This document shows, piece after piece, positions 1 through 38,430 of a stretch of 38,430 nucleotides of DNA. This DNA is from a virus (Duplodnaviria; Heunggongvirae; Uroviricota; Caudoviricetes). The notes below the pieces were generated by a model that saw nothing but the letters and a program-made list of their open reading frames with translations, was not told the DNA's origin and made no database searches. Both the position numbers and the translations under genes were made by a program. Numbering within the stretch: the first letter of the stretch is position 1; every line of letters starts with the position of its first letter. The DNA lies in IMG/VR virus record IMGVR_UViG_2778261428_000003, positions 1-38,430 of that record; one strand, written 5' to 3'.

Positions 1-555
1 CTAATCCCTGCCTACAGGAAATTTTCGGTATAGTGTTGACACTCCTACATCATAAATTAATGCTACGCGCTGACACGTTTCTCCTGCAGCGATTAGTCTC
101 CCTGCCTGCGCCCACTGCTCATCCGTTAGTTTTGGCTTACGTCCACCAATTCGTCCCTGTGCGCGAGCAGCTTCCAGTCCAGCTTTTGTTCGTTCAACAA
201 TCAGTTCACGCTCCATTTCAGCCAGGGCACCCATCACATGAAAGAAAAAGCGCCCCATTGGGGTACTAGTATCAATTGAATCCGTCAGACTACGAAAGTT
301 GATGCCTCGTTCGCGCAACTCCTCAACCAGAATGACCAGATGCCGCATACTACGCCCCAGCCGATCCAGCTTCCAGACAACCAGAGTGTCACCTGCCGAT
401 AATGTCCTGAGCAGTTTTTTCAGTCCTGGCCTTTCGGACTTTGTACCGCTTATCTTGTCTTCAAAAATCAGCTCGCATCCTGCACAGTTCAGCGCATTAC
501 GTTGTAGATCTGTGTTCTGGTCATTTGTTGACACACGTACATAGCCAATAAGCAT
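1..555 (-). CDS. pin: Serine recombinase / DNA invertase (Hin/Gin/Pin family), 184 aa
   Basis: Translation MLIGYVRVSTNDQNTDLQ...GDTLVVWKLDRLGRS has the resolvase/invertase catalytic N-terminus and a C-terminal HTH; ATG at 553-555 (minus), stop TAG at 1-3; sits next to an inverted-repeat-flanked tail-fibre segment. Confidence 0.9.
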   Translation of the reverse strand: MLIGYVRVSTNDQNTDLQRNALNCAGCELIFEDKISGTKSERPGLKKLLRTLSAGDTLVVWKLDRLGRSMRHLVILVEELRERGINFRSLTDSIDTSTPMGRFFFHVMGALAEMERELIVERTKAGLEAARAQGRIGGRKPKLTDEQWAQAGRLIAAGETCQRVALIYDVGVSTLYRKFPVGRD

Positions 556-581
556 GGTAGATCTCCCTGACAAAAGCAGGA

Positions 582-974
582 ATGATGCCATTTGCTCGTT
601 ATTTCTGCATTTTCATAAACGTTGGTTTGGGAGAAGCGGCTAAAAGGAATGTAGGGACAGGGGCGAATCAGATACCTGATATGGGTAGCTTCACGCTTTC
701 TGTTTCAGGTACTGGATATCAAAAATTACCATCAGGTTTTATTCTTCAGTGGGGCTCAATCGGCGCACCAGGCATTGCACAGGATGTAGTAACCCATTTT
801 CCAATTGCATTTCCAAACAGATGTCTGCGTGTTTTGGTCTCACAAGACTACACACCAGATAGCGGGGCTGTTGGTTATATTGCCTGTGCAGGTTTTAGTC
901 CCGACCCGGTTAAATTTATATCCAGAGCCAGTACTCCAGGTCTCGGCGCTTCATTTTTAGCGTTAGGCTGTTAA
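582..974 (+). CDS. Alternative (currently silent) tail-fibre C-terminal segment; expressible only after inversion, effective segment about 624-974
   Basis: ORF reads through the left crossover site encoding N-V-G-L-G-E in the same frame as N-L-G-L-G-D of the expressed fibre; Gly-rich fibre-like sequence; followed by its own tfa gene. Confidence 0.55.
610..635. other. Left inversion crossover site (hix/gix-like 26-bp site)
   Basis: ttttcataAACGTTGGTTTgggagaa is an inverted copy of the site at 2478-2503; both share the core GGTTTGGGAGA. Confidence 0.6.
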
Positions 975-995
975 TTTAGCTATATGGAGTGAAAA

Positions 996-1436
996 ATGAA
1001 TTATATATATTCCGCGACTACAAACTCTTTCTATCCGTTAGAGATGAAAGAGGATTACACTCAAGCTGACTCATGGCCAGATGATGCTGTTGAAGTTGAT
1101 GAGCAAGTGTATATTGAGTTTTCCGGATTACCGCCAAAAGGAAAAATCCGTATCGCTGGAGAAAATGGTTTTCCTGCATGGTCTGAAATTCCACCACCAA
1201 CACATGAGGAACAGATTGCTGCAGCCGAACTGGAAAAGCAGCAACTGATTAATCAGGCCAACGATTATATGAACAGTAAACAATGGCCTGGTAAAGCGGC
1301 TATTGGTCGTCTGAAAGGTGAGGAACTGGCGCAATATAATTTGTGGCTGGATTATCTGGACGCACTGGAACTGGTTGATACCTCCAGTGCTCCAGATATT
1401 GAATGGCCTACGCCTCCGGCAGTTCAGGCCAGATGA
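996..1436 (+). CDS. Tail fibre assembly protein (Tfa), alternate copy inside the invertible segment
   Basis: 146 aa with typical Tfa C-terminus (...LWLDYLDALELVDTSSAPDIEWPTPP); GGAG Shine-Dalgarno before ATG; convergent 3' overlap with second tfa. Confidence 0.75.
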   Translation: MNYIYSATTNSFYPLEMKEDYTQADSWPDDAVEVDEQVYIEFSGLPPKGKIRIAGENGFPAWSEIPPPTHEEQIAAAELEKQQLINQANDYMNSKQWPGKAAIGRLKGEELAQYNLWLDYLDALELVDTSSAPDIEWPTPPAVQAR

Positions 1437-2010
1437 CATTCGGCGCGGTGCTGGTATCTGTTGCCGTCACTGCGTCAATGTAATCCAGCACAGCGTTAAG
1501 CCGGGTGGTTTCTGCCTGCGTCAGCTTCCGTCCGGCCTGTAGTTTCAGTTGAATCAGACTAATGGAAGCCATTGCTGCATCAATCAGTGACTGGCGCAGT
1601 GCTTCTGCCGCGTCTACTGCGGCATTATGCTGTGCCTCAGTATCTGTCACCCATTTCTCACCATCCCATTCATCGTATGGCGTTAACGGGGCGATAGTGG
1701 TCGTATTTTCAGGATAATCACCCGGACCTGTGATTTCTTTCGATTCTCCTGTTTCGGTGCTATAAACGATTTCACCGCGATGGTCTGGCACATATTCCCA
1801 TGAGTTTAAATCCATCGAACGGCAGATAGCATAACCCGCCTTATGTGTGCCAGGGGCATCTAAACAGGAATATGCAGGGATACCGACACCAATGGCAAGA
1901 TATTCATTTGAAGTGGAAATATATTCCCGAGTTTCACCATCATAGTTATAGACGGTAATATTCCCCGCCTTCGTGGCAATAAGCTCGCTATTTAATACGG
2001 CGTTATCCAT
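1408..2010 (-). CDS. Tail fibre assembly protein (Tfa) for the expressed fibre
   Basis: 200 aa, Tfa-like C-terminus (...LNAVLDYIDAVTATDTSTAPNVIWPELPEA); start overlaps the stop of the fibre gene at 2010. Confidence 0.8.
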   Translation of the reverse strand: MDNAVLNSELIATKAGNITVYNYDGETREYISTSNEYLAIGVGIPAYSCLDAPGTHKAGYAICRSMDLNSWEYVPDHRGEIVYSTETGESKEITGPGDYPENTTTIAPLTPYDEWDGEKWVTDTEAQHNAAVDAAEALRQSLIDAAMASISLIQLKLQAGRKLTQAETTRLNAVLDYIDAVTATDTSTAPNVIWPELPEA

Positions 2011-2780
2011 TATGCAGCCCTCACGATAAAGTTAAATGCAATATTTCGTGGACGGGTTTCACTCCCGCCAGTATTACCGATACTCCCTCGTGAATGAAGT
2101 GTCGGTGATGGGATCAGACTCCCTCCTGTATTTGTGGCATCAAGTCCCCGTCCTTGTGTGTATGTCTTTTTGAAAATCGTAGCCAGTTCCCATTCATCTT
2201 TTGTGTCGTAACCATCATTGGCAACAACAATATGACGGTGCTTTTCCAGCATCCCAGCCTGAAGGCTCAATAAAGCACGTCCTGCATCAATACCGCGCCC
2301 ATCATCCCAGCCACGAATAAATTCACCTCGTAAATCAGGCAATTTATTTGTCGGGTAAGCCTTTGCCAGTTCCGGGTATTCTTCAGCAGAAAAAGCCGCC
2401 CCGTTGCATTTCAGCCAGCCTGTTGGAGGTGTCTCTGAAGGCCACGGAACAGGCGCACCAATAGGTAATGCTGAACCATCTCCCAAACCAAGGTTTTCGA
2501 GAGCCGTTTTCACCGTGCCATCCGATTTGATATCGCCAAACGGATTCTTGCGGCTTAACAGCAGCGCACGAAGCGCGGTAAGCAGCTGGTCATGCCGCCC
2601 CTTCTCCAGGCTGGCACCGGATGCCTCCACCACGCTGCAGAGTTCTTCCTGCAACATGTCAAAGTAGTCATCATCCAGATCGGTGGCAGGTGTGCCGGTC
2701 TGGGGGTTACCACGGGTAAAACCGTTCTTACCCGCGCCGAACTTATCCTTCTGCGCGGTTTTCGTGTCTATACGATGCAT
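2010..2780 (-). CDS. Tail fibre protein (constant N-terminus about 92 aa + invertible C-terminus with phage tail-collar/T4 gp12-like domain)
   Basis: 256 aa; motif [22 protein letters not shown]...[17 protein letters not shown] typical of tail-collar fibre domains; crossover site lies inside the gene. Confidence 0.8.
2478..2503. other. Right inversion crossover site (hix/gix-like)
   Basis: atctccCAAACCAAGGTTTTcgagag contains the AAACCAAGGTTTT core known from Hin/Gin sites; imperfect dyad; inverted copy at 610-635. Confidence 0.65.
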
Positions 2781-2783
2781 GGA

Positions 2784-3368
2784 TTACTCCGGATATTTAA
2801 AAATTACGTAGGTATGCGAAGGACAGAGTTTGTTAAGCACACACTCGACAACGGTGTCGCCCCAGATACGCAGTGCGGAATCACAGGGATCGCCACATGT
2901 CATCCAGGTGGTGTTGGTGGCGGCTGGCATGTTGACCTGCCAGTAATACCGCCATTCCGGCGCATTCACAGCGTCAGTGCAGGCTGATGAGCAGGTGAAC
3001 GTGCTTTTGTCGTATCGCGTGATGGTAGCGTCTGATCTACCCAGGGCAGCAAGCTGTGCAAGGTAAAAATCCTCATTGATGCCGCCCGCCAGGTTAACCT
3101 TCGCATCCAGTCGTTGCTGACGCTGGCGAAGGGTCTGTGTCCCTGCGGGAATACATTCATCCGGCAGGCTGCACAGACGCTCCCAGCGGTTTATCAGTTC
3201 GGTGGTGGTGCGCGGATCCAGCTCCCGCATCAGGGCATCCGCACGCTGATGAACACGAGTTAATGACGGTGCCGCACCGGCAATCGCCGGATCGCTGGCT
3301 GACCACGCCGGACCGGGCGGCAGCAGTGCCGACAACAGACGGATGTAATCATCGTTTGTCACGTCCAT
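2784..3368 (-). CDS. ymfQ: DUF2313 family tail protein (Mu gp48-like, e14 YmfQ-like), 194 aa
   Basis: Length and position between baseplate J and tail fibre; recognised from translation; recalled similarity to e14 YmfQ. Confidence 0.65.
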
Positions 3369-4417
3369 GAAATCGTACCCAGAACCGCCAGTTCATTTTT
3401 TGCAATGGAGATATTGTCCGCCGGAGCAAGCAACTGATGGCTGTATTCCCCGTTCGCACCGGAAATCGCTTCACTGATACGCGATACCTTCAGCTCTCCC
3501 TGCGGATAACCATCACGCAGCAGGAATGAACGCAACTCTGCGGTAATGGCAGCCCGTATTTCCGGTGTGTCCGGCGTCACGCGGATATGAAAATCCACCG
3601 TATGTGCCACCGGCCTGAACACATACAAATCAGAGCCTGCCACCGGGGCCAATGGCCCGATATGTTGTCTTGCCGCCGTTTCCGTTGATTCTTCAGGAAT
3701 GGGATTAATCAGGTCACTACTGGCAATCATCACACCGACAGTCCCCGTTCCCATCCAGTGACGATATGCCCATGCGCGGGTAATGCCGGGCACTTCTTTA
3801 GCCCAGACGACATAGTCCCCGTCAGCCCCGCCCTGAGGCGTCCAGTAATACCGCTCAATGATGCGGGCGCGCCACGTTTCCAGCTCTTCAGTATCAAATC
3901 CGCCTGTCAGGGTGTCAGCCACACCGGAAGACGGCAGCCCATTCACCGGCGTGACCAGGATTAATGCCGTACCGTCGTCAGCGTTACCGACCGCACCTGC
4001 ACTTGAGCAGGCGATCGGCACGCGCAGGACACCACCGGAGCTGGTTGCATCGGCAGTTGCCGTGTACTGAACCAGGTCATCGCGCTGAATAACACTCCCG
4101 GCGGTCACCTTCAGGCCATCACTGACACCTTCCCAGCGCATATATCCGCTGGCAGCCGTGGCCCCCTTGCGCGGACACCGTTTCATCGCAGCATGTCGCG
4201 CCAGCCAGGACTCATCGCACAGGTCAGGCAGCATGTTCAATGCCAGATAATCGATGTACCCGTAAACCGTATGCAGCGCCGCCGCATACACCTTTGCCCG
4301 CACGTCTTCATCCATGCGCCGGAGCGTGTCGCTGACGTCCAGCCTGGCGAATAAATCGTTACGGAGCATACTGATATTTTCTGCCAGCGTCGGGCGCTGA
4401 AATTCACTGTCCGCCAT
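3359..4417 (-). CDS. Baseplate J-like protein (Mu gp47-like)
   Basis: 352 aa, position in Mu-type baseplate block, operon packing with overlaps. Confidence 0.75.
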
Positions 4418-4832
4418 GCGTTATCGCACTCCACAGATCATCAAAAGAAATCATTACCGGTCCGTCACGACGCCAGAGAGTGATACTGTTACCCAGTTCA
4501 TTAATCCCGGTGCGGCGGATATCCAGATCAATACGGGACACCACGCCGTCATCAATCATCCATTGCAGGCATTCGCGGATATACCCCCTTACCGTCTGCA
4601 CCAGCTGATTGGTCAGTTTGCTGCGCTGAAGCAGCCACAGTCGGGAGCCGTAACGGTCATTCTGTACCGCAGGCCAGGTATCCCCCCACCATCCCATCGG
4701 GACGTCGGCGTTGTCATCAGGCTCCGCCCGCCGCCAGGTAAACAGGGAAATCACCACGGCGCGGGTCAGCGGATCCAGCGGTGCGCTGGCGCAGGTGCGT
4801 TTACCGTTCACCGTCAGCCACAGTTCCATCAT
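4404..4832 (-). CDS. Baseplate protein, GP46 family (Mu gp46-like)
   Basis: 142 aa, conserved position between gpV-like and gpJ-like genes. Confidence 0.6.
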   Translation of the reverse strand: MMELWLTVNGKRTCASAPLDPLTRAVVISLFTWRRAEPDDNADVPMGWWGDTWPAVQNDRYGSRLWLLQRSKLTNQLVQTVRGYIRECLQWMIDDGVVSRIDLDIRRTGINELGNSITLWRRDGPVMISFDDLWSAITHGGQ

Positions 4833-5377
4833 GCCTCCATCGCTTTATCAGGTTTGTCGGTGTTACTGCCCTGACCGTTCTCTCTGTGACGATGCCCGTT
4901 ATAGGCAAGCCGCATCGCTGACATGGTGGTGCCGCTGGAGTCGCACAGGTCTTTCACCTGTCCTGTCACTTCCAGGTCCATTTCAAAACGTGCTTTAGGT
5001 GAATTGCGAAACGTGATCGTTTTACCTGCACCGTCCACCACGATCCCCTCCCGGGTCAGCGTCACGGACTGCCCCTGATCGTCATAGACCGCCACCTCAC
5101 CCGTCTGCAGCCCTTTCAGGCGGTAGCGCCGGTCCGACACCGTAACAACCACCGCATGAGAACGGTCGCCATCCGGAAACAACACCACCGCTTCCGCACC
5201 GCTGTTTGCCCTTGCGGTAAAACCGTAGGGTTCAAGATGTTCAACCCCGGCTTTGGGTTCACCGGCAATCAGGGACACATCCACGGTCTGACATTTCGTG
5301 GCGGCACTGATGCTTTTCACCACTGCCCGCCCAATCAGGCCGAGGAGTTGTCGCTGCATGGCTTCAATCGTCCTCAT
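4829..5377 (-). CDS. Baseplate assembly protein V / spike (Mu gp45-like)
   Basis: 182 aa, gpV-like sequence, conserved order. Confidence 0.65.
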   Translation of the reverse strand: MRTIEAMQRQLLGLIGRAVVKSISAATKCQTVDVSLIAGEPKAGVEHLEPYGFTARANSGAEAVVLFPDGDRSHAVVVTVSDRRYRLKGLQTGEVAVYDDQGQSVTLTREGIVVDGAGKTITFRNSPKARFEMDLEVTGQVKDLCDSSGTTMSAMRLAYNGHRHRENGQGSNTDKPDKAMEA

Positions 5378-6456
5378 CAGAACGGGTCCTCCTGTACTCT
5401 GGCTTTTTTCTTTTTCCGCGCGCCGGGGGCTTCGGGTTCAGGCAGATAAGCATCAGGCGGGCCGACACGGATTTCCGTCAGGGTGCCGTTCTGGTCCTGA
5501 GTAAACGTGACTTCCGAGACAAGCAGTTCGGTATTGTCGAAACCACAGACCGGATCGAAGACAATCACCCGCTGGTTGGGTTGCCACAGCGTACCGTTAC
5601 CCTGTCGCCAGCCCTGCACCACATAGGTGGTTTCATCCGTCCGCGCCGCCCGTTGCCGGGCTTCAAAGTCCGCACGGGCAATACAGCCTGCCCCCGTAGC
5701 CTGCCCTGTCTGCCTGATATACATCGGACGGTAACGGGCAATAAATGCGTCTTCTGTGCGGGCCCGCAGCGCGGTGGTGGTGGCCTCACCGAAATCATCG
5801 TCATTTCCGGCACGCTGCCCCGCCACCTGGTAAACTGAAAACCGCTCCCGGATACTCTTCTCCGTATCACAGGAAAGGATGTTTTCCCCAAGTACCAGCG
5901 CGGTATGTGCCCGCGTTGAGCCAATACCGCCAATCACCAGCCTGCCATGCGGGTCGTCGTAAGCCAGTGCCTGCTGCTGACCGAGTATTTTGTTGATTAC
6001 CTCAATCACCGTTTCACCGTGATCAGGCTGGACATCCGGAATAACACCCGACGGCGCACCGTTGTTCACCACCTCAATGCCGAAAGGCGCAGCAAGCGCC
6101 TGCGCAATCTGTACCAGCGATCGTCCGTTAAACTGTGTCGATTCGGCTGCACAGTCAATCAGGTCAGCGGTCAGACTGCGTCCAGCAATACCGGTGCTGA
6201 CCGAACGGGCATCGTAACGAACGGGCGTCGCCTCCACCCAGCCGGTGATCACCAGCTCATCACCAATCAGAACTTCCACTTTTGAACCGTTTTTAATACG
6301 CGGCTGAAGCGTGGTGATACCCTCATCTCCCGGCCACTGGCGGGTGATCTCCACACTGAAATCCCGTGCCAGCCGTTCAATACCGGCACCGATGCGCACC
6401 GATGTCCAGCCATTCCACTCCCGGCCATTTACCCGTAGCGTGACGTTATCGTTCAT
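5377..6456 (-). CDS. Tail protein, phage late control D / baseplate hub (Mu gp44, P2 gpD-like)
   Basis: 359 aa, position after DNA circulation gene, Lys-rich C-terminus. Confidence 0.65.
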   Translation of the reverse strand: MNDNVTLRVNGREWNGWTSVRIGAGIERLARDFSVEITRQWPGDEGITTLQPRIKNGSKVEVLIGDELVITGWVEATPVRYDARSVSTGIAGRSLTADLIDCAAESTQFNGRSLVQIAQALAAPFGIEVVNNGAPSGVIPDVQPDHGETVIEVINKILGQQQALAYDDPHGRLVIGGIGSTRAHTALVLGENILSCDTEKSIRERFSVYQVAGQRAGNDDDFGEATTTALRARTEDAFIARYRPMYIRQTGQATGAGCIARADFEARQRAARTDETTYVVQGWRQGNGTLWQPNQRVIVFDPVCGFDNTELLVSEVTFTQDQNGTLTEIRVGPPDAYLPEPEAPGARKKKKARVQEDPF

Positions 6457-7781
6457 TGCACTGGCACCTTCAGAGGGATCACCGGCACAAAGCCGGGATG
6501 TGTAATGGCATTGCGCCGGATAATGTCCGCGTCACGCGCCGCGTTATCAAACCAGGTCGCCGCCAGCACCAGCGCGGGTAAAACCTCATCCGGCGTACGC
6601 TGAATGATCCGCGCAGACTGTTCAAGGCGCGTGTTGATATCCGCATTCAGATCTGCTTTCACCCGGCGCAGCGCCAGAAACAGCACATCACTGGTTGTAC
6701 GGGACAACTCCTTATCAATTGCCGTATTCAGTGTGTCGCGAATGTCGGTCAGCTCTTCCCACGTTGGCAGGTCAACCGTGTTTTTCACCGCCGGTGCATT
6801 GTTCAGTGCCGGATGCGTGACGGAAGGCCAGCCGGTGCTCTGCGCGGGTGTTGTTGACTGCCCCACTGCGGCATTCTGCATCACCGCGGAAGTTGTTGGC
6901 GCAGGCAATCGGGTAACGGCATACGCCGCTTCGCTGATTGCAGTCGTACGAAGGGTGCTGGCAACCACGTTACGCTGCTGCGTCGCTGTGGCGGTGGTTT
7001 TACTATCCGTTTTCCAGACACCGCGCGGTTGCAGATCGCTGCCGAGGCTGACACCGGAAAGCGTTTTGATCATGGTGACCAGGTCGCTGGCGTTACCATA
7101 AAGGCGCTTCCCGGTACGCCACATTTTCTGCACCTGCTCAACGAAATTTTTGCCTGACGATGGCGGCGGCAGAAGTACCGAGATATCCCCCTGCAACAGC
7201 CTGGCGGCATCCGATACAGCAGAATCCACCACTTTCATCGCATCAGAAACATACCCCAGCATTATGCTGGCATTACCGATAACGTCGTTCTGCACAAAAT
7301 CTGCCACGCCATCGATACTGAAACCACTGAAACTGTCACTGATGCAGTCATCCAGTGCAGAACAGGATGACATCAGCGTCTGCGCCGTCGCCGCACCTGA
7401 TGTGGGGTAAGAGAGTTCTCCCGCTTCGACAAACTTCAGGTCAAAGCGGACAATACGCCCTTCACTCTTCGATGTGCTGACCCGAACCTCCCCGTCAACA
7501 CAGACTTTCAGCTCACCGTATGTCGGATGGACAAGCGTGCCGGGACCGGGTTTATTCAGCGCGTCAATCAGGCGATCGCGCTGGTCAAAGCAGTCATCTC
7601 CCACCACATAAGCCGTGATGGACGGGCGGAAAGTGACTTTTCCCAGATCTTCGGTATAGGGTTTGTCGCGGTTCGGGTATTCGTGCGTTTCCACACGACG
7701 ACCGGTTCCCGCACTTTCTTCTTCAACCTTAAACGGCACACCGCGAAATGACGCGTCCTGAAGTCTGTCTTTCCACGTCAT
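6453..7781 (-). CDS. DNA circulation protein (Mu gp43-like)
   Basis: Start reassigned to ATG at 7781 (MTWKDRLQDASFRGVPF...) with GGAG 8 nt upstream; the ORF-track N-terminal extension covers a hairpin and is unlikely to be coding. Confidence 0.7.
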   Translation of the reverse strand: MTWKDRLQDASFRGVPFKVEEESAGTGRRVETHEYPNRDKPYTEDLGKVTFRPSITAYVVGDDCFDQRDRLIDALNKPGPGTLVHPTYGELKVCVDGEVRVSTSKSEGRIVRFDLKFVEAGELSYPTSGAATAQTLMSSCSALDDCISDSFSGFSIDGVADFVQNDVIGNASIMLGYVSDAMKVVDSAVSDAARLLQGDISVLLPPPSSGKNFVEQVQKMWRTGKRLYGNASDLVTMIKTLSGVSLGSDLQPRGVWKTDSKTTATATQQRNVVASTLRTTAISEAAYAVTRLPAPTTSAVMQNAAVGQSTTPAQSTGWPSVTHPALNNAPAVKNTVDLPTWEELTDIRDTLNTAIDKELSRTTSDVLFLALRRVKADLNADINTRLEQSARIIQRTPDEVLPALVLAATWFDNAARDADIIRRNAITHPGFVPVIPLKVPVQ

Positions 7782-7793
7782 ATAAACTCCGTA

Positions 7794-7819
7794 CATAAAA
7801 AATCCCACCGGAGTGGGAC
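7794..7819 (-). terminator. Terminator-like hairpin between tape measure and DNA circulation genes
   Basis: Minus strand reads tcccac-tccg-gtggga followed by TTTTTTAT. Confidence 0.45.
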
Positions 7820-7841
7820 TCATTAACAGATTAATTTTTCA

Positions 7842-9677
7842 TTACCTGCCAAAGCGCGTATAGCCAACATCATGGCTGACATCAAAACCGCTGGATCGCG
7901 TTTCCATAACCCGCATACCCGGAGGCGAATTCACAAAAGAGACCTTGATCTCACCATCAACTTTTGGCGCAGAAGCTTTGTTAATCATGAAGGGGTTCGG
8001 GCCTGTGACATCGGAGGCGTTGTTTGACTGAGCCGGATCTACCGCCGGATAAGGTGTGTATCCCCGCGCAGGTATTCCCGTCCCATAAGCATCATAAGCA
8101 CCCGCGCCCCACTGCGCAGAGTTAATGGCATCGACCGTGTCACCGGAACTGTCGGTAAACCACTCAATAATTGGCTTCAGCTTGTCCCACATATCCTGAA
8201 ACCACTTAACAACCGGCCCCCAGTTATTGATCACCATCCCCAGCGGCGACCAGGCAAAAACTTTCTTAAGGAGTTCCCAGCCAGCCTCAAAATAAGGACC
8301 AATGGTTTCCCAGAGTTTCTTAAAATAAGGTCCGACAACATCCCAGTTAGTGATAATTAATCCCGCAGCCAGGGCTATCGCCGTCGCAATCATGCCAATC
8401 GGCGTCATCGACATGATCCTGCTGACAATACTGATGGCACCGCCAACACCCATCAATCCCAGTTTCAGAATCGCAAGACCGGCAGCAAGCCCGACGACGC
8501 CGCGAATAACCCGGGGATTTTCATCCGCAAACTTCGTGAATTTCTCCCCCAACTCCCCCAGCCATTGCGTGATATTTTTAGCGTCACCAGAAAATGCGCC
8601 GCCAATAGCCGCAAGGCCGTTAGTTGCGGTCCCTGTCATTGCCTCCCACAGGTTGGACAGCGTACCAAGCTGTGCCTGAACACGTTTATTCAGGCTGGCC
8701 TGTTTATTCATCTTCTGCTGGATCTGATCGTAGCCATCCTTTCCTTTATCGATTAGTGCATTGACCACCTGAAGGGTTTCGGCATCATCACCAAATATTG
8801 CCTTAAGTACACCTGTTCGCTTAACGTCGGTCAGTTTTCGCAGCTTTGCCAGTTGCCTGAACATGTTATCAAGACCGCCAAAACTTCCTTTGCCGTCAGT
8901 AAAATCGAGCTGTACCCCGAGTTTCTGGCGGGCCATAACTTTATTAACGTCCCTGATTTTCTTAACACTTAATCCGGACTGGATAACTTTTCGCAGTGCA
9001 TTACCTGCCGACTCCCCGTTCATCCCCATCTGATCCATCATGACGTTGATGGGGGCAAGGCTCTGTGCAGCCTGAAGACCGTCCTTGTTCACCATCTTCA
9101 GAACAGAACTGGTTTTAGTGAAGAAGGACAACATGTTGGTATCGTCAACGCCCAGATAAAACGCCTTCTGGATAGTGTCGAACAGCCCCATCATGTCTTC
9201 TGACGCCGTTCCGGTAGCATCCTGCATCTTTGCAGCAAACTCAGCAGCCGCTTCCGGTGTTTTTTTCAGTTGTACCGCAAGATAAGCTGTCGCTTTACCC
9301 ACACCACCCAGAATGTTTTCTGCCGGGATCCCCTGACGCACCAGCATCTGCATCATGTTCTGGAAATCAGCCGTTGTACCGGGTAGCTGGTTACCCAGGC
9401 CAATAGCCAGTTTGTTGATGTCCTGAAAGCTCTTTCCAACCTCGCCGTTCGCATCCATCATGGCGACTTTCAGCCCGGTGGCGGCGTTTTCCTGATCGGC
9501 ATAAGATTTCAGGGAAAGCGTCAGACCCGCTGCCAGTCCGCCACCAAGCGCCAGCCCACCCTGTGACGCTTCTTCCGCCTGGCGTTTAAATCCCCGGATT
9601 TTCTTTTGCATTTTCGACAGCGCGGGAGAAAGCCTGTCGACACCGGTGATCAACGCCTTAAGCTCAAATTCAGCCAT
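7842..9677 (-). CDS. Tail tape measure protein
   Basis: 611 aa, Ala/Gly-rich with hydrophobic segments, directly downstream of chaperone pair. Confidence 0.85.
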   Translation of the reverse strand: MAEFELKALITGVDRLSPALSKMQKKIRGFKRQAEEASQGGLALGGGLAAGLTLSLKSYADQENAATGLKVAMMDANGEVGKSFQDINKLAIGLGNQLPGTTADFQNMMQMLVRQGIPAENILGGVGKATAYLAVQLKKTPEAAAEFAAKMQDATGTASEDMMGLFDTIQKAFYLGVDDTNMLSFFTKTSSVLKMVNKDGLQAAQSLAPINVMMDQMGMNGESAGNALRKVIQSGLSVKKIRDVNKVMARQKLGVQLDFTDGKGSFGGLDNMFRQLAKLRKLTDVKRTGVLKAIFGDDAETLQVVNALIDKGKDGYDQIQQKMNKQASLNKRVQAQLGTLSNLWEAMTGTATNGLAAIGGAFSGDAKNITQWLGELGEKFTKFADENPRVIRGVVGLAAGLAILKLGLMGVGGAISIVSRIMSMTPIGMIATAIALAAGLIITNWDVVGPYFKKLWETIGPYFEAGWELLKKVFAWSPLGMVINNWGPVVKWFQDMWDKLKPIIEWFTDSSGDTVDAINSAQWGAGAYDAYGTGIPARGYTPYPAVDPAQSNNASDVTGPNPFMINKASAPKVDGEIKVSFVNSPPGMRVMETRSSGFDVSHDVGYTRFGR

Positions 9678-9852
9678 GTGTGCGTTTCTCCTGCTCTATC
9701 CTGTTTGCCTGACTGACCAGCAAGGGAATTTCACTGATCGGCATATTCAGCAATTCGAAGGGATTAATGCGCCAGTAGCTGGCGCAGTCAAAGAAGCGAT
9801 CAGTGAGGTATTCAGCCGTCAGGCCTGGAGGAAAAAACCAGCCACAAGCCAC
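9670..9852 (-). CDS. Tail assembly chaperone -1 frameshift extension (GT-like)
   Basis: ORF in the -1 frame overlapping the end of 9819..10088; slippery heptamer T_TTT_TTC at 9831-9837 (minus strand) 10 nt before the 0-frame stop. Confidence 0.5.
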   Translation of the reverse strand: MACGWFFPPGLTAEYLTDRFFDCASYWRINPFELLNMPISEIPLLVSQANRIEQEKRTHG

Positions 9853-10088
9853 GCCGCTGCATTCAGGTCTGCCGGAGACATCTGGTCGACAGAGCTTTGC
9901 GGCACTTTCGCCAGCCGCACAATGTATTTCGACACCACATGCGCCAGAAGTCTGACGGACTCATCCTGATTCATCTGGTAGGGATACCCCAGCTCGCGGA
10001 CATCCTTCCCGGTGGGTTCATCAAACTCCAGTACGGAGAGTGTCTCACCATGAGCGATAATCGGTTTCTTTAACTCAAGCTCTTTCAT
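9819..10088 (-). CDS. Tail assembly chaperone (G-like)
   Basis: 89 aa between tube and tape measure genes, the conserved chaperone position. Confidence 0.6.
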   Translation of the reverse strand: MKELELKKPIIAHGETLSVLEFDEPTGKDVRELGYPYQMNQDESVRLLAHVVSKYIVRLAKVPQSSVDQMSPADLNAAAWLVAGFFLQA

Positions 10089-10444
10089 TACTGGTAATCC
10101 CCTTCTTCACCGTGGAACTCAAGATCAACCGTGCCTTCTTCGGCATTATGGTTCGCTTCTCCGTGCAGCCAGGCGGACGACAATACATAGACCTGACCGT
10201 TCGCCAGCTCGGCAGTGATGGTCATCTCATCAGACGAGGTGATTTTACTCACCGGAAAATTCTTCGGCACCTTGAAGGTCCCTTTGACATAAGGCGCACG
10301 GTGAGTTTCCTTGCGGTCCACTGAACCGTCCAGGCCGATGATGTCATCATTGACCGTCCTGTTCATGGGCACCTCAATGCCGCCGGTCAGCGATAGCTGC
10401 TGACCGTCAATTTTGAAATAACAGGTTCCCCCGATACGGGCCAT
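10088..10444 (-). CDS. Tail tube protein (Mu gpM-like)
   Basis: 118 aa immediately after sheath gene. Confidence 0.7.
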   Translation of the reverse strand: MARIGGTCYFKIDGQQLSLTGGIEVPMNRTVNDDIIGLDGSVDRKETHRAPYVKGTFKVPKNFPVSKITSSDEMTITAELANGQVYVLSSAWLHGEANHNAEEGTVDLEFHGEEGDYQ

Positions 10445-11940
10445 TATGCAGACTCCTCTGAATACTGAAGACGGAACTGGTTAACCACGGCAAAGACACG
10501 CAACTGGTTAACATAGTCAGGCGGGAACAGCGTGTTCAGGCGGTTCGGATCGCTGGCATCACGCTCCACAACCAGGTACTGCTTAAACAGTTCGTAGTTT
10601 TCCACGATCCCCGCACGCTCAAGCTGACGGTAGGTTGCCAGCAGTTCCCCTTTGATTACCGCCGGGGTGACAATCGCCTGACCGGGACCAAAGCGGGTAC
10701 CGTCGCTGGCAAGCTTGTGACGCCCGTACTTACTGGTAATGACGGATTTCAGTTTGCGCAGTACATACGCACTGGTATGCAGCGTCTCGCTGTCGAGGTA
10801 GCTGTTATCCGCAACCCCGTAAGAATTTTTCCTGTACGTGGTGACATCACGCTGAATGCGCAGCACCCCGCTTTCGACATACGCCGTTGCCACGCCATGA
10901 GACAGCAGGGTCTGCTGCTCGGTCATCGTGAACCGTTTCCCCTTCGGCGCAGGCAGCATACCCACCAGCTCACCGGTCTGCGTGGGACGTGCCGGATCGT
11001 TGCGGATAAACACCGCTGCGCGGGCGGTACGGCTTGCCGCCAGCTCGTCGGCAGGCGTCTGGGTCTCTTTTTCGTACCCCGCCAGGGTGATGTGCTGCTG
11101 GTTAAACTGGTCACCTGCGTTCACCAGTTCTGACAGTGTGCCGGTCTTTGCCGTATACACATGACCATACAGCTGACGCGCATAGCTCCAGCGACCGCTG
11201 GTATCGTTCATCTCGGTCACCAGCGTGTTAACGGAGGCCGTGTCGTTGAACGGCAGACCGATATAATCAAACGGCTCATCCGCCATTGCAGCCACCGCGC
11301 CGGTGAGAACCGGAGCGCCCGTTCCGGCGGTCCCCGTCGCCACGGCAATCTGTACGCCCGCTGGCAGCACTTCGCCCCCACCGAAGCCGTAGTAATTGAG
11401 GCTGACAGGAATTTCATTCCCGCAAAGCCCCTTATGACGCGCGGTCAGCGTGACAACACCAGCCGAAGATGAAGCTGTAAACGGCAGAGTCGGAACGGCA
11501 TTGATGGCATCTTTGATACTGCTGGCAATCGTCGTGACGTTATCGCCGTTGGTCACCGGAGCCTGCACGCGGGTACGTCCCACATAGACATTCACCGTGC
11601 CGCTTTCGGTTGCTTCCCCGGTCACCGTCAGCGTAACCGTTGCCGCCGCGCCTGTGGCTTCCGGAACGGCAATCACATACAGCTCACCAAACGGATCGGT
11701 CTGGCGATAAGCCTCGACCATACGCGCCAGCTGACTTCCCGCACCACAAATCTGGCGTGCATAGTCTGCCGACGGCATCAGCACCAGACTGTTGGCAACA
11801 ATCTCTGCACCGTTATTGGCATGACCAATCAGCAGCGATGCTCCGCTGTCCTGTGCAGTATTCGCCGCCTGGTTATCCATTTCCGCATAAAACAGCGGAA
11901 CCAGCGTATTCGACGGAATGGTGTTAAAGCTTATCGTCAT
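10444..11940 (-). CDS. Contractile tail sheath protein (Mu gpL-like)
   Basis: 498 aa, sheath-like translation, followed by tube. Confidence 0.85.
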   Translation of the reverse strand: MTISFNTIPSNTLVPLFYAEMDNQAANTAQDSGASLLIGHANNGAEIVANSLVLMPSADYARQICGAGSQLARMVEAYRQTDPFGELYVIAVPEATGAAATVTLTVTGEATESGTVNVYVGRTRVQAPVTNGDNVTTIASSIKDAINAVPTLPFTASSSAGVVTLTARHKGLCGNEIPVSLNYYGFGGGEVLPAGVQIAVATGTAGTGAPVLTGAVAAMADEPFDYIGLPFNDTASVNTLVTEMNDTSGRWSYARQLYGHVYTAKTGTLSELVNAGDQFNQQHITLAGYEKETQTPADELAASRTARAAVFIRNDPARPTQTGELVGMLPAPKGKRFTMTEQQTLLSHGVATAYVESGVLRIQRDVTTYRKNSYGVADNSYLDSETLHTSAYVLRKLKSVITSKYGRHKLASDGTRFGPGQAIVTPAVIKGELLATYRQLERAGIVENYELFKQYLVVERDASDPNRLNTLFPPDYVNQLRVFAVVNQFRLQYSEESA

Positions 11941-12094
11941 CGGTGTTCACCTTTTTATTCACGCGCCGGATATCACCCGCTGCTTCACGGCGCAGCCAGT
12001 AGTTGTTCTCATCAACATTTCGCCCTTCGGCGGGCAAAAGGTCGCCGCGGGCAGGGTCAGGAACTGACCGCCCTTTAACAGGTTTGACAAACAT
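11924..12094 (-). CDS. Small protein (56 aa), hypothetical, overlapping both neighbours
   Basis: Hand-translated: ATG 12094-12092 with GAGGAT upstream, MFVKPVKGRSVPDPARGDLLPAEGRNVDENNYWLRREAAGDIRRVNKKVNTDDDKL, stop 11926-11924; below the ORF-track length cutoff. Confidence 0.3.
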   Translation of the reverse strand: MFVKPVKGRSVPDPARGDLLPAEGRNVDENNYWLRREAAGDIRRVNKKVNTDDDKL

Positions 12095-12659
12095 GAGGAT
12101 CCTCAGGAAGGGTTATTTCGGTGTGATGTTCTATATCGCCGTCAGGCCCGTTACCGGGCTCGAGATAATCAACATCAATCGCCAGCGTTTGCAGTTCATC
12201 CAGACTGTTCAGATCATCCTGCTGGCGGGTATCGTCTTCAGTCAGCTCGCTGATGACCGAAAAATCGAACTGATAAATCAGCTCATGACGATTCAGATCC
12301 AGCAGCGTGCCGCTGTCATAGGTAATCGGGTTACCGCACGCCTCCGGGTTCCAGCCCAGCAGGGCCTTAAAGAGCATCTGCCGGACATCGTCCACCACAT
12401 CATACGAGGCAAACTGACCGCGCTCATCACGCCCGTTACTCAGTATGACAACCACGGAGAAGCCCTCTTTCAGCTCCTGCCAGTAGTCGGTCTGGCTTTT
12501 GTTTTCTCCCGGAGAATCATCACCCGGTACAACATATGCCGCCGGGAGTTTCAGCTTTCCGACCTCCGGCAGATTTTTGAACTGGGCCGCGCCTGCAACC
12601 CGGTTTTCAAAATACGGACAGCGGGCACGCAGTGCAGCAATAACAGGCGTCAGTTTCAT
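12075..12659 (-). CDS. Phage morphogenesis protein (DUF1834 / Mu gp37-like), neck or tail terminator region
   Basis: 194 aa acidic protein in the head-tail joining block. Confidence 0.45.
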   Translation of the reverse strand: MKLTPVIAALRARCPYFENRVAGAAQFKNLPEVGKLKLPAAYVVPGDDSPGENKSQTDYWQELKEGFSVVVILSNGRDERGQFASYDVVDDVRQMLFKALLGWNPEACGNPITYDSGTLLDLNRHELIYQFDFSVISELTEDDTRQQDDLNSLDELQTLAIDVDYLEPGNGPDGDIEHHTEITLPEDPHVCQTC

Positions 12660-13162
12660 CTGTGTCGTCGCTCCGGCTTCAGTGATTTACGCAATTCCCG
12701 CGCCAGAAAATAGCGTGTCCAGCTGCGGTTCTTTTCAAGCGTTTCCACCATGAAGTTATTACGTGGAGCCAGTCGCCAGCCGCTGCCACCGGATGCGCCA
12801 CGATGATGGCTGCGACGACGCTTTGCCCCTCGCCTCACGCCATAGAACAAAAAAGCCGGATAAAAATCACCGGTGATACGGCGGTTTCCCTCTCCATTAC
12901 GCTGGTTAGGGGCTATACGTGCCATAAAACCAGGGCGATGTTTACTGGCTCTGGGTACCATGTAACCAATCGAACGAGCCAGGCGTCCGGTCTGATAACC
13001 GGGGTTTTCACCCGGTGCCGACCGCGCACGGCGCATCACCAGCCGACGGGCATCACGCATATGACGCTGACCAATCGTGACAAACGCCCGCCGGACACGG
13101 GCGCGGTTAAAGCGCATCTCCGCGGGCTGCTGAAAATCAACGTGCAAAAAGGAAGTCGTCAT
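12656..13162 (-). CDS. Virion morphogenesis / tail completion protein (HK97 gp10-like)
   Basis: 168 aa Arg-rich protein in connector block. Confidence 0.45.
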   Translation of the reverse strand: MTTSFLHVDFQQPAEMRFNRARVRRAFVTIGQRHMRDARRLVMRRARSAPGENPGYQTGRLARSIGYMVPRASKHRPGFMARIAPNQRNGEGNRRITGDFYPAFLFYGVRRGAKRRRSHHRGASGGSGWRLAPRNNFMVETLEKNRSWTRYFLARELRKSLKPERRHR

Positions 13163-13547
13163 TGTTGCCTCCGTGACTCTGCCTACATTCGCCCAGCTCC
13201 GTACACTCCAGCAGCAGAAAGCGCCGCGCCCCGTTCAGATCGCGCTGACGTTTCACCCGGTACACACTGTCACCGCAGACCACCTCATAATCAGCGGTGA
13301 TCCCCCGGCGGTAACGAATGGTGATGTAATGGGTGATGGCGTCCCCGGTCTGCGCGGTTTCCTGCCAGGTGGTGGCACTGGTCTGGATAACCTTCGCCCA
13401 TGTCCGGAACGTAACCGGGTATTGAGGCTCCACGCCAAAGTTATCCGCGGGCATATCCACCCGCAGGCGGATCAGGACGCATTTATTCAGTTCACCGGGG
13501 TCCGGCAGAATGTAAGTTGCGCTGGTCTGCGCCTGACGAATTTTCAT
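13137..13547 (-). CDS. Head closure / head-tail adaptor protein
   Basis: 136 aa, position after gp6-like connector. Confidence 0.5.
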   Translation of the reverse strand: MKIRQAQTSATYILPDPGELNKCVLIRLRVDMPADNFGVEPQYPVTFRTWAKVIQTSATTWQETAQTGDAITHYITIRYRRGITADYEVVCGDSVYRVKRQRDLNGARRFLLLECTELGECRQSHGGNNDDFLFAR

Positions 13548-13867
13548 TGCGGAAAGTACCTGTACGGGCCGACAAGCCAGCCAAAACTCTGCGGCATGTC
13601 GAGTTTCTCCACTTCCGTAACCGACGAGCGGTTTTCGTAAAAATGGCTGATAAGCATCAGCATCCCCAGACGAATATCATCCGGCAGGTGCAGCCCGTCC
13701 GGATCGCTGTCCGGAATGGATTCATCCGGTGCATAGAGCTTCCGGTTCAGATACGTTTCCGTCCGCTTTTGCGCCGCACAGGCCAGCAGTTGCAGATGGC
13801 GGTCATCAGCATCGAAATCCTCATCCAGCCGGAGTTGGGCTTTAATCTCTTCCATTGTCAGAAGCAT
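13544..13867 (-). CDS. Head-tail connector protein (gp6-like)
   Basis: 107 aa (MLLTMEEIKAQLRLDEDFDADD...), typical gp6-like N-terminus. Confidence 0.55.
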   Translation of the reverse strand: MLLTMEEIKAQLRLDEDFDADDRHLQLLACAAQKRTETYLNRKLYAPDESIPDSDPDGLHLPDDIRLGMLMLISHFYENRSSVTEVEKLDMPQSFGWLVGPYRYFPQ

Positions 13868-13869
13868 AC

Positions 13870-14070
13870 TCAGCTCTCTTTACTGGTCGTGGCTTTTTTC
13901 TCTTTTGCCGCTTTACTGCTTTTTGCACTGGTTCCGCGCTCAGCTAACCCGGCCTGAAGTGCAATCTCCTGCACCCGGGCAGGAAGCGCCCCGTCGTCAT
14001 ACTCACCGGCCCGAATGACCTCAACACGCATACCGTCCGGTGACCATTTCAGATCTTGTTTCAGGATCAT
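13870..14070 (-). CDS. Small hypothetical protein (66 aa) downstream of capsid gene
   Basis: Tight packing with downstream gene; Lys/Ser-rich tail. Confidence 0.35.
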   Translation of the reverse strand: MILKQDLKWSPDGMRVEVIRAGEYDDGALPARVQEIALQAGLAERGTSAKSSKAAKEKKATTSKES

Positions 14071-14119
14071 GATTCTTCACCCGTCAGAACAGGGGGCGCG
14101 GTTCCGCGCCCCTGAATGA

Positions 14120-15325
14120 TTACGCCGCTGCAATCTTCAGCAGTTTGATGGCCTGCGAATCGACCAGCATCCCGCCGGTGCGCTTGGTGGTATAAAAACC
14201 GACAAACGGTTTATTGGTGTACGGATCACGGAGAATGCGGGTGCCGATACGGTCAACGATGGTGTAACCCCGTTTGAAGTTACCAAATGCAATGGCTTTC
14301 GCATCAGCGGCGATATCCGGCATCTGTTCGTTTTCAGCGATACCGTAACCCGCCAGAGAGGACGGCTGCCCCAGTTCCAGCCCCGGACGCCACAGATAGT
14401 TACCCTCGGTGTCTTTCAGCAGACGGATGGCAAACAGGCTGTTGTTGTTCATCATGAACTTCGCGCCAGTGCGGTGTGCCTTTCGCAGCGTGTAAATCAG
14501 TTTGATAATGGCGTCTGCGGTCACCGCGGTCGCTTCGCCGGATACAATATGCTGAAGTTTGCCGAACGCCCGGACCTTATCGGTTTCATCAGTGGATTCA
14601 TACGCCAGGAACCCTTTCGGCTTCTTGGTACCATCGCCGGTGGTAAAGGCAATTTCTTCCTGTTCGGCAAATTCGGTTGCCAGCTCGCTGTTGATCCAGG
14701 CCTCCACGTTGAAGAAGGCATCATCCAGCATTTTCTGGGTGGCCTGCGGGTTGCCGTAGATTTCCCCCATGAGAGGTTCAATCAGCTCCAGTCTGGAGGT
14801 GGCAGTCTGGGATCGCGTATCCGTTTCCCCCACCCATCCGGAAGCCGTGCCGCCCAGATTCACCAGTTTTTTGTAGTCGGAACCGCCAACGGTGATCACC
14901 GTGGCTTCCTGGCGCATCACCACTTCATCTTTCAGCAGGGTGAGAATGTTGCGATCCAGCGCTTCCGGCACGGCATAGCCACCGTCTTCATCGGTGCCCA
15001 CCTGCAATGCCTTACGCTCCAGATCGCGCAGACCATCTTCACGGCCTTTACGCAAAAAGCCCACAAACGCTTCTTTATGCTCGGTGGCCAGTTTATTTTG
15101 CGCACCACCTGCCGGACGTTTCAGCTCAAGCAGCTCTTTTTCAAGATCGCTTTTGAGGTTTTCCAGCTCGCTGAGTTTCCCGTTCAGGGTTTCCACCTGC
15201 CCGGCAAGCTTGCCTTTTTCCTGCTCAATCGCATCCACGCGCTTGTCGTTCTTTGCTTTGAAGTCGTCAAACTTCTGCTGCAGCTCCTGCGCGACCTGTT
15301 CGACATCTTTAATATCAACCGCCAT
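14120..15325 (-). CDS. Major capsid protein, HK97 family
   Basis: 401 aa with N-terminal coiled delta-domain-like region and HK97-fold-like body; AGGAG before ATG; follows the prohead protease. Confidence 0.85.
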   Translation of the reverse strand: MAVDIKDVEQVAQELQQKFDDFKAKNDKRVDAIEQEKGKLAGQVETLNGKLSELENLKSDLEKELLELKRPAGGAQNKLATEHKEAFVGFLRKGREDGLRDLERKALQVGTDEDGGYAVPEALDRNILTLLKDEVVMRQEATVITVGGSDYKKLVNLGGTASGWVGETDTRSQTATSRLELIEPLMGEIYGNPQATQKMLDDAFFNVEAWINSELATEFAEQEEIAFTTGDGTKKPKGFLAYESTDETDKVRAFGKLQHIVSGEATAVTADAIIKLIYTLRKAHRTGAKFMMNNNSLFAIRLLKDTEGNYLWRPGLELGQPSSLAGYGIAENEQMPDIAADAKAIAFGNFKRGYTIVDRIGTRILRDPYTNKPFVGFYTTKRTGGMLVDSQAIKLLKIAAA

Positions 15326-15339
15326 CGTATTTCTCCTGA

Positions 15340-15990
15340 TTAGAAGTTCAGATTTTTCAGTGCATTCAGTGCAGAGCCCACATCCTCAGCGTCGCGCAGG
15401 GACAGTGCGCCATAGCCCCCGGCCATGAATGCTTTGGCCTGGGTACGGGAGAGTCCGACATCACGCAGGACTCTTTCGATTTTTTTCTGTTCGGGGATTT
15501 CCCCGCGGGCCAGTGCGTTCTTGACGTCGCTGATCCGCGCCTCGTCGTTAGACGGGAACGTCACCAGGCTGACTTCCCAGAGGTCGATTTCTTTCAGCAG
15601 AAAGGCTTCTTTCGTCCGGTCGTATTCCCAGTCCTTCAGGACGTACCCAATAGAAAGGCCGGTTAACGAACCGGCCTTCATGTGTGCATGTGCGCGTTTT
15701 GCCAGGGGATCATCATCAATGAGCAACCGCCCCCTGACGTAAAGCCCGACATCGTCTTCCTTCATTTCGGTGTAAACACCGATGGGTTCATCCATGCGGT
15801 GCTGCCAGAGCAGCGCAGGTAACGCTTTTCTGTCACTCCACGCCCGCAGGGAAGCAGCAAATGCCCCGGACATCACCACATCATCGTGGCTGTCCTTTAC
15901 ACCAAAGACGGAGCCATACCCTTCAAACTCACCGGAGTCACTGACAGATTTCAGACTCAGCGGTACATCAAGACGTTGTTTCGTCTGCAT
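15340..15990 (-). CDS. Prohead protease, HK97 family
   Basis: Start moved to ATG at 15990 (MQTKQRL...) which has an AAGGA Shine-Dalgarno; the ORF-track start at 16026 has none. Confidence 0.8.
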   Translation of the reverse strand: MQTKQRLDVPLSLKSVSDSGEFEGYGSVFGVKDSHDDVVMSGAFAASLRAWSDRKALPALLWQHRMDEPIGVYTEMKEDDVGLYVRGRLLIDDDPLAKRAHAHMKAGSLTGLSIGYVLKDWEYDRTKEAFLLKEIDLWEVSLVTFPSNDEARISDVKNALARGEIPEQKKIERVLRDVGLSRTQAKAFMAGGYGALSLRDAEDVGSALNALKNLNF

Positions 15991-17209
15991 TGGCGTTATC
16001 CTTCTGCTTACCGGCTTTACTGCCATCGGAGGGTTTCGTGGTCATGTTCATCGGTGTGAGATAGACATCACCACCGGGACGCGGATTCATATCTTCCAGG
16101 TCGCGGCAGTCATTGGGAGAGTAAATTCCCCAGTTAATCCCGGTGGCGTAGGCTTCAAAACGGGACTTCATATCCCCGCGCAGTAACGCCCCGGCGTTAA
16201 ATTTGGCGTAATAAACGCCCTGCTTACTTTTTCGTACCAGTCCGGTGTTGATCCGCTGTTCGATGCGGGTCAGATACGGCACCAGTGAATAGTTGATAAA
16301 TCCGAGCCCCAGTTCTTCGATATTGTTGAAGGTGGCGCGATCGGTGTTCTGCACCATGTGCAATGGCACCCGGAACAGACGACAGATTTCTTCAAGCTGA
16401 AACTTGCGGGTTTCCAGGAACTGGCTGTCCTCTGCGTTCAACGCCATCGACTTCCAGTCCAGCCCCATCTCAAGGATCATCGGGCGGTGAGCATTGCCAA
16501 GCCCGGTGTGACGCTCCTCAAAATCTTTCTTCAGGCGCTCATAAGCCTGATCCGACAGCGTCTGCTCTGTACGCAACACACCCGACGTCACCGCGCCATT
16601 GCTGAACAGTCTGGCCCCGTGCTCTTCGGTCGCTGCCGCCAGCGATATTGCCTCGCGGGCATAGGCGATGGGATTCAGTCCCACCAGACCGTCCAGCGTC
16701 AGCGTGCGCACATGCCAGATATCTTCCTGGCTCAGTACATCCGTGGAGCCGTCCGGAAATGTGACCTGGTAAACCGGTTCCCAGCTACTGTTAAGCTTCG
16801 GTACCACACAACCGGGATCGACGGGCAGCAGTTCAGCCACTTCGCCAAATGCTTTCACTTTGTAGGCGTAAAAATTTCCCCTCAGACACAGACAGGTGAC
16901 CACCAGCTCCCAGAACTCCTGCGGCGTCATATAGCTATTGGGATGCGTGGAAATCAGTTTATGCAGACGTTCGCCGGTGGCTCTCTGCTTCAGGCTGCCG
17001 TTCAGGTGATACAGATTGCAGGGCAACATCCCGACCGACTCTGCCAGCACTCTGACGCAGGAAAAAACCGCCGTCAGTCGCATGGCTCGCTGACTGCTGA
17101 TCTGCTTTCCGGTATAGGTGTCGTAGGACAACCCGATGGCATCCGCCAGCTCTGCTGGCGTGGTCACCGGTGCGTCACTTTTTCGTTGAAATAATCCCGA
17201 AAAGAACAC
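15968..17209 (-). CDS. Portal protein, HK97 family
   Basis: 413 aa, portal-like, between terminase and protease. Confidence 0.85.
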   Translation of the reverse strand: MFFSGLFQRKSDAPVTTPAELADAIGLSYDTYTGKQISSQRAMRLTAVFSCVRVLAESVGMLPCNLYHLNGSLKQRATGERLHKLISTHPNSYMTPQEFWELVVTCLCLRGNFYAYKVKAFGEVAELLPVDPGCVVPKLNSSWEPVYQVTFPDGSTDVLSQEDIWHVRTLTLDGLVGLNPIAYAREAISLAAATEEHGARLFSNGAVTSGVLRTEQTLSDQAYERLKKDFEERHTGLGNAHRPMILEMGLDWKSMALNAEDSQFLETRKFQLEEICRLFRVPLHMVQNTDRATFNNIEELGLGFINYSLVPYLTRIEQRINTGLVRKSKQGVYYAKFNAGALLRGDMKSRFEAYATGINWGIYSPNDCRDLEDMNPRPGGDVYLTPMNMTTKPSDGSKAGKQKDNANADETTS

Positions 17210-17391
17210 TATTTACCTCCACCAACAGACAGCTGTGTACGGTTGAGATATCGCGCCACCAGCCACGACCAGAACAGGCACAACGCCCCGGCAACAACAA
17301 ACCCCGCCGGGGGATAAATCAGCCAGGCACCATACGCCAGCAAAAGCGCCCCCAGCACGCCCACCAGAGGCGCGAGAATCAGCATGATCAT
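17209..17391 (-). CDS. Small two-TM membrane protein (60 aa), hypothetical
   Basis: Two hydrophobic helices; stop overlaps the portal start codon. Confidence 0.35.
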
Positions 17392-17402
17392 AATTACCTC
17401 AG

Positions 17403-19136
17403 TTAAAGCGAGCGGATCCCATAGGACTCAATGTGGTCAGACAGCGTGTCTTCTTTCTCGTACAGCATGGCTCTGCCAACCGCCATAATCAGCGCAACTG
17501 CACCATCGATTTTGTTTTCCGCCTGCTCCTTGACAGGCTTCACCACATCATCGTTACCCGGAATGGTTTTGCCGACCACGTTGCCGATACACCAGGTCAT
17601 GATGGGATTGCCGTCATGATGAAAGCGCCCCGATTCAATCGCCGCTTCCAGCTCTTTCATCGGATCGGACATGTTGGTGTAATTCTGAATGATGGTGATG
17701 GGGTTCAGGTCTTCATCAGCAAGGTCATGCGACAGCCCGGTCGCCCCGAAGGGGTCGATGGGTGACTCACTGACCGGGCTGATTTTGTTCGCCGCTTTGG
17801 CCTCCTCGAGGATGTAGCGATAATCCACCTCCGCACCAGCGGTAACAGTCAGAACGCCCATTTCCACCCATTTCTGAAAGCGTTCGGCTGTCCGTCGATC
17901 TTCATTTTTCTCGACGCTGTACACCGTGTCATACGGTACCCAGAAACGCGGGGCCACACTGTAGTAATGCGTTTTACCGTCAATCTCGCGGGTATAAAGT
18001 CGCGCCATGCTGTTCATATCCAGCTTACGCGCCAGGTCAAAGGCCAGAATGCACGGCTGCCCCTCGAACTGCTCAAGGGTCAGTGATTTATCCTCGCAGC
18101 TCTGCCAGCTCACCAGGTTGAAATACGCCGAACGCGCCGACACCCAGATATTGAGGTGTTTTGTTTTAAAGACGTTTGCCAGACGGGCGTTATTTTTCGC
18201 ACGCTGCTGCTGACTTAACAAAAATTCGCGATAAACCGACACGCCAATATTTGGATTGGCTTTTTCCAGCACCTGCGGGTCGGTCCAGTCGTCACCTTCA
18301 TCAACGGTATAGATGATCCCGAACAGTTCATCGTTAGGCACCGAGCCGTTGAGCATCTCGATGACTTCCCGCCGCTTGTCGTAGCACGGCCCCTCAATGT
18401 TGTACCCGGCGGTGGTGATGGCCCACATCAGTGGCTGACGTCGCGCGCCCATCCCGGTAAGCATCGTGGTGTAAAGTGCATCTGTGGCATGCTCGTGATA
18501 TTCATCCACCACAGCACAGTGGGGTGATGAACCATCACCGGGGTTACCGATCAGCGGTTCAAACCGCGCGCCATCCTCCGGACGGTTCATGTTTGAGGCG
18601 TTAACCTCAATCCCGAACGCTTCCGTCAGCATGGGTGTGCGTTTACACATCAGTCGCGCCGGGCGAAAGACTTCCCACGCCTGTTTCTCTGTCGTGGCAC
18701 CGGAATACACTTCCGCGCCAAACTCGTTATCACAGGCAAAACAATACAGGGCAACACCGGCAGAGATTGCCGATTTGCCGTTCTTACGGGGGATTTCGGT
18801 ATACACCTCCCGGAAGCGGCGCAGCCGGGTACCTTTATTGACCCAGCCAAACGCACAGCAGATCACAAAGAGCTGCCACGGCTCCAGCGTGATGGGCATC
18901 CGTTTGAATGCCCACTCACCCTTGGTATGCGGCAACAGCTGAATAAATTTGGCGGCCCGTTCAGCCAGGTCCTTGTCGAAGCGGTAACGAAACGACTTAC
19001 TTTTTTCCGCCATCAGGTCATCAAGATGGCGCTGGCAGGCCTGAATCACAAACTGGCAGGCCACAATCTTTCCGCGAACGACATCCCGGGCATACTGATT
19101 GGCAGCATTTACGTTGGGGTAAGATTTCCGGCTCAT
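17403..19136 (-). CDS. Terminase large subunit
   Basis: 577 aa with ATPase and nuclease halves typical of TerL. Confidence 0.9.
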
Positions 19137-19149
19137 GATTCGATGATTT

Positions 19150-19635
19150 TCAGATTGTCAGAAACGGGTTAGTGGCTTTCTTCTTCCCCGCCAGGCCAAT
19201 CAGACGCTGGCGGCTGCTGGGGTCGAGTCCGAGCATTGCCCCCGTGCTGCTCATCTCGGACTCCTGTTCTTTTTTGGCGGTCAGCTCCGGATTTTTGACC
19301 ATGCCGCCCATTGCACCGGTGATGGTGTTGCCCTGTCTGGCAATATTTTTCACGGCACGTCGCCAGAATTCATAGGCCACACACCACCGCTCAAGCACCG
19401 CGAGGTCAGTCACGCACAGCAGGCCCTGACCGCAGAGTTCTTTGGTTGTCAGTTGCCACATGATCGTGGCGAGAGGGAGATCTTCTTCAGCGAACCACTC
19501 CGGTGGCTCAACACCTTTGATGGGCGTAAAAACAGGTTCATCTTTGTTCAGGGCTCGCTTGCCGGGATTTCCGGCCAGCGCCTTGCGCGCCGTTGGCTTG
19601 GGGCGACGCCCGGAACGCCCCGCCGTTCCAGCCAT
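19150..19635 (-). CDS. Terminase small subunit (P27 family)
   Basis: Start set to ATG at 19635 preceded by AGGAG; N-terminus [27 protein letters not shown] typical of P27-type TerS. Confidence 0.7.
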
Positions 19636-19760
19636 ATGCGGCACTCCTGGTTAAATTTCATTTTTCGCGGGTATAAAAAAACGATGGGGCGGGCAGTCCG
19701 GAAGACGTCAGGCTGCAGGGATTTGACCCGCCCCTCCCCTCAGACAGTTGAGAATTATTA

Positions 19761-20111
19761 TCACTTTAACCGTTCACGGGCCGTCTTCGCCTTATGACAC
19801 GGCCAGCACAGACTCTGCAGATTACTGTCAGCATCAGTGCCGCCATGCGCTTTAGGGATGATGTGGTCAACAGTTTTCGCCTCACGCACCACACCAGCAC
19901 GCAGACATAACTGACACAGACCTTTGTCACGCTTCAGAACACGCGCGCGGATACTGTCCCACTTCGAACCGTAGCCGCGCTGATGACGGGATTGTCCAGG
20001 TTTGTATTGCTTCCAGCCTTCGCTTTTGTGGCTTTCGCAGTAGCCTGACGGGTCAGTAGTGGTATGGCGGCAGCCGCGAACACGGCAGGCTTTCGGGGTT
20101 CGTGGCGGCAT
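19761..20111 (-). CDS. HNH endonuclease
   Basis: Cys-rich 116-aa protein with HNH motif (...DHIIPKAHGGTDADSNLQSLCWPCH...) next to terminase. Confidence 0.85.
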   Translation of the reverse strand: MPPRTPKACRVRGCRHTTTDPSGYCESHKSEGWKQYKPGQSRHQRGYGSKWDSIRARVLKRDKGLCQLCLRAGVVREAKTVDHIIPKAHGGTDADSNLQSLCWPCHKAKTARERLK

Positions 20112-20158
20112 TAATGCTTCCCTTTAAGTTATTACGATGGAACAGACCATAGAAATGG

Positions 20159-20184
20159 CAATAAAAAACCGCCCGGAGGCGGTT
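20159..20184 (-). terminator. Rho-independent terminator after the moron gene
   Basis: Minus strand: aaccgcc-tccg-ggcggtt followed by TTTTTTAT. Confidence 0.6.
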
Positions 20185-20203
20185 CAATTATCATCTCGAT
20201 AAA

Positions 20204-20524
20204 CTAAATCAGATCACCAATGTATTTTGCACTAATTGAAATTTGCATCTGAGGCATTCCGACCACAGATCCATTTAACAGGTAATCACGTCCTCGTTCC
20301 TGCAAAGAAAGACTCAATTCAAAGTTCTTTACCCCAGGGAAAACCGAGGTGACATTTAAATCATGCTGCGATACGCGCAGAATAAGTTGGCTACCGTCAA
20401 TTTTTCCCTGATACGTAAAACCAAAATCTCCGCCGTTTACTGCATTGTTTTTGACAACTACGGTACCATTACCAAAATCACGTTGATTGCTTCTGAAAAC
20501 AACAAAATAGATACCATCTTTCAT
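20204..20524 (-). CDS. Hypothetical 106-aa protein (moron candidate) in an AT-rich island
   Basis: ORF in locally AT-rich DNA between the lysis cassette and HNH, followed by its own intrinsic terminator. Confidence 0.5.
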   Translation of the reverse strand: MKDGIYFVVFRSNQRDFGNGTVVVKNNAVNGGDFGFTYQGKIDGSQLILRVSQHDLNVTSVFPGVKNFELSLSLQERGRDYLLNGSVVGMPQMQISISAKYIGDLI

Positions 20525-20616
20525 GTGTAAAGCCCTTTAAAAGAGTCACCAAAATCAGGTGCTTTGTATCTATTGGGCCATCACATATCAAATCAAGGAA
20601 CAAAACAAAGTTAACA

Positions 20617-20886
20617 TCATTTTTTTTGCATGATGTGACCACGCTCAACTTCAATCCTTCTGATGTCAGCTTTATCGGTATTACACTGCGCCAATGCAGA
20701 CAACAAGGCGACATTCAGATCTAAGCTCGAGCCCCACGTAAAATGATCAGGTAAATCAGGCTGAGGGGTTTCAGCCGTCAGGGTGGCTGGTAACGGAACT
20801 ACCGGAACCTGGACGTAAACTGTTCGCGTACTTCCGCAACCGGTCAGCAGCGGCAGCAGGCACAGGACGTGAAGCACAATCATCAT
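20617..20886 (-). CDS. Rz1-like o-spanin (outer-membrane lipoprotein)
   Basis: In +1 frame inside/after Rz: MMIVLHVLCLLPLLTGCGS lipobox followed by Pro-rich segment. Confidence 0.55.
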   Translation of the reverse strand: MMIVLHVLCLLPLLTGCGSTRTVYVQVPVVPLPATLTAETPQPDLPDHFTWGSSLDLNVALLSALAQCNTDKADIRRIEVERGHIMQKK

Positions 20887-21163
20887 CCGCAACAGCCACT
20901 TTGATATCTTCCTGGGTTCTCTGTGACTCCAGTGCGATCTGCTGTTTTGCATGCTGGTTAGCCTCCAGTACTGTATTGACAATTTGCAGTGATTGCAGGA
21001 CGTTATTGGTAATGGCAGTTGCCAATTTGGCATTTTGTACAGCTTCATCAGCACGTTTCTTTTCGTACTGATATTTGCTGTAGTAGTGGTTGGCTGACCA
21101 GATGAAAGAACCAATGACAGTAACGAAGAAAGCAGAGATAACCAGCTTATAGCTCAACTTCAT
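20771..21163 (-). CDS. Rz-like i-spanin
   Basis: 130 aa, N-terminal TM helix then coiled-coil-like periplasmic domain; overlaps endolysin end. Confidence 0.65.
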   Translation of the reverse strand: MKLSYKLVISAFFVTVIGSFIWSANHYYSKYQYEKKRADEAVQNAKLATAITNNVLQSLQIVNTVLEANQHAKQQIALESQRTQEDIKVAVADDDCASRPVPAAAADRLRKYANSLRPGSGSSVTSHPDG

Positions 21164-21623
21164 TTACCACCCCACCAGCCTCTTTAAACCGGGAAATCAG
21201 GTCACCGATTTTATGTTCATACTGACCGTAACCTGCACCAGGTAACGACGCCCAGATATTGCTGCAACGATCAATAGCCTGACGGATATCACCGCGATCA
21301 ATCATCGGTAAAGCGCCACGCTCTTTAATCTGCTGCAATGCCACTGCGTCCTGGCTTTTGGGGGAGAAGTTTTTCAAACCAAGCTGTTTACGGTAAGCAT
21401 CCCACCAGCGTGAAAGAAGCTGATAACGTCCGGCGGCTGTTGATTTGAGTTTGGGGTTTAGCGTGACAAGTTTGCGAGGGTGATCGGAGTAATCAGTAAA
21501 TAGCTCTCCGCCTACAATGACGTCATAACCATGATTTCTGGTTTTCTGCCGTCCGTTATCCGTTCCTTCTGACCATGCCACCATATCGAGGAAAGCTTTA
21601 CGCTGGGAATTTAGTGCCTGCAT
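21147..21623 (-). CDS. R: Endolysin, lambda R-like lytic transglycosylase
   Basis: Translation ...NSQRKAFLDMVAWSEGTDNGRQKTRNHGYDVIVGGELFTDYSDHPRKLV... matches the lambda R sequence as I remember it. Confidence 0.9.
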   Translation of the reverse strand: MQALNSQRKAFLDMVAWSEGTDNGRQKTRNHGYDVIVGGELFTDYSDHPRKLVTLNPKLKSTAAGRYQLLSRWWDAYRKQLGLKNFSPKSQDAVALQQIKERGALPMIDRGDIRQAIDRCSNIWASLPGAGYGQYEHKIGDLISRFKEAGGVVNEVEL

Positions 21624-21626
21624 AAA

Positions 21627-21953
21627 TTACTCCTTCGAGCTACCAAATTTGTTACCGATTACTCGCATTGCAGCCCCACGAATTGCATCGACACCAATCA
21701 GCCCAACACCGCCACCAATGGCAACAGAAAGAGATTTAGGCCATCCGACATACTCAAGAGCGGATGCAAAAGTCAGCGTCAGAGCACCACAGAGCAAAAT
21801 CTCGAGCGTTTTTCGCTTCCACCCACCACCACCGCCAAAATAGGCAATACGCAATCCAGCCATAACAATCGACATAATCACTGCGCCCAGTGGTGTGTCT
21901 CCACGCCACCAGCTCTGGACCAACTCCAGCCAGGTATTTGGGTTATGAGGCAT
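21627..21953 (-). CDS. Holin
   Basis: 108 aa with hydrophobic helices and charged C-terminus, directly upstream of endolysin. Confidence 0.7.
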   Translation of the reverse strand: MPHNPNTWLELVQSWWRGDTPLGAVIMSIVMAGLRIAYFGGGGGWKRKTLEILLCGALTLTFASALEYVGWPKSLSVAIGGGVGLIGVDAIRGAAMRVIGNKFGSSKE

Positions 21954-22102
21954 TTGTAGTTATCTCTCACCTCGCTGATACAGCAGGTGCAAATTGAGGG
22001 AACATCATGTACCGCAAATCAGAAGCGGAAACGTCAAAGAAGCCGAGCCAATGGATAACTGCGGAATAGGCCAGGACCAACGAATCCCCAGCCCCAGAAA
22101 CG

Positions 22103-22127
22103 ACAAAACCCGCTCGACGGCGGGTTT
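22103..22127 (-). terminator. Terminator-like hairpin upstream of holin (tR'-like candidate)
   Basis: Minus strand aaacccgc-cgtcga-gcgggttt followed by a T-rich stretch. Confidence 0.35.
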
Positions 22128-22240
22128 AAGCTGTGTGGCGAAGTAACCACTCTTAACACGATACAATAGTTTTTGCGTACGCGTTAGTGGTTATGTAAAC
22201 TTTCTCCATATAAAAACAGCAAAGAAGCGGATATTTTGAA

Positions 22241-23269
22241 ATGGCTACACTGGACGCATTCAGTAGAGTAATAACTCATCATACTATTACGATCGATACA
22301 CAATACCGTACACAGAAAATTGATGATAGCATCAGATCGAACTGTGTTTGCCCAGTACCAACAATGCGTGAACTTGCTTCTAAAATAGTACATTGTAAAG
22401 CAATGATGCACAGTTATGAAAAAGGAGACTTAGTTTTAACTTTACAAGATGTAATATTCTTATCAAACAGAGCCGATAAAAAACCCAGCCATCTTGGTCT
22501 TTTAATTAATGCTGTAGATAAAAATGGAAGCACTACTGTATTAAAAAACATTAATACAGATGTTCGCACCGAAATATCACCAAAACATGAGGAAGGTGAA
22601 GGTTACGAAGTTTCTTCTCATATGATTATTTCTCTAGACGGAAACATGCGAACATATGACATGAGTTTTATGCCAATACCAGGAGTTTCCACAGCAAAAA
22701 TAAATGGTTTCCTGAATAAAGTTCTCTTTAACGTAGCCAAAGATAATGAAGATATCTTTTCATGTAACACTTTAACAAATGAAGTATCAAGTTTAACAAA
22801 GAAAAAAATAAAAGTATTATACAAGCCAGTCTTTGATATATCTGGAAAGTTAGATGAAGATTTGTTCAATAAAATAAATAAAGAAGGACTTTCTGATGTC
22901 GTTTTGGTAAAGAATGAATACAGAACTATTAATGCGCCAGATGTTAACGCGGCTATTATTCCTAAAGAAAGTACTTTACGCTTAGTACCAAACCATGGCC
23001 CCAACAATGTCCTTGGATGGATAAAATCTGTCTCAAACTTCTTTAAAGAAGATAAAAATGGAGGTTATGACTTAATAAAAATAAAATTCAAAGAGCCAGA
23101 GACAGGATTCACAAGACAAGTTGACCTTCAAACTTCAAATGTAAGGCTGGATGGGCTGGAAAAAACATTTATCAAAAAGAGTGTAATAAATGGTTTTTCT
23201 TCGCGCTTAAAGGATTCTTATGATAGTATTAACATGGAGTTTGTGAATAAGATTATCGAGGTCATGTGA
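22241..23269 (+). CDS. Hypothetical 342-aa soluble protein, component A of a candidate exclusion/abortive-infection cassette
   Basis: Long ORF in markedly AT-rich DNA, opposite strand to the late operon; no recognised catalytic motif; weak local resemblance to RexA (…PGVSTAKINGFL… vs RexA …GPTTSDLTDFL…). Confidence 0.6.
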   Translation: MATLDAFSRVITHHTITIDTQYRTQKIDDSIRSNCVCPVPTMRELASKIVHCKAMMHSYEKGDLVLTLQDVIFLSNRADKKPSHLGLLINAVDKNGSTTVLKNINTDVRTEISPKHEEGEGYEVSSHMIISLDGNMRTYDMSFMPIPGVSTAKINGFLNKVLFNVAKDNEDIFSCNTLTNEVSSLTKKKIKVLYKPVFDISGKLDEDLFNKINKEGLSDVVLVKNEYRTINAPDVNAAIIPKESTLRLVPNHGPNNVLGWIKSVSNFFKEDKNGGYDLIKIKFKEPETGFTRQVDLQTSNVRLDGLEKTFIKKSVINGFSSRLKDSYDSINMEFVNKIIEVM

Positions 23270-23276
23270 GGCTAAT

Positions 23277-23852
23277 ATGATTAGTATATTTTCACATTTA
23301 TTTAGACCGTTTGGTTACCTTTTCATTAAGGGAATTAGTGGTAAGTGCGCATACGATTTTTATGCACCTGCCGGGCTTGCTGTGATTTCTTTTTTTTACT
23401 TTTATTTATTTAAAATACCTACATCAGACCTACTAAAAGATGGCGGCTTTATTAAGTCTATATCTGGATTTGTATCAAATCTGCCAGGTTTTTATATAGC
23501 AGCTCTTGCAGCAATAGCCACTTTCAACAGAGAACAAATTGACTACCCTCTGATAGGAACTAATGGCACTCCTTTTATTAAAATTACACGAACAAAAGAA
23601 AATGGTAGAATTGTTGACACTCAAGAGAAACTTACCAGAAGATTATTTCTGTGCATGTTATTTTCATTTTTAACTGCCCTCAGCATATGCATAGTGATTT
23701 TCAACGCTTTTATCACACCACTAATAAACATACTGAATAATGATATAGCAAACTGGTGCTATATCATTATCTTTTTATTCCTTACATGGCAAATGCTTGT
23801 TTCAACATTTTTTGGACTATACTATCTTGGTGATAGGATTCACATTAATTAA
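23277..23852 (+). CDS. Hypothetical 191-aa four-TM inner-membrane protein, component B
   Basis: Four hydrophobic segments (about aa 29-45, 62-83, 123-149, 160-184); GAGG Shine-Dalgarno; 7-nt gap from component A. Confidence 0.65.
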   Translation: MISIFSHLFRPFGYLFIKGISGKCAYDFYAPAGLAVISFFYFYLFKIPTSDLLKDGGFIKSISGFVSNLPGFYIAALAAIATFNREQIDYPLIGTNGTPFIKITRTKENGRIVDTQEKLTRRLFLCMLFSFLTALSICIVIFNAFITPLINILNNDIANWCYIIIFLFLTWQMLVSTFFGLYYLGDRIHIN

Positions 23853-24207
23853 CTACCATAATGGGGTTTATAGTTATTATTACACCGCTGATAAACCCCA
23901 TGGCAGTCTGCAATTCCTTCCTAATTGTGCCATCTGAACATCTTCTCTTCTTGGCAATAGTGCGTAATGAGATACCAATAACAAAGTGAGCTATGATCAG
24001 CTCATATTCCTCTGGTTTATACTTTCGCAACCGAGCCACACAACCGTCTATCATGATGCCTTCATCATCATCACACTGGAGACGTGACTTTTTACCGTGT
24101 GGTAAAAGTCCCTTGAAACCAGCCGCTATCGGCTGCCAGTCCACACCACTATTTTCTGCTGCAGCCCATGCTCCCCAGCGGTCCAATACTTCATACATAT
24201 CACGCAT
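23845..24207 (-). CDS. Q: Late antiterminator Q (phage 82/21 Q-like)
   Basis: MRDMYEVLDRWGAWAAAENSGVDW...CDDDEGIMIDGCVARL... matches the Q82-type antiterminator pattern; start set at internal Met. Confidence 0.8.
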   Translation of the reverse strand: MRDMYEVLDRWGAWAAAENSGVDWQPIAAGFKGLLPHGKKSRLQCDDDEGIMIDGCVARLRKYKPEEYELIIAHFVIGISLRTIAKKRRCSDGTIRKELQTAMGFISGVIITINPIMVVN

Positions 24208-24224
24208 CAACTTTCTCCACAAAA

Positions 24225-25220
24225 TCAGGCCAGCACGCCAATTGCCAGCGCACGATCGATAAAACGAAATATCAGCTCCAGCTGGGAGCCATACTTCTCT
24301 TCAAATGCCACGGTATCCGCATGCAGCTCGTCGTGATGCTTTCTGCACAAAGGCAACACAAAAAGGTCATGCGCTTTTGTTCCCATTCCACCCTGACCGT
24401 AACCTATCAGGTGGTGGGGATCATCAGCGGGCCTTCCACAACATGCACACGGCTGTGTCTTAACCCAGCGCGTGTACTTTTCATTAACCCAGCGGCGACG
24501 TTTGGGGCGTAACATAAAAGACTCCGGCGACTCCGGATCCACTTTCAGCGCCAGCACCTTTTTCGCCTTATCCTGGATGATGCTGGTGGCAGGAACCGAA
24601 GGCACAAGGTCACTTTCCCGGGTGACAGACGGCACAACAGGCTTCGGTAATCTCAGTGCCTTACGGGCTGCACTTTCCGGTAAGGCATCCGCCAGGTCAT
24701 TACGAATCAGCCACCAGCACAGTTCCGGCATTGTCACAACGTGACTGTCATCAAAACCGAGATCCCGACACACAACAGACAACACCCAGCGGGCACAGTT
24801 ATCCGTTGCCATTGATTCCAGCCGTTCCGTGAACTGATCGCGCAGCTGGTTATCGCAGTGCCAGCACAGACGGATTGCGCCCGGCGCGTGTCGCATTGTG
24901 GTCATGTTCTCGCTGTGCCAGTCGGAATGAGGCCACTGACAGCCCTTTTCACGAAGTAACCAGCTTTCAAGACATTCCACGCCACCAGCACGACGGATCA
25001 CTGCCTCATTGCGGAACACGGCCCGAACGGCAGGATCATCCGCCAGCGGTTGTGATGCCGCCGGAACGGCACCACTGGCGAAAGATGAATAACGTTCCGG
25101 CTCAGGCTCCAGCAGGACACGCCCCTGCATAAACAGGGGCATCAGCTCTGAACCGGGCCTGAACAATACGATCCCCATACGCGGGGCAATTTCAGGGGTC
25201 AGTAGTGCTCTCACGGTCAC
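24225..25220 (-). CDS. DUF968-like prophage protein, Cys/His-rich C-terminus
   Basis: 331 aa; C-terminal ...CACCGRPADDPHHL...CRKHHDELH... ; common lambdoid nin-region gene. Confidence 0.45.
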   Translation of the reverse strand: MTVRALLTPEIAPRMGIVLFRPGSELMPLFMQGRVLLEPEPERYSSFASGAVPAASQPLADDPAVRAVFRNEAVIRRAGGVECLESWLLREKGCQWPHSDWHSENMTTMRHAPGAIRLCWHCDNQLRDQFTERLESMATDNCARWVLSVVCRDLGFDDSHVVTMPELCWWLIRNDLADALPESAARKALRLPKPVVPSVTRESDLVPSVPATSIIQDKAKKVLALKVDPESPESFMLRPKRRRWVNEKYTRWVKTQPCACCGRPADDPHHLIGYGQGGMGTKAHDLFVLPLCRKHHDELHADTVAFEEKYGSQLELIFRFIDRALAIGVLA

Positions 25221-25221
25221 C

Positions 25222-26031
25222 TCAATGAACGGTATCGAGCAGCTTTAACAGCTCAGGGAATCGGGATTCGAAGAAATGCGGCTGCGTCTCGCGCGGATTT
25301 GCGGGACTGGTGATGTTCTTGCCGAACATGCAACCTTTCGCTGTCAGCGACCAGAATTTTTTGATGTTGTTAATCGCGGTACGGCTGTATCGTTCGCGTT
25401 GTTCAACGATCCCCAGCTTCGCCATCTGGTGATATGCCTGATTAGCCGTCAGGCAGATACCATACTGTTTCAGCAGTGCACTCAGTGACAGTGTCGGGCG
25501 ACTTGAGCCATCAGGCGCGTCAGCAGGAGCATCAATGGCATAGCGCGGTGCCAGATTCGGTAAGCCAACAGCCTCCTGAAGCTTCTGACAGGCACCAAGC
25601 ACTGAAGAGTTAGACAGGTTTAATTCCCGGCGCATAAAGTCCAGCAGAATCACACCAGCCTGCATCTTGTCAGCAGCCTGCCCGGATAATTTTTCCGGTG
25701 CGCTGGTTACCATATCGAAAGTACGGATCACCTTCAGATGGAATGACGGACTGATCCACATTGCATAGGCATACACCAGTTCTTTGCAGACATACGTTCC
25801 CCGTTCATTGCCCCCATGAATCACACTCACCGGGTCAACACCCAAATTCTGGGTGTTGGTCAATTCATGAACAAGCTCAACAGTTTGTTGGCTGGAAAGA
25901 AACTTTCCTGGCTCCTTGGTTCTGGCATTTGCACCAGATGCTACTGCTGCGCGATGCAGATCGTTCAGGCTGTAACGCCCATAAGCATCACAACGAACTT
26001 CAATACCATCAATGACCATCAGATTATTCAT
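25222..26031 (-). CDS. KilA-N domain protein (antirepressor-like)
   Basis: Start at ATG 26031 with GAGGAG upstream; N-terminal KilA-N-like region. Confidence 0.6.
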   Translation of the reverse strand: MNNLMVIDGIEVRCDAYGRYSLNDLHRAAVASGANARTKEPGKFLSSQQTVELVHELTNTQNLGVDPVSVIHGGNERGTYVCKELVYAYAMWISPSFHLKVIRTFDMVTSAPEKLSGQAADKMQAGVILLDFMRRELNLSNSSVLGACQKLQEAVGLPNLAPRYAIDAPADAPDGSSRPTLSLSALLKQYGICLTANQAYHQMAKLGIVEQRERYSRTAINNIKKFWSLTAKGCMFGKNITSPANPRETQPHFFESRFPELLKLLDTVH

Positions 26032-26050
26032 ACTTCGTTTCTCCTCTTGA

Positions 26051-26440
26051 TCAGGCGGCTGCACCCGCCGTTTTCTCGTACTTACTGATAGTGATCTCGA
26101 CCTTCCCTTCCGGGATAACCGATCCCCACTCCACCAGCATTCTTTTCACCTGACTGTCGTCTTCCCACACCCCCGCGTGGGTCAGGGCGTCAAACAGCGC
26201 CTTGTTATAGTTGTCCAGATCGCGGATCCTGTTATCCGGAGGAAACAACACGATCTCCACTGAAGCAGGTGCCGACGTTGGTTTCGGCAGACGACGTAAC
26301 TGCTCAACTATTGCTGCGCACGCCGCGCTCTGGAATTTTCGCCCCGCCGCGCTTATCAGGCTCTTACCAGCAAACGCCCCTTTGTTAGGGTGTCGCCAGT
26401 ACGTGTTCACGCTGGGTGGAAAAGGCAGGATCAGCTTCAT
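26051..26440 (-). CDS. rusA: Holliday junction resolvase RusA
   Basis: MKLILPFPPSVNTYWRH...RDLDNYNKALFDALTHAGVWEDDSQV matches RusA hallmark motifs. Confidence 0.85.
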   Translation of the reverse strand: MKLILPFPPSVNTYWRHPNKGAFAGKSLISAAGRKFQSAACAAIVEQLRRLPKPTSAPASVEIVLFPPDNRIRDLDNYNKALFDALTHAGVWEDDSQVKRMLVEWGSVIPEGKVEITISKYEKTAGAAA

Positions 26441-26763
26441 ACTTTCAGGCCCCTCTCATGTAACCAGTGGGTTGCACGCAGCCTTGCGTTTTCCTCACCG
26501 GCAAGCAGTGAGCGGATAATCCCGACCGCCTCGCTGTCGTCGTCCTTCACCGCGGTATGAAGCGTGATGCCCCGGGCCACGCCACGCTTTATCGTGATGA
26601 CGCCTTTTTTCTCCAGTGCGCGAAGATGCTCCACCGCTGCATTCACTGAACGGTATCCCAGCATGGTTGCCACCTCCTGATTGGTTGGCGGGAAGCCACG
26701 TTCTTTCTGATAAGAAATCAGCATATCCAGCACCTGCTGCTGGCATTGAGTTAACGTCGCCAT
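26437..26763 (-). CDS. LexA DNA-binding-domain-like regulator (108 aa)
   Basis: ...LTQCQQQVLDMLISYQKERGFPPTNQEVATMLGYRSVNAAVEHLRALEKKGVI... resembles the LexA N-terminal winged HTH without peptidase domain. Confidence 0.5.
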   Translation of the reverse strand: MATLTQCQQQVLDMLISYQKERGFPPTNQEVATMLGYRSVNAAVEHLRALEKKGVITIKRGVARGITLHTAVKDDDSEAVGIIRSLLAGEENARLRATHWLHERGLKV

Positions 26764-27413
26764 GCCGCCATCTCCCTGACCAGTTTTTCTGCCTGCTGGC
26801 GAACCTGCGCCAGAAATGCCTCACCACATGCCTCAAGTTCATCGCGCCCGATGTAGCTGATTGCCGGTCCCTTCCAGGTCTTATCGAAAACAGCAATAGC
26901 ACCAGCGAAGAAAGCGCCTGTCGGCACCTGCTTCCCATCCTTCGGGATAAACCAGGCAGGCAGTTCAAAACCGATACGCCCGCGAATAAAAGCAATATGA
27001 TCTGCATCTTCCGGCCACCACACTTCGCTGGTGGCAGCTTTGATCAGGAAAACATAGCGCCCGCCCTTATCACGCATGGCACTGGCATGTTTCATGATGT
27101 AACGCATGCCGGTGATGTATTGCCCCTCATGCTGACTGGCGCGGCTGTATGGGGGATTACCAAAGGCAGCACCTTTAAGCTCCGCAAGACGTTCTGACCA
27201 GTCATGCGCCAGCGCGTTGTCTTCCGCCGTGTAATACGCGGCACATTTGGCGTTATCACCGTCAGTGAACAGATCCAGAACAAACGGACCAAACAGGGTG
27301 TTAATTCCCCAGAAAATGTTGTCCGGCGTGCGCCACTGATCGCCCACTTCCTTCAGTTCATGGGCTGGTTTGTTCCGCAGTTCCACCAGCGCCTGGCAAT
27401 ATTTATTACTCAT
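26751..27413 (-). CDS. Orphan DNA N6-adenine methyltransferase
   Basis: NPPY catalytic motif (FGNPPYSR); start ATG overlaps the upstream stop (TAATG). Confidence 0.8.
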   Translation of the reverse strand: MSNKYCQALVELRNKPAHELKEVGDQWRTPDNIFWGINTLFGPFVLDLFTDGDNAKCAAYYTAEDNALAHDWSERLAELKGAAFGNPPYSRASQHEGQYITGMRYIMKHASAMRDKGGRYVFLIKAATSEVWWPEDADHIAFIRGRIGFELPAWFIPKDGKQVPTGAFFAGAIAVFDKTWKGPAISYIGRDELEACGEAFLAQVRQQAEKLVREMAAWRR

Positions 27414-27907
27414 TAAGCCCCCACGTAATTCCCTGACAGATACCACTCTTCACCCGATACAGCGCGCTTGCTGCTTTTCCGTAAACACCGCTCACGACGC
27501 GCAAGAAAATTGTTTCGCTCTTGCTGGGAGTGGCTTTCACGGAATGCCGCCATCCACACCGTTGCAGCACGACGGTATAAGCCCCTGGACTCCAGTTCTT
27601 CCGCCTGGCGGATCAGGCACAAAATCACCCGGGGATCGTTAGTGCCGACATAGAAATTGCGCACAGGTCTGGATTCACGAACTGGTTGCGGTTCCGGCTC
27701 CTGCGCTCTCTCAGTCAGGCGCGGGAAATGTCTGCGTGTATCCCCTTCACAACGGTGAGCCACACGCCCACTCTGACGTAACTTGCTTGCTGACTGCAGA
27801 ACGCGCTGCCGTGAGTAACCTGCAAAAGCATCCGCAATGTCTCCGGAAGTACAGCCCGGATGGGCTTCAATGAATTTCTGAACTTCATTCAAAAGACTCA
27901 TGCTCAC
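27413..27907 (-). CDS. PerC-family-like transcriptional regulator
   Basis: Motif AEELESRGLYRRAATVWMAAF resembles the conserved PerC/Pch core as I recall it. Confidence 0.4.
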   Translation of the reverse strand: MSMSLLNEVQKFIEAHPGCTSGDIADAFAGYSRQRVLQSASKLRQSGRVAHRCEGDTRRHFPRLTERAQEPEPQPVRESRPVRNFYVGTNDPRVILCLIRQAEELESRGLYRRAATVWMAAFRESHSQQERNNFLARRERCLRKSSKRAVSGEEWYLSGNYVGA

Positions 27908-28845
27908 CCCCTGAATCCTGCCGGGATCTGGCTGTAGTCCACGTTGTCGTAACTGGATTTGAAATACGGGTCTTCGCGTTTTTCTGTGTATGTGCTGATG
28001 GACGGCGATAAGCGCAGGGAAAGCTCATCCCATTTTTCCCGCAGCTTCGACGGGCTGAGCACGTTACGGCACCAGAACGGATCGCGGCTGACGCGGCTGT
28101 ACATCTCGCAGATTTGTTTGTGAGTACGACCATCCTGCACACACATCAGGCGAATTTCGTTTGCCCAGGCTGTCCAGTTCGGTTCTTTGGGACGAACCAC
28201 CTCGCCGTCACATTCGGCGGCCTGCTCGTACAGGGCGATGATTTTTTTCCAGAGCCACTGTGCGCAGGTCAAATCATCCTGCGTTCCCCACTGGCGCTTT
28301 TTAGGGCTGAATACAACCGCATCAGGATGGCGAGTTAAAAACTCCTGTTCAGCCGTCTGCGTGTCCGGTTGCGAAGCGTCCGGACGAGAAGTTTTTTTAT
28401 CTGACGGATCATGTTTTGATTTTACTGACGGATCCCCGCCAGATTCTGACGGGTGAAAACCCGCTTTTTTGCCAGATTTCGACGCATCAAATTTTGACGG
28501 GTCAGATTTTGATGCGTCAGATTTTGACGGGTCAGAATCTGACAGTTGAGAAAATGCCGCTGCCTGAAGCTTCGCAACGTTAAGCTGATAAACATTCGAC
28601 GCATTGCGGTTACCCTGGCGACGCGCCTTACGCGTTAACCAGCCTTCTGCTTCCAGCCGTGCGATAGCCGTTCTGACGGTACTCATCCCCGCGCCAATCT
28701 GACGGGCAATGGTTTCAATTGATGGCCAGCACACACCTTCGTCATTACTGAAATCAGCCAGGCGGGCCATAATTGCCACGCTGGATAATTTCATGCCTGA
28801 CGCAGCGCAACCATCCCATACATAGCCGGTTAATTTAGTGCTCAT
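27904..28845 (-). CDS. Replication initiation protein (lambda O-like) containing the origin iterons
   Basis: N-terminal HTH; central low-complexity SDPSKSDASKSDPSKFDASKS encoded by tandem DNA repeats. Confidence 0.7.
   Translation of the reverse strand: MSTKLTGYVWDGCAASGMKLSSVAIMARLADFSNDEGVCWPSIETIARQIGAGMSTVRTAIARLEAEGWLTRKARRQGNRNASNVYQLNVAKLQAAAFSQLSDSDPSKSDASKSDPSKFDASKSGKKAGFHPSESGGDPSVKSKHDPSDKKTSRPDASQPDTQTAEQEFLTRHPDAVVFSPKKRQWGTQDDLTCAQWLWKKIIALYEQAAECDGEVVRPKEPNWTAWANEIRLMCVQDGRTHKQICEMYSRVSRDPFWCRNVLSPSKLREKWDELSLRLSPSISTYTEKREDPYFKSSYDNVDYSQIPAGFRG
28395..28550. repeat. Iteron array (about 8 copies of an AGATTTTGACGGGTC-like 15-mer): candidate phage origin of replication
   Basis: Direct repeats visible: atctgacggatc, tttactgacggatcc, agattctgacgggtg, agatttcgacgcatc, aaattttgacgggtc, agattttgatgcgtc, agattttgacgggtc, agaatctgacagttg. 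Confidence 0.55.
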
Positions 28846-28854
28846 GACCGACCT

Positions 28855-29193
28855 CTATTTCCCTGAATTTACGACGAAACTGTTCGAGCGGGCTGAAGCA
28901 CTCATGCTCATAGCCTTCACGGAGGTAGATAACCCGTTGTGTTTCCGGCTCCCAACGAATGACTCTGACGGGCACTCCGTAGTGATCTTTGAACCAGCGG
29001 TTAACTTGTCGCAAAGGACTGTCTCCTTCTGCCGGTTGAAATCACCCACAGCCCACTCTGCAAAGCTGTGGGTTACAATTTCCCTGTCACCTGGTACATT
29101 TACTGCATAGCAATACTCCACCTTCGCTTTTCCACCCGGTACAGGAAGCGCAATCAGTTGCGAGCGACGGTAGTGTGTTGTTAAACTGTTCAT
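28855..29193 (-). CDS. Hypothetical protein (112 aa)
   Basis: Fills the gap between CII-like and O-like genes with tight packing; no recognised motif. Confidence 0.3.
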
Positions 29194-29753
29194 GCGTTAG
29201 TTTCTCCACAGTCACGACACGCCACGGCGCCCGGAGCTGCACACTCGCGGGCGTCATTACTTTCTGAAATGCAAAAAATTTTGTAGACCAGTGCTGCATG
29301 CTCTTGCAGCTTCGAAATTGAGAGGTACAGCTCGTCGTTAATTGCTGTCTTCTCATGCGGTTCCACTACACCGTCTTCAATTGCTGAACGAATCTGTTTT
29401 GAATAACTGCCGATCTGTTCAATGACCTCCAGCAGGCGTTGGTTGATATCGGCGTTGTCCACATCCTCGACATCAGGAAGAGACACAAAGACGCCATTTG
29501 CAGACTGCGCCACAGCGTCAGCAATGAAGTGAGTTCCACCAGCACGTTGCAAAATCATTGCCCATCCCAGCGGGAAAATCTGATCGCCATCGGCACGAAG
29601 GCGGTTAAATAATGCGTTCTCTGTTACATCCAGCCAGTCAGCTGCTTCAGCGTAACCACCCGGCAACTTTGCGATAGTTTTTCTGACAGCTTTCACGTAC
29701 CACTCAGGCTGTTTTTCTACTTTCCAGTGATGCTTACCCACGGTTAGCCTCAT
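29190..29753 (-). CDS. CII-like / YdaT-like early regulatory protein
   Basis: 187 aa directly downstream of cro-like gene. Confidence 0.4.
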
Positions 29754-29784
29754 CGTTCTGTGGTTAAAAATTGAAAGTGTTCTG

Positions 29785-29985
29785 CTAATCTTTCGGATAG
29801 ATATCCGGTCTTAAGTCAGATTTCGTAATTGCACCTGACGTGCATTGCTCAAGTTTTTTAGCCAGCACAAAACTGGCTTTTTTATAGCCATTGAAAACCA
29901 GCCGTAAGTAGCCAGGTGTTGAGCCAACTTTTCCGGCCAACTCGCCCTGCTGTTCTTTGGTTAAAGAGTCCCAATACGCTTTCAT
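29785..29985 (-). CDS. cro: Cro-like repressor (YdaS family)
   Basis: 67 aa, MKAYWDSLTKEQQGELAGKVGSTPGYLRLVFNGYKKASFVLAKKLEQCTSGAITKSDLRPDIYP; GGAGG upstream; divergent from cI. Confidence 0.65.
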   Translation of the reverse strand: MKAYWDSLTKEQQGELAGKVGSTPGYLRLVFNGYKKASFVLAKKLEQCTSGAITKSDLRPDIYPKD

Positions 29986-30075
29986 ACAATGTGTACCTCC
30001 GGTGTACATATTACATGATTGAAATGAACCTTCAAGATACTTGTACCTTAACGGTACAAGGGTTTTAATTTCGTT
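29986..30075. promoter_or_regulatory. Immunity-region operator/promoter (OR-like): divergent pR and pRM candidates
   Basis: Palindrome cTTGTACC-ttaac-GGTACAAg at 30040-30060 and second tgtacc-containing site at 29991-30009; minus-strand TTGAAG-N16-TAATAT candidate promoter for cro. Confidence 0.6.
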
Positions 30076-30750
30076 ATGAAAACAATCCATGACATCCGGC
30101 GGTCTAACGCCAGAAAACTGAGAGATGGTGTTGGCGGGAATTCTTCCTTTGCCACTATGATTGATCGCGAGCCAACCCAGACCAGCAGGTTTATGGGAGA
30201 TGGTGCTACTAAAAATATCGGTGACAGCATGGCACGACACATCGAAAAATGTTTCGACCTGCCTGTCGGATGGCTCGATCAAGAACACCAGACAACGAAC
30301 ATCACAAAAAAACCTGATGTTTCAATCACTAATAAACAAATCACATTAGTCCCTGTCATATCATGGGTACAGGCCGGAGCATGGAAAGAAGTTGGATATT
30401 CTGAGGTTGATTTGAGCACAGCAGAAACGTATCCCTGCCCTGTACCCTGTGGGGAAATGACTTATATCTTGCGGGTGATAGGTGATTCAATGATTGATGA
30501 GTACCGCCCGGGAGACATGATTTTTGTCGATCCTGAAGTACCTGCCTGCCACGGTGACGACGTTATTGCATTGATGCACGATACAGGCGAAACCACCTTC
30601 AAAAGGTTGATAGAAGATGGGACACAGCGTTATCTCAAAGCGTTAAACCCAAACTGGCCTGAGCCTTACATTAAGATCAACGGTAATTGCTCTATAATTG
30701 GTACAGTGATTTTCTCAGGAAAACCAAGAAGATACAAAATCAAAGCCTAA
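30076..30750 (+). CDS. cI: CI-like repressor (HTH + S24 LexA-type peptidase)
   Basis: C-terminal GDSM ... K dyad of S24 peptidases; N-terminal XRE-like HTH; no Shine-Dalgarno (possibly leaderless). Confidence 0.8.
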   Translation: MKTIHDIRRSNARKLRDGVGGNSSFATMIDREPTQTSRFMGDGATKNIGDSMARHIEKCFDLPVGWLDQEHQTTNITKKPDVSITNKQITLVPVISWVQAGAWKEVGYSEVDLSTAETYPCPVPCGEMTYILRVIGDSMIDEYRPGDMIFVDPEVPACHGDDVIALMHDTGETTFKRLIEDGTQRYLKALNPNWPEPYIKINGNCSIIGTVIFSGKPRRYKIKA

Positions 30751-30762
30751 TCAATGTTTATG

Positions 30763-30787
30763 AACCTGCTTCGGCAGGTTTTTTTAT
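30763..30787 (+). terminator. Rho-independent terminator after cI
   Basis: aacctgc-ttcg-gcaggtt followed by TTTTTTT. Confidence 0.65.
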
Positions 30788-30789
30788 AC

Positions 30790-30823
30790 TTGACAATGTA
30801 CCTTTGAGATACATAATGTACCC
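30790..30823 (+). promoter_or_regulatory. Strong sigma70-like promoter with overlapping operator half-sites (pL/OL candidate)
   Basis: TTGACA (30790-30795), 16-bp spacer, CATAAT (30812-30817); AATGTACC repeated at 30795-30802 and 30815-30822, same half-site as OR. Confidence 0.55.
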
Positions 30824-30943
30824 AACCGAAACAACGAACAGGCAGGACGCCCACGAAGTAGCCGCCTGGGGCATATGAAGTCCAGGATGATTCGTTGAGT
30901 CATGTTGTGCCACTAGGCACTCATGTTAAAGCAGGTGTATGAA

Positions 30944-31219
30944 ATGAAAGTCCAGATTTTAAACAATAACTGTGAAGTCGTTTGGTCATACGACATAGCC
31001 GCCCCTGTAGATCAGAGCGGCGATAGCTGGACCAATGGGAAACATCAGATTATGGCTGGAGTTGTGTTCTCTTTACGCCGTGCTTTGGAACAGGCTGAAG
31101 TATTTCCATCAGACCCTGAATGGAAATGGCCTTTTTCTATTTGTCCAAATTCTGAGAGTACATTTCAGAAAATTGGTCAGAAAGTCGCACTCGAAGAGCA
31201 TCAGCCAACTGTTTCCTGA
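30944..31219 (+). CDS. Hypothetical 91-aa protein, first gene downstream of the pL candidate
   Basis: Start set at ATG 30944 (MKVQIL...) preceded by AGGTG; ORF-track start 30923 lacks a Shine-Dalgarno. Confidence 0.4.
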   Translation: MKVQILNNNCEVVWSYDIAAPVDQSGDSWTNGKHQIMAGVVFSLRRALEQAEVFPSDPEWKWPFSICPNSESTFQKIGQKVALEEHQPTVS

Positions 31220-31382
31220 TTTTTTCAGGTAACTCGTCGGCATCGCAGAAACAACAACGATCGATCATGTTGAAAGCCGATTCGTAAAACTGTTTCTGCT
31301 GAGTGTCGCTGAGACAGGAAAAGAGCGACGTTACGATGATTTTATTAATTGCATTATCAAGTTCTTTTTCATCAAAAGTCAT
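31137..31382 (-). CDS. Hypothetical 81-aa protein, convergent and overlapping
   Basis: ORF in locally AT-rich DNA; overlaps the 3' end of 30944..31219 by about 80 nt. Confidence 0.3.
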   Translation of the reverse strand: MTFDEKELDNAINKIIVTSLFSCLSDTQQKQFYESAFNMIDRCCFCDADELPEKIRKQLADALRVRLSDQFSEMYSQNLDK

Positions 31383-31681
31383 TTGATTTTCCTTTTATGT
31401 ATACGGGCTTAAAAGGATACCACCGAGCCTGAAGTGGTGAAAAGACAGGCACATAACAGCTAAGTATTTTCAACCAGAGAGAATCCTTAGCGTTGTGGTG
31501 AATGCGGCTCAGCGCACGCGGGTTAAGGTTGAGGCTGACAGTCGACCTTCTGTGGATACCCACCCGTCTGGTGTGCAACCTTCGCCAGGCACCGGGAGGC
31601 ACCCGGCACCACAACTTTATGCTGTGCGTAGTCCTGGCGGTACCAGTTTGTACCCTTGCTTCCGGCTGGTACCGTCCTTTT

Positions 31682-31770
31682 TACAAAACAGAGAAGAGCA
31701 TCACCGGACGACGGGCTCATAACCCAATCCATCCGGGCGGCTGCCACCGCAGGTGTTCTTCTCTGTTTTG
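31682..31770 (+). other. Long inverted repeat (18-bp stem) in the untranslated leader upstream of yfdP-like gene
   Basis: acaaaacagagaagagca ... tgttcttctctgttttgt (one G-U), enclosing about 50 nt of GC-rich sequence. Confidence 0.5.
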
Positions 31771-31819
31771 TGGAGAAACCAACCGGCCTTGCAGGGTCGA
31801 TATGATGAGGAGCAGCAAA

Positions 31820-32182
31820 ATGGCTAGCGAACGCAGTACTGATGTGCAGGCATTTATCGGGGAGCTGGACGGCGGCGTATTTGAAACCAAAATCGGCGCA
31901 GTTCTCAGTGAAGTCGCTTCCGGTGTGATGAACACGAAAACCAAAGGTAAGGTCTCGCTCAACCTGGAAATCGAACCATTTGATGAGAACCGTGTGAAAA
32001 TCAAACACAAACTCTCATATGTTCGCCCGACTAACCGTGGGAAAATTTCCGAAGAAGACACCACCGAAACGCCGATGTATGTCAATCGCGGTGGTCGCCT
32101 GACTATTCTGCAGGAAGACCAGGGACAATTACTGACTCTTGCCGGTGAGCCTGACGGAAAACTCCGCGCAGCAGGTCATTAA
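31820..32182 (+). CDS. yfdP: YfdP-like prophage protein (120 aa)
   Basis: Start at ATG 31820 (MASERSTDVQAFIGELDGG...); gene order matches CPS-53 yfdPQRST block from memory. Confidence 0.55.
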   Translation: MASERSTDVQAFIGELDGGVFETKIGAVLSEVASGVMNTKTKGKVSLNLEIEPFDENRVKIKHKLSYVRPTNRGKISEEDTTETPMYVNRGGRLTILQEDQGQLLTLAGEPDGKLRAAGH

Positions 32183-32247
32183 TATCGTTCTTAATTAACT
32201 GATTATTTATCTCATCACTGAATATCTTAATATAGTGAGGACTTATT

Positions 32248-33072
32248 ATGTCTCAGAACTTAGACGCAACTGCAATTAATCAAATCCATGCCCTTATTTC
32301 TGCTCAGGGTGTTAATGAAATTATCAGTAAGATTGGTGCCGATGCTGTGGCATTGCCTGAGAATTTCCGCATTCATGATCTGGAAAAATTTAATTTAAAT
32401 CGCTTCCGTTTCCGTGGTGCGCTTTCCACTGCCAGCATCGATGACTTTACCCGTTATTCTAAAGATCTTGCAGATGAAGGCACCCGCTGCTTTATCGATG
32501 CTGATAATATGCGTGCCGTCAGTGTACTTAACCTGGGTACTATTGATGAACCAGGTCACGCAGATAACACCGCCACTCTCAAACTGAAAAAGACAGCACC
32601 GTTCTCTGCCCTGTTGTCTGTTAACGGCGAGCGTAACTCCCAGAAGTCACTGGCAGAATGGATTGAAGACTGGGCCGACTACCTTGTGGGCTTTGATGCT
32701 AATGGTGACGCTATTCAGGCAACAAAAGCGGCTGCGGCAGTCCGTAAAATCACGATTGAAGCAAACCAGACCGCTGATTTTGAAGATAATGACTTCAGCG
32801 GCAAACGCTCCCTGATGGAGTCTGTCGAAGCGAAGACCAAAGACATTATGCCAGTGGCATTTGAATTTAAATGCGTTCCGTTTGAAGGCCTTAAAGAACG
32901 TCCGTTTAAATTACGCCTCAACATTATCACTGGCGATCGTCCTGTACTGGTTCTGCGCATTATTCAGCTGGAAGCAGTGCAGGAAGAAATGGCTAACGAA
33001 TTTCGTGATCTGCTTGTTGAGAAATTTAAAGACAGCAAAGTAGAAACCTTTATTGGTACTTTCACCGCCTGA
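32248..33072 (+). CDS. yfdQ: YfdQ-like protein (DUF2303), 274 aa
   Basis: Length and order match CPS-53 yfdQ; recalled similarity. Confidence 0.6.
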
Positions 33073-33084
33073 TTTCATTACTGC

Positions 33085-33106
33085 AAATGCCCCTGCGGGG
33101 GCATTT
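33085..33106 (+). terminator. Terminator/attenuator-like hairpin after yfdQ-like gene
   Basis: aaatgcccc-tgcg-ggggcattt, 9-bp perfect stem; weak T tract. Confidence 0.4.
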
Positions 33107-33187
33107 ATGGAAACATAATTTACTCAATAATCGCCGGATGGTGATGGCTTCCTTTTACCAGAATTCAGCGCGGTACAGCGCATATAC

Positions 33188-33736
33188 GTGGAGAACAATA
33201 TGTCATTTATTAAAACTTTTTCCGGGAAGCATTTTTATTATGACAGGATAAATAAAGACGACATCGTTATTAACGATATCGCGGTTTCCCTTTCAAATAT
33301 CTGTCGCTTTGCAGGACATCTTTCACACTTCTACAGCGTCGCCCAACATGCGGTGCTTTGCAGCCAGCTGGTACCGCAGGAATTTGCTTTTGAAGCGTTA
33401 ATGCATGATGCAACAGAAGCATATTGCCAGGACATCCCCGCACCACTGAAACGCCTTCTTCCTGACTATAAACGGATGGAAGAAAAAATAGACGTCGTCA
33501 TCCGTGAGAAATACGGATTACCCCCGGTTATGAGCACGTCCGTGAAATATGCCGATCTCATCATGCTGGCAACCGAACGCCGCGATCTCGGGCTTGATGA
33601 TGGCTCTTTCTGGCCTGTACTGGAAGGTATCCCGGCGACAGAGATGTTCAAAGTTATTCCACTGTCACCAGGCCATGCCTACGGGATGTTTATGGAACGT
33701 TTTAACGAGTTATCGGAGTTACGCAAATGCGCATGA
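33188..33736 (+). CDS. yfdR: HD-domain phosphohydrolase (YfdR-like)
   Basis: HD motif ...ALMHDATEAY...; 182 aa. Confidence 0.75.
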   Translation: MENNMSFIKTFSGKHFYYDRINKDDIVINDIAVSLSNICRFAGHLSHFYSVAQHAVLCSQLVPQEFAFEALMHDATEAYCQDIPAPLKRLLPDYKRMEEKIDVVIREKYGLPPVMSTSVKYADLIMLATERRDLGLDDGSFWPVLEGIPATEMFKVIPLSPGHAYGMFMERFNELSELRKCA

Positions 33737-34089
33737 ATGTTTTCGAAATGGAAGGGTTTCTTCGCGGGAAATGTGTACCGCGAGATCTGAAAGTGAACGA
33801 AACAAATGCTGAGTACCTGGTACGTAAATTCGATGCGCTTGAAGCTAAATGTGCGGCACTGGAAAACAAAATAATACCAGTGTCAGCTGAACTACCACCA
33901 GCAAATGAAAGTGTTCTGTTATTTGATGCTAACGGAGAAGGCTGGCTGATTGGCTGGCGTTCTCTCTGGTACACCTGGGGACAAAAAGAAACCGGAGAAT
34001 GGCAGTGGACATTTCAGGTCGGGGACATTGAAAGCGTCAATATCACTCACTGGGCAGTAATGCCAAAAGCACCGGAGGCTGGAGCATAA
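33727..34089 (+). CDS. yfdS: YfdS-like hypothetical protein (120 aa)
   Basis: Position and size in yfdPQRST-like block. Confidence 0.5.
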   Translation: MRMNVFEMEGFLRGKCVPRDLKVNETNAEYLVRKFDALEAKCAALENKIIPVSAELPPANESVLLFDANGEGWLIGWRSLWYTWGQKETGEWQWTFQVGDIESVNITHWAVMPKAPEAGA

Positions 34090-34709
34090 TGACCACATTT
34101 ACCGATAAAGAACTGATTAAAGAAATCAAAGAGCGTATCAGCAGCCTAGAGGTTCGAGACGATATTGAGCGCCGTGCTTATGAAATTGCTCTGGCATCGC
34201 TGGAAGAGGAGCCGGTGGCATGGCTACATTCAGACAATGGCTTAGGTATTCCAGCAATAACCAGGAGTAAAAACATTGCTGACAGTTGGTTATCAAAGGG
34301 CTGGTATGTTCAGCCGCTATATATAGCCAAGCCAGTGCCGGTGGTGCCAGATGCTCGTCCGTCTTTAAATAATGGCATAGTCGGTTTTGATGAAGGCTGG
34401 AACGCCTGCCGCGCCACCATGCTTCACGGTGTCAAACCTGTAAGCCAGACTTACAAGTTGAACAAGCTGTCTGGCAACTCTCCGGTAACTCCGGATGGTT
34501 GGATAAGCTGTAGTGAGCGAATGCCGAACGATAAACAATATGTTTGGTGTTGGGGTAAGTCTTACGGCTGGACTGAGTGCGATACCTTCGAAGGGTATTA
34601 CGATTGTTCGAGAAACAAATGGTGGGCAGTTACTGACAATGGGGAAGAACCGGCATCGAAAGTAACCCACTGGATGCCGCTACCGGAACCGACGCAGGAG
34701 GTGAAGTAA
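34089..34709 (+). CDS. DUF551-domain prophage protein (YfdT-like)
   Basis: Trp-rich C-terminus ending ...HWMPLPEP typical of DUF551. Confidence 0.55.
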   Translation: MTTFTDKELIKEIKERISSLEVRDDIERRAYEIALASLEEEPVAWLHSDNGLGIPAITRSKNIADSWLSKGWYVQPLYIAKPVPVVPDARPSLNNGIVGFDEGWNACRATMLHGVKPVSQTYKLNKLSGNSPVTPDGWISCSERMPNDKQYVWCWGKSYGWTECDTFEGYYDCSRNKWWAVTDNGEEPASKVTHWMPLPEPTQEVK

Positions 34710-34903
34710 TGAACAACTTAATGACAACTAAACAAGTCGCCGACTTCTGTGGCGTTTCAGTATCGACAGTTCTTCGCTGGAACAGCGTAAACCGGAGAAC
34801 TGGCCAGAAATACAGACCTGATTTTCCAGATCCTGATATTAAATCATGCCCAAATAAATGGGCGTCACGCAAGATTTACAGGTTTGCAGGAGTTATTGAA
34901 TGA
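34709..34903 (+). CDS. Excisionase / AlpA-like HTH regulator
   Basis: 64 aa, TTKQVADFCGVSVSTVLRW helix-turn-helix, upstream of integrase. Confidence 0.6.
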   Translation: MNNLMTTKQVADFCGVSVSTVLRWNSVNRRTGQKYRPDFPDPDIKSCPNKWASRKIYRFAGVIE

Positions 34904-35443
34904 CGTATGTGAACAGACACGTCTATGGCACGGTCAGCGTCTGTCTGAGCGATACAGGCACGGACGTTGCTATCCACAAGCATTAATTATCAGGAAACTG
35001 GGACCGCTCCCCAAGCATGATGTATTGAAACGAAGACATTTACACAATGATAGAAAAAATACTAAAATAATGATTCAACTCAAAGAGTTGATGTACATAA
35101 AATGCCTCACCGGCATAGGTGAACATTTTCATGGGTGGGGAAAAACATGATGTGGACCACACTTCCCCCTCTAAAAAGAGGGGAAAGAGTATGGTTTTGT
35201 TGTACACTAAAGGCCATATGGTTTTTTATTATGTTTGGATAAGATAAATGAATGTAATAGCATTTAATGAAATAGAATCTAGCATCGCCGCCAATGATCA
35301 GGTTGATTCTATCTGCATTGAATTAACAACATTTAATCAAGATAATGTCATTTCATTTGAAAGTAAAAAGAAAAATAAATAAATTCTTGATGCATTTTTT
35401 GAAATAATAAATACTGATATAGTTTTCGACTAGGTAATTAGCA

Positions 35444-37039
35444 ATGGCTGAAGCAGCAAAAAAAACTCCACAAAAGCTGAATGAAAAAAAAGGCTCAACA
35501 TCAGCATCATCACTTGAGATTGTGAATTCACGACAATCAAAAGATATTTATCTTGGATTGTGTGGATATGTTGGATGTGGCATGAGAACGATAAACAAAA
35601 TTATCGAAGAGATATCCAAAGAATGGGGGTATAATGTTGTACACATCCGCATAAGTGCGCTTATGGAAAACCCATTATATTTTGAGCCAGCAGCACTGGA
35701 GGTATCCGAAAGCACACAAGTTAATAGACATTTAAAACTCCAGGATATTGCCAATAAGCTTCGTAAACATTACAAAAAAAATGAGTTGCTTGCAGAAGCT
35801 GCTATTGCAGCAATCGCAGCAGAGAAAAATAATATTGATTATAATAATGATGAATATAAAGGTACTGTCTTCATCATTGATCAATTCAAAAGGCCGGAAG
35901 AAATAGAGTTATTCAGAGTTATATATCAGCATAATTTCTATTTATTAGGAGTTTTGCGCGATTTAGATTACCGAATTCCGAATCTCATTGCTGACGAATC
36001 GACAAAGGACGACCTTCATTTAATTATCAATATTGATAATAAATCCTCTGATCCGTATGGACAAAGAACCGGGGAAACCATTCTTGATTCAGATTTTTTT
36101 ATTAAAAATAACTTCAGCCAAAAAAGTGAATTAAAGAAGAAGATTGATCGGTTTTTCGGTCTTATTCATGGCAAAAATGGTTTAACACCAACTTTTAACG
36201 AGAAAGGTATGTATGCTGCCTTTTCAACATCATTACAATCAGCTTGTTTATCACGTCAAGTAGGGGCTGCACTGTTTGATGATGAAGGGAATTTGCTTGC
36301 CGTGGGTAAGAACGACGTACCTAAAGCTGGTGGCGGGTTGTATAGCAGTGATGATTTTGATAACGATCATCGATGCGTTCACAAAAGTGGTAAGTGTTAT
36401 AATGATGCAAACAAGCTAAAAATTAAAGACCGTATAAAAAGCATATTATCAACCGAAGTAAGAAATGTATTAGGTATTTCCGCAGGACAAACTGTTGCCG
36501 ATATTAATATAACACGACTTCTAAACAAATTAGATAATATTGCAGAAGGCATTTACAAAGACAGCAAAATATCAAGTGTAATGGAGTATTCCAGATCAAT
36601 TCATGCTGAAATGGACGTCATTACATCAATGGCTAGAAAACAAAACGGCGATACTAAAGATAAAATTCTTTTTACGACAACCTATCCCTGCCACAACTGT
36701 GCAAGGCATATTGTCGCAGCTGGAATAAAAAAAGTAGTATATATAGAGCCATTTGATAAAAGCCTTGCTCTTGATCTGCATAATGATGCAATAACAAAGA
36801 ACGAAGAATCATCCAAAGTAATATTTTGTGATTTTGAGGGGGTATCACCCCGCCGCTACCATAAATTTTTCAGACCAACGGATGAACGTAAAGATGATAA
36901 AACAGGGACTGCAAATAAATTTAATGCTCGCTACAAAAATCATATAGATGTTCAATATCTTGATGATTATAGAAAGTATGAGACTGTTGTAGCTAAGAAA
37001 TTTATAAACGAGATTGCTAAACCAGAGTCTCAGCCATAA
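35444..37039 (+). CDS. avcD: AvcD-like antiphage deaminase: N-terminal P-loop-like domain fused to C-terminal cytidine/dCMP deaminase domain
   Basis: Zinc-dependent deaminase signature H-A-E (aa 387-389, SIHAEMDVI) and P-C-x-x-C (aa 415-419, TYPCHNCARH); Gly-rich loop GLCGYVGCGMRT at aa 38-49; 531 aa; AT-rich; between xis and int. Confidence 0.8.
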   Translation: MAEAAKKTPQKLNEKKGSTSASSLEIVNSRQSKDIYLGLCGYVGCGMRTINKIIEEISKEWGYNVVHIRISALMENPLYFEPAALEVSESTQVNRHLKLQDIANKLRKHYKKNELLAEAAIAAIAAEKNNIDYNNDEYKGTVFIIDQFKRPEEIELFRVIYQHNFYLLGVLRDLDYRIPNLIADESTKDDLHLIINIDNKSSDPYGQRTGETILDSDFFIKNNFSQKSELKKKIDRFFGLIHGKNGLTPTFNEKGMYAAFSTSLQSACLSRQVGAALFDDEGNLLAVGKNDVPKAGGGLYSSDDFDNDHRCVHKSGKCYNDANKLKIKDRIKSILSTEVRNVLGISAGQTVADINITRLLNKLDNIAEGIYKDSKISSVMEYSRSIHAEMDVITSMARKQNGDTKDKILFTTTYPCHNCARHIVAAGIKKVVYIEPFDKSLALDLHNDAITKNEESSKVIFCDFEGVSPRRYHKFFRPTDERKDDKTGTANKFNARYKNHIDVQYLDDYRKYETVVAKKFINEIAKPESQP

Positions 37040-37045
37040 CTGTTT

Positions 37046-37086
37046 CCACTCCTTATTTCTGTAAGGATAAGGAGTGGTATTTTTAT
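37046..37086 (+). terminator. Rho-independent terminator after the deaminase gene
   Basis: ccactcctta ... taaggagtgg 10-bp stem followed by TATTTTTAT. Confidence 0.6.
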
Positions 37087-37191
37087 AAGTATAATGACTG
37101 CCTCTTCATAAATCAGCAAATCGAAATATCAGCAACCAGTTAATTATAATCCAAGAATCATTACTATTTTCTTACTCTGTATGTCCATTCA

Positions 37192-38430
37192 TTATTCAAT
37201 AGGCTGTCTGTTGGAACCTAAATTAGTGTAAGTAAGAATCGAATCAACCCTATCCCACCATGCCTGATAGGCTTTACGCTGTTCTTCTAGATAATCACTC
37301 TTATCATAAACTTGCCATACCCCTGGCAGTTTATGACCGAGCATTATTTCAGCAATATGAGGCGCAGTAAGATCAGAAAAGTTTGTTCGTGCTGTTCGTC
37401 TCAAATCATGAAGAGACCAATGAGGAAATTGATACCCCAAACGCCGCCATGCGTACTGCATTAAATTGTAAGGCAGCGACTGCAATGATGTCCGACCAAC
37501 TGGCTCCTTGCTTCCTTCCTTGGTAAAAAGCATATCGGAACCGTTGTTCATAGAGATAACGTATTTTATAAGCTCTTCAACCGGTTCAATAATGGGGCGC
37601 TTTAGCGGTTCGCCTGTTATATCACCTGTCTTATGTCGTTCTGGCGGTACAGTCCATACCTTATTAATGAAATCAAAATCATCCACCCTGGCAGTAATCA
37701 GCTCTGAACTACGACAGCCGAAATGCAGCAATAGTTTAATGAAGGCCCGGTATTTGGGAACCATTCGAGAACCATCGATCGCAGCATAAAGAATTTTAAT
37801 TTCATCGTGTGTCAGAAACCGTTTCTTCTGACCTTTACGGATATCCATATCTTTACCCGTGATGTCCGACAGCGGGCGAGTTTCAATAAACTTTCGCTTA
37901 TACGCCCAGACATGGGCCTGCTTTGCGTTAATTAGCAATCGGTCTGCTATTGCCGGAGTCTTAGTGCTAAGAGGCTCCAGGACCTCTAACCAATCATGCA
38001 ATGTAGCTGCATCATGAGGGATACTCCCGATTTTAGAGAACAGATGCAGTTCAAATGAGCGGAGTATCTGCTCAGAACCTTTTTTATTTTTTACACAATA
38101 TGCTTCATACCAGGCACGGATCACAGACTCTACCGTCATGGCTTCAGTAGCTTTGCGTTTTTCTGCCTGCCTGACCAATCGTGGATTGCGGTTTGACTCA
38201 AGTTCACCACGAAGACGGATAACTTCTTCTCTGGCCTCTTTTAATCCAGTTGCCGGGTAAGTTCCGATATCAAGTCGCTCGCCTTTCCCTGCCCATTGAT
38301 AACGATATTGGAACACTACGCGACCTTTCGGTGATACTCTGACAGACAGACCATCACGATCTGATTTAACCAAAACCTTATCGCGTTCCTTTCCAACGAC
38401 TGAACGCAACCACGCATCAGACAGCGCCAT
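37192..38430 (-). CDS. int: Tyrosine integrase, P4-type (N-terminal arm-binding DUF4102-like domain)
   Basis: 412 aa; C-terminal HDLRRT ... LGH ... Y catalytic motifs; ATG is the last three bases of the window. Confidence 0.9.
   Translation of the reverse strand: MALSDAWLRSVVGKERDKVLVKSDRDGLSVRVSPKGRVVFQYRYQWAGKGERLDIGTYPATGLKEAREEVIRLRGELESNRNPRLVRQAEKRKATEAMTVESVIRAWYEAYCVKNKKGSEQILRSFELHLFSKIGSIPHDAATLHDWLEVLEPLSTKTPAIADRLLINAKQAHVWAYKRKFIETRPLSDITGKDMDIRKGQKKRFLTHDEIKILYAAIDGSRMVPKYRAFIKLLLHFGCRSSELITARVDDFDFINKVWTVPPERHKTGDITGEPLKRPIIEPVEELIKYVISMNNGSDMLFTKEGSKEPVGRTSLQSLPYNLMQYAWRRLGYQFPHWSLHDLRRTARTNFSDLTAPHIAEIMLGHKLPGVWQVYDKSDYLEEQRKAYQAWWDRVDSILTYTNLGSNRQPIE

What the first reader, a model, noticed from the sequence alone, without database searches (positions are those of the whole stretch)
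1..2503. Pin-type invertible tail-fibre switch with in-frame crossover sites
An invertase gene abuts an about 1.87-kb segment bounded by inverted hix/gix-like sites (610-635 and 2478-2503). Both sites share the core GGTTTGGGAGA and sit in coding frame: the expressed fibre reads N-L-G-L-G-D across the right site, and the silent plus-strand segment reads N-V-G-L-G-E across the left site. Inversion would therefore fuse the constant 92-aa N-terminus to a different C-terminal receptor-binding segment and swap the Tfa chaperone. That gives the phage two host-range states.
Basis: seen in the sequence. Interest (0 to 1): 0.5.

Follow-up and report, generated by a model that had tools for sequence, protein, structure and literature searches.

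The report
Pin-invertible phage tail-fibre switch (e14 type)

Summary
An intact serine invertase gene (1-555, minus strand; Ser9 present) is 92% identical to E. coli K-12 PinE. It lies 67 bp from a 26-bp crossover site (610-635). A second site in inverted orientation lies at 2478-2503. These are the only two such sites in the 38-kb window. They match the two e14 sites at 26/26 and 25/26 bases.

The TT/AA core occupies codon positions 2-3 in both reading frames. Inversion of the 1870-bp segment therefore replaces the expressed 256-aa collar-domain fibre and its 200-aa Tfa chaperone with a 213-aa gp53-like fibre and a 146-aa Tfa.

Inversion at these sites happens in nature. The window's arrangement is collinear in 72 complete E. 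coli genomes, and a computed flipped version is collinear in 66. Two pairs of near-identical genomes differ only by an exact inversion whose breakpoint zone begins at the predicted core. The predicted flipped protein matches an annotated protein of a naturally flipped genome at 212/213 residues.

The window is a complete SfV-like myovirus prophage. Two host-range states is an inference by analogy with phages Mu and P1; it was not tested here. The system is already known and of low interest. One nuance: a 2025 paper reports an anti-phage role for the invertase-proximal 'silent' ORF in e14.

The parts
1..555 (-). pin: DNA invertase of the Gin/Hin/Cin/Pin family, 184 aa. The window begins at its stop codon.
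   Evidence: Pfam Resolvase 1.2e-51 and HTH_7 2.6e-13. 92% aa identity to K-12 PinE and 78% to Mu Gin; Ser9, H106 and M114 are wild type. Best solved relative is Gin, 3UJ3, E=2.7e-91.
466..537 (-). Candidate recombinational (Fis) enhancer inside the 5' part of pin, at +19..+90 of the coding sequence. It holds two 15-bp candidate Fis cores at 533-519 and 485-471, 48 bp centre to centre.
   Evidence: The position is homologous to the enhancer annotated in the P1 record at +19..+90 of cin. Identity is 70/72 to K-12 pinE, 55/72 to P1 cin and 54/72 to Mu gin. Candidate cores sit at the same offsets in pin, pinE and gin. The synonymous-site test was only suggestive, p=0.056.
610..635 (.). Invertase-proximal crossover site (pix), TTTTCATAAACG|TT|GGTTTGGGAGAA, with the core at 622-623.
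   Evidence: 26/26 identical to the pinE-proximal site of K-12 e14. Its core lies 67 bp from the pin ATG, the same spacing as gix-gin in Mu.
582..974 (+). Invertase-proximal ORF of 130 aa: a 12-aa leader outside the segment, then alternative fibre cassette B (624-974, gp53-like C-terminal domain). It is not joined to the fibre N-terminus in this orientation.
   Evidence: Pfam Gp53-like_C 4.3e-15. After in-silico inversion it yields a 213-aa fibre. That fibre is 212/213 identical to the annotated protein of the naturally flipped E. coli WP4-S18-ESBL-09.
996..1436 (+). Tail-fibre assembly chaperone (Tfa, 146 aa) paired with cassette B.
   Evidence: Pfam Caudo_TAP 1.9e-38. 48% identical to K-12 TfaP.
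1408..2010 (-). Tail-fibre assembly chaperone (TfaE-like, 200 aa) paired with the currently expressed cassette A. It converges on the other tfa gene and overlaps it by 29 nt.
   Evidence: Pfam Caudo_TAP 1.9e-30. 90.5% identical to K-12 TfaE.
2010..2780 (-). Currently assembled tail-fibre gene (256 aa). The constant N-terminus is codons 1-97 (2490-2780). The variable collar-domain cassette A (2010-2489) lies inside the invertible segment.
   Evidence: Pfam Collar 1.2e-15. The first 97 residues (1-97) are 96/97 identical to K-12 StfP. The cassette is 73% identical to the in-silico K-12 StfP2, with a divergent tip.
2478..2503 (.). Distal crossover site (pix) inside the fibre gene, ATCTCCCAAACC|AA|GGTTTTCGAGAG, with the core at 2490-2491.
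   Evidence: 25/26 identical to the distal site of K-12 e14. It is in inverted orientation to the left site, with a matching core.
622..2491 (.). The invertible segment, 1870 bp from core to core.
   Evidence: Homologous segments differ between near-identical genomes by an exact inversion, with breakpoints in TTGGTTTGGGAGAAG.
2784..3368 (-). Context: the Mu gp48/YmfQ-like baseplate gene directly upstream of the fibre gene, in the late tail operon.
   Evidence: Pfam Phage_Mu_Gp48 1.9e-26. Annotated ymfQ in homologues.

Best explanation
This is the Pin/P-segment inversion switch first described in the defective E. coli prophage e14. Here it sits in an apparently complete SfV-like myovirus prophage.

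Proposed mechanism:
- Pin dimers bind the two 26-bp sites, probably helped by Fis bound to an enhancer in the first 90 bp of pin.
- Pin cuts at the central TT/AA dinucleotide through Ser9, rotates the strands and religates them. This inverts 1870 bp.
- Both sites lie in the same codon phase. Each orientation therefore joins the constant 97-residue baseplate-attachment part of the fibre to one of two unrelated C-terminal cassettes: a collar-domain tip or a gp53-like tip.
- Each orientation also places the matching Tfa chaperone directly downstream in the late operon.

A lysogen population would therefore release virions with one of two receptor-binding tips.

What is shown and what is inferred:
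- Shown: the anatomy, the in-frame geometry, the identity with the e14 sites, and natural inversion of close homologues.
- Inferred: activity of this particular copy, dependence on Fis, and the effect on host range.
For: - Invertase: intact, with Ser9 and both domains. The residues reported in PMC3798978 as specific to Fis-dependent invertases are present. In Hin numbering these are Q151/R154/L155 and basic 47/48/51, which correspond to Pin Q150/R153/L154 and K46/K47/R50. M114 is wild type; Gin M114V is the Fis-independent mutant.
- Sites: 26/26 and 25/26 identical to e14. The same site finder places its cores exactly on the annotated Mu G-segment boundaries and on the P1 cixL crossover. There are only two sites in the window.
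- Frame: the in-frame flip gives a 213-aa protein. It matches a natural protein at 212/213.
- Orientation census: the native arrangement is collinear in 72 E. coli genomes and the computed flipped arrangement in 66.
- Exact inversions: O157 strains 118 and 119, and ECONIH1 and WP4-S18-ESBL-09, are identical over 6.3 kb except for an exact inversion. The breakpoint zone starts at the predicted core.
- Literature: e14 P-segment inversion was shown by sequencing, PCR and qPCR, with repeats TTGGTTTGGGAGAAGG (PMC4272514; PMC12529663).
- Prophage context: a full structural module, a repressor and an integrase.
Against: - A single assembled sequence cannot show that this copy flips.
- The C-terminal 27 residues of Pin, including part of the HTH region, differ from most pinE alleles.
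- The right site differs from e14 at one inner base.
- The simple scan found no consensus promoter for pin.
- The enhancer is supported only by homology. The synonymous-site test was not significant.
- No receptor or host-range data exist for either cassette.
- The gp53-like cassette is only 33% identical to the K-12 cassette, so its function cannot be carried over from K-12.
Confidence: 0.85

Rival explanations
1. The switch mainly, or additionally, serves the lysogen as an anti-phage device. In the present orientation the invertase-proximal ORF (582-974: short leader plus gp53-like receptor-binding domain) would be expressed as a free protein. That protein would occupy surface receptors and block adsorption of other phages, as reported for StfE2 of e14.
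For: - PMC12529663 reports that inversion of the e14 P segment creates StfE2 (leader plus gp53-like C domain, residues 47-125). It reports that StfE2 blocks T2 adsorption and that the cured inverted strain is T2-resistant.
- The window is in the equivalent orientation.
- Its 130-aa ORF has the same build: Gp53-like_C at residues 48-130 and a leader [12 protein letters not shown] against MMPFACYFFIFI in K-12.
Against: - The cassette is only 33% identical to K-12 StfE2.
- The start codon has a poor ribosome-binding context: AGGA abuts the ATG.
- No convincing promoter was found.
- The leader is not conserved in Rosenbergiella, Mangrovibacter or Morganella loci.
- Most of the published evidence used plasmid overexpression.
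- The prophage here looks intact, so a role in the virion is the simpler reading.
Confidence: 0.15
2. The structure is a frozen relic. The sites and cassettes are inherited from an active ancestor, but this copy no longer inverts.
For: - Only one orientation can be seen in one assembly.
- The Pin C-terminus is a variant allele.
- One base differs between the inner half-sites.
- Some E. coli homologues lack pin altogether, for example strain 998, where the match starts at 617.
Against: - Every component is intact: there are no frameshifts or stops in pin, in either cassette or in either tfa gene.
- The cores match.
- Close homologues flip.
- Other Pin-family invertases in the host can act in trans on these sites (PMC12529663).
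Confidence: 0.08
3. It is a multi-site shufflon-like system, as in plasmid p15B Min, that would generate more than two fibre variants.
For: Related phage and plasmid systems with several crossover sites exist. A P2-like prophage with four co-existing variants is described in PMC4272514.
Against: Only two sites are present in the whole 38-kb window, even allowing 3 mismatches. Only two cassettes and two tfa genes lie between them.
Confidence: 0.01

Closest known systems
Pin / invertible P segment of the defective E. coli K-12 prophage e14 (pinE, stfP/ycfK, tfaP, tfaE, stfE)
   Same: - The gene order is the same: ymfQ, fibre, tfa, then tfa and cassette on the opposite strand, then pin.
- Pin is 92% identical to PinE.
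- The crossover sites are 26/26 and 25/26 identical.
- The constant fibre N-terminus is 96/97 identical, and TfaE is 90.5% identical.
- The spacing from site to pin is the same.
   Different: - e14 is a 15-kb remnant without a complete head or tail module. This window is a complete SfV-like prophage.
- The cassette contents differ. The gp53-like cassette is 33% identical, the collar cassette is 73% identical with a different tip, and the second Tfa is 48% identical.
- The segment is 1870 bp here against 1829 bp core to core in K-12; the paper quotes 1797 bp.
- The window is in the orientation that is 'inverted' relative to the MG1655 reference.
Gin / G segment of phage Mu (S-U versus S'-U')
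   Same: - The logic is the same: a constant fibre N-terminus, two convergent cassette-plus-chaperone pairs, and 26-bp inverted sites.
- The invertase lies just outside the segment, 67 bp from the site core.
- Gin is 78% identical to this Pin.
- The tail and baseplate genes are Mu-like: gp46, gp47 and gp48.
   Different: - The G segment is about 3 kb and its fibre proteins are much longer.
- The gix core is TC/GA, not TT/AA.
- The cassette proteins are not the same families.
Cin / C segment of phage P1
   Same: - Cin is 81% identical to this Pin.
- cixL, CAATCCTAAACC|TT|GGTTTAAGAGAA, has the same TT core and a similar inner half-site.
- The enhancer annotated at +19..+90 of cin aligns with the window's pin at 55/72.
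   Different: In P1 the cin gene lies on the other side, so that cixL overlaps the 3' end of cin. The C segment is about 4.2 kb.

Membership tests
Fis/enhancer-dependent serine DNA invertases (Gin, Hin, Cin, Pin) | Small serine recombinase: an N-terminal catalytic domain with the nucleophilic Ser9 (Ser10 in Hin) and a C-terminal HTH. | tested here: met
   Resolvase and HTH_7 domains. Ser9 is invariant in the alignment with PinE and Gin. Gin structure 3UJ3 matches at E=2.7e-91 over residues 1-183.
Fis/enhancer-dependent serine DNA invertases (Gin, Hin, Cin, Pin) | Two 26-bp crossover sites in inverted orientation. Each has imperfectly symmetric 12-bp half-sites around a 2-bp core, and the two cores are identical. 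| tested here: met
   Sites at 610-635 and 2478-2503, with core TT/AA. The same search places its cores on the annotated Mu and P1 crossover points.
Fis/enhancer-dependent serine DNA invertases (Gin, Hin, Cin, Pin) | A recombinational enhancer with two Fis sites about 48 bp apart, located in cis within the 5' part of the invertase gene. | tested here: inconclusive
   The homologous stretch 466-537 is 55/72 identical to the annotated P1 enhancer. It has two candidate cores 48 bp apart. This region also encodes the most conserved part of the protein. Excess synonymous conservation was only p=0.056. Fis binding cannot be tested with these tools.
Fis/enhancer-dependent serine DNA invertases (Gin, Hin, Cin, Pin) | Residues that contact Fis and the enhancer: Hin Q151, R154 and L155, and basic residues at 47, 48 and 51. 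| tested here: met
   Pin has Q150, R153, L154 and K46, K47, R50. The residues are listed as invertase-specific in PMC3798978.
Fis/enhancer-dependent serine DNA invertases (Gin, Hin, Cin, Pin) | Demonstrated inversion of the flanked segment. | not testable with these tools
   This cannot be tested for this copy. For close homologues it is met: there are exact inversions between near-identical genomes, and the genome census is 72 native against 66 flipped.
e14-type Pin P-segment tail-fibre switch | A pinE orthologue adjacent to the segment, with pix sites of the e14 sequence. | tested here: met
   92% aa identity to PinE. Sites are 26/26 and 25/26 identical. The published repeat TTGGTTTGGGAGAAGG matches the left site at 15 of its 16 bases (window TTGGTTTGGGAGAAGC). 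The right site shares the first 13 bases.
e14-type Pin P-segment tail-fibre switch | A constant Stf N-terminus downstream of ymfQ, fused in frame to either of two cassettes, each followed by its own Tfa. | tested here: met
e14-type Pin P-segment tail-fibre switch | The same cassette alleles as K-12 e14 (StfP and StfE C-termini). | tested here: not met
   The gp53-like cassette is 33% identical and the collar cassette 73% identical. The window carries different receptor-binding alleles on the same scaffold. Near-identical alleles, about 96%, are annotated in other E. coli genomes.
Host-range switching by tail-fibre inversion (Mu and P1 paradigm) | The two orientations give virions with different adsorption specificity. 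| not testable with these tools
   Inferred from the architecture and from unrelated C-terminal domains (Collar versus Gp53-like_C). There are no experimental data for these cassettes.

The most novel reading that the evidence does not exclude
In an intact SfV-like prophage the switch may do two jobs at once. The cassette joined to the constant N-terminus would set the virion's receptor specificity. The other cassette, read from the short conserved leader next to pin, would be made as a free receptor-binding domain in the lysogen and block adsorption of competing phages. This would extend the StfE2 report for e14. Flipping would then toggle host range and the superinfection-exclusion spectrum together.
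Probability: 0.12. Interest if true: 0.5.

Novelty: already known. Interest (0 to 1): 0.12.

Why it matters
It matters little as a discovery. The Pin/e14, Gin/Mu and Cin/P1 switches have been textbook examples of programmed DNA inversion since the 1980s, and near-identical loci are already annotated (pinE, tfaE, ymfQ) in hundreds of E. coli genomes.

It has three practical uses:
- Annotation: the 130-aa 'gp53-like domain-containing protein' called next to pin is a cassette with a fortuitous or minor start, not a normal gene.
- Assembly quality control: such segments break assemblies or are reported in an arbitrary orientation.
- Phage biology: this is an intact relative of e14. Unlike in the defective e14, the host-range consequences of the P-segment switch, and the recently claimed defence role of the invertase-proximal ORF, could be tested on real virions.

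Tried and rejected
1. A third or cryptic crossover site (shufflon-like). None was found with up to 3 mismatches in the whole window.
2. The inverted repeat I1 (1346-1367 / 1468-1489) as a recombination site. Rejected: it is the homologous C-terminal coding sequence of the two convergent tfa genes (LDYLDAL / LDYIDAV).
3. A consensus promoter for pin or for the invertase-proximal ORF. The scan found nothing above the shuffle background.
4. Excess synonymous conservation as independent evidence for the enhancer. The result was 0.49 against 0.36, p=0.056, which is not significant.
5. The source organism, by exact search for the window-specific junction in GTDB species representatives. No hit. A general site search gave paired sites in Shigella, E. 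coli, Rosenbergiella and Mangrovibacter, plus many single chance hits in unrelated MAGs.
6. The original e14 papers (PMC331406, PMC554175) and the Johnson review (PMC4384473). These are not held in the library. What I say about them rests on citations in PMC4272514 and on general knowledge.
7. Transfer of the StfE2 anti-T2 function to the window's ORF. Rejected as a claim because identity is only 33%.
Full report
**1. Observation**

- Invertase gene. An ORF on the minus strand ends at position 1 and is listed as 1-591. Its likely start is the ATG at 555 (MLIGYVRVST...), preceded by GGGAGA. This is the start annotated for pinE in homologous E. coli loci.
- Left site. A 26-bp sequence at 610-635 reads TTTTCATAAACG|TT|GGTTTGGGAGAA.
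- Right site. Its inverted partner at 2478-2503 reads, reverse-complemented, CTCTCGAAAACC|TT|GGTTTGGGAGAT.
- Match between the sites. They agree at 20 of 26 positions, with an unbroken 13-bp identity from the core inward. The repeat finder lists them as an 18-nt inverted repeat, 94% complementary.
- Chance. The 18-mer AAACSTTGGTTTGGGAGA, allowing up to three mismatches, occurs only at these two places in all 38,430 bases, against 0.08 expected.
- Reading frames. The fibre ORF 2010-2780(-) reads A-L-E-N-L-G-L-G-D across the right site. The plus-strand ORF 582-974 reads I-N-V-G-L-G-E across the left site. The TT/AA core is codon positions 2-3 in both.

One detail needs adjusting. Exchange occurs in codon 97, so 96-97 residues are constant.

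**2. What the parts are**

Pfam assigns the following:

| ORF | Domain(s) |
|---|---|
| Invertase | Resolvase + HTH_7 |
| Fibre, 256 aa | Phage tail Collar domain, in its variable part |
| ORF 582-974 | Gp53-like_C domain |
| 996-1436(+) and 1408-2010(-) | Caudo_TAP (tail-fibre assembly chaperones) |
| 2784-3368(-) | Mu gp48 |
| 3359-4417(-) | Baseplate J |

The rest of the window is a complete phage:

- It carries a baseplate hub, tape measure, sheath, major head protein, portal, large terminase, a CI-like repressor and an integrase at the far end.
- Window 3400-28000 is 97-98% identical, over 51-67% of its length, to the Shigella flexneri phages SfII, SfI, SfIV and SfV. It is 97.1% identical over 88% of its length to Escherichia phage vB_EcoM-689R6.

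So the switch sits at the end of the late tail operon of an SfV-like myovirus prophage.

**3. Identity with the e14 Pin system**

- K-12 MG1655 e14 has the same order: ymfQ, stfP(ycfK), tfaP, tfaE(-), stfE(-), pinE.
- The window's invertase-proximal site is 26/26 identical to the e14 site next to pinE. The distal site is 25/26 identical to the e14 site inside stfP.
- The repeats published for the e14 P segment, TTGGTTTGGGAGAAGG and its complement (PMC12529663), match the window's left site at 15 of 16 bases and share their first 13 bases with the right site.
- Pin is 92% identical to PinE and 78% to Mu Gin. It is 81% identical to P1 Cin.
- The first 97 fibre residues are 96/97 identical to StfP, and the 200-aa chaperone is 90.5% identical to TfaE.
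- The cassettes are different alleles. The collar cassette is 73% identical, with a divergent tip. The gp53-like cassette is 33% identical. The second Tfa is 48% identical.

As a control on how I defined the sites, the same pattern search on phage Mu returns two sites whose cores fall exactly on the annotated G-segment boundaries. The annotated crossover in P1 cixL falls on the TT of CAATCCTAAACC|TT|GGTTTAAGAGAA.

**4. Does it invert?**

One assembled sequence cannot show this, so I looked at homologues.

- Orientation census. Window 1-3400 is collinear (at least 80% coverage in one place) in 72 complete E. coli genomes, with a best identity of 95.9%. I then built the predicted inversion product in silico (622-2491 reverse-complemented) and searched with it. 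It is collinear in 66 other genomes, with the same best score.
- Clonal strains. Both orientations occur among near-clonal O157:H7 cattle isolates at the same chromosomal coordinates.
- Exact breakpoints. Strain 118 against strain 119, and ECONIH1 against WP4-S18-ESBL-09, are identical over about 6.3 kb apart from an exact inversion. The zone of breakpoint ambiguity is TTGGTTTGGGAGAAG, which starts precisely at the predicted core TT.
- Predicted protein. The flipped 213-aa fibre is 212/213 identical to the protein annotated in the naturally flipped WP4-S18-ESBL-09 genome.
- Published experiments on e14. Both orientations coexist in clonal MG1655-derived cultures by sequencing and PCR (PMC4272514). 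qPCR gives about 30% inverted in wild type. PinE, PinQ and PinR all act on the segment (PMC12529663).

**5. Mechanism**

- The invertase has the nucleophile Ser9. Gin S9 is the DNA-linked residue (PMC3575834).
- It has wild-type M114. Gin M114V is the Fis-independent mutant.
- It has the residues that PMC3798978 lists as specific to Fis/enhancer-dependent invertases. In Hin numbering these are Q151, R154 and L155 and basic residues 47, 48 and 51, which correspond here to Q150, R153, L154, K46, K47 and R50.
- The P1 record annotates the Cin enhancer at +19..+90 of cin. The homologous stretch of the window's pin (537-466) is 70/72 identical to pinE, 55/72 to cin and 54/72 to gin.
- That stretch holds two 15-bp candidate Fis cores (533-519 and 485-471), 48 bp apart, at the same offsets in pin, pinE and gin. 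The proximal candidate lies about 97 bp from the site core. This fits the roughly 100 bp quoted for hixL and the proximal Fis site.
- This stretch also encodes the catalytic-serine motif, so conservation of the DNA is not independent evidence. Same-codon usage at invariant residues was 0.49 inside the enhancer against 0.36 outside, p=0.056. I therefore call the enhancer probable by homology, not demonstrated.
- No consensus sigma-70 promoter for pin was picked up by the simple scan.

Consequence of inversion:

- In the present orientation, the late operon reads constant N-terminus, collar cassette, then the TfaE-like chaperone. The chaperone's start overlaps the fibre stop.
- After inversion, it reads constant N-terminus, gp53-like cassette, then the 146-aa Tfa, which is preceded by GGAG.
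- The two C-terminal domains belong to different Pfam families, so they plausibly bind different receptors.
- The claim that this gives two host ranges is an inference from Mu and P1. It was not tested here.

**6.

- The invertase-proximal cassette is not simply promoterless DNA in the databases. It forms a 130-aa ORF (582-974) with a 12-residue leader that starts 36 nt outside the site, and PGAP annotates it as a protein.
- For K-12 e14, PMC12529663 reports that the equivalent product in the inverted state (StfE2: leader plus gp53-like domain) blocks adsorption of T2 and other phages.
- The window is in that equivalent state.
- I give this a low probability here, for four reasons:
  - The cassette is only 33% identical to StfE2.
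  - The ATG has a poor ribosome-binding context.
  - The leader is conserved only among E. coli/Shigella loci.
  - No promoter is evident.

**7. Comparison and novelty**

This is a member of the Gin/Hin/Cin/Pin inversion systems, and specifically of the e14 Pin P-segment type. The scaffold and sites are the same as in e14, and the receptor-binding alleles differ. Alleles about 96% identical to the window's are already present and annotated in RefSeq E. coli genomes. Nothing in the anatomy departs from the known system, so I rate it 'already known' and of low interest. The most novel reading still open is a dual role, in virion host range and in lysogen phage exclusion. That would need expression data.

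**8. Distribution**

An exact search for the site in GTDB species representatives found paired inverted sites 1.5-2 kb apart in Shigella flexneri, E. coli, Rosenbergiella and Mangrovibacter. In Mangrovibacter phragmitis a 1639-bp contig begins and ends exactly at the two sites. It carries two gp53-like cassettes that read NLGLGD inward from each end, each followed by a Tfa gene. This is the signature of an assembler breaking at an invertible segment.

Noticed in passing
L044 (Mangrovibacter phragmitis NZ_LYRP01000026.1, 1-1639): A whole contig of 1639 bp starts and ends exactly at the two inverted crossover sites. It carries two gp53-like cassettes (both reading NLGLGD inward) and two Tfa genes. 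This is probably an assembly break caused by both orientations being present in the sequenced culture.
   Followed up: partly
window 582-620: The 'silent' cassette has an in-frame ATG-ATG leader ([12 protein letters not shown]) outside the invertible segment, opposite the pin 5' untranslated region. It is conserved in E. coli/Shigella e14-type loci and is annotated by PGAP as the start of a 130-aa protein. It corresponds to the StfE/StfE2 start discussed in PMC12529663.
   Followed up: partly
window 1-82: The 3' end of pin (last ~27 codons, part of the HTH domain: GETCQRVALIYDVGVSTLYRKFPVGRD) differs from most pinE alleles. The best E. coli matches begin at query position 82-83, which suggests a mosaic junction inside the invertase gene.
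   Followed up: no
window 35444-37039 (+): A 531-aa ORF between the early region and the integrase. It matches phrog_9198 (unknown function) over its full length and has a weaker dCMP-deaminase-like central region. It may be a moron or defence gene.
   Followed up: no
L062 (Escherichia phage vB_EcoM-689R6, ON470584.1, 1-2309): In this closely related phage record the invertase is followed by an McrA-like gene, as in e14, and then by a truncated 'side tail fiber' gene. No invertible segment lies between them. The record is partial, so the segment may have been lost in assembly.
   Followed up: no
window 1408-1436: The two convergent tfa genes overlap by 29 nt at their 3' ends and share a homologous C-terminal motif (inverted repeat 1346-1367 / 1468-1489). 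K-12 tfaP and tfaE show the same overlap.
   Followed up: partly

Follow-up and report, generated by a model that had tools for sequence, protein, structure and literature searches.

The closest described systems are found in tailed phages whose tail assembly chaperone gene is decoded in two frames. In phage P2, a -1 frameshift at T_TTT_TTG joins the E and E' reading frames (Christie et al. 2002, as cited in PMC3091744). The P2 record NC_001895 annotates E with 91 aa, E+E' as a joined CDS of 142 aa, and a 'site of -1 translational frameshift'. As P2 is summarised in PMC3091744, this site is reported without a downstream structure. In phage lambda, the G/GT pair arises from a -1 frameshift at G_GGA_AAG (Levin et al. 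1993; Xu, Hendrix & Duda 2004, 2013, 2014, as covered in PMC5009743), and in Mu the extension of gp41 is reached via a -2 frameshift (Xu et al. 2004, as cited in PMC2628397 and PMC5009743).

We analysed a 38,430-nt stretch of Caudoviricetes DNA (the window) and identified it as an SfV-type Shigella/E. coli prophage. Its tail assembly chaperone ORF very probably ends in a G/GT-type (P2 E/E+E') site of programmed -1 ribosomal frameshifting. The genes and elements around this site are as follows.

10444-11940, minus strand: tail sheath gene
10088-10444, minus strand: tail tube gene, 118 aa (Pfam Tail_tube, 2.4e-33; phrog_185), whose stop overlaps the chaperone ATG
9819-10088, minus strand: chaperone ORF 'G', 89 aa, the 0-frame product, ending in AGFFLQA and the stop (Pfam PF10109, Phage_TAC_7)
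9837-9831, minus strand: slippery heptamer T_TTT_TTC (in GGT TTT TTC), in the X_XXY_YYZ phase of the chaperone ORF
9821-9819, minus strand: 0-frame stop TGA, 9 nt past the heptamer and within the 5' arm of a predicted base helix
9670-9831, minus strand: -1 frame extension 'T', 53 codons plus TGA, with the peptide PPGLTAEYLTDRFFDCASYWRINPFELLNMPISEIPLLVSQANRIEQEKRTHG (phrog_32181, E = 4e-40)
9670-10088, minus strand: predicted G-T fusion, 139 aa, made of codons 1-86 in frame 0, a -1 slip on T_TTT_TTC and 53 further codons
7842-9677, minus strand: tape measure protein gene, 611 aa (Pfam PhageMin_Tail, 1.4e-26; phrog tape measure families)

The gene order is sheath, tube, chaperone, -1 extension and tape measure, followed by Mu-type N, P, gp45, gp46 and baseplate J, and the structural genes on the minus strand also include the terminase and an HK97-type capsid gene. 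Two overlapping ORFs thus lie between the tube and tape measure genes, the arrangement of G/GT-type pairs. The 89-aa ORF matches PF10109 with 55.3 bits (cut-off 25) and E = 6.8e-15, residues 4-86 aligning to positions 2-78 of the 79 in the profile. This family is described as 'tail assembly chaperone proteins, E, or 41 or 14', and the PGAP name for the ORF is 'phage tail assembly protein'. Both the gene order and the PF10109 match therefore support the identity as a tail assembly chaperone that had been proposed in the first-pass annotation. The nearest phages are Shigella SfII, SfI and SfV and Escherichia vB_EcoM-689R6, with 98.7-99.7% DNA identity over the kilobase tested, and the same kilobase was matched in 1099 of 5426 complete E. 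coli genomes. We found no promoter-like or terminator-like pattern in 9500-10200, and a search of Rfam with 9550-9950 gave no family, the only match being a sub-threshold one to a CRISPR repeat.

Read on the minus strand, the end of the chaperone ORF is GCG TGG CTT GTG GCT GGT TTT TTC CTC CAG GCC TGA, and this reading confirms both the ORF end and the in-phase T_TTT_TTC at 9831-9837 given by the first-pass annotation. The distance from heptamer to stop had been put at 10 nt and is corrected here to 9 nt, the three codons CTC CAG GCC. The -1 frame had been said to continue for 60 codons to 9670; the end point at 9670 holds, while the length past the shift is 53 codons plus the stop, the figure of 60 being the length of a mechanical -1 ORF that begins farther upstream, at GTG 9852. 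After a -1 slip the codons are CCT CCA GGC CTG ACG GCT GAA TAC CTC, and the junction would accordingly read AGFF/PPGLTAEYL, as in the junction peptide named earlier. The predicted fusion junction peptide is AGFFPPGLTAEYL, and the tryptic peptide across it, VPQSSVDQMSPADLNAAAWLVAGFFPPGLTAEYLTDR, is long. The T stop TGA at 9672-9670 overlaps the tape measure ATG at 9677-9675 (ATGGCTGA). The fusion of 139 aa is predicted from these frames, and the PHROGs family matched by its T peptide, phrog_32181, is described there as of 'unknown function'.

The first-pass annotation had likened the site to both P2 E/E+E' and lambda G/GT. With P2 the site itself aligns. P2 has GTC GGT TTT TTG where the window has GCT GGT TTT TTC, and the common GGTTTTTT core lies at the same -GF- position at the end of the same Pfam domain (PF10109). 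The P2 products are of 91 and 142 aa and those of the window of 89 and (predicted) 139 aa, and in both phages the fusion ends in a stop that overlaps the tape measure start, which is the start of gene T in P2. Both also have the myovirus operon order of sheath, tube, chaperone and tape measure. On the strength of the common core, domain, product sizes and stop/start overlap, we regard the window site as the positional homologue of the experimentally established P2 site. The G part is homologous with P2 E and Mu gp41.

The two sites are nevertheless not identical. The last heptamer base is C or T in the SfV-type family and G in P2, so that the A-site codon in the SfV-type family is Phe UUC/UUU. 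The extension has diverged as well. None of seven diverse T peptides matched PF06528 (Phage_P2_GpE, the P2 E' domain) at E <= 10, whereas P2 E' itself, as positive control, scored 78.7 bits (2e-22); a profile of 14 T peptides could be aligned in register with P2 E', but the similarity was weak (P = 0.004, hhalign probability 9%). In addition, the rest of the tail module of the window is Mu-like, not P2-like, and a downstream structure is a candidate in the SfV/SfII lineage and is reported to be absent in P2.

The comparison with lambda holds by function and position only. Lambda likewise has two overlapping ORFs between the major tail and tape measure genes and a low-level -1 slip near the end of the first, and the presumed functions are alike, with G binding the tape measure and T recruiting the tube subunit (PMC5009743). 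Lambda differs in its heptamer and in the tRNAs involved, and it is a siphovirus; the lambda G:GT ratio of about 30:1, for which PMC5009743 also gives a frameshift efficiency 2-3 fold higher in P2, may not apply to the window.

Mu homologues surround the window site, namely sheath L, tube M, the DNA circularisation protein N, P, gp45, gp46 and baseplate J, and Mu is otherwise the named phage with the closest tail gene homologues. PF10109 includes Mu gp41, which is longer (144 aa). The T profile aligned weakly with the Mu extension (P = 4e-4 over 27 columns). However, the Mu extension lies in the +1/-2 frame, open for 130 nt beyond the stop and in keeping with the -2 shift described for Mu (PMC2628397, PMC5009743), while the +1 frame of the window closes 7 nt past the stop and the conserved extension is in the -1 frame, which is not the frame of a Mu-type -2 frameshift. 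Taken together, the Mu-like tail genes and the -1 frame extension indicate a module that is Mu-like with a P2-like slip site. A PDB sequence search with the fusion returned only repeated weak matches to a light-harvesting-complex motif, which we attribute to chance since their per-domain E-values were above 10.

Conservation was followed in relatives of the window. A degenerate-pattern scan, with one genome kept per species, gave 20 loci with 100% to 38% G identity to the window; five phage records (ST64B, SfIV, phiP27, Burkholderia phage BgVeeders33 and Pantoea phage AH07) were added as more distant relatives, and the comparison set comprised 23 non-redundant loci. These span Shigella, Edwardsiella, Citrobacter, Pantoea, Kosakonia and Derxia as well as ST64B, SfIV, phiP27 and the Burkholderia phage. 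Where the PF10109 domain ends, on the aligned FF motif, all 23 have T_TTT_TTC or T_TTT_TTT in phase. In all of them the -1 frame is also open from the heptamer to the tape measure start, where the T stop and the tape measure start overlap or abut in junctions such as ATGGCTGA, TAATG, TGACATG and TGAATG. The G/GT-type arrangement is therefore kept in 23 of 23 loci despite divergence of G down to 38% identity. The T peptide has the consensus FDCAxYWRINPLELL...QANRI, in which A, W, P, A, R and I are invariant, and the -1 frame peptide upstream of the heptamer is not conserved. The distance from the heptamer to the 0-frame stop shifts among the loci (9, 24, 27, 30, 42 or 63 nt), and the stop is therefore not part of the conserved signal. 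A scan of viral contigs gave 80 loci, all with the heptamer; since the G proteins of these contigs are 100% identical to the query, they were used only as a polymorphism sample. Three database proteins that look like natural in-frame G-T fusions (P0001-P0003, 137-139 aa, covering the whole fusion) were set aside as indel artefacts and are not counted as evidence, because their frames change at differing, non-homologous points in low-coverage contigs (coverage 2.4).

The codon usage of G bears on the level at which the heptamer is conserved. We compared 27 columns of G in which one degenerate amino acid is present in at least 85% of loci; 24 of them use 2-5 codons, and the major codon has a median share of 0.60. 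Just two of the 27 keep to a single codon, namely the heptamer Gly (GGT in 20 of 20) and the first heptamer Phe (TTT in 23 of 23). The second heptamer Phe is TTC (19) or TTT (4) only, and either keeps the site slippery. Where Gly is replaced, in three phages, the codon is AAT (ST64B) or CGT (SfIV and phiP27), with T still the last base. These patterns show selection on the heptamer nucleotides themselves. Part of the conservation is at the protein level, since a GFF protein motif overlaps the heptamer, but the codon analysis argues that protein-level conservation does not explain all of it.

Transcriptional slippage could in principle use the same run. RNA polymerase would add a U on the T6 stretch, and T7 mRNAs would encode the fusion without any slip of the ribosome. 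We consider this very unlikely, although it survives better than the other alternatives. The site is indeed a homopolymer, T6 in the window and T7 in L020/L021, ST64B, SfIV and phiP27, and one added base would change the frame in the same way and yield almost the same protein. Productive transcriptional slippage in bacteria generally involves runs of about 9 or more A/T. Such slippage is reviewed in PMC5009743; the run here is only T6, and at most T7 in the 23 loci, which is short of a long homopolymer. Moreover, the codon phase is always X_XXY_YYZ in the 23 diverged loci, an argument that is weakened by the conservation of GFF as protein, and for the homologous site of P2 the annotation names a translational -1 shift. 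In favour of this reading, E. coli has fewer UUUUUUU heptamers than expected in each of the three phases, for which transcriptional slippage is a possible cause (PMC4066793).

It is less probable still that no recoding takes place, with the run and the open frame being relics, the 89-aa protein made alone, and 141 nt left as an untranslated spacer before the tape measure gene. Such a reading agrees with the RefSeq/PGAP records examined (including SfV, SfII and SfI), in all of which the stretch is unannotated, and with the low basal efficiency of UUUUUUC (PMC4066793). The substitution pattern argues against it. Variable sites in the extension are distributed over -1 frame codon positions 1, 2 and 3 as 28, 18 and 39 of 48, a 3-periodic variability, and the Nei-Gojobori dN/dS of the extension is 0.136 in the -1 frame as compared with 1.34 in the 0 frame and 1.12 in the +1 frame; G itself has a dN/dS of 0.076. 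As estimated from these alignments, the ratios show purifying selection acting on the -1 frame. A dN/dS of 0.14 in exactly one frame, together with a frame that is open in 23 of 23 loci and ends on the next start codon each time, is not what would be expected of an untranslated spacer.

Initiation within the -1 frame was considered as well. In 15 of the 23 loci, the -1 frame is free of ATG, GTG and TTG from its upstream stop to 45 nt past the heptamer. The remaining eight have a single -1 frame start codon, which in seven is an NTG at -15, a by-product of the 0-frame Trp codon TGG, and none of the eight has an SD-like sequence before it. As is typical of G/GT-type pairs, the downstream ORF is without a start of its own in the window and in those 15 relatives. 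A separate small gene, namely the 60-aa 'hypothetical protein' from GTG 9852 that is annotated in Escherichia phage vB_EcoM-689R6, is accordingly the least probable reading: it can point to its own PHROGs family (phrog_32181) and to a GTG 15 nt upstream of the heptamer in the window, but this GTG is not preceded by an SD-like sequence, most relatives have no start codon ahead of the conserved peptide, several of them have a -1 frame that becomes open just 15-30 nt before the heptamer, the NTG at -15 derives from the 0-frame Trp codon TGG, and the -1 frame peptide preceding the heptamer is not conserved.

Given the codon usage, the dN/dS ratios and the start-codon tests, the extension is a real coding sequence, and the only way into it leads from G through a -1 shift at the heptamer. 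The programmed -1 frameshift proposed in the first-pass annotation is thus upheld by the conservation of the heptamer, the dN/dS of the -1 frame and the missing independent start. The heptamer alone is not significant, as there are about 48 in-phase X_XXY_YYZ heptamers across the window in 53 greedily chosen ORFs, and a 53-codon open frame would arise by chance at roughly (61/64)^53 = 0.08. What goes beyond chance is the combination of the position at the chaperone end, the -1 frame that ends on the next start and, above all, the conservation in diverged relatives. Elsewhere in the window, a second near-stop heptamer, G_GGA_AAA at 35138-35144, lies in an AT-rich stretch in a TTG-start ORF without a family match and was judged to be due to chance.

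The phenomenon is a textbook one; the site is new, or at least unannotated in the inspected records. No joined CDS or slippage note was found in the records of SfV, vB_EcoM-689R6, SfIV, ST64B, phiP27, BgVeeders33 and AH07 or in one PGAP E. coli chromosome, and the SfII and SfI feature lists contain no fusion product. The word 'frameshift' is absent from the SfI and SfIV genome papers, and among the papers covered by the literature search none ties TTTTTTC to the tail chaperone in the SfV-type group. Specialists are unlikely to be surprised by the site. However, the group covers the Shigella flexneri serotype-converting phages SfV, SfII, SfI and SfIV, Salmonella ST64B and the Stx phage phiP27, and an essential-looking tail assembly product is missing from the inspected records, where it is replaced by a 141-nt 'intergenic' gap or a separate hypothetical protein. 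Recognition of the fusion would give phrog_32181 a function, and annotation pipelines could add a ribosomal-slippage rule for a PF10109 gene with a T-type extension. The site also shows that a P2-type -1 signal can be combined with a tail module of Mu type, while Mu itself uses a -2 shift.

In a programmed -1 frameshift at this site, most ribosomes would make the 89-aa chaperone and terminate at the TGA at 9821-9819. A minority would slip one base back, the P-site tRNA-Phe on UUU and the A-site tRNA-Phe on UUC re-pairing to UUU UUU. Tandem slippage of two tRNA-Phe from UUU UUC to UUU UUU is the standard model. The slipped ribosomes would then read CCU CCA GGC and onwards for 53 codons and end at the TGA overlapping the tape measure ATG, giving the 139-aa fusion. 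By analogy with lambda and P2, the G part common to both products would bind the tape measure protein, and the T part would recruit the tube protein and nucleate its polymerisation. Tube and sheath would then polymerise around the tape measure at a fixed G:GT ratio, with neither G nor GT retained in the virion. Slippage itself, its rate, the way in which G and T share the work and whatever part the downstream stem-loop may play are inferred here.

Reporter data from E. coli give an indication of how such heptamers behave. According to Sharma et al. (PMC4066793), H_HH.U_UU.Y is among the most efficient heptamer classes in E. coli. Table S3 of that study lists -1 frameshift rates in three settings, namely no stimulator, the IS911 stimulator and the IS3 pseudoknot; in this order they are 0.12%, 0.89% and 7.6% for UUUUUUC, 0.33%, 0.45% and 10.2% for UUUUUUU, and 0.12%, 0.25% and 0.77% for the UUUUUUG of P2. 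UUUUUUC is thus about 10-fold more stimulator-responsive than the P2 heptamer (7.6% vs 0.77%), and on these rates the UUUUUUC and UUUUUUU heptamers of the SfV-type family are the stimulator-responsive ones. Since about 0.12% without a stimulator is near background for UUUUUUC, a useful level would need context effects or a stimulator. The relatives provide a natural series for the study of the G:GT ratio, with UUUUUUC or UUUUUUU, different stop distances, and a stem present or absent.

A downstream stem-loop was among the features that the first-pass annotation had suggested looking for. We found a predicted fold with the elements listed below.

9824-9707, minus strand: candidate stimulatory stem-loop of about 118 nt, beginning 6 nt 3' of the heptamer and wholly in T coding sequence
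9824-9814 with 9718-9707, minus strand: predicted base helix GCCUGAC/GUCAGGC, which holds the 0-frame UGA
9806-9797 with 9740-9731, minus strand: predicted middle helix of 10 bp, CACUGAUCG/CGAUCAGUG
9791-9764, minus strand: predicted apical hairpin within the stem-loop
9768-9786, minus strand: 8-bp hairpin tip UGCGCCAG-CUA-CUGGCGCA, with an invariant stem and a loop base that varies

The 138 nt from the heptamer on are predicted to form one long irregular stem-loop with an MFE of -46.9 kcal/mol and a z-score of -4.0 to -4.5; in the run with z = -4.2, 0 of 200 shuffles were as stable. Against 247 segments of equal length from the same strand of the 17-kb operon, it ranks first by z-score (background mean -0.62, SD 1.08, minimum -3.86); its raw energy is ordinary, 34% of the segments being at least as stable. 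The base helix is kept in close relatives, with a spacer of 5-6 nt and z of -1.9 to -6.3. In ten ungapped sequences, 85% of cells pair and nine pairs have changed on both sides, a number matched by 7 of 500 shuffles; the covariation score was 0.120, as compared with 0.086, and 2 of 500 shuffles attained it. In the sample of 80 near-identical viral contigs, five of the six polymorphic fold sites are unpaired (binomial p ~0.04), including the loop base at position 60 in the apical hairpin, which is the commonest polymorphism. The association of synonymous invariance with pairing was not significant (Fisher p = 0.20). RNAalifold with 18 sequences kept only four pairs, all in the apical hairpin, with essentially no covariation, and the long stem is therefore not family-wide. 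Distant relatives fold differently (z +0.9 to -4.2), and the stem-loop is absent there.

The search thus bore out the suggestion as far as a predicted fold, a 6-nt spacer and a z-score of about -4 are concerned, whereas covariation support is weak and the fold is lineage-specific. The stem-loop is a plausible lineage-specific stimulator, with a chance of being one that we put at even or somewhat lower, and not an established part of the signal. It is possible, if on balance doubtful, that in the SfV/SfII lineage a long-range stem-loop burying the 0-frame stop boosts the frameshift, unlike at the P2 site, which is reported to be bare. If true, the G:GT ratio would be tunable through RNA structure, and the stem-loop would explain the presence of UUUUUUC/U here instead of the UUUUUUG of P2.

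The candidate can also be compared with the signals of dnaX, IS911 and IS3, in which an X_XXY_YYZ heptamer is likewise present, combined with an SD-like element upstream, a hairpin or pseudoknot downstream, or both; U_UUU_UUC is used by IS elements (PMC4066793). The predicted structure 6 nt downstream is at the usual spacing of 5-9 nt. Unlike those signals, the window lacks an upstream SD-like element, with no GGAG, GAGG or AGGA in its GCGGCGTGGCTTGTGGCTGG segment 6-17 nt upstream of the heptamer, and the candidate structure, a long-range irregular stem, differs from their compact hairpins and pseudoknots. Among the relatives, L018 carries GGAGGTG upstream of its heptamer.

We found that the peptide encoded by T, the 53 codons that extend the tail assembly chaperone gene G in the -1 frame, is matched (E = 4e-40) by phrog_32181, a PHROGs family of 63 positions annotated as "unknown function". 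This family is the chaperone's -1 frame extension called as a stand-alone ORF, and as a family it is an annotation artefact caused by unrecognised frameshifting.

The public protein collection also contains "fused" or oddly extended versions of the chaperone, 107-139 aa in length (P0001-P0006; loci L004 and L005), which could be misread as natural G-T fusions. The frame changes at a different place in each, and these proteins result from indels in contigs of low coverage, drawn from metagenomes or from Logan.

Downstream of the slippery heptamer T_TTT_TTC, a hairpin lies inside T, over codons C-A-S-Y-W-R:

9768-9786, minus strand, perfect 8-bp hairpin UGCGCCAG-CUA-CUGGCGCA

Every base of its stem is invariant among 10 diverged relatives, including four synonymous third positions, and the commonest polymorphism is the first loop base. 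This hairpin is 45 nt from the heptamer and is therefore too distant to be a frameshift stimulator acting alone. The related locus of Kosakonia pseudosacchari (L018:1737-1751) has a Shine-Dalgarno-like GGAGGTG, which ends approximately 6 nt upstream of that locus's own T_TTT_TTC and is absent at the equivalent position in the window. It may be a lineage-specific alternative upstream stimulator, of the same kind as the SD-like stimulators of dnaX and IS911.

A second heptamer near a stop was found elsewhere in the window:

34884-35150, 88-aa ORF with a TTG start and a 32-codon -1 extension
35138-35144, plus strand, G_GGA_AAA, 3 nt ahead of the ORF stop

This heptamer is probably a chance occurrence, since a family search with the ORF gave no match and the surrounding sequence is AT-rich and of non-coding appearance.

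At one end of the window, a serine invertase adjoins two tail-fibre genes:

1-591, minus strand, Hin/Gin-type serine invertase (Resolvase and HTH_7)
582-974 and 996-1436, opposite-strand ORFs
1408-2010, tail-fibre assembly gene
2010-2780, tail collar/fibre gene

The stretch 1-2780 looks like an invertible host-range segment for tail fibres, as in Mu G and P1 C.

A further gene adjoins the integrase in AT-rich surroundings:

35444-37039, plus strand, 531-aa gene
37192-38430, minus strand, integrase

The product of the 531-aa gene matches the PADLOC "dCTPase" defence model (E = 2.7e-164) and carries Pfam cytidine/dCMP deaminase domains. The gene is most likely an anti-phage defence gene of the dCTP-deaminase type, carried as prophage cargo.

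Follow-up and report, generated by a model that had tools for sequence, protein, structure and literature searches.

A two-gene cassette between the antiterminator and holin genes

Between the antiterminator and holin genes of a lambdoid prophage lie two AT-rich genes, one encoding a soluble protein and the other a small membrane protein, raising the question of what this pair does and whether it belongs to a system that has already been described. We addressed this question in the window, i.e., the whole stretch of 38,430 nucleotides that was analysed, for which a preliminary description had proposed an undescribed exclusion or abortive-infection module of the RexA/RexB type. ORF calling placed gene A at 22241-23269 (342 aa) and gene B at 23277-23852 (191 aa), in this order on the plus strand, with a spacer of 7 bases between them and a GAGG 6 bases 5' of the ATG of B; the two form a tight operon. 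The cassette is bounded on one side by the antiterminator gene Q (23845-24222, minus strand; PF06530, 2.8e-45), which is convergent with B (the two stops overlap by 8 bp), and on the opposite side by a lambda-family holin gene, S (21627-21953, minus strand; PF05106, 5.7e-25). At the identical E. coli locus, Q is also annotated in RefSeq and the holin annotation agrees, and the element hosting the cassette is an SfII-like E. coli prophage. The ORF calls, positions and strands bear out the earlier reading of two linked plus-strand genes, carried as cargo in the Q-holin slot and antisense to the late genes. The higher AT content noted at that stage was likewise confirmed: the GC content of the cassette is 0.331, compared with 0.510 in the remainder of the window, and GC3 is 0.27 in both A and B, 0.43 in Q and 0.46 in the holin gene.

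The pair belongs to the PDC-M53 family

Scanning the locus with PADLOC, we found that protein A matches four PDC-M53A models (best 2e-31, residues 8-340 of 342) and that protein B matches PDC-M53B (1.7e-54, residues 4-190 of 191). PADLOC defines the system by an A profile, a B profile, and adjacency with co-orientation of the two genes, all of which were found here, and by these profile-based criteria the cassette is a PDC-M53 system. PDC-M53 owes its status as a proposed defence candidate to homologues that lie within BREX, DISARM or type I restriction-modification (RM) loci; it is entered as untested, and PADLOC gives neither fold nor mechanism for it (Payne et al., bioRxiv 10.1101/2024.01.29.577857). 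The proposal that the module was undescribed, and perhaps a new family, must accordingly be withdrawn, since both proteins are full-length PDC-M53A and PDC-M53B members, catalogued in 2023-24; the related remark that no motif could be assigned to a known defence family holds for inspection by eye, whereas profiles do assign both proteins. What is new here is the E. coli/Shigella member, the family itself being already catalogued. The same PADLOC check left Kiwa and all other PADLOC families without a match: at E<=10, only PDC-M53 models were returned for A and B, and Pfam gave no match to DUF4868 (KwaB). Kiwa (KwaA/KwaB) identity was rejected on these grounds.

A soluble RexA-like fold and a four-helix membrane protein

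Hydropathy analysis identified no hydrophobic segment in protein A (pI 8.2) and four in protein B, centred near residues 38, 73, 137 and 168, in agreement with the earlier description, in which a soluble protein precedes a membrane protein with four TM segments. The structural model of A carries, at the level of the fold, the two-domain architecture of RexA/RdgC, and lambda RexA was its top structural match. The A family diverges fast (17% mean column identity, spread over five PADLOC models), and G121, S125, H127 and D234 are near-invariant in it; from this pattern of conservation, these residues could make up an active site or a binding site. By analogy with Rex-type systems, A is presumed to be the infection sensor and activator.

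Protein B was modelled as four long helices (pLDDT 86.6, pTM 0.82), helices 2 and 3 being joined by a beta-hairpin loop. It is widely conserved (609 matches) and corresponds to phrog_8257 (1e-99). Alignment of the family revealed the conserved motifs LPGFYIAALAAIATF, TRRxFL..F.FLTA and WQ...GLYYLG, as well as conserved polar residues within the helices (R121, R122 and Q172). Of 120 B-family proteins, 113 carry the GLYYLG motif, which none of 186 other proteins contains. Structure searches with B returned generic helical bundles and no specific relative: RexB was absent among the BFVD matches, and a protein of mycobacteriophage Sbash gave a non-significant Foldseek match (E 1.1). Nor did the A and B profiles find anything meaningful among PDB sequences, Rip1 (9oox) appearing at no better than E 1.1. 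Given its architecture and the analogy with Rex-type partners, B is presumed to be a pore- or channel-forming effector.

The resemblance to lambda Rex proteins does not extend to sequence. The models tested comprised Pfam PF15969 (RexA) and PF15968 (RexB) and the PADLOC RexA and RexB models, which recovered lambda RexA at 1e-97 and 9e-110 and lambda RexB at 8.5e-92 and 8.6e-61 as positive controls. Protein A matched no RexA model at E<=1 (Pfam) or E<=10 (PADLOC), protein B matched no RexB model in either collection, and 0 of 144 A-family members matched Pfam RexA at E<=0.1. Comparisons by hhalign, which drew on single sequences, a 27-sequence profile, a 144-sequence profile and a shallow RexA/RexB alignment of four sequences (phages of Klebsiella, Hafnia and Salmonella, and lambda), gave probabilities of 0.1-0.5% for A against RexA and 0.2-0.5% for B against RexB. 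The material for a deeper RexA alignment is limited to seven viral loci that are nearly identical and 19 phage records. With all hhalign probabilities below 1% and no Pfam RexA match, sequence homology to lambda RexA/RexB was rejected, and the faint local resemblance that had been noticed by eye is attributable to chance.

A conserved block precedes gene A

The 5' flank of gene A contains a putative regulatory block (22140-22201, plus strand) that is conserved in 8 diverged lineages. Within it lies the candidate sigma-70-type promoter of the preliminary description, with a -35 element TTGCGT at 22173-22178, a 17-nt spacer and a -10 element TAAACT at 22196-22201 (plus strand). This candidate is weak by consensus (7/12) and was absent from the output of a consensus promoter scan; it gains support from conservation, TTGCGT-17-TAnnnT being kept in all 8 lineages, with an invariant -35 and a -10 that retains T1, A2 and T6 while the other three positions vary. 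The invariant core of the block, TTTTTGCGTACGCGTTA, contains the palindrome GCGTACGC, which, judging from its sequence, may be an operator. Many lambdoid phages share a 77-bp element, spanning 22105-22181, at ~90% identity.

Between the cassette and the holin, a terminator scan identified an intrinsic terminator on the late-gene strand (22106-22127, minus strand; AAACCCGCCGTCGAGCGGGTTT followed by TGTCGTTTCT), and Salmonella loci have an equivalent hairpin at the same place. No convincing minus-strand promoter was found by eye in 22128-22240, and as for the late promoter pR', lambda 43800-45600 showed no DNA similarity to the cassette region. Inside B, on the antisense strand, the Q stop is followed at a distance of 53-82 bp by a promoter-like site (TTGCCA-18-AATGAT). 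Whereas lambda rexAB lies in the immunity region and is co-transcribed with cI, the cassette is located outside that region and apart from the repressor transcript, so its expression in the lysogen would rest on the predicted promoter upstream of A; a repressor-like gene lies ~4 kb from the cassette (27977-28651 in locus L002, corresponding by coordinate offset to ~30076-30750 in the window).

The pair travels in diverse mobile contexts

An A-family gene lies directly upstream of B in 73 of 78 species-representative loci, and three of the five B loci lacking it are contig-end cuts. The Q-holin slot carries the cassette in E. coli, Shigella phage SfII, Citrobacter and Salmonella, with different families of neighbouring holins among these lambdoid hosts. 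Elsewhere, family pairs were found in a P2-like prophage (adjoining a type II RM system), in a PM2-like prophage, beside the integrase of P4-like satellites, and alone on chromosomes with no phage around them; such a range of contexts, the slot included, is typical of defence cargo. Among E. coli prophages, the cassette was present in 15 of 5,426 complete genomes, while many Salmonella and Citrobacter prophages carry the pair. The view of the cassette as AT-rich, horizontally mobile two-gene cargo is supported.

In two other phages, vB_EcoS-569R4 and the O157:H7 phage Stx2a_1447, the slot holds unrelated cassettes behind the conserved block; that of Stx2a_1447 lies upstream of stx2. The slot cassettes share a design, i.e., an AT-rich pair encoding a soluble protein of ~290-345 aa and then a four-TM protein of ~180-190 aa, and by sequence these two are neither PDC-M53 nor Rex. 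We tentatively suggest, with more doubt than conviction, that the interval just downstream of Q may be reserved for the docking of defence cassettes, at least three of them unrelated in sequence, with the phage supplying the block (TTTTTGCGTACGCGTTA ... TAnnnT). The phages with this slot include the Shigella serotype-converting phage SfII and the E. coli O157:H7 Stx2a-converting phage, and the shared promoter block near Q points to a cargo hotspot that could be mined. If both of the other cassettes were Rex-like, the Rex-type superfamily would be far larger and more diverse than the five or six systems described. On the same tentative footing, the convergent placement against the late operon might also let antisense late transcripts silence the phage's own suicide system upon induction.

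Probable relatives with a demonstrated activity

Prophage P1 of P. putida encodes RexABpp (PP_5643/PP_5644), which confers measurable phage protection, needing both genes for defence; RexApp binds DNA, and its overexpression causes growth arrest and membrane permeabilisation in a RexBpp-dependent manner, with no interaction between the two proteins detected by two-hybrid in P. putida (Sci Rep 2026, PMC12894663). We compared this system with the window cassette through its primer-derived termini and a proxy Pseudomonas locus, L067, rather than through full sequences. The termini MHRTATFV, MLIGQLANP and GLYYLGYKLQE* match the L067 pair, whereas the primer-derived C-terminus of RexApp (VYNKQSRLMV) shares only its last three residues with that of the L067 A protein (...IIKSIFALMV). 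The L067 pair adjoins a CI-like repressor, on its downstream side, and matches PDC-M53A at 1.5e-149 and PDC-M53B at 4.8e-71. Its A protein aligns with that of the window at an hhalign probability of 91.5% (E 8.7e-7, ~20% identity), and its RexBpp-like B protein is 40% identical to that of the window (E 6e-30). On the strength of this proxy and these short peptides, RexABpp is very likely a member of the same family as the window cassette.

A further candidate relative is Sucellos (SclA/SclB), borne by cassette 68 of the V. cholerae superintegron. It is structurally RexAB-like, unmatched by Rex Pfam domains and "often in Salmonella" prophages; both genes are needed, SclB is a predicted pore and the phenotype is abortive (bioRxiv 10.1101/2024.07.02.601686). 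DefenseFinder places Sucellos both in Enterobacter P4-like satellites and in a temperate phage of Nitrosospira, and Sucellos and PDC-M53 were both reported in ~98% of the same S. Enteritidis isolates. This distribution mirrors the one we found for the PDC-M53 family, and, going by description and distribution alone, Sucellos is probably the same family. In the one genome scan for the family, no V. cholerae locus was returned.

A Rex-type abortive-infection system as the likely function

Overall, we consider it likely that the two genes encode a Rex-type abortive-infection system with two components, which an SfII-like temperate phage carries as cargo and which belongs to the PDC-M53 family, as RexABpp very likely does. 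The Rex-type sensor-effector reading offered at the outset is the one that fares best, RexA being the top structural match of A and a relative having been found experimentally to work in this manner (PMC12894663). This reading combines the observed gene anatomy, family, fold of A, membrane character of B, conservation of pair and promoter, and mobile contexts with the behaviour of relatives, from which we infer the DNA binding by A, the activation of B by A, the pore, the abortive phenotype and the expression in the lysogen. In the lysogen, the operon's own conserved promoter (22173-22201) would drive its transcription, against the direction of the silent late operon. Protein A, given its RexA/RdgC-like fold, would probably be a dimeric, non-specific DNA-binding clamp, sensing either a protein of the superinfecting phage or an intermediate of its replication or recombination. 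Activated A would then switch on B, a four-helix inner-membrane protein, which may form an oligomeric pore or channel. The infected cell, its membrane integrity or potential lost, would cease to grow, such that the invader could not multiply.

The roles of the two proteins could in principle be reversed, as in mycobacteriophage Butters gp30/gp31, with A as a toxic effector that B sequesters until infection. This variant is one of the five known Rex-like systems (PMC12894663), and the DNA-binding-type fold of A would suit an effector, as would an active or binding site formed by its near-invariant residues. We nonetheless deem such an arrangement improbable, since in RexABpp, the nearest relative with experimental validation, toxicity requires RexB and manifests as membrane permeabilisation (PMC12894663), and since B is the more conserved of the two partners, with intra-helix arginines and a glutamine that fit a pore better than an anchor.

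Similarly unlikely, in our estimation, is a role outside defence, be it as a modulator of the lysis-lysogeny decision, a regulator of lysis timing or an addiction pair resembling a toxin-antitoxin. Lambda RexA does bias the bistable switch independently of RexB, the cassette does adjoin the lysis genes and converge on Q, and the toxicity of relatives upon overexpression is reminiscent of a toxin-antitoxin pair (PMC12894663). Yet the same pair resides on chromosomes without surrounding phage and in P4-like satellite, P2-like and PM2-like hosts, whose lysis and regulatory modules are unrelated; the neighbouring holins differ in family even among the lambdoid hosts; homologues are embedded in BREX, DISARM or RM loci (bioRxiv 10.1101/2024.01.29.577857); and the relative RexABpp measurably protects against phage (PMC12894663). 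Least plausible of all is exclusion at the envelope, by which B would block DNA injection or a receptor in the manner of Sie-type proteins, with A as an accessory and no suicide involved. Being a small, prophage-encoded inner-membrane protein, B does resemble the many prophage membrane morons that act at entry; however, an obligatory cytoplasmic partner with a DNA-binding fold is foreign to Sie-type systems, and RexABpp acts by growth arrest or abortive infection, as does Sucellos, whose family membership is probable (PMC12894663; bioRxiv 10.1101/2024.07.02.601686). With the Rex-type abortive reading, two "hypothetical proteins" gain a likely function and mechanism.

Comparison with known systems

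Like lambda RexAB, the pair is prophage-encoded, comprises a gene for a soluble sensor followed by one for a small four-TM membrane protein, and has an orientation that would permit expression in the lysogen; the modelled likeness of A to RexA is confined to the fold. Unlike the lambda proteins, A has 342 aa (RexA, 279) and B has 191 aa (RexB, 144), and the beta-hairpin loop of B distinguishes it from RexB. The setting differs from that of previously described relatives as well: PDC-M53 was defined in BREX, DISARM and type I RM loci, and RexABpp belongs to the operon of a CI-like repressor, downstream of it, whereas the window cassette occupies the Q-holin slot of a lambdoid prophage with its own predicted promoter. 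HHpred linked PP_5643 to RexA at 98% (PMC12894663), in contrast to the lack of an hhalign RexA signal here, obtained with a four-sequence RexA alignment.

Two further Rex-like two-gene prophage exclusion systems, Sbash gp30/gp31 of a mycobacteriophage and CarolAnn gp44/gp43 of a Gordonia phage, pair a soluble, dimeric, non-specifically DNA-binding RexA-like protein with a membrane partner, as proposed for the window cassette; they stem from Actinobacteria, unlike the cassette, and are likened to it by description. Current understanding is not overturned by these findings, systems of this kind having already been described together with their probable mechanism. Rather, they suggest that PDC-M53 and RexABpp constitute one widespread Rex-fold family, to which Sucellos probably also belongs, and for which unified naming would aid annotation and avoid the double counting of a single defence system.

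An AT-rich two-gene operon between Q and the holin

The preliminary description had placed an AT-rich pair of plus-strand genes between the genes for antiterminator Q and the holin, and reading of the ORFs together with Pfam searches reproduced its coordinates, strand and flanks in full. Gene A (22241-23269, plus strand) encodes 342 aa and gene B (23277-23852, plus strand) 191 aa; the two are separated by 7 bases, with GAGG six bases 5' of the ATG of B, and therefore form an operon. On one side lies Q (23845-24222, minus strand; PF06530, 2.8e-45), whose stop overlaps that of B by 8 bp on the opposite strand, and on the other are a lambda-family holin (21627-21953, minus strand; PF05106) and a lysozyme gene. 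The cassette is indeed AT-rich (33.1% GC vs 51.0% in the remainder of the window; GC3 of 27% vs 43% for Q and 46% for the holin), and the proposed architecture of a soluble protein plus a four-TM protein also held, with no hydrophobic segment in A and four in B. A prophage of E. coli strain GPEC620-622, in which both genes are annotated as hypothetical, is 100% identical to the window across the cassette region, and the cassette was found in 15 of 5,426 complete E. coli genomes.

Elsewhere in the window, RefSeq lists an AT-rich 106-aa ORF downstream of the lysis genes (20204-20524, minus strand; ~39% GC) as a GrlR-family regulatory protein; this too is probably cargo (a moron). A 531-aa ORF (35444-37039, plus strand), adjoined by the integrase (37192-38430, minus strand), is annotated as an anti-phage dCTP deaminase in the RefSeq record, whose coordinates agree by offset; so a second gene for defence probably lies at the integrase end of the prophage.

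Expression signals around the cassette

The plus-strand promoter proposed upstream of A (TTGCGT at 22173-22178, a 17-nt spacer and TAAACT at 22196-22201) is weak by consensus (7 of 12), yet it lies inside a conserved block and keeps the key -10 bases; our promoter scan did not list it. This block of ~60 bp (22140-22201) is conserved in the E. coli, SfII, Citrobacter, Salmonella, Enterobacter and Limnobaculum loci, with TTTTTGCGTACGCGTTA invariant across them, and its -10 element occurs as TAAACT, TAAGAT, TATCAT, TATTCT, TAGTAT or TATATT. Since T1, A2 and T6 are retained while the other -10 positions drift, the block shows the pattern expected of a working plus-strand sigma-70 promoter, in support of the proposed site. 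Invariance extends to the spacer with its palindrome GCGTACGC and to CCACyCTTAACAC upstream, suggesting that an additional regulator may bind the block.

Just beyond the block, the scan reported a good intrinsic terminator on the late (minus) strand (22127 to 22106). Many lambdoid phages, among them 434, mEp460 and ev243, share at ~90% identity a 77-bp element (22105-22181) comprising this terminator and part of the block; in them it sits elsewhere than at the equivalent of the lambda Q-S interval, and lambda 43800-45600 gave no match to it. The element may represent a transferable terminator/promoter unit, a type that flanks phage cargo genes (morons).

In lambda, the Q-dependent late promoter sits just after Q. 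Provided that the same holds here, late transcripts would cross the entire cassette in antisense, and compatible with this is a putative minus-strand promoter-like site from the scan (TTGCCA-18-AATGAT, 23792 to 23763). It falls within the 3' part of B, 53-82 bp beyond the stop codon of Q, a placement comparable to that of lambda pR'. Overlapping it within the B coding sequence, in the variable loop of helices 3-4, is a perfect 14-bp inverted repeat with a 6-nt loop (23737-23770; ATAATGATATAGCA / TGCTATATCATTAT), followed on the plus strand by CTTTTTATTC; the region could serve as late promoter, qut region or internal attenuator.

A catalogued family carried as a pair on unrelated mobile elements

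Neither protein matched Pfam or NCBIfam, and both fall in PHROGs families of unknown function. In PADLOC-DB, A and B gave full-length matches to the two components of a single candidate system, PDC-M53A (2e-31) and PDC-M53B (1.7e-54); thus the family, thought undescribed in the preliminary description, is present in an existing catalogue of defence candidates. The PDC systems, 145 candidates in all, were drawn by Payne et al. from genes lying within BREX, DISARM and type I RM loci; PDC-M53 corresponds to their cassette CAS_00171 (bioRxiv 10.1101/2024.01.29.577857).

The AlphaFold model of B presents four long helices with a beta-hairpin in the helix 2-3 loop (pLDDT 86.6, pTM 0.82). A word-indexed search returned 609 B homologues, and a genome scan found B in Gamma-, Beta- and Alphaproteobacteria and beyond. 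Its strongly conserved motifs are LPGFYIAALAAIATF, TRRxFL..F.FLTA and WQ...GLYYLG, with GLYYLG present in 113 of 120 B-family proteins vs 0 of 186 other proteins compared. For A, a close search yielded only 34-38 relatives, all from Enterobacterales, and HMMER, run exhaustively over 1.84 billion representatives, yielded 308, nearly all of 310-360 aa. Mean column identity in this family is 17%, with only L88, G121, S125, H127 and D234 near-invariant; A evolves much faster than B. The representative library also holds a 5,191-aa protein (P0296) that the A-family profile matches in 24 separate stretches, the best covering profile positions 12-97, i.e., the N-terminal domain of A, which suggests a giant protein made of repeats of this domain. 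A 2.2-kb contig in an Erysipelotrichaceae metagenome-assembled genome (L029), with a B 100% identical to that of the window and the same upstream block, is almost certainly a mis-binned E. coli prophage fragment.

Of 78 species-representative loci, 73 have an A-family gene immediately 5' of B and co-oriented with it, and contig ends cut 3 of the remaining 5. In E. coli, Shigella phage SfII (58% identity to the window for A, 64% for B), Citrobacter and Salmonella, the pair sits in lambdoid prophages between Q and holins of varying families. It was also found in a P2-like prophage of Halomonas, near a type II RM system, in a PM2-like prophage of Vibrio, and in P4-like satellites of Serratia immediately after the integrase gene, the region known as the P4 defence hotspot (Rousset et al. 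2022); plain chromosomal sites occur in Endozoicomonas, Shewanella and Vibrio. Conserved as a pair and carried on unrelated mobile elements, A and B behave like accessory cargo for defence rather than like phage genes for morphogenesis or regulation.

A shared docking site next to Q

Two further cassettes, placed and oriented alike, also follow this block (TTTTTGCGTACGCGTTA invariant, then TAnnnT), whose copies lie at 22140-22201 in the window, at about 973-1055 in L024 and at about 2850-2935 (minus strand) in L111. One cassette, from phage vB_EcoS-569R4, encodes 286 aa plus a 182-aa four-TM protein (31% GC); the other, from the Stx2a-converting phage Stx2a_1447, encodes 343 aa plus a 179-aa four-TM protein (38% GC) and is bounded by Q and by the tRNA-stx2 region, with the tRNAs and stx2AB downstream of it. 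PADLOC and the profiles of A and B gave no match to either cassette, and for the 569R4 pair Pfam and the Rex profiles were likewise without a match. As one block precedes all three in one slot, these sequence-unrelated "soluble plus four-TM" pairs have a docking site in common. The cargo hotspot anticipated in the preliminary description is occupied by three different cassettes, which hints at a site favoured by Rex-like systems; this conserved Q-proximal slot is among the most useful by-products of the analysis.

Proposed mechanism and relation to known systems

The Pfam and PADLOC models of RexA and RexB, which match lambda RexA and RexB at 1e-61 to 1e-110, matched neither A, B nor any of 144 A-family members, and profile-profile comparisons of A/B with RexA/RexB, including one of a 144-sequence A profile with a RexA alignment assembled from four phages, gave probabilities of only 0.03-0.5%. 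By these measures A and B appear to have no relation to Rex at the sequence level, and the short RexA/RexB resemblances noted earlier are attributable to chance. A structure search with B returned no informative neighbour. Of note, Shigella phage SfI (JX509734 / NC_027339) carries a genuine lambda-type rexA (100% identity), and SfII (L003) has the PDC-M53 cassette.

The Rex-like logic proposed for the cassette stands, though without this sequence-level relation: a Rex-type abortive-infection system is the best-supported reading. A, a RexA/RdgC-fold protein and probably a dimeric DNA clamp, would sense infection and activate B, a predicted oligomeric membrane pore, whose activation would arrest the infected cell. 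The anatomy, family membership, fold of A, membrane nature of B, pair conservation and genomic contexts were obtained here; DNA binding, activation, pore formation and phenotype are predicted by analogy with relatives. A Butters-like arrangement, in which the logic would be reversed, is less likely, as is exclusion acting at the level of the envelope. The same goes for a role outside defence, in which the pair would serve the switch, lysis or maintenance of the phage itself.

The Rex-type reading can be compared with two experimentally validated systems. For RexABpp of Pseudomonas putida prophage P1 (PP_5643/PP_5644, PMC12894663), the comparison rests on termini derived from the cloning primers and on a proxy locus, L067 (Pseudomonas sp. 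286), which came from the B-family genome scan and encodes consecutively a CI-like repressor, a 330-aa protein and a 188-aa protein. RexApp begins MHRTATFV and the 330-aa protein MHRTATFVD; RexBpp begins MLIGQLANP and ends GLYYLGYKLQE*, and the 188-aa protein begins MLISQLTKP and ends GLYYLGYKLQE*. The L067 pair matches PDC-M53A (1.5e-149) and PDC-M53B (4.8e-71), its A aligns with the A subfamily of the window (hhalign 91.5%, E 8.7e-7, 288 columns) and its B is 40% identical to that of the window (E 6e-30). Given these matches, the fit of the termini and the B-family specificity of GLYYLG, RexABpp is very probably a PDC-M53 member.

The V. cholerae superintegron encodes Sucellos (SclA/SclB), described as structurally RexAB-like yet unseen by the Rex Pfam domains; both genes are required, the phenotype is abortive, a pore is predicted, and the system is "often in Salmonella" prophages (bioRxiv 10.1101/2024.07.02.601686). 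DefenseFinder reports it in P4-like satellites and one Nitrosospira phage, and in S. Enteritidis Sucellos and PDC-M53 were co-reported in about 98% of the same isolates. By description and distribution, which agree with those of the A/B family, Sucellos is probably the same family. This very probable unification of PDC-M53 with RexABpp, and the probable one with Sucellos, is also among the most useful by-products; the cassette of the window is a new, predicted E. coli/Shigella member of an already described kind.

What the first reader, a model, noticed from the sequence alone, without database searches (positions are those of the whole stretch)
30763..31219. Terminator, strong operator-overlapped promoter and a small gene immediately downstream of cI
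After cI there is an intrinsic terminator, then a near-consensus promoter (TTGACA-16-CATAAT) whose -35 and -10 each overlap an AATGTACC half-site, the same motif found in the cro/cI operators. The first gene it drives (91 aa) is not N-like (not Arg-rich). It is either a repressor-controlled early gene or a lysogen-expressed exclusion gene. No N-type antiterminator is evident anywhere in the window.
Basis: seen in the sequence. Interest (0 to 1): 0.45.

Follow-up and report, generated by a model that had tools for sequence, protein, structure and literature searches.

The report
Early-left promoter with conserved leader RNA
This is the ordinary repressor-controlled early-left promoter (PL) of an SfV/e14-type temperate phage, but the first ~70 bases of its transcript form a strongly conserved, unannotated RNA structure that may stand in for the missing N antiterminator.

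Summary
The window is about 99% identical to Shigella phage SfV. There is a cI terminator at 30762-30786, an 11/12 sigma-70 promoter at 30790-30817, and a real 91-aa gene (orf33). The "half-sites" belong to two 17-bp operators, TGTACC-N5-GGTACA, the same motif as in OR. E. coli K-12 prophage e14 carries the identical promoter, and its downstream genes are induced late in the SOS response. So this is PL/OL, not a lysogen-expressed exclusion promoter.

It has two helices with heavy compensatory covariation (94.9% paired; 10 of 11 pairs changed on both sides) around an invariant core. It occurs once per phage, just downstream of the early-left promoter, in over 120 viral contigs, about 50 GenBank phages, a T5-like phage and 1804 of 5426 complete E. 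coli genomes. It is never annotated. It matches no Rfam family and is not an HK022 put RNA by covariance model.

A strong intrinsic terminator lies 780 nt downstream, before orf32 through int. I propose, by inference only, that the RNA is an N-independent cis-acting antitermination element.

orf33 also overlaps a conserved convergent 81-aa gene.

The parts
30076..30750 (+). cI-type repressor gene (224 aa; HTH plus S24 self-cleavage domain). It is context for the finding.
   Evidence: Peptidase_S24 hit at 1.5e-26; PHROG 4 transcriptional repressor; annotated cI in SfV; same gene end as ymfK of e14.
30762..30786 (+). Intrinsic terminator of the cI transcript (8-bp stem, UUCG loop, U-run).
   Evidence: annotated as a terminator in SfV and Ayreon.
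30790..30817 (+). PL promoter: TTGACA, 16-nt spacer, CATAAT. Predicted +1 at A30824 or A30825.
   Evidence: 11 of 12 consensus matches; annotated as a promoter in Ayreon; identical in e14, where ymfJ is SOS-induced. The +1 position is inferred from spacing.
30797..30813 (.). Operator OL1: TGTACC-TTTGA-GATACA (1 mismatch to the palindrome).
   Evidence: The half-sites are kept while the spacer differs in SfIV (CACGA) and Ayreon (CTTGA).
30817..30833 (.). Operator OL2: TGTACC-CAACC-GAAACA (2 mismatches), covering the +1 region.
   Evidence: The right half GAAACA is retained in Ayreon although the downstream leader is unrelated. This places the end of the immunity module at about 30833.
30833..30896 (+). 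Conserved structured leader RNA. P1 pairs 30833-30838 with 30891-30896. A mini-hairpin pairs GGC (30841-30843) with GCC (30849-30851). The invariant strand CACGAAGUAGCCG is at 30852-30864. P2 pairs 30865-30869 with 30882-30886 and has the 12-nt loop GGCAUAUGAAGU. The AUGA linker is at 30887-30890.
   Evidence: Covariation counts; covariance model R1 scores 92.8 bits, E 4e-29, with a single copy in the window; homologs; no Rfam match.
30901..30925 (+). Hairpin after the element (CAUG-GUGCC-ACUA-GGCAC-CAUG). It sequesters the upstream alternative ATG at 30923.
   Evidence: It is conserved together with the first 15 codons of orf33 in SfII, where the ORF is truncated.
30944..31219 (+). orf33, a 91-aa protein of unknown function and the first gene of the PL operon in this phage.
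   Evidence: PHROG 3195 at 3.8e-65. Divergent homologs of 58-68% identity are conserved along the whole length. In a Salmonella prophage a homolog again sits directly after the element.
31137..31382 (-). Convergent 81-aa gene that overlaps the 3' end of orf33 by 83 nt. SfV does not annotate it.
   Evidence: PHROG 3311 at 1.2e-53; 62% identity and 82% positives to the syntenic Salmonella ORF; AAGGA ribosome-binding site 8 nt upstream.
31462..31684 (+). STnc100-like structured RNA that ends in a strong intrinsic terminator (13-bp stem at about 31635-31676, then U5). It is the first strong barrier on the PL operon, ahead of orf32, yfdQ, yfdR, xis and int.
   Evidence: Rfam RF02076 at 40.4 bits, below the gathering score of 47; folds (z = -5.1); conserved in e14, SfII, SfIV and ST64B.

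Best explanation
The region is the left end of the immunity module of an SfV/e14-type lambdoid phage.

Shown or well supported:
- The cI transcript stops at an intrinsic terminator.
- Eight bases further on lies PL, a near-consensus sigma-70 promoter.
- In the lysogen PL is occluded by repressor bound to two 17-bp operators, OL1 in the spacer and OL2 over +1. It fires when the S24-type repressor self-cleaves during the SOS response.
- About 10 nt into the transcript there is a 64-nt RNA. It has a closing helix P1, a GGC/GCC mini-hairpin, an invariant single strand, a hairpin P2 with a conserved 12-nt loop, and an AUGA linker.

Inferred:
- This RNA acts in cis on the transcribing RNA polymerase, either alone as HK022 put does or together with Nus factors.
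- This makes transcription from PL resistant to termination. It would let transcription pass the strong intrinsic terminator at about 31684 and reach orf32, yfdQ, yfdR, xis and int in a phage that has no N protein.

The first gene, orf33, is a genuine early gene of unknown function. It sits in a swappable cargo slot and pairs with a convergent overlapping 81-aa gene.

The confidence of 0.5 applies to the antitermination role. For the anatomy (terminator, PL/OL, a real structured RNA, a real gene) I put confidence at 0.9 or higher.
For: Anatomy.

Identity with SfV and e14.

SOS-late induction in e14 of ymfJ (promoter-proximal) and of intE (beyond the terminator), and their membership of one iModulon.

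The RNA structure is real:
- 94.9% of cells are paired, against 64% in shuffles and 43% or less when partners are slid.
- 10 of 11 pairs show changes on both sides.
- P1 occurs in at least four unrelated sequence versions: AGCGAA/UUCGCU, CCACC/GGUGG, GUCAUC/GAUGAC and GGAAC/GUUCC.
- G-U pairs outnumber A-C pairs, which favours the + strand RNA over the complement.

Placement:
- There is exactly one copy per locus in 91 loci totalling 869 kb.
- In every annotated case it lies downstream of a repressor gene and promoter and points the same way as the downstream genes.
- The distance from the -10 hexamer to P1 peaks at 12-16 nt.

The core is invariant across phages with different repressors and different downstream genes (orf33, ymfJ, kil and others). 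This suggests a conserved host target rather than a phage-specific protein.

Slot equivalence: mEp237 and HK639 share a 62%-identical HTH regulator module. At the same position after pL, HK639 carries its annotated putL-like antiterminator RNA and mEp237 carries this element.

Association with boxA: an rrn-type boxA (GCTCTTTAACAA) follows the element in SfIV-type leaders, and CGCTCTTTAAAAA follows it in the T5-like phage PR1. This links the leader to elongation-complex modification.

A strong terminator lies between PL and the distal genes.

No N protein.
Against: - No functional data exist for the RNA. Antitermination is inferred from position, analogy and the need for some such mechanism.
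- The window's own leader has no canonical boxA.
- There is no second copy on the PR side, unlike HK022.
- Phage Ayreon and the Stx2c and cdtI phages have the same cI and PL and the same distal terminator but lack the element. The element is therefore not indispensable for this operon layout, or another leader module replaces it.
- My scan for co-directional terminators downstream of the element showed no enrichment over the opposite strand.
- Distal e14 genes could have a promoter of their own.
Confidence: 0.5

Rival explanations
1. The RNA is a leader element with a function after transcription rather than an antiterminator. It could be a 5' stabiliser against RNase E or RppH, a processing site, a translation or ribosome-loading element for whichever gene comes first, or the precursor of a trans-acting small RNA.
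For: It sits at the extreme 5' end of an mRNA. Prophage early regions are rich in regulatory small RNAs; the neighbouring STnc100-like RNA belongs to such a family. Phages with the same PL manage without it.
Against: About 40 invariant or nearly invariant nucleotides and a multi-helix fold are far more than a 5' stabiliser needs. The distance to the first start codon and the identity of that gene vary freely, which argues against a gene-specific translational operator. No terminator directly follows the element that would release it as a small RNA.
Confidence: 0.28
2. The RNA is a nut-like recruitment site for an unidentified protein, either phage-encoded (a non-Arg-rich analogue of N) or a host factor. 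The protein, not the RNA alone, modifies the polymerase.
For: The architecture of a structured RNA next to boxA in SfIV-type and PR1 leaders mirrors lambda nut and the rrn leader.
Against: No conserved protein gene travels with the element. The genes next to it differ: orf33, ymfJ, kil, and T5-type pre-early genes. Unlike boxB, which co-varies with N specificity, the core is invariant across unrelated immunity types. That fits a host target better than a phage protein.
Confidence: 0.12
3. The RNA is a sensor (riboswitch-like) or a small self-cleaving ribozyme that sets the 5' end of the early-left transcript.
For: Its size, invariant core and junction architecture resemble small ribozymes and aptamers, and a tentative pseudoknot pair (columns 34-41) is seen. 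It matches no known class, so a new class cannot be excluded.
Against: No expression platform, whether a terminator or a sequestered ribosome-binding site, is conserved downstream. No Rfam ribozyme or riboswitch model scores.
Confidence: 0.07
4. One reading: the promoter is active in the lysogen and orf33 is a superinfection-exclusion or moron gene.
For: The slot between PL and the STnc100-like RNA is a swappable cargo site. The convergent 81-aa gene could be such a moron.
Against: Operators overlap both the spacer and +1. In e14 the identical promoter is silent until late in the SOS response. orf33 has no hit to defence families.
Confidence: 0.03

Closest known systems
Lambda-type PL/OL early-left promoter with the terminator that ends the cI transcript
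   Same: It lies downstream of cI and points the same way. It is a near-consensus sigma-70 promoter overlapped by multiple operators with the OR motif. It is derepressed by RecA-stimulated repressor cleavage, and it heads the operon that ends in xis and int.
   Different: There are two recognisable operators rather than three, with a 17-bp TGTACC-N5-GGTACA motif. No rex-type genes lie between cI and PL. No N gene or canonical nutL follows.
HK022 put RNAs (putL, putR; also HK639, HK75 and related phages): cis-acting, factor-independent antiterminator RNAs that bind the beta' zinc-binding domain (PMC9378689)
   Same: The size is similar, about 65-70 nt. The element starts within about 10 nt of the PL start site. 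The phage lacks N. The sequence is highly conserved across phages with different immunity. In homologous immunity modules it occupies the same slot (mEp237 versus HK639). HK639 also has a left-operon copy only.
   Different: There is no detectable homology. The put model R2 finds nothing here, and R1 finds nothing in put phages. The fold differs: a closing helix encloses a mini-hairpin, an invariant strand and one hairpin, rather than two tandem stem-loops. Function is untested.
Lambda nut sites (boxA plus boxB) with N protein, and the rrn leader (boxB-boxA-boxC) with Nus factors
   Same: It is a promoter-proximal RNA signal in an early operon that must pass terminators. In SfIV-type leaders and in the T5-like phage PR1 the element is followed by a perfect or near-perfect boxA.
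   Different: The window's leader has no canonical boxA, no 15-nt boxB hairpin and no N-like protein. The element is far larger and more conserved than boxB.
STnc100 (Rfam RF02076), a prophage-encoded Hfq-associated small RNA related to PasD
   Same: The RNA at 31462-31684 aligns end to end with the STnc100 model, including the conserved CACCGGGAGGCACCCGGCACCA segment and a terminal intrinsic terminator.
   Different: It scores 40.4 bits, below the curated threshold of 47. Here it lies inside the PL operon, where its terminator acts as the first strong barrier. It is a neighbour of the finding, not the finding itself.

Membership tests
Lambdoid PL/OL early-left promoter | A sigma-70 promoter immediately downstream of the repressor gene and pointing the same way | tested here: met
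   TTGACA, 16-nt spacer, CATAAT at 30790-30817, with 11 of 12 matches; cI ends at 30750.
Lambdoid PL/OL early-left promoter | The promoter is overlapped by operators with the same motif as OR | tested here: met
   TGTACC-N5-GGTACA at 30797-30813 and 30817-30833 and twice in OR. Five hits in the window against 0.94 expected, all in the immunity region.
Lambdoid PL/OL early-left promoter | Silent in the lysogen and induced on repressor inactivation | tested here: met
   This rests on published data for the identical promoter in K-12 e14, not on data for this phage. ymfJ is induced late in the SOS response, with log2 fold change 4-5 (PMC11002266). Promoter identity is shown.
Lambdoid PL/OL early-left promoter | Direct repressor binding (footprint) | not testable with these tools
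   This needs DNase or ChIP footprinting of SfV cI or YmfK on 30790-30835.
Intrinsic (Rho-independent) terminator | A GC-rich hairpin followed directly by a U-tract | tested here: met
   30762-30781 has 8 bp and a UUCG loop, followed by T7. 31635-31676 has a 13-bp stem followed by U5.
HK022 put antiterminator RNA family | Sequence and structure similarity to putL and putR | tested here: not met
   Covariance model R2, built from 8 put sequences, scores putL at 98.9 bits and putR at 67.8 bits in HK022. It reports nothing at the element in the window at E up to 10 or in 8 element-bearing loci at E up to 1. The reverse test with R1 was also negative.
HK022 put antiterminator RNA family | Two tandem stem-loops separated by one nucleotide | tested here: not met
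   The covariation-supported fold is a closing helix around a mini-hairpin, an invariant strand and one hairpin.
HK022 put antiterminator RNA family | Located just downstream of the early promoter in a phage without N | tested here: met
   P1 starts about 10 nt after the predicted +1. Absence of N is supported.
HK022 put antiterminator RNA family | Promotes terminator readthrough in cis without phage proteins, and is blocked by rpoC zinc-binding-domain mutations | not testable with these tools
   This needs reporter and in vitro transcription assays.
Lambda N/nut antitermination | boxA (CGCTCTTA or GCTCTTTAACAA) in the leader | tested here: not met
   No boxA occurs within 2 mismatches in the window's leader (window row). 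It is present in SfIV-type and PR1 leaders only.
Lambda N/nut antitermination | A small N protein with an N-terminal Arg-rich motif, encoded just after PL | tested here: not met
   orf33 is not Arg-rich and has no Pfam or NCBIfam hit. No candidate appeared in the Arg-rich scan. The literature states that SfV lacks N.
Rfam STnc100 (RF02076), for the downstream RNA at 31462-31684 | A score at or above the curated gathering threshold | tested here: not met
   40.4 bits against 47, E 1.6e-6, with a full-length alignment. It is a relative, but it cannot be filed as a member at the curated cut-off.
PHROG 3195 (orf33) and PHROG 3311 (antisense gene) | A significant full-length profile match | tested here: met
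   3.8e-65 and 1.2e-53. Both families have unknown function.

The most novel reading that the evidence does not exclude
The 64-nt PL-leader RNA is a new class of cis-acting processive antiterminator, or more broadly a modifier of the elongation complex. It would be unrelated in sequence and fold to HK022 put and would be used by N-less lambdoid phages and T5-like phages across Enterobacterales. It is present in about one third of complete E. coli genomes, including the K-12 e14 prophage, and in some phages it works next to an rrn-type boxA.
Probability: 0.4. Interest if true: 0.8.

Novelty: new variant of a known kind. Interest (0 to 1): 0.6.

Why it matters
How lambdoid phages without N (SfV, SfII, SfIV, ST64B, e14 and many prophages) express their delayed-early left operon is not explained in the genome papers I could read, which only record that N is absent. 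HK022 put has been the sole example of an RNA that by itself makes E. coli RNA polymerase termination-resistant. A second, unrelated and much more widespread RNA at the same position would show that RNA-only or RNA-plus-Nus antitermination is a common phage strategy. It would also give a new ligand for structural work on the elongation complex. Because it is present in E. coli K-12 (e14, upstream of ymfJ), it can be tested at once with standard genetics. Even if the function proves to be something else, this is a well-supported, unannotated RNA family that deserves an Rfam entry.

Tried and rejected
- The tblastn "homolog" of orf33 in SfII (40.7% over residues 1-77) is an artefact. SfII keeps the leader and the first 15 codons at about 99% DNA identity and then has a stop codon. 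Real divergent homologs came from the protein database.
- A home-made scan for terminators downstream of the element gave more hits on the opposite strand (4.8 against 1.8 per locus). It is too unspecific and was not used as evidence.
- The AlphaFold model of orf33 was unusable (mean pLDDT 47.8), so no fold search was run.
- The core pattern with two N positions hit Alpha- and Betaproteobacteria, Actinobacteria and an archaeon. These hits are coding sequences that score only 19-27 bits with R1 and are false positives. Genuine full-length hits are in Enterobacterales, one Pseudomonas lundensis and one contig labelled Chryseobacterium, which may be contamination.
- RNAfold on the single sequence gives a different P2 region and an unremarkable z-score. 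The covariation-supported fold was preferred.
- SfV's annotated "terminator" at window 31370-31402 is a weak AT-rich hairpin that overlaps the start of the antisense gene. I do not consider it convincing.
- King et al. 2011 (put-like RNAs) and Mehta et al. 2004 (e14) could not be read. A full-text search for the core sequence found nothing. I therefore cannot fully exclude a prior description in a paper that is not held.

Full report
**Identity of the window.** The region 30000-32300 is 98.7% identical to Shigella phage SfV (NC_003444) over its whole length. In SfV the same features are annotated as cI, a "putative rho-independent terminator", orf33, orf32 and a YfdQ-family gene. Window coordinates equal locus L001 coordinates plus 26004. 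cI (30076-30750, +) has an S24 self-cleavage domain. cro and a CII-like gene lie on the minus strand.

**Check of the observation.**
- The terminator is a stem at 30762-30781 followed by a T-run.
- The promoter is TTGACA, a 16-nt spacer, then CATAAT at 30790-30817. With 11 of 12 matches it is the best promoter-like site in 29500-32400. Phage Ayreon, which shares cI, annotates the same two features as terminator and promoter.
- The full operator is a 17-bp inverted repeat, TGTACC-N5-GGTACA. With up to 2 mismatches it occurs five times in 38 kb against 0.94 expected, and no shuffle out of 100 reached five. All five lie between 29992 and 30833. Two are in OR. OL1 (30797-30813) fills the spacer and touches both hexamers. 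OL2 (30817-30833) covers the +1 region. The fifth, at 30441, is inside cI and probably chance.
- In SfIV and Ayreon the half-sites are kept while the 5-nt spacers differ, as expected for protein-binding half-sites.

**This promoter is PL, not a lysogen promoter.** E. coli K-12 prophage e14 carries the same end of the repressor gene (ymfK), the same terminator and a base-for-base identical promoter and operator segment. In K-12 the first gene after that promoter, ymfJ, is induced only late in the SOS response (log2 fold change 4-5), together with ymfM and intE. The authors attribute this to slow cleavage of the CI-like repressor (PMC11002266). intE, xisE, ymfH and ymfJ also fall into one co-regulated iModulon (PMC12132413).

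I compared SfV, SfII (a different repressor and promoter), SfIV and Ayreon. Similarity to Ayreon stops right after OL2. SfII, however, shares a block that starts at ACGAACAGGCAGG.

A blastn search with 30826-30990 found a roughly 64-nt core in 51 phage records from Escherichia, Shigella, Salmonella, Klebsiella, Citrobacter, Yersinia, Pantoea, Pectobacterium and Providencia. In almost every record no feature is annotated under the match. The element is present in 1804 of 5426 complete E. coli genomes and is never annotated.

**Evidence that the RNA is structured.**
- An alignment of 50 distinct copies (A1) shows two helices, P1 (30833-30838 with 30891-30896) and P2 (30865-30869 with 30882-30886).
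- 94.9% of cells form standard pairs, against 64% after shuffling and 43% or less when partners are slid.
- 10 of 11 pairs show changes on both sides. RNAalifold finds the same helices plus an invariant GGC/GCC mini-hairpin.
- P1 exists in at least four unrelated versions: AGCGAA/UUCGCU, CCACC/GGUGG, GUCAUC/GAUGAC and, in phage PR1, GGAAC/GUUCC.
- Between the helices, about 40 positions are invariant or nearly so. These include CACGAAGUAGC, the P2 loop GGCAUAYGAA and the AUGA linker.
- A possible pseudoknot (columns 32-34 with 41-43) has only weak support.
- G-U pairs outnumber A-C pairs, which points to the + strand, the PL transcript.

**Placement.**
- In every annotated case the element points the same way as the downstream genes. 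It follows a repressor or immunity gene and a promoter. This holds for SfV, SfII, SfIV, ST64B, YeP1, ZF40, mEp237, PHB10, e14 and a Salmonella prophage.
- Among 178 distinct upstream flanks, the distance from a promoter-like -10 hexamer to P1 peaks at 12-16 nt. The RNA therefore usually starts 5-10 nt into the transcript.
- Covariance model R1 finds exactly one copy in the window (92.8 bits; the next best is 10.9 bits). It also finds exactly one in each of 91 loci totalling 869 kb. There is no PR-side copy.

**Comparison with known RNAs.**
- Rfam 15 has no matching family, even with permissive settings on 161 nt.
- The obvious candidate was HK022 put, because SfV-type phages have no N (PMC3851460). 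I collected eight put sequences: putL from HK022, UPF_BP1, phiEt88, S9-5, HK639 and CobraSix, and two putR. From these I built model R2.
- R2 recovers putL and putR in HK022 at 98.9 and 67.8 bits. It finds nothing at the element in the window or in eight loci that carry it.
- R1 finds nothing in the HK022, HK639, CobraSix, phiEt88 or UPF_BP1 loci.
- The folds also differ. The element is therefore not a member of the put family.

**Why I still propose a put-like job.**
1. The position matches putL: the 5' end of the PL transcript in an N-less phage.
2. mEp237 and HK639 have homologous immunity modules, with HTH regulators 62% identical. After pL, HK639 carries its annotated putL-like antiterminator RNA, and mEp237 carries this element at the same place.
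3. The core does not change between phages with unrelated repressors and unrelated first genes (orf33, ymfJ, kil, T5-type pre-early genes). This is expected for an RNA that contacts a conserved host machine. It is not expected for a site read by a fast-evolving phage protein.
4. In SfIV-type leaders a hairpin and a perfect rrn-type boxA (GCTCTTTAACAA) follow the element (11 of 102 distinct flanks). In the virulent T5-like Providencia phage PR1 the element (68 bits) sits behind a pre-early promoter and is followed after 11 nt by CGCTCTTTAAAAA. boxA is the NusB/S10 loading site of the lambda and rrn antitermination complexes (established knowledge).
5. About 780 nt downstream of the element the PL operon meets a strong intrinsic terminator, a 13-bp stem followed by U5. 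It lies at the end of an STnc100-like RNA at 31462-31684. orf32, yfdQ, yfdR, xis and int lie beyond it. In e14 the genes beyond the same terminator are co-induced with ymfJ.

All five points are circumstantial.

**Points against.**
- The window's own leader lacks a canonical boxA.
- Ayreon, Stx2c and cdtI phages share cI, PL and the distal terminator but have a different leader.
- My terminator-enrichment scan was uninformative.

**The gene.** orf33 (30944-31219, 91 aa) belongs to PHROG 3195, which has unknown function. It has no Pfam, NCBIfam or PADLOC hit. It is real: homologs of 58-68% identity are conserved over the full length. In a Salmonella prophage one of them again follows the element directly.

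On the opposite strand an 81-aa ORF (31382-31137, PHROG 3311) overlaps the 3' end of orf33 by 83 nt. It is 62% identical and 82% similar to the syntenic Salmonella ORF. Both members of this convergent pair appear to be genes.

The slot between the element and the STnc100-like RNA is a cargo site. It holds different genes in e14 (ymfJ and ymfI), SfIV, SfII and YeP1, usually one gene on the plus strand and one or more on the minus strand. The structure prediction for orf33 was not usable.

**Verdict.** The finding as written describes an ordinary, essentially known PL/OL region of SfV. The follow-up uncovers a robust, widespread and apparently undescribed structured RNA in the PL leader, present even in E. 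coli K-12. Its best-supported role, though unproven, is N-independent antitermination.

Noticed in passing
window 31462-31684 (+): A STnc100-like RNA (Rfam RF02076, 40.4 bits, below the gathering score of 47) ends in a strong intrinsic terminator. It is conserved in e14, SfII, SfIV and ST64B. ORFs annotated over it (ymfH in K-12; the 226-aa ORF 31502-32182 here) are probably spurious in that part.
   Followed up: partly
window 31678-31781 (+): A hairpin of about 25 bp follows. Its 5' arm includes the terminator's U-tract (CUUUUUACAAAACAGAGAAGAGCAUCACC pairs with GGUGUUCUUCUCUGUUUUGUGGAG). The region 31630-31825 folds with z = -5.1. It lies just upstream of the orf32 ribosome-binding site and its function is unknown.
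   Followed up: no
window 31137-31382 (-): A conserved 81-aa gene with a CCxC motif, not annotated in SfV, converges on orf33 and overlaps it by 83 nt. Its promoter was not identified, and it could be the lysogen-expressed member of the pair.
   Followed up: partly
window 31419-31438, both strands: The conserved hairpin ACCACCGAGCCUGAAGUGGU lies just upstream of the antisense gene. It is kept in SfII, e14 and the Salmonella locus L136, and with compensatory-looking changes in SfIV. On the minus strand it looks like a terminator.
   Followed up: no
L002 (Ayreon) 3855-3900; L004 (SfII) 1364-1400; seven IMG/VR loci: A second conserved leader module (UGGUUGYAACACGGYG, a hairpin, then CGUNAGC) occurs. 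It stands alone after the same PL in Ayreon-type phages. In SfII-type leaders it lies about 55 nt upstream of the 64-nt element. It may be an alternative or additional leader RNA.
   Followed up: partly
L005 (SfIV) about 1400-1445; L259 (PR1) 2572-2590; other IMG/VR loci: An rrn-type boxA (GCTCTTTAACAA or CGCTCTTTAAAAA) lies directly downstream of the element in a subset of phages, including a virulent T5-like phage, where it sits in the terminal-repeat pre-early region.
   Followed up: partly
L009 (mEp237) 2570-2640 and many IMG/VR loci whose P1 is CCACC or GUCAUC: These element variants are followed by a further conserved block (UUAACGCGCAGNAGGU ... AACGUUCCGCYGGCCGGCGAYAAGGC). This suggests an extended RNA domain in Gifsy- or Rac-like prophages with kil downstream.
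   Followed up: no
L004 (SfII) 1523-1570: In SfII orf33 is cut to 15 codons by a recombination junction inside the gene, while the leader upstream is about 99% identical. tblastn reported this as a 40% "homolog".
   Followed up: yes
L130 (E. coli K-12 e14) 3610-3680 (-), which is NC_000913 about 1,202,109-1,202,179: K-12 itself carries the element between ymfK and ymfJ. This copy has a 1-nt insertion and a divergent P2 loop and scores 72 bits. It gives a ready genetic system.
   Followed up: partly

Follow-up and report, generated by a model that had tools for sequence, protein, structure and literature searches.

In the dicBF operon of the K-12 prophage Qin, the 3′ end of the small RNA DicF is produced by Rho-independent termination and DicF binds Hfq; a 53-nt form needs RNase E, a 190-nt form needs RNase III, and cleavage of the read-through mRNA by RNase III yields a further, 72-nt form (bioRxiv 10.1101/2023.04.14.536235; PMC5069750). 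We find this locus to be laid out in the order dicA, dicBp, ydfABC, junction RNA, DicF, STnc100-like RNA and dicB ribosome-binding site, in which a 21-bp helix encloses the STnc100-like RNA (34.1 bits, E = 1e-5). Counted from the 3′ end of DicF, position -190 coincides with the base of junction RNA 1, and position +19 lies within the 21-bp helix, on its 5′ strand; the published sizes thus place an RNase III cut within that helix. Of the STnc100 relatives, PasD is an sRNA of 80-240 nt whose stability is Hfq-dependent (PMC8550237), and STnc100 copies are expressed in EHEC (PMC5331693). A further point of reference is the put RNA of the lambdoid phage HK022, a two-stem element of ~70 nt that starts at pL +1 and has a second copy after pR. 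The leader of lambda N reportedly contains an RNase III-sensitive structure.

Here we describe a leader in a prophage-type sequence (the window, by which we mean the whole 38,430-nt stretch analysed) to which SfV is 99% identical. Genes and signals are arranged in the order cro, operator, cI, terminator, pL with an operator copy, orf33, leader, and then yfdP, yfdQ, yfdR and onwards to int; e14, mEp460, Stx2a_1447 and ST64B share this layout. In our best explanation, the segment between orf33 and yfdP (Table 1) belongs to an N-less lambdoid prophage of the SfV/ST64B/e14 type and serves as the non-coding leader of its early-left (pL) operon, which is under repressor control; the pL-like promoter is the likely source of the leader transcript. 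The operator copy overlapped by this promoter is 76% identical to TGTACCTTAACGGTACA (30042-30058), which adjoins a cI-like gene (30076-30750).

A sequence-only reading had picked out the leader as a GC-rich, ORF-poor segment upstream of a yfdP-like gene, in which a short hairpin followed by Ts and then an 18-bp perfect stem precede a GAGGAG ribosome-binding site. The elevated GC content (0.54-0.58 over 31400-31800, against 0.38-0.49 in the flanks), the hairpin with its U-run and the ribosome-binding site are all borne out; as to open reading frames, mechanical ORFs of 49-226 aa do cross the region, but none is conserved. The leader as a whole folds with z = -5.95 and is present, unannotated, in 2785 of 5426 complete E. 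coli genomes, about half. Its four modules are, in order, a five-way-junction RNA, a DicF-like linker and terminator, a stem-closed tRNA-like junction, and hairpin C. The earlier reading did not extend to the STnc100/PasD fold of the upstream half, to the DicF-like character of the hairpin, or to the tRNA-like nature of what it had called a structured loop.

Table 1. Position and character of the elements in and around the leader (numbering of the window)
Feature	Position	Strand	Description
cI terminator	30762-30781		
pL-like sigma-70 promoter	30790-30817	+	TTGACA-16-CATAAT; promoter scan, 11/12 matches
Operator copy	30797-30813		TGTACCTTTGAGATACA; overlapped by the pL-like promoter
Leader	31383-31819		bounded by the start of an 81-aa minus-strand ORF (31137-31382) and the yfdP-like ATG (31820)
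Hairpin 0	31419-31438	+	ACCACCGAGCCUGAAGUGGU; terminator-like when read on the minus strand; 5′ edge of the conserved leader module in relatives
STnc100 (RF02076) match	31462-31684	+	covers junction RNA, linker and terminator; ~200 nt
Five-way-junction RNA	31492-31615	+	MFE fold; GAAU, four internal hairpins and a terminal hairpin
Junction RNA closing helix	31492-31500 with 31607-31615		GUUGUGGUG with CACCACAAC; 9 bp
Junction RNA terminal hairpin	31592-31606		CCGGG-AGGCA-CCCGG
DicF-like module	31616-31682	+	linker 31616-31635, T1 hairpin 31636-31676, U-tract 31678-31682
T1 stem	31636-31646 with 31666-31676		GGCGGUACCAG with CUGGUACCGUC, then C, then UUUUU (31678-31682)
Long stem and tRNA-like three-way junction	31683-31771	+	31683-31702 paired with 31752-31771
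Hairpin A	31704-31736	+	anticodon-arm-like; three G-C pairs, 7-nt loop CUCAUAA (31716-31722)
Hairpin B	31737-31750	+	GCGG-CUGCCA-CCGC; variable arm of the three-way junction
GUGGAGAAAC motif	31770-31779	+	directly 3′ of the stem; kept in the homologous-leader alignment
Hairpin C	31784-31799	+	fold; conserved apical UGCA(G) loop
Ribosome-binding site	31807-31812	+	GAGGAG; 7 nt 5′ of ATG 31820
yfdP-like gene	31820-32182	+	orf32 in the SfV annotation

The junction RNA is, judging by its sequence and predicted fold, a sub-threshold relative of STnc100/PasD. At gathering thresholds an Rfam search of the window returned no match, and STnc100 and DicF surfaced only in relaxed searches, in which the STnc100 model aligned over its full length at 31462-31684 with 40.4 bits (E = 3.7e-7), short of its gathering score of 47; this was the only STnc100-like match at E <= 1 in the 38-kb window, with none in the pR operon. 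At ~200 nt, the match is of similar length to the ‘long DicF’ species of 190 nt. Shared with the family are the GGUG/CACC closing helix followed by GAAU (31497-31503), a UNNGCG-type loop on the first hairpin, the terminal ACCGGGAGGCACCCGGCACC motif, in which the terminal hairpin is followed by CACC (31592-31610), an intrinsic terminator on the 3′ side, and a total length of about 200 nt. The first hairpins differ (CCCCC...GGGG in STnc100, GCGGC...GCGC in the window), as does the setting: canonical copies belong to the late region, where they follow stx2B or lie between Q and the lysis genes, and stand behind Q genes of the PF03589 or PF06530 families, whereas the window copy is in an early-left leader, between cI/pL and yfdP.

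Among relatives the interiors of the junction RNA are hypervariable, and because their MAFFT alignment was too poor for pair counts the closing helix was analysed directly. It covaries across 116 distinct cores, positions -1 to -4 being paired in 69-94% of them and by several pair types. Compensatory variants of the terminal hairpin (GGUGG/CCACC and CCUGG/CCAGG) leave the AGGCA loop unchanged, and the exact 19-nt terminal motif was found in >120 IMG/VR contigs. A lambda-like phage with nutL as well as N also carries a related junction RNA in its N leader.

Many late-type relatives possess a strong promoter of their own, which, together with the expression of STnc100 copies in EHEC noted above (PMC5331693), raises the possibility that the STnc100/DicF-like RNA is not part of the pL leader at all, but an autonomous sRNA gene transcribed in lysogens from its own promoter (~31429-31457) and ending at T1. 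The start of the Rfam STnc100 model aligns to 31462, and a weak CTGAAG-17-CATAAC element can be read at 31429-31457. We think this quite unlikely, as a promoter scan of the plus strand returned nothing above threshold between 30818 and 31492, so that a promoter within the leader was rejected, and the strong promoter is pL itself at 30790-30817; in Qin, too, no internal promoter was found and DicF comes from the operon transcript (bioRxiv 10.1101/2023.04.14.536235).

Following the junction RNA, a single-stranded linker leads into hairpin T1 (dG -19.7 to -20.5 kcal/mol, z = -3.6) and its U-tract. In an alignment of this region with K-12 DicF, 14 of the 15 positions of UGGCGGUAcCAGUUU match, and the hallmarks of DicF are present: the UUGGCGGUAUCAGUUU 5′ arm, a hairpin of ~40 nt, the U-tract, and a place in a lambdoid early operon between structured RNAs. 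The Rfam DicF model (RF00039) gives 13.5 bits (E = 6.5, at 31623-31677) and does not reach its gathering threshold of 48; the same model gives 28.4 bits (E = 0.04) for the equivalent hairpin of a Leclercia leader (L324), and 76.7 bits for K-12 DicF. Pairing of the window RNA with the -60 to +30 region of ftsZ was no better than that of shuffles (fraction 0.79), the same crude test returning 0.067 for DicF itself. Of the late-type copies 68 of 91 have a terminator-like hairpin 3′ of the core, as do 32 of 60 copies of the early type, compared with 35 of 147 control windows, and the view that the hairpin and U-run form a conserved intrinsic terminator between the early promoter and the early-left genes is supported. 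A by-eye search for a riboswitch-type alternative pairing of the junction RNA with T1 found no antiterminator sequence.

The likeness to Qin dicBF extends to place and order. Both leaders lie 3′ of an immunity repressor and early promoter, from which one to three small ORFs separate them, and precede the first gene of an early-left-type operon; both then run through junction RNA, linker, GGCGGUAnCAG... hairpin with U-tract, long helix and ribosome-binding site, where the helix, of 20-21 bp, begins <=2 nt after the U-tract and closes a multibranch RNA. They differ in the linker (or ‘seed’), for which the crude duplex test detected no ftsZ complementarity here, in what the long helix closes, which in Qin is an STnc100-like five-way junction and here a three-way junction of tRNA-like form, and in the downstream gene, which is yfdP-like here and dicB there. 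The leader would best be explained as a variant of the Qin dicF-locus leader cassette, a membership that rests on transitive similarity and synteny, because the DicF match (13.5 bits) and the STnc100 match are both below gathering threshold.

The sequence-only reading had also raised a cis-acting, put-like antitermination RNA as a possible explanation for the lack of an N gene. On that account the junction RNA at 31492-31615 would bind RNA polymerase and carry it through T1 and later terminators, replacing N; and it is true that SfV, SfII and SfIV lack N (PMC3851460), and that the RNA sits, as putL and nutL do, between pL and the first terminator, making it, like put, an RNA placed between early promoter and first terminator in a lambdoid phage without N. 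A sigma-70 -10 element ends exactly 9 nt before GTGAAT in 24 of 96 distinct late-type cores, so that the RNA starts at the closing helix, and in 75% of late-type relatives a terminator follows about 49 nt later, a promoter, RNA and terminator layout that resembles putL; over 22 nt there is also a marginal local similarity to putL itself (uncorrected p about 0.03). Yet the window element shows no similarity to HK022 putR and has a different fold (five-way junction versus two stems), it is present in single copy, with no second copy in the pR operon, and some relatives do without it: T1 and the long stem are retained in leaders L306 and L314, which have no junction RNA and carry hairpin 0 and GAAAAGACAGGCNCA immediately 5′ of the terminator. 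The hypervariable junction interiors are also unlike a polymerase-binding RNA, late-type copies stand behind Q genes of two families, where antitermination is already supplied, the lambda-like phage has its relative between nutL and N, and a full-length read-through transcript was not detected in Qin (bioRxiv 10.1101/2023.04.14.536235). In favour of the put-like account, as is the lack of N, a boxA/nut search gave boxA-like matches that were not above chance, none of them suitably placed; a Pfam scan of the ORFs flanking the leader gave no N-family match. We hold put-like antitermination to be very unlikely here, and the idea that the stem itself accounts for the missing N gene is not supported: standing 3′ of the terminator, it cannot affect termination at T1.

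Like the 21-bp helix after DicF in Qin, the long stem starts immediately after the U-tract. The stem is real, but ‘perfect 18 bp’ is not quite right, because there are 20 contiguous pairs and these include G.U and U.G: a run of 15 Watson-Crick pairs is followed by G.U, two more Watson-Crick pairs, U.G and finally C-G. For the 89-nt element the predicted folding energy is -45.5 kcal/mol (z = -7.3), and none of 200 shuffles was as stable. The check that the earlier reading had put forward, structure and covariation in homologous prophages, favours the stem: across 21 diverse homologous leaders 95.5% of cells pair, with changes on both sides at 10 pairs, compared with 38-50% of cells when the 3′ partners were slid by 1-3 columns as a control. 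Covariation of the leader's stems extends over many prophages of Enterobacterales. RNase III substrates have an unbroken duplex of some two turns, about 20 bp, a length that the 20-pair stem reaches, and the stem is both conserved and compensated. The stem is the positional and structural equivalent of the helix in the homologous Qin dicBF leader, and may best be read as the RNase III helix of the cassette. The suggestions of an attenuator, a processing site and an RNase III substrate would thus fit, given a conserved terminator and a stem equivalent to the Qin helix in which published sizes place the RNase III cut.

The lambda N leader offers a further parallel, in that a long helix there closes a multibranch RNA which lies after the pL-proximal signals and before the first pL gene's ribosome-binding site; in a lambda-like relative (L135) the N-leader structure begins GGUGAAU-GCGCU...AGCGC, as STnc100-like junction RNAs do. 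Lambda differs in having nutL and N and an interior that shares no sequence with the window, where there are instead two separate closed structures with a terminator between them.

Leaders without the long stem carry GUGUGGAGUAA, related to the GUGGAGAAAC motif found directly 3′ of it. Beyond this motif, the commonest apical loops of hairpin C among 56 distinct sequences are TGCA (18) and GGCA (17), carried on 23 distinct stems. We considered that the UUGCA loop of hairpin C might kiss the junction RNA's UGCAA loop, and rejected this because type-D leaders retain UUGCAG in the loop although the partner is missing. Also dropped was a short upstream ORF with its start at GUG/AUG-GAG-AAA (31770), because it has no ribosome-binding site, is not conserved in length and comprises only 2 codons in type-D leaders.

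Enclosed by the long stem is a tRNA-like three-way junction, in which 14 nt of hairpin A, CGGGCUCAUAACCC (31712-31725), are identical to the anticodon stem-loop of E. coli initiator tRNA (metZ alignment). This motif occurs in >120 viral contigs and in 25 species-representative genomes, mostly of Enterobacterales. The likeness to initiator tRNA (metZWV) lies in these 14 nt and in the three-way-junction geometry; the window element differs in having no D arm or T-loop consensus, only three anticodon-like stem pairs, and, in place of an acceptor ending in CCA, a 20-bp helix that lacks it. No tRNA was found in the window by ARAGORN or by the Rfam tRNA model, and the form carried by Klebsiella phages was likewise undetected. 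This tRNA-like RNA is conserved in early-left leaders, and a CCA-ended form, with an acceptor-like stem and N-CCA, sits within tRNA gene arrays in the late regions of Enterobacterales phages. The insert matches no Rfam family and no description of it was found in the literature searched; it is a previously undescribed, added module, the role of which processing alone leaves unexplained.

Hairpin B, changed on both sides at 3 of its 4 pairs, also bears on whether the region encodes protein, either as a ymfH-like ORF (as in the K-12 e14 annotation) or as an N-terminal extension of yfdP (ORF 31502-32182). RefSeq annotates the e14 homologue as CDS ymfH, several phage records place hypothetical proteins at the leader, and the frame open from 31502 does continue into yfdP. 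Among relatives, however, the hairpin B spacer measures 11, 12, 13, 14, 32, 35 or 36 nt, breaking every frame, so that no reading frame is conserved; substitutions in the leader are compensatory in stems, the putative ORF contains an intrinsic terminator, and the strong ribosome-binding site at 31807-31812 serves ATG 31820. A coding function is, in our judgement, barely credible, and the K-12 ‘protein’ YmfH is probably an RNA region.

Synthesising these findings, we propose that the leader is a DicF/STnc100-type cassette, terminated and cut so as to release small RNAs and to gate the downstream genes, with the long stem as its RNase III helix; we put the probability of this reading at roughly 0.6. 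Transcripts from pL, starting at about 30825, would cross orf33 and fold into the STnc100/PasD-type five-way-junction RNA. Most would end at T1, giving a ~200-nt species made up of junction RNA, DicF-like 3′ hairpin and U-tail, which RNase E or RNase III might then trim to a ~60-nt DicF-like sRNA able to bind Hfq. Transcripts that read through T1 would form the 20-bp stem at once, and an RNase III cut within it would part the small-RNA portion from the yfdP-yfdQ-...-xis-int mRNA, leaving a new mRNA 5′ end just 5′ of hairpin C and the ribosome-binding site. From these proposed steps, T1 would be both attenuator and insulator, and the long stem a processing site.

The leader itself has the structures and their covariation, is non-coding, and is homologous in sequence and position to dicF/STnc100 loci; termination, processing by the RNases III and E, and Hfq dependence have been shown, in the literature on the homologous Qin system only, and it is by analogy that we infer the same termination and processing steps, and the positions of cleavage, here. 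Several observations sit less easily with a terminated and processed cassette. The closing helix of the junction RNA, at 9 bp, is short for RNase III; most relatives have a conserved mismatch in the long stem (column pair 24-118 is unpaired in 15 of 21); the near-invariance of hairpin A is unexplained by processing; and, if T1 is efficient, we know of no route by which an N-less phage would express xis, int and its recombination genes.

On a rival reading the tRNA-like element is itself the functional core, a mimic of the anticodon arm of initiator tRNA that the long stem only presents; it would either lure an anticodon nuclease as a decoy or bind to the 30S P site, IF3 or MetRS. The 14-nt identity with the tRNA-fMet stem-loop takes in the three G-C pairs, and hairpin A is the most conserved part of the leader, set among stems that covary. 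In the late regions of Klebsiella phages, moreover, a tRNA-Asn/tRNA-Arg gene pair is followed, 5 nt beyond its tRNA-Arg member, by a homologous form with an acceptor-like stem of 6-7 bp followed by N-CCA, and a MAG of the Acidobacteriaceae carries the motif in a differently framed hairpin. On the other side, the element lacks a D arm and T-loop consensus, neither ARAGORN nor the Rfam tRNA model detects it, a CCA end is absent from the window form, the e14 and ST64B copies have loop changes, and the apparent invariance is inflated because the sequences were retrieved by the motif itself. We consider it unlikely, on balance, that mimicry is the core function, and similarly doubtful that the stem interior is an undescribed, D-arm-less phage RNA acting as a molecular mimic of tRNA-fMet through an exact copy of its anticodon stem-loop. 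One relative contains a segment resembling helix 11 of 16S rRNA; host-rRNA-like segments were absent from the eight other leaders searched.

Were the mimicry to be real, the element could be a decoy that draws off toxins cleaving initiator tRNA (VapC/MvpT, for example), or it could bind as a ligand to the 30S P site, to IF3 or to MetRS, and would protect or reprogramme translation initiation at prophage induction; in lambdoid phages, the leader cassettes that RNase III helices bound (STnc100, the DicF locus and the N leader) would then be carriers of host stable-RNA mimics. The conservation of so widespread a tRNA-fMet-like RNA calls for a binding partner. The probable status of YmfH as an RNA region bears on the report of a ymfH clone triggering a retron toxin, and the conserved terminator raises the question of how passage to xis and int is achieved in N-less phages of the SfV/ST64B type. 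Finally, under the cassette reading that we prefer, the STnc100/PasD sRNAs, the DicF locus and this unannotated leader are joined as one modular type of prophage leader, early or late, bounded by long helices.

By its sequence, the window belongs to the SfV-like lambdoid prophages. The 437-nt leader used as query shares 99.1% identity with phage SfV, is also found in SfII, SfIV, mEp460_4F5, ST64B and others, and has a match in 2785 of the 5426 complete genomes of E. coli. The order of genes around cI, with the promoter beyond it and then yfdP, yfdQ and yfdR, leads us to place the region as the leader of a repressor-controlled early-left operon (see the table). Pfam gave no significant match for orf33 or for the 81-aa ORF opposite it, and a transcript from pL would cross the latter antisense. 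Near the end of the operon, a 531-aa ORF (35444-37039) has a zinc-binding domain of the cytidine/deoxycytidylate deaminase type (PF00383, E = 7e-15; also MafB19-like); it could be a moron or serve in defence or counter-defence. In relatives, the annotated span of an antirepressor (Rha/Sb41) gene holds matches to C4 antisense RNA (80-84 bits) and the IsrK family (64-67 bits), of which there are none in the window itself.

The leader was expected to be GC-rich and poor in ORFs. The former holds (GC 0.54-0.58, against 0.38-0.49 in the flanks); the latter needs rewording, as mechanical ORFs do traverse it but are not conserved in relatives, because the hairpin B spacer measures 11, 12, 13, 14, 32, 35 or 36 nt among them and the stem substitutions are compensatory. 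The entire 440-nt leader folds with z = -5.95, and it is an exchangeable module, since the first gene downstream varies among relatives (its N-terminal sequence being either YfdP-like or RdgC-resembling).

In our analysis, the best-supported reading is that the leader constitutes a DicF/STnc100-type ‘cassette’. A relaxed Rfam search gave, as its sole STnc100 (RF02076) match within the window, 31462-31684 (40.4 bits, gathering score 47, E = 3.7e-7), and the linker plus T1, the DicF-like terminator hairpin (31616-31682), can be aligned with E. coli K-12 DicF (UGGCGGUAcCAGUUU, 14/15 identical), with a hairpin of equal size and a 3' end of CC(C)UUUUU. The Rfam DicF model scores just 13.5 bits on the window hairpin, and its counterpart in a Leclercia prophage reaches 28.4 bits (E = 0.04, 64 kb searched); membership of the window in DicF and STnc100, sub-threshold in Rfam, is thus proposed on the basis of synteny and transitive similarity. 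A terminator-like hairpin lies 3' of the core in 68/91 late-type and 32/60 early-type copies, compared with 35/147 control windows.

The core is predicted to fold as a five-way junction, closed by pairing of GUUGUGGUG with CACCACAAC and ending in ACCGGGAGGCACCCGGCACC, a 19-nt motif that retrieved more than 120 IMG/VR contigs. Outside the invariant GGUG/CACC, the closing helix covaries (U-A/C-G/U.G and G-C/A-U pair types, with 69-94% of cells paired among 116 distinct cores), and the AGGCA loop is kept in terminal-hairpin variants with GGUGG/CCACC or CCUGG/CCAGG stems; elsewhere in the Enterobacterales, the constant GUUGUGG and CCACAAC strands enclose a hypervariable interior, and relatives L306 and L314 have no junction RNA at all. 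For mEp460 and Stx2a_1447, BLAST shows the second half of the query only, yet both have a junction RNA, divergent but closed by the same helix. Early-type copies, with a GCGGC/GCGC first hairpin, sit between cI and the early-left genes, as does the window copy, whilst late-type (canonical) copies are preceded by Q genes from two Pfam families and followed by holin and lysozyme genes. The latter position agrees with the reported locations of STnc100, downstream of stx2B (PMC12370729), and of its relative PasD, a Q-linked sRNA of 80-240 nt with Hfq-dependent stability. In 24/96 distinct late-type cores, and 0/89 control windows, a TTGACx-17/18-TAAATT-like sigma-70 promoter ends exactly 9 nt 5' of GTGAAT, and the transcript would therefore start at the closing helix. 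Some IMG/VR loci carry STnc100-type cores as tandem pairs about 484-492 nt apart (L012, L025, L044, L063, L085), and others carry three (L016, L024, L073).

Features of the window, and of relatives where a locus handle (L) is given
Feature	Position	Strand	Remarks
cI-like repressor	30076-30750	+	
cI terminator	30762-30781	+	
Promoter TTGACA-16-CATAAT	30790-30817	+	near-consensus; overlaps copy of operator adjoining cI
orf33	30923-31219	+	98 aa; with 81-aa ORF, counterpart of e14 ymfJ/ymfI
81-aa ORF	overlaps orf33 at 31137-31219	-	pair spans 30923-31382
Junction RNA core	31492-31615		
T1 hairpin	31636-31676		dG about -20 kcal/mol
T1 UUUUU	31678-31682		
Long stem	31683-31702 with 31752-31771		element z = -7.3
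Hairpin A	31704-31736		
GUGGAGAAAC motif	31770-31779		directly 3' of stem; conserved
Hairpin C	31784-31799		commonest apical loops TGCA, GGCA, on 23 different covarying stems
GAGGAG	31807-31812		ribosome-binding site
yfdP-, yfdQ- (DUF2303), yfdR-like genes	3' of leader	+	continue toward int
cro, cII-like gene, replication genes, lambda-type Q (PF06530), lysis genes		-	
Qin junction RNA 1	about L330 2250-2375		precedes dicF; type as in Erwinia L325
Qin DicF	L330 2384-2435		76.7 bits
Qin STnc100-like junction RNA	L330 2447-2587		between dicF and dicB; 34.1 bits, E = 1e-5; absent from RefSeq annotation
Promoter 9 nt before GTGAAT	L012, L015, L020, L027-L029, L079, L093, L100, L101, L117, L122, others (IMG/VR)		
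tRNA-like gene, unannotated	L194 3003-3078 (Klebsiella phage GZ7)		also L195, L205, L206, L222, L232, L236, L261, L322
C4/IsrK matches	L004 823-1011 (mEp460), L005 768-956 (Stx2a_1447), L006 909-1097 (ST64B)		

The hairpin with its T-run and the GAGGAG site, both picked out by the sequence-only reading, were recovered, and its ‘18-bp perfect stem’ exists as a longer helix of 20 contiguous pairs, two of them G.U. Covariation, suggested as a check on this stem, bears it out: across 21 diverse leaders the stem with its internal hairpins A and B is 95.5% paired, with both sides changed in 10/34 pairs, a level reached by 0/500 shuffles (slid controls gave 38-50% pairing). Column pair 24-118 is mismatched in 15/21 leaders, so an unbroken helix is a peculiarity of the SfV group. 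Between stem and yfdP, the GUGGAGAAAC motif, which could pair weakly with the T1 U-tract, and hairpin C are kept in ‘type-D’ leaders that have neither T1 nor the long stem (L131 10170-10215).

Hairpin A contains CGGGCUCAUAACCC, which matches the E. coli initiator tRNA anticodon stem-loop at every position. More than 120 viral contigs contain the motif GACGGGCUCAUAAYCCAAUCC, as do 25 species-representative genomes, mostly of Enterobacterales (Escherichia, Shigella, Citrobacter, Enterobacter, Kosakonia, Mixta, Raoultella, Leclercia, Phytobacter, Erwinia, Pantoea and others), although these relatives were fetched by the motif itself, which overstates its invariance; the loop is altered in the e14 and ST64B copies. 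A contig labelled Chryseobacterium sp. 18061 (L311) has a full enterobacterial-type leader and is probably contamination or mislabelled, and an Acidobacteriaceae MAG (L315) has a 19-nt anticodon-like motif on a different stem, in a long hairpin between two ORFs. In the late region of Klebsiella phages, where genes for tRNA-Asn and tRNA-Arg form a pair, a homologous element lies 5 nt past the tRNA-Arg gene, and comprises an acceptor-like stem of 6-7 bp with an encoded N-CCA after it, a longer anticodon-like arm with an initiator-like CUCAUAA loop, and a second hairpin of 5 bp (covarying, CGUUG/CAACG vs CGCUG/CAGCG), the D arm being absent. Such genes directly follow annotated tRNA genes (tRNA-Asn and tRNA-Arg in GZ7, tRNA-Asn in Chronis). 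Both window and Klebsiella-phage forms were missed by ARAGORN and by all 4227 Rfam families, and our literature searches found no mention of the element.

The cryptic-prophage Qin dicBF locus of K-12 has the same order of modules: dicA (repressor), dicBp, ydfABC, junction RNA, DicF, STnc100-like junction RNA and the dicB RBS. There, the post-terminator helix (21 bp, beginning 2 nt past the DicF U-tract) encloses a second STnc100-like junction, whereas in the window it encloses a tRNA-like three-way junction. Published experiments on Qin found no internal promoter; RNase E is required for the 53-nt DicF, the 5' end of a 190-nt species depends on RNase III, the 3' end arises by Rho-independent termination, a 72-nt form is released by RNase III from read-through mRNA, and DicF binds Hfq. 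From these fragment sizes we infer the positions of the RNase III cuts: a point 190 nt before the DicF 3' end lies only a few nt from the base of junction RNA 1, and one 19 nt after it lies in the 5' strand of the 21-bp helix. By analogy, termination at T1 would give a species of ~200 nt, possibly trimmed to ~60 nt, and read-through would allow the 20-bp helix to form, as an analogue of the Qin helix that RNase III cuts and of the structure in the lambda N leader. Processing fails to account for the near-invariant initiator-tRNA-like hairpin, for which a function in mimicry, the most novel of the readings, is possible though unlikely.

The N gene is absent from SfV, SfII and SfIV (PMC3851460), a lack for which a put-like antitermination RNA had been suggested as the explanation. 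That the junction RNA is such an antiterminator is not supported, because it has no meaningful similarity to put, is present in the window as one copy only, is dispensed with by some relatives, has a hypervariable interior, and co-occurs with Q and, in the lambda-like L135, with nutL and N; the idea keeps a low probability, as these N-less phages would have to get past T1 in some way. On the L135 IMG/VR contig, an RNA closed by a long helix (7325-7475) lies between nutL (boxA AGCUCUUAA, boxB GCUCUGAAGAAGAGC) and the N gene (PF11438), and begins GGUGAAU-GCGCU..AGCGC, a start common to the junction-RNA family of the window. Its interior matches positions 237-283 of 16S rRNA (26.6 bits, E = 3e-6), which we take to be helix 11, and this RNA could mimic host rRNA within the N leader.

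Finally, the DicF/STnc100-type cassette coincides with an annotated gene in an E. coli K-12-type e14 prophage (L002 3079-3390), where the CDS ymfH falls on a junction RNA, a DicF-like terminator and a tRNA-like stem; ymfH therefore probably does not encode a protein. Triggering of the retron-Sen2 toxin RcaT by a ymfH clone, described in a preprint, could hence be an RNA effect.

Follow-up and report, generated by a model that had tools for sequence, protein, structure and literature searches.

A prophage-borne AvcID cassette with a putative avcI RNA antitoxin that probably also encodes a small protein

The window, by which we mean the whole 38,430-nt stretch of DNA analyzed here, carries an avcI-avcD cassette beside an integrase gene. 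The region under study, positions 35150 to 35443, lies directly upstream of avcD. The features of the cassette and its leader are listed below by position in the window.

35039-35068, plus strand: candidate sigma-70 promoter of avcI-avcD (TTTACA, 18-nt spacer, TAAAAT; 10/12 matches)
35136-35160, plus strand: conserved block GGGGAAAAACATGATGTGGACCACA, the 5' edge of the core common to cassette copies (8/8 aligned contexts)
35154-35197, plus strand: leader stem-loop with an imperfect extended stem (minimum free energy [MFE] fold; inverted repeat I4; core 35167-35173 / 35178-35184)
35248-35433, plus strand: avcI, a 186-nt element corresponding to a 61-codon ORF, presumed RNA antitoxin and small-protein mRNA, interrupted here by TAA at 35380-35382
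35262-35323, plus strand: predicted RNA hairpin in the 5' half of avcI, pairing 35262-35269 with 35316-35323 and 35272-35279 with 35305-35312 (RNAalifold)
35380, plus strand: private G-to-T substitution changing codon 45 from GAA to TAA (comparison with close loci)
35431-35443, plus strand: avcI stop codon TAG overlapping an AGG Shine-Dalgarno-like motif, followed by a 10-nt spacer to the avcD ATG
35444-37039, plus strand: avcD, anti-phage dCTP/dCMP deaminase toxin of 531 aa (PADLOC, Pfam, NCBIfam, PGAP)
37046-37077, plus strand: intrinsic terminator closing the cassette (13-bp stem, then a T-run)

The avcD product matched the PADLOC dCTPase at 2.7e-164 over residues 10 to 529, Pfam dCMP_cyt_deam_1 at 7e-15, and the NCBIfam equivalog NF041025 (antiphage_deaminase) with 464.5 bits against a cutoff of 400. 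Its N-terminal P-loop kinase-like domain is fused to a dCMP/dCTP deaminase domain bearing the HAE and PCxxC zinc motifs, and H387-A388-E389 and P415-C416...C419 are invariant in the AvcD alignment. PGAP names the product "anti-phage dCTP deaminase" in 49 E. coli genomes, and the PDB holds no solved AvcD structure. The initial annotation had called this gene a deaminase and pointed to described AvcID systems, and the PADLOC and NCBIfam assignments bear this out.

The integrase gene (37192-38430, minus strand) adjoins the cassette, and yjjG/rimI lie beside it in related genomes. Over positions 35000-37200 (2201 nt), E. coli O111:H8 SF4-1 is identical to the window except at one base. All that a nucleotide search with the region returned was near-identical copies from E. 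coli (49 genomes with identities of 95% or more), H10407 not being among them, and a nucleotide search of the isolated-phage collection gave no match to the region. Copies of the cassette occupy different mobile elements, lying by a P4-like primase gene, by a P2 GPA-like replication gene, or beside an integrase gene. The AvcID system is known, and the window locus is a further ETEC-type AvcID copy on an E. coli prophage.

Region 35150-35443 had been described as AT-rich and free of ORFs, and its composition was confirmed at 29.6% GC versus 50.3% for the whole window. The deaminase gene has a GC fraction of 0.353 versus 0.296 in this region. Only 0.6% of all 294-nt windows are equally AT-rich, the others coming from one further low-GC island around 22.6 kb. 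The ORF list likewise contains no ORF of at least 60 aa in the region on either strand. The longest plus-strand ORFs there are of 44 aa (35248-35382), 42 aa, and 35 aa, and the minus-strand ORFs, of 55 and 36 aa, lie mostly upstream of 35207. The region looks gene-free because one recent G-to-T change, G35380T, cut a 61-codon ORF. Among the sequences compared, having no 60-aa ORF here is peculiar to the window's sequence.

G35380T is the sole difference from SF4-1 over the 2201 nt aligned. Codon 45 is GAA in all 17 of the close loci that carry the flanking sequence, and the 61-codon ORF is intact there. It is also intact in three directly aligned close relatives and in Budvicia and Morganella, even where PGAP does not annotate it. 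A missing PGAP "hypothetical protein" label was considered as a sign of a broken ORF and was rejected, since 13TMH22 and CFSAN061770 are unlabelled and carry the ORF intact. One NCBI assembly, GCA_002512515.1, contained the 44-aa product, and avcD is intact there; the truncated ORF also accompanies an intact avcD in two Logan assemblies and one metagenome contig. By translation, the nonsense allele drops the conserved C-terminal 17 residues of the putative peptide and changes one base of the RNA. The G-to-U change could itself impair the avcI RNA. Because the full-length avcI stop overlaps the Shine-Dalgarno motif of avcD, the premature stop may also reduce AvcD translation.

The arrangement of the locus is that of AvcID systems: an element of about 150 to 300 nt lies directly 5' of avcD in the same orientation, and a terminator scan predicted no terminator between avcI and avcD. 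The gap between the two genes is 10 nt throughout the window clade. On plasmid p58 of ETEC H10407, a 61-codon ORF (positions 2618-2803 of locus L003) ends 12 nt before avcD, and four other diverged E. coli avcD loci have an ORF of 60 to 62 codons in the same place. In position, strand, and size the window's element also agrees with the validated avcI of V. parahaemolyticus. An hhalign comparison of the window-clade and ETEC-clade profiles aligned residues 28-61 with residues 28-61 colinearly (E = 1e-4, with a probability of only 57%) and reached the shared terminal ...I-x-(F/L)-D. When the window ORF was compared with the ETEC ORF by pairwise BLASTP, the similarity fell short of significance (E = 0.79), and the window region had no nucleotide match to ETEC avcI. 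The HMM of the family whose peptides end in Trp scored 11.7 bits against the window clade, in a match limited to NQDNVISFESKKKNKE; none of 500 shuffles scored as high. The plus strand and the core span, which the initial annotation had left open, can be assigned to avcI because of the orientation and position given in the literature and the colinear profile match to the H10407 ORF. We conclude from these comparisons that 35248-35433 on the plus strand is the avcI of the window's cassette. The initial annotation had proposed an AvcI-like small RNA in this region; in position the region does correspond to experimentally validated avcI loci, and by the profile match it probably does so in sequence, while the reasoning from an absence of ORFs to a small RNA does not, the locus being a conserved 61-codon ORF under protein-level purifying selection.

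The presence of the small ORF was followed in 118 collected AvcD loci, and it was scored as present when an ORF of 49 to 102 codons on the same strand ended 8 to 106 nt before avcD. Among 58 loci with an AvcD identity to the window's of 37% or more, 52 had such an ORF (54 after correction of two mis-assigned avcD starts), the most frequent length there being 61 codons; among more distant loci the ORF was found in only 3 of 49. The encoded peptides share the motif NV(V/I)xF, a stretch rich in Lys, Arg, and Glu, and then A-x3-(I/L/V)(I/L/V)-x2-A-x-K-(L/I)-x-W-stop. An amphipathic helix leads up to this Trp-stop, which in the window clade is replaced by Asp-stop. The motif holds across loci whose upstream GC content runs from 27% to 50%.

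Conservation of this ORF is specific to its reading frame. Over the last 30 codons of 36 nonredundant ORFs, codon positions 1, 2, and 3 carried 10.9, 17.4, and 9.6 bits of information, and the third positions of conserved alanine codons were near-random. When the same nucleotides were read in frame, the mean BLOSUM62 score per site was +1.23, versus -0.68 and -0.61 in the shifted frames; the reverse-strand frames scored from -0.08 to -0.81 per site and contained 14 to 40 stops. No in-frame stop occurred in 29 x 50 codons, versus 168 and 84 in the other frames. The zero follows in part from the way the ORFs were selected, a limitation that does not touch the similarity score. Of the 36 ORFs, 22 have a Shine-Dalgarno motif of 4 nt or more in front of them, versus 7% of background windows. 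In the window clade, the dN/dS ratio (Nei-Gojobori) was 0.18 to 0.36 for the small ORF versus 0.07 to 0.09 for avcD in pairs with unsaturated dS. Amino-acid identity in this clade was higher than in simulations that relocated the substitutions at random (P = 0.0002 to 0.007), and the ORF stayed open in the most distant clade member in only 5% of those simulations. The codon-position asymmetry inside the window clade taken alone is weak (26:19:35, p = 0.09).

Pfam and NCBIfam contain no family covering the small peptides. A profile search of 1.8 billion representatives found 13 proteins, all of 41 to 81 aa. Seven of these that were new were inspected, and six have the motif; the other, P0056, is an ETEC-type ORF with a disrupted C terminus. 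The AlphaFold2 model of the peptide has low confidence (pLDDT 52) and contains a C-terminal helix only. The retention of the ORF, its frame-specific conservation, the dN/dS values, and the Shine-Dalgarno motifs point to a frame kept by selection, which a purely noncoding small RNA would lack. By these comparisons avcI is also a conserved gene of about 60 codons, one that is probably translated. We found no mention of protein-level conservation of avcI in the AvcID literature searched.

In that literature, AvcI is described as a noncoding RNA from 2021 through a 2025 review. The V. cholerae antitoxin (DifV/AvcI) has a minimal active RNA of 152 to 174 nt, is 20 to 60 times more abundant, and acts after translation. 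The homologues of ETEC H10407, P. mirabilis, and V. parahaemolyticus were described as a small ORF 5' of dcdV, each inhibiting its cognate enzyme, and no sequence similarity was reported among the three small ORFs. The avcI gene lies directly 5' of avcD in the same orientation, its reverse complement having been used only as a probe; in V. parahaemolyticus there is no terminator between the two genes. The avcI transcript is just under 300 nt long. The published primers for the V. parahaemolyticus avcI probe are ATGGTTACAAATTTAAATG ... CAGAAAATTCGTTGGTAA, and their ends can be read as the ends of an ORF, from M-V-T-N-L-N to Q-K-I-R-W-stop (ATG...CAG AAA ATT CGT TGG TAA). Cross-inhibition between AvcID systems is clade-specific, and phage protection through depletion of dCTP and dCMP has been shown for the Vibrio and ETEC homologues only. 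The coding signal found here conflicts with the "noncoding" label without contradicting the RNA experiments.

One reading of the coding signal is that the small protein is the sole antitoxin or regulator of AvcD and that the RNA findings are secondary, in which case the window copy would be null and its AvcD unchecked or poorly expressed. The strong frame-specific conservation of the peptide, the frequent Shine-Dalgarno sites, and the lack of an RNA motif common to the families agree with this. So does the loss of V. cholerae AvcI activity upon removal of the last 4 nt, a cut that would hit the stop codon and part of the Trp codon if that ORF ends as it does in V. parahaemolyticus. Against it, published V. 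cholerae constructs with the start codon changed to a stop or without the ribosome-binding site stay active, and the avcI transcript decays and AvcD is activated after rifampicin and not after the translation inhibitor spectinomycin; decay also follows infection with T5 or T7. Moreover, the intact 531-aa avcD stands beside a truncated ORF in the window genome, in the two Logan assemblies, and in the metagenome contig. We therefore consider a peptide acting alone unlikely. The nonsense mutation removes the peptide's helix and leaves the RNA almost unchanged, so a host could keep an intact avcD. Such a combination of intact avcD and truncated ORF fits an RNA antitoxin with a peptide that is dispensable for viability.

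At the RNA level, the predicted hairpin at 35262-35323 is paired in 98.8% of cells across 10 distinct sequences of the window clade. It contains three compensatory pairs, all from the L049 lineage and produced by nonsynonymous substitutions, and at three stem positions a change on one side has given a wobble pair. The observed score was reached by just 2 of 500 shuffles, and slid controls were 32 to 39% paired. The avcI span as a whole folds no more stably than shuffled sequence (z = -0.06). Synonymous divergence was 0.37 to 0.52 in avcI versus 0.57 to 0.73 in the adjacent avcD, which is a weak hint of an extra nucleotide-level constraint on avcI. Neither the window region nor the validated ETEC avcI gave more than subthreshold noise when scanned against Rfam, which has no AvcI family. 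Matches to a covariance model of the clade hairpin were confined to the window clade, with none in other AvcI families, and RNAalifold returned no consensus structure for a codon-anchored alignment of 29 families, whose individual MFE z-scores were heterogeneous (mean, -1.0). A search of viral contigs for V. parahaemolyticus avcI by the published primer ends gave chance matches only.

Upstream of avcI, sequence from about 35136 onward is common to all eight aligned cassette copies, and five of the eight share sequence as far as about 35018. The shared core contains the GGGGAAAAACATGATGTGGACCACA block, the hairpin, TTTTGTnGTAnAnT, and, upstream of the ATG, TTTTTATTATGTTTGGAT. The number of A residues in the GGGGAAAAACATGATGTGGACCACA block differs in the distant relative L049, so its conservation is at the level of nucleotides and not of an overlapping 88-aa ORF. 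That ORF (34884-35150) was considered as the cause of the conserved upstream block and was rejected, because the L049 indel breaks its frame. The GC hairpin noted in the initial annotation is present, with CCCCTCT (35167-35173) pairing with AGAGGGG (35178-35184) around a 4-nt loop. It does sit at the 5' edge of the region, as was noted; this is, however, about 64 nt upstream of the avcI core and outside it. Conservation of the leader hairpin extends to Budvicia, Morganella, and metagenomic relatives; in L049 the stem persists although its bases differ. Some E. coli strains have IS insertions just 3' of the hairpin, at about 35193. The hairpin could serve as a 5' stabilizer, an attenuator, or an insulator against prophage read-through.

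The candidate promoter at 35039-35068 is the best promoter-like site in 34600-37400; the number of promoter-like sites in that interval is no higher than in shuffled sequence, and none stands out. The block is kept in five of eight cassette copies in different mobile elements and absent in three, so the site is no more than a candidate. A sigma-70 promoter between the hairpin and avcI was also considered; inspection by eye gave weak candidates (TACACT/TAGAAT, TATTAT) with no usable -35 element, and the idea was rejected.

This conserved leader and its hairpin are typical of cis-regulation, and they raise the possibility that the region is just the promoter and 5' untranslated leader of the deaminase gene, yielding no product that acts in trans, with the ORF tuning avcD translation by coupling. 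The overlap of the avcI stop with the avcD Shine-Dalgarno motif, the 10-nt spacer, and the absence of a terminator are what coupling would look like. An ORF that served coupling alone would, however, need no conserved amino-acid sequence, and the gap to avcD ranges from 8 to 106 nt among the families. In addition, when the ETEC small-ORF region was supplied on a separate plasmid, it inhibited its deaminase in trans (Hsueh et al. 2022; bioRxiv 10.1101/2021.03.31.437871). A purely cis-acting region is thus quite improbable. It is very improbable that the regulator is instead a minus-strand RNA of 35150-35443 with the hairpin at 35154-35197 as its terminator or 3' end, since, although the hairpin in particular makes the minus strand more stable than its shuffles (z = -2.85), the region has no minus-strand promoter-like site, the minus-strand hairpin is followed by no T-run, the literature places avcI in the orientation of avcD, and frame-specific conservation sits on the plus strand, with the reverse frames scoring negative and containing stops.

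The explanation that we favor, with a probability of about three in four, is that 35150-35443 forms the regulatory and antitoxin part of an AvcID cassette carried by a prophage, in which the avcI RNA inhibits AvcD and probably also encodes a small protein. In the cassette, avcI follows a conserved leader that bears a stem-loop, and avcD begins 10 nt after avcI. If it behaves like its counterparts in V. cholerae, V. parahaemolyticus, and ETEC, avcI would be transcribed on the plus strand together with avcD. As in the characterized systems, its RNA would be abundant yet labile and would bind the AvcD protein and block it. An infecting phage that shuts off host transcription would let the avcI RNA decay, and the AvcD so released would deaminate dCTP and dCMP and starve phage DNA replication. 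The avcI transcript would then be a dual-function RNA.

A further proposal, to which we give even odds, is that, throughout the gammaproteobacterial-type AvcID clade that includes V. parahaemolyticus and ETEC, the avcI RNA doubles as the message for a conserved peptide of some 60 aa with its own role in the control of AvcD. Such a peptide would have the NVVxF motif, a run of basic residues, and, at its C terminus, an amphipathic helix whose last residue is Trp or Asp. Under the dual-function reading, its role could be that of a co-inhibitor, of an assembly factor, or of a phage sensor, among others.

The closest characterized relative is the AvcID system of ETEC p58, whose AvcD is about 62% identical in amino acids to that of the window. 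In both, a 61-codon ORF on the same strand ends 10 to 12 nt before avcD with ...I(I/V)(L/F)D-stop. The ETEC system defends against phage, and its small-ORF region inhibits the cognate deaminase. It is carried on a small mobilizable plasmid, whereas the window copy lies in the chromosome, where it occupies the integrase end of a prophage. The two cannot be aligned over the N-terminal 27 codons or at the nucleotide level, the conserved leader and its hairpin occur in the window clade alone, and the premature stop belongs to the window's ORF. The Vibrio systems (V. cholerae VSP-I and V. parahaemolyticus) share the architecture of avcI 5' of avcD, and the mechanism is presumed to be the same, with cotranscription, a labile RNA, posttranslational inhibition, and activation by transcription shut-off. 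The V. parahaemolyticus ORF, MVTNLN...QKIRW-stop, fits the peptide motif of 29 nonredundant loci, and the window clade differs from the Vibrio systems in ending with Asp rather than Trp.

AvcID also resembles ToxIN-type type III toxin-antitoxin systems, in which an RNA antitoxin directly upstream inhibits the protein toxin and transcription shut-off by phage activates the system. The window locus is nevertheless not of the classical type III kind, which has tandem repeats processed by an endoribonuclease toxin. No tandem or multicopy direct repeats were found in 34900-35600, which covers the antitoxin region, and there is no terminator between antitoxin and toxin. Its toxin is a deaminase and not an endoribonuclease that processes the antitoxin, and its antitoxin region is an ORF under protein-level selection. 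Dual-function small RNAs that encode small proteins include SgrS/SgrT and RNAIII/delta-hemolysin, which act by base pairing with mRNAs. The avcI transcript would be like these in combining a regulatory RNA and a conserved small ORF in one short transcript; it differs in that AvcI is reported to bind a protein and in that its translation is putative.

For annotation the locus has practical value, since PGAP gives a name to the deaminase alone and avcI often goes unannotated. If the proposed role of the peptide is true, AvcID would be a three-component system built on a dual-function RNA, and should the peptide prove real, present models of the restraint and release of AvcD are incomplete. The window would then be a natural knockout of the peptide in which the RNA is nearly intact, an allele that separates the RNA from the peptide.

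The leader, the avcI ORF (the presumed RNA antitoxin gene), and avcD (the anti-phage deaminase gene) recur together as a cassette. At collected loci L126, L127, and L129/L130, which lie on Enterobacter and metagenomic contigs, the neighbors of this leader-avcI-avcD cassette are a P4-like primase (D5_N/Toprim), an integrase, and a P2 GPA-type replication gene. The cassette travels as one unit among satellites and prophages. A block at its 5' edge, GGGGAAAAACATGATGTGGACCACA, is kept in every cassette copy, irrespective of the surrounding mobile element. This block may serve as an operator or promoter element, or the transcript's 5' end may lie there. The features discussed here are as follows.

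34709-34903, + strand: 64-aa ORF whose start (MNNLMTTKQVADFCGVSVSTVLRW...) resembles the helix-turn-helix of AlpA/excisionase proteins
35136-35160: conserved block GGGGAAAAACATGATGTGGACCACA, 5' edge of the core common to cassette copies
35431-35446: avcI stop codon TAG, which overlaps a Shine-Dalgarno-like AGG; the avcD ATG follows after a 10-nt spacer
Within 22241-23852, + strand: two ORFs of 342 aa and 191 aa, a PADLOC candidate defense pair
~35193 (IS1A) and ~36850 in avcD (IS421): sites of insertion in IS-bearing cassettes of E. coli OkiPb strains, 08-00022, and N96

In several E. coli genomes, IS1A lies directly 3' of the leader hairpin, and therefore the match to the region in those genomes begins at 35193. 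IS421 likewise lies within avcD in several E. coli genomes, so that the match ends at avcD nucleotide 1407. The avcI-avcD cassette is undergoing inactivation in some E. coli lineages.

Upstream of AvcD proteins less than 37% identical to that of the window (e.g., L035 to L037, L041, and L042), the small avcI ORF is generally missing. Several of these loci have instead an upstream ORF of 110 to 170 aa that, by eye, has a helix-turn-helix or ParB-like DNA-binding look. Different deaminase clades may be restrained by different means. The 64-aa ORF upstream of the window cassette has a weak PADLOC match to mad1 (5.5e-4). The PGAP annotation of the close relative SF4-1 is without a counterpart of this ORF, and the related genome GB089 has in this vicinity only a pseudogene labeled "DNA-binding protein."

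A second low-GC island (34 to 36% GC versus ~54% in the flanks) occupies 22241-23852. Since its two ORFs match PDC-M53A (2e-31) and PDC-M53B (1.7e-54), the prophage probably carries a second defense cassette there besides avcI-avcD.

At the avcI-avcD junction, the 10-nt spacing from the AGG motif and avcI stop to the avcD ATG is invariant throughout the clade. The overlap and fixed spacing suggest that avcD is translationally coupled to avcI.

A G-to-T nonsense substitution in avcI at 35380 is private to the window sequence and is the sole difference from SF4-1 over 2,201 nt. The resulting 44-aa product is present in one NCBI assembly, GCA_002512515.1. Further ORF-disrupting variants were seen in L133 and L134 (Logan assemblies), L136 (metagenome), and L132/L135/L138, including a T-run frameshift (52 aa) and an A-run frameshift (53 aa); some adjoin an intact avcD. 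Several may be sequencing errors, because their source assemblies are low coverage or error prone and avcD is fragmented there too. If avcI and avcD are coupled, ending avcI translation early at 35380 would break that link. The 35380 substitution represents a natural allele that separates the avcI peptide from the RNA.

Follow-up and report, generated by a model that had tools for sequence, protein, structure and literature searches.

In the window, that is, the whole 38,430-nt stretch of DNA that was analysed, positions 35166–37087 very probably constitute a self-contained avcID-type nucleotide-depletion defence module, carried as exchangeable cargo between the xis and int genes of an SfI/SfII-like temperate E. 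coli prophage (Table 1). The reading draws directly on the family membership of the encoded protein, its catalytic residues and two-domain fold, the upstream element and its conservation, the portability of the module and the varying content of the slot. It would document an SfI/SfII-like prophage arming its E. coli host with a presumed nucleotide-depletion defence, which is expected biology, and knowledge of the slot helps annotation and the prediction of phage susceptibility. The more interesting by-product concerns the way in which AvcD is controlled.

Table 1 Features of the avcD module and its surroundings in the window
Feature	Position	Strand	Basis or remark
Excisionase-like HTH gene, 64 aa, left slot border	34709..34903	+	colinear with annotated excisionase orf34 of phage cdtI
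Variable low-GC cargo island between xis and int	34906..37210	.	blastn breakpoints vs. phage cdtI and Stx2c phage
GC-rich hairpin CCCCTCT-AAAA-AGAGGGG, 5′ edge of portable module	35166..35183	+	read from sequence
−10-like hexamer TACACT	35203..35208	+	~40 nt upstream of small ORF; conserved
AvcI-position element, ancestrally 61-codon small ORF	35248..35433 (186 nt)	+	ends 10 nt before avcD ATG
Conserved RNA hairpin inside small ORF	35262..35323 (arms 35262–35279, 35305–35323)	+	RNAalifold consensus, 8 diverged loci
G>T, codon 45 GAA → TAA of small ORF	35380	+	strain-specific
avcD, anti-phage dCTP deaminase gene	35444..37039	+	ATG start, 531 aa; profile, alignment and AF2 evidence
P-loop-like motif GLCGYVGCGMRT, aa 38–49	35555..35590	+	C40, G41, G44 invariant; G46 nearly
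Deaminase active site, HAE (36602–36610) and PCHNC (36686–36700)	36602..36700	+	invariant in family alignment
Intrinsic terminator, 13-bp stem, 6-nt loop, T-run	37046..37087	+	7 nt past avcD stop, between convergent avcD and int
Tyrosine integrase, 412 aa, right slot border	37192..38430	−	Pfam Phage_integrase, Arm-DNA-bind_3, Phage_int_M; RefSeq annotation

The avcD reading frame was confirmed, with an ATG start on the plus strand, at exactly the coordinates given in an initial annotation made from the sequence alone, which had proposed a P-loop-like/deaminase fusion of the AvcD type. The NCBIfam equivalog NF041025 ("anti-phage dCTP deaminase") matched AvcD with 464.5 bits against a cutoff of 400 (residues 35–483, profile positions 2–437 of 437), and the PADLOC dCTPase profile (PDLC02373) matched the 531-aa protein with E = 2.7e-164 (residues 10–529); E-values of 3e-139 and 3e-164 for these AvcD profiles are far beyond chance. 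Pfam dCMP_cyt_deam_1 spanned residues 252–434. Upon alignment to characterised AvcD proteins, the check proposed in the initial annotation, both domains matched, with full-length identities of 61% (ETEC H10407), 46% (V. cholerae) and 45% (V. parahaemolyticus). The identical protein, WP_001589610.1, bears the RefSeq name "anti-phage dCTP deaminase" and occupies the same slot in 41 complete genomes of E. coli; the AvcD finding is thus correct, but already known. Judged by its sequence, the product is a clear member of the characterised AvcD/anti-phage dCTP deaminase family. Other deaminase assignments were tried and rejected: the housekeeping dCMP deaminase ComEB (TIGR02571, 40.3 bits vs. a cutoff of 219.45; 531 aa and an extra domain vs. 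a single domain of ~150 aa), the polymorphic-toxin deaminase MafB19-deam (31.7 bits over only 51 residues, 385–435, nested inside the stronger dCMP_cyt_deam_1 match) and the polymorphic-toxin deaminase Bd3614-deam (below its own cutoff; AvcD is without trafficking domains).

The Gly-rich, P-loop-like N-terminal segment and the C-terminal zinc deaminase signature described in the initial annotation were both recovered, the latter as H387-A-E389 and P415-C-H-N-C419 (read from the translation). The former is not a canonical Walker A motif, as it lacks the GK[ST] lysine, and the family motif reads CGxxGxG-x-x-[ST]. In a 34-sequence family alignment, C40, G41, G44, D146, Q147, H387, A388, E389, P415, C416 and C419 were invariant, and the columns of T49 (S/T) and C45 varied; both of these residues are present in the window AvcD. 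The P-loop Ser/Thr and Gly/Cys, the Walker-B-like DQ, the HAE glutamate and the PCxxC zinc cysteines are required according to published mutants (bioRxiv 10.1101/2021.03.31.437871; 10.1101/2021.04.26.441389), and all corresponding residues are kept (T49, G44/C45, D146/Q147, E389, C416/C419). T49 aligns with S52 of V. cholerae, where S52K abolished activity, and Tal et al. mutated a G/C pair of the corresponding motif (bioRxiv 10.1101/2021.03.31.437871; 10.1101/2021.04.26.441389). The AF2 model (pLDDT 82.6) matched P-loop kinases in its N-terminal half (dephospho-CoA, adenylate and UMP-CMP kinases; 2if2, 3lw7, 7e9v) and dCMP deaminases in its C-terminal half (2w4l, 2hvw, 1vq2, 7fh4), with the HAE/PCHNC site aligned to the zinc sites of the T4, human and S. 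mutans enzymes. The protein is accordingly modelled as a P-loop kinase-like domain (~aa 30–245) followed by a zinc dCMP-type deaminase domain (~aa 250–480), and with 531 aa it has the size of the family's fusions of kinase-like and deaminase domains (>350 aa).

Among known systems, AvcID of ETEC H10407 (p58; WP_000951932.1/WP_096882215.1; Hsueh et al. 2022) resembles the window in protein length (532 vs. 531 aa), in the P-loop-like, DQ, HAE and PCHNC motifs and in a 186-nt same-strand small ORF 10–12 nt upstream, the peptides of which align (…ETINSFDKILKKEIILD vs. …EILDAFFEIINTDIVFD). It differs in being located on a 5.8-kb mobilisable plasmid instead of a prophage and in a small ORF without the nonsense codon of the window, and the upstream regions were too diverged for blastn. 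Inhibition by ETEC AvcI was confined to its cognate AvcD (bioRxiv 10.1101/2021.03.31.437871), so details may differ in the window orthologue and cross-regulation is not expected. The V. cholerae VSP-1 and V. parahaemolyticus AvcID (DcdV-DifV) systems share the two domains, the equivalents of S52, D162/Q163, E384 and C411/C414, and a same-strand upstream element in an intergenic gap of ~500 nt with a small ORF of 56 or 67 aa, whose substitutions by codon position (17/7/28) were coding-like. Unlike the window module, they lie on a genomic island beside VspR and CBASS, with ~80 nt vs. 10 nt between small ORF and avcD. Their small ORFs end with …AKQLGW, whereas the class found here ends with …IVFD; the likeness was marginal (hhalign P = 0.0018, probability 15%), too weak for the …IVFD and …LGW classes to be treated as one family.

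The defensive dCTP deaminase of E. coli AW1.7 and U09 (Tal et al. 2022; PADLOC "dCTPase", DefenseFinder "dCTPdeaminase") is likewise a kinase and deaminase fusion, the likeness being drawn via the PADLOC profile, and both domains are needed for dCTP depletion (bioRxiv 10.1101/2021.04.26.441389). The AW1.7 protein is 576 aa vs. 531 aa long and was reported by Tal et al. as a single-gene system with its native promoter, no antitoxin being named. Stand-alone dCMP deaminases (T4 Cd 1vq2, human DCTD 2w4l, S. mutans 2hvw, PBCV-1 bi-DCD 7fh4) and the vertebrate dCTP deaminase CDADC1 (9hfq) have the same zinc-deaminase fold with HAE/PCxxC, but align only with approximately the C-terminal third of AvcD at 14–20% identity, lack the kinase-like domain and an antitoxin element, and have a metabolic role. 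Defence of the dGTPase/SAMHD1 type follows the same logic, starvation of one dNTP (bioRxiv 10.1101/2021.04.26.441389), but uses the unrelated chemistry and fold of HD-domain triphosphohydrolases and is a functional analogue only.

The setting described in the initial annotation, an AT-rich island in the xis–int cargo position with its own terminator, was borne out on each count. GC content is 0.34–0.40 in the cargo island (0.34–0.36 over 35001–37000) vs. 0.45–0.59 across most of the window. Homology to the cdtI and Stx2c phages stops at 34899–34905 and resumes at 37211–37230. In phage cdtI the slot is occupied by a homologue of BovA (Borvo), in Stx2c phages by an unassigned 517-aa ORF, which shows the xis–int gap of the SfI/SfII-like phage group to be an exchangeable defence slot. 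The Pfam HTH_17 and HTH_23 matches of the 64-aa protein were below cutoff, and the chromosomal neighbour of the integrase in the RefSeq annotation is yjjG. A second candidate defence pair is located elsewhere in the same prophage, and a 5′-deoxynucleotidase (YfdR) gene 1.7 kb upstream of avcD.

The module itself is common to Budvicia, Morganella and E. kobei loci at 74–86% nucleotide identity in unrelated contexts (the int region of another prophage, plasmids and ICEs), with homology starting at 35029, 35114 and 35167, and AvcD relatives were also present on 55 IMG/VR viral contigs. A single-protein scan of genome contigs gave 2 loci only, and the diversity reported here was drawn from an encoding-contig search and IMG/VR. 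The hairpin at the 5′ edge, which may insulate or terminate transcription, is kept in Budvicia and Morganella and occurs in a diverged form at the E. kobei locus. The downstream terminator, whose hairpin and T-run are located at 37046–37077, falls within the block common to the Budvicia and Morganella loci; 7 terminator-like sites were found in the region vs. 1.5 expected. The −10-like hexamer reads TAGAAT or TAAAAT in relatives, within a block GTAGTA[C/G/A]A[C/A]T present in 6/8 diverged loci; in strain OkiPb01701 it is still in place immediately behind an IS1 insertion. A simple promoter scan did not call it; its conservation points to a putative module promoter.

While the identification of avcD stood, the initial annotation had overlooked its upstream partner and the nonsense change therein; characterised AvcD proteins function together with AvcI, whose gene immediately precedes avcD. 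The element at 35248–35433 has the size, strand and position by which AvcI is recognised (5′-adjacent, same strand, about 170–280 nt), as on ETEC p58, where Hsueh et al. took the small ORF upstream of avcD as candidate AvcI/DifV (bioRxiv 10.1101/2021.03.31.437871). A same-strand small ORF was found upstream in every gammaproteobacterial-type AvcD relative examined (those of ≥38% identity for which upstream sequence was available), the experimentally tested loci of ETEC p58, V. cholerae and V. parahaemolyticus among them. The intact 186-nt ORF was seen in GB089, SF4-1, Budvicia, Morganella, E. kobei, Pantoea, ETEC p58 and others, whereas in the window the ORF as read comprises 44 codons (35248–35382), stopped by TAA at 35380–35382.

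AvcI has been published as non-coding. The small-ORF family comprised 29 clusters, nearly all of 61 aa, and the 61-codon frame was kept open in ~25 sequence clusters from many genera of the enterobacterial AvcD clade. With dN/dS values of 0.05–0.4 in frame vs. ~1 off frame and substitutions distributed 34/32/66 over the codon positions (p = 2.6e-4), the frame looks protein-coding and under purifying selection, a substitution pattern that a pure non-coding-RNA model would not explain. The conserved ribosome-binding region of avcD, GATTAGG, overlaps with the stop codon at the end of the intact ORF, an arrangement that suggests translational coupling. No terminator was found in the 10-nt gap between small ORF and avcD by the terminator scan; with so short a gap, a separate, abundant AvcI RNA is hard to account for, which counts against the RNA model. 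A structured RNA is supported by the hairpin inside the small ORF, which covaries in the alignment: 87.7% of cells were paired vs. 34–43% when partners were slid, and compensatory changes occurred at 9/16 pairs vs. 4.4 in shuffles, with 0/500 shuffles reaching 9. The RNA of 35215–35446 folded no more stably than shuffles (z = +1.39), so that one local covarying hairpin only, and no globally structured sRNA, is claimed. An Rfam scan of 34600–37300 (E up to 1) yielded no known family and two sub-threshold chance matches only.

The G>T change at 35380 is the sole difference from E. coli SF4-1 over 34600–38430. The GAA allele was present in 49/49 complete E. coli genomes carrying the module (GAA-allele query) and TAA in 0/49; the 44-aa product occurred in a single NCBI assembly, GCA_002512515.1, whose sequence matches the window at 100% identity. 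Allele status was settled by the direct comparison with SF4-1 together with the GAA-allele query. A 35-nt query for the TAA allele gave no match, probably due to low-complexity masking of AAATAAATAAAT, and was not counted as evidence. Frameshifted small-ORF variants (P0132, P0149) were rejected as independent evidence, being likely sequencing artefacts because avcD is also fragmented at homopolymers in some of those assemblies, save for two contigs with intact avcD.

For enzyme activity, RNA-mediated inhibition, trigger and defence phenotype, a mechanism was adopted by analogy from published work (bioRxiv 10.1101/2021.03.31.437871; bioRxiv 10.1101/2021.04.26.441389; PMC10511110). For the ETEC, V. 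cholerae and V. parahaemolyticus AvcD proteins, depletion of dC nucleotides and/or phage defence has been demonstrated by experiment (bioRxiv 10.1101/2021.03.31.437871; PMC10511110), and the window AvcD would likewise be expected to deaminate dCTP/dCMP, deplete the dC pool and confer phage resistance. The deaminase domain would convert dCTP and dCMP to dUTP and dUMP, the P-loop kinase-like domain being needed for activity. As in the Vibrio and ETEC systems, AvcD would be made constitutively and kept inactive by an abundant, unstable transcript of the AvcI-position element. An infecting phage that shuts off host transcription would let the RNA decay and free AvcD, whereupon dC nucleotide pools would collapse and phage DNA replication would be starved, so that the lysogen, and the prophage along with it, would be protected.

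A role in ordinary nucleotide metabolism, either as a phage dCMP deaminase raising dTTP in lytic growth or as a ComEB/Dcd-type housekeeping enzyme, is extremely unlikely. T4, cyanophage and cellular dCMP deaminases are the nearest matches of the deaminase domain both by sequence and by fold, and the proximity of yfdR would fit such a role, but the ComEB profile scored 40 bits vs. a cutoff of 219, a fused kinase-like domain and a small element upstream are characteristic of the defence family, and avcD is foreign AT-rich cargo with its own putative promoter and terminator, lies with the lysogeny genes and not in the replication module, and moves among prophages, plasmids and ICEs. Another possible function is that of a toxin-antitoxin cassette serving mainly the addiction or stabilisation of a prophage, plasmid or ICE, with defence incidental or absent: AvcID counts as a type III TA system (PMC10511110), close relatives are found on ICEs and, next to RelE/ParE toxins, on small mobilisable plasmids, and the module adjoins the integrase, the last part lost on excision. 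This function as the main one is nevertheless improbable, although somewhat less so than the metabolic role; phage resistance was conferred by all the ETEC, Vibrio and E. coli AW1.7/U09 members tested (PMC10511110; bioRxiv 10.1101/2021.04.26.441389), AvcD overexpression is reported to be bacteriostatic, not lethal (PMC10511110), the sister phage cdtI carries another defence candidate (Borvo) in the slot, and the window prophage has its second candidate pair.

Of greater weight, albeit still unlikely, is the explanation that the peptide, and not the RNA alone, is needed, so that the module is altered in the window strain, AvcD being leaky and costly or poorly translated without coupling, and defence weakened or abolished. 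The G>T change could impair AvcD regulation in this strain. Purifying selection on the peptide (see the dN/dS and codon-position values above), the loss of its most conserved, C-terminal segment (a predicted helix) by E45*, the lack of the TAA allele among the 49 complete genomes with the module and the overlap of the intact stop with GATTAGG all speak for such an alteration. Against it, V. cholerae versions of the element with a stop codon or without an RBS still inhibit AvcD (bioRxiv 10.1101/2021.03.31.437871), avcD is fully intact in the window, a single-base assembly error at 35380 is possible, and two other assemblies, in which avcD is intact next to a frameshifted small ORF, indicate that cells can at least live without the peptide. 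A nonsense allele next to an intact avcD is compatible with an RNA function of the element.

The evidence is evenly balanced as to whether the AvcI locus is a genuine small-protein gene as well, AvcID then being a dual-function (RNA and peptide) regulator-toxin pair and the window carrying a natural separation-of-function allele in which the peptide is cut off at codon 45 while RNA hairpin and avcD are intact. The type III TA model in its current form would be incomplete if the locus does encode a selected peptide in addition to an RNA, and the window strain would provide a ready-made test allele. When the small peptide was searched as a profile against 1.84 billion representatives, only 2 clusters matched, which implies a narrow, fast-evolving peptide family, and the AF2 model of the lone 61-aa peptide (pLDDT 49) was uninformative except for the C-terminal helix that it predicts.

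Judged by sequence, the 531-aa avcD product is a member of a known, experimentally characterised kind of anti-phage dCTP deaminase, which supports the interpretation made in the initial annotation. More than 5,600 relatives were retrieved in a search among 5.8 billion proteins. The product matched the NCBIfam equivalog NF041025 ("anti-phage dCTP deaminase") with 464.5 bits (curated cutoff 400) over the whole 437-position model, and the PADLOC dCTPase model with E = 2.7e-164 (residues 10–529), so that both domains were covered; the Pfam match was dCMP_cyt_deam_1 (residues 252–434). ComEB and TadA were rejected at scores far under their cutoffs; the MafB19/Bd3614 deaminase matches were short and nested within the same zinc site as dCMP_cyt_deam_1.

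Direct alignment to characterised AvcD proteins gave 61% identity for ETEC H10407 (plasmid p58), 46% for V. cholerae and 45% for V. parahaemolyticus. These three enzymes deaminate dCTP/dCMP and deplete the dC pool, and the ETEC and V. parahaemolyticus systems guard E. coli against phages (bioRxiv 10.1101/2021.03.31.437871; PMC10511110). Every residue whose mutation abolished activity has a counterpart in the window protein: V. cholerae S52, D162/Q163, E384 and C411/C414 correspond to T49, D146/Q147, E389 and C416/C419. Tal et al. mutated a G/C pair in the nucleotide-binding motif as well as both zinc cysteines (bioRxiv 10.1101/2021.04.26.441389); likeness to their E. coli AW1.7 protein was judged via the PADLOC profile only. 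In both V. cholerae and V. parahaemolyticus, genes for a VspR-family regulator and a small HTH protein stand ahead of avcID (L018 1122–1643; L019 1104–1628); the enterobacterial avcD modules are without these neighbours.

None of the solved structures compared spans the full protein; the deaminase core alone was aligned to the T4, human, S. mutans and PBCV-1 dCMP deaminases. An AF2 model (34 homologues, pLDDT 82.6, pTM 0.76) predicts a two-domain fold; a Foldseek search of the PDB paired its C-terminal domain with dCMP deaminases and its N-terminal domain with P-loop nucleotide kinases (dephospho-CoA kinase 2if2, adenylate-kinase-related 3lw7/3h0k, UMP-CMP kinase 7e9v). At fold level this bears out the "P-loop-like" reading of the N-terminus; the motif itself is not a canonical Walker A, the family consensus being CGxxGxG-x-x-[S/T] with the lysine absent.

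Coordinates in the window of the avcD gene, its surroundings and the recurring block
Feature	Position	Strand	Remark
avcD	35444..37039	+	ATG start, 531 aa; ORF listing
avcD P-loop-like motif	G38-LCGYVGCGMRT-49		read from translation
avcD deaminase motif 1	H387-A-E389		read from translation
avcD deaminase motif 2	P415-C-H-N-C419		read from translation
Terminator-like hairpin	37046-37077		13-bp stem and T-tail; starts 7 nt past avcD stop
Left flank, HTH gene	34709-34903		64 aa; colinear with annotated excisionase of phage cdtI
Right flank, tyrosine integrase	37192-38430		convergent to avcD
-10-like hexamer TACACT	35203-35208		conserved in 8-locus alignment
AvcI-position element	35248-35433	+	186 nt
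Shared block, Budvicia	35029-37183
Shared block, Morganella	35114-37096
Shared block, E. kobei prophage	35167-37027
Portable unit, left end	35166-35183		GC-rich hairpin
Portable unit, right end	37046-37087		terminator

ORF coordinates and translation confirmed the reading frame and its P-loop-like, HAE and PCxxC motifs. The described AT-rich xis-int position with its own terminator also stood, given the HTH and integrase flanks, the T-tailed hairpin (one of 7 terminator-like sites vs 1.5 expected in the scanned region) and a GC content of 0.34–0.36 across 35001–37000 vs 0.45–0.59 in most of the window. The finding is correct and not new, because the identical gene is already labelled: the 3.8-kb stretch 34600–38430 occurs at ≥98% identity in 41 of 5,426 complete E. 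coli genomes, all of which name the product "anti-phage dCTP deaminase" (in RefSeq as the identical WP_001589610.1, strain SF4-1) and have the gene flanked by a DUF551 gene on one side and the integrase on the other, with the prophage insertion adjoining yjjG. Contig NLZC01000008.1 of NCBI assembly GCA_002512515.1 is 100% identical to the window.

Directly upstream of avcD lies an AvcI-position partner that the initial annotation overlooked. In V. cholerae, AvcI (DifV) is encoded directly 5′ of avcD in the same orientation; it is co-transcribed, is 20–60x more abundant and inhibits AvcD post-translationally. Upon transcription shut-off AvcI decays and AvcD is released (PMC10511110). The window element ends 10 nt ahead of avcD, as the equally long small ORF (186 nt) of ETEC p58 ends 12 nt ahead, and the encoded peptides can be aligned. 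A 61-aa hypothetical protein is called here by PGAP or Prodigal in GB089 and many other strains. The sequence GA(T/C)TAGG is invariant in the 8-locus alignment and places the TAG stop of the small ORF over the avcD Shine–Dalgarno region, which suggests translational coupling.

The element carries both an RNA hairpin and a coding signature. RNAalifold gave a single hairpin (35262–35279 paired with 35305–35323), in which 87.7% of cells pair vs 34–43% with partners slid, and 9 of 16 pairs show compensatory changes vs 4.4 ± 1.3 in shuffles (reached in 0 of 500), although these statistics come from 8 diverged loci only and the alignment used for scoring had also yielded the structure. Fold stability of the whole element was not above that of shuffled sequence (z = +1.39), and no Rfam family was matched. 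All 61 codons of the frame stay open in about 25 distinct clusters defined at 90% identity (Escherichia, Serratia, Budvicia, Yersinia, Klebsiella, Phytobacter, Proteus, Salmonella, Morganella, Enterobacter, Cronobacter), for which the chance at 26–35% GC is 0.001–0.006; the other two frames hold 3–14 stops. Minimum substitutions per codon position were 34/32/66 (chi-square p = 2.6e-4), with the same kind of bias in the two Vibrio elements (17/7/28), and pairwise dN/dS was mostly 0.05–0.4 in frame (closest pair, Budvicia–Morganella, 0.68) vs a scatter around 1 off frame.

In other AvcD clades the small ORFs end in …L(G/D/T/K/N)W and have a comparable NV(V/I)xF motif at the centre; their profile–profile similarity to the …IVFD class is marginal only (P = 0.0018). 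The peptide has no family in Pfam or NCBIfam, a search of 1.84 billion representatives with its profile gave no more than two clusters (50% identity), and its structure model is of low confidence except for a C-terminal helix. In V. cholerae, stop-codon and RBS-less versions of the element still inhibit AvcD (bioRxiv 10.1101/2021.03.31.437871); RNA is thus sufficient there, and the selection pattern on the peptide is therefore unexplained by the published model. In the literature collection searched, no paper addressing this pattern was found.

Across 34600–38430 a single base, T35380 instead of G, separates the window from E. coli SF4-1. In the small ORF this base turns codon 45 from GAA into TAA and so removes the most conserved segment of 17 residues; avcD and the hairpin stay intact. 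All 49 complete E. coli genomes carrying the module have the GAA allele, and the 44-aa product is recorded from the window's own assembly only; T35380 is possibly an assembly error. The change is probably neutral should RNA alone matter; if peptide or coupling matters, AvcD regulation or expression would be altered in this strain. The dual signature together with this natural truncation allele is the one thread worth following. By analogy with the characterised systems, the transcript of the upstream element, abundant and labile, would keep constitutive AvcD inactive and would be lost upon phage-induced transcription shut-off; released AvcD would then deaminate dCTP and dCMP, and the collapse of the dC pool would lead to failure of phage DNA synthesis and defective particles.

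Over its structural half the window shares 97–98% identity with Shigella phages SfI, SfII and SfIV and with E. coli myoviruses; its early region is similar to CPS-53 and phage cdtI (yfdP–yfdS). Homology to phage cdtI and Stx2c phages ends at 34899–34905 and restarts at 37211–37230, which delimits a cargo of about 34906–37210. The content of this slot varies: phage cdtI holds a 710-aa protein matching PADLOC BovA (Borvo, E = 2e-241; orf33, L002 2912–5044), and Stx2c-converting phages hold a 517-aa ORF (L003 3031–4584) that matched nothing in Pfam or PADLOC and is a candidate unknown cargo or defence gene. The cdtI-slot BovA homologue is annotated 'valyl-tRNA synthetase' in some GenBank records. 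The deaminase block recurs at 74–86% nucleotide identity in unrelated settings and thus forms a portable unit running from the GC-rich hairpin to the terminator; more copies were found on conjugative plasmids or ICEs and on small plasmids, and 55 IMG/VR viral contigs hold relatives.

In several bovine E. coli genomes (H43–H46), IS1 and IS421 flank or interrupt the block made up of the small ORF and avcD. The OkiPb strains have this block away from the prophage, adjoining idnO (OkiPb01701, L006 3288–6940), which suggests IS-mediated relocation. Two A8 tracts (35458–35465, 35484–35491) lie inside the first 50 nt of avcD; the first is A7 in eight OkiPb genomes and one IMG/VR contig, and owing to the resulting frameshift the gene is annotated there as an N-terminally shortened 462-aa or 505-aa product without the P-loop. 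The A8/A7 difference could be slip-strand inactivation, an on/off switch or a sequencing error.

A YfdR-type 5′-deoxynucleotidase gene (33188–33736, +), a conserved gene of the CPS-53/cdtI type, precedes the module by 1.7 kb within the same early region. In a second low-GC island (0.32–0.36, about 22000–24000), adjacent ORFs of 342 and 191 aa (22241–23852, +), in which no Pfam domains were found, match PDC-M53A (E = 2e-31) and PDC-M53B (E = 1.7e-54), which PADLOC lists as a candidate defence pair, so that the prophage seems to carry a second defence cargo there.
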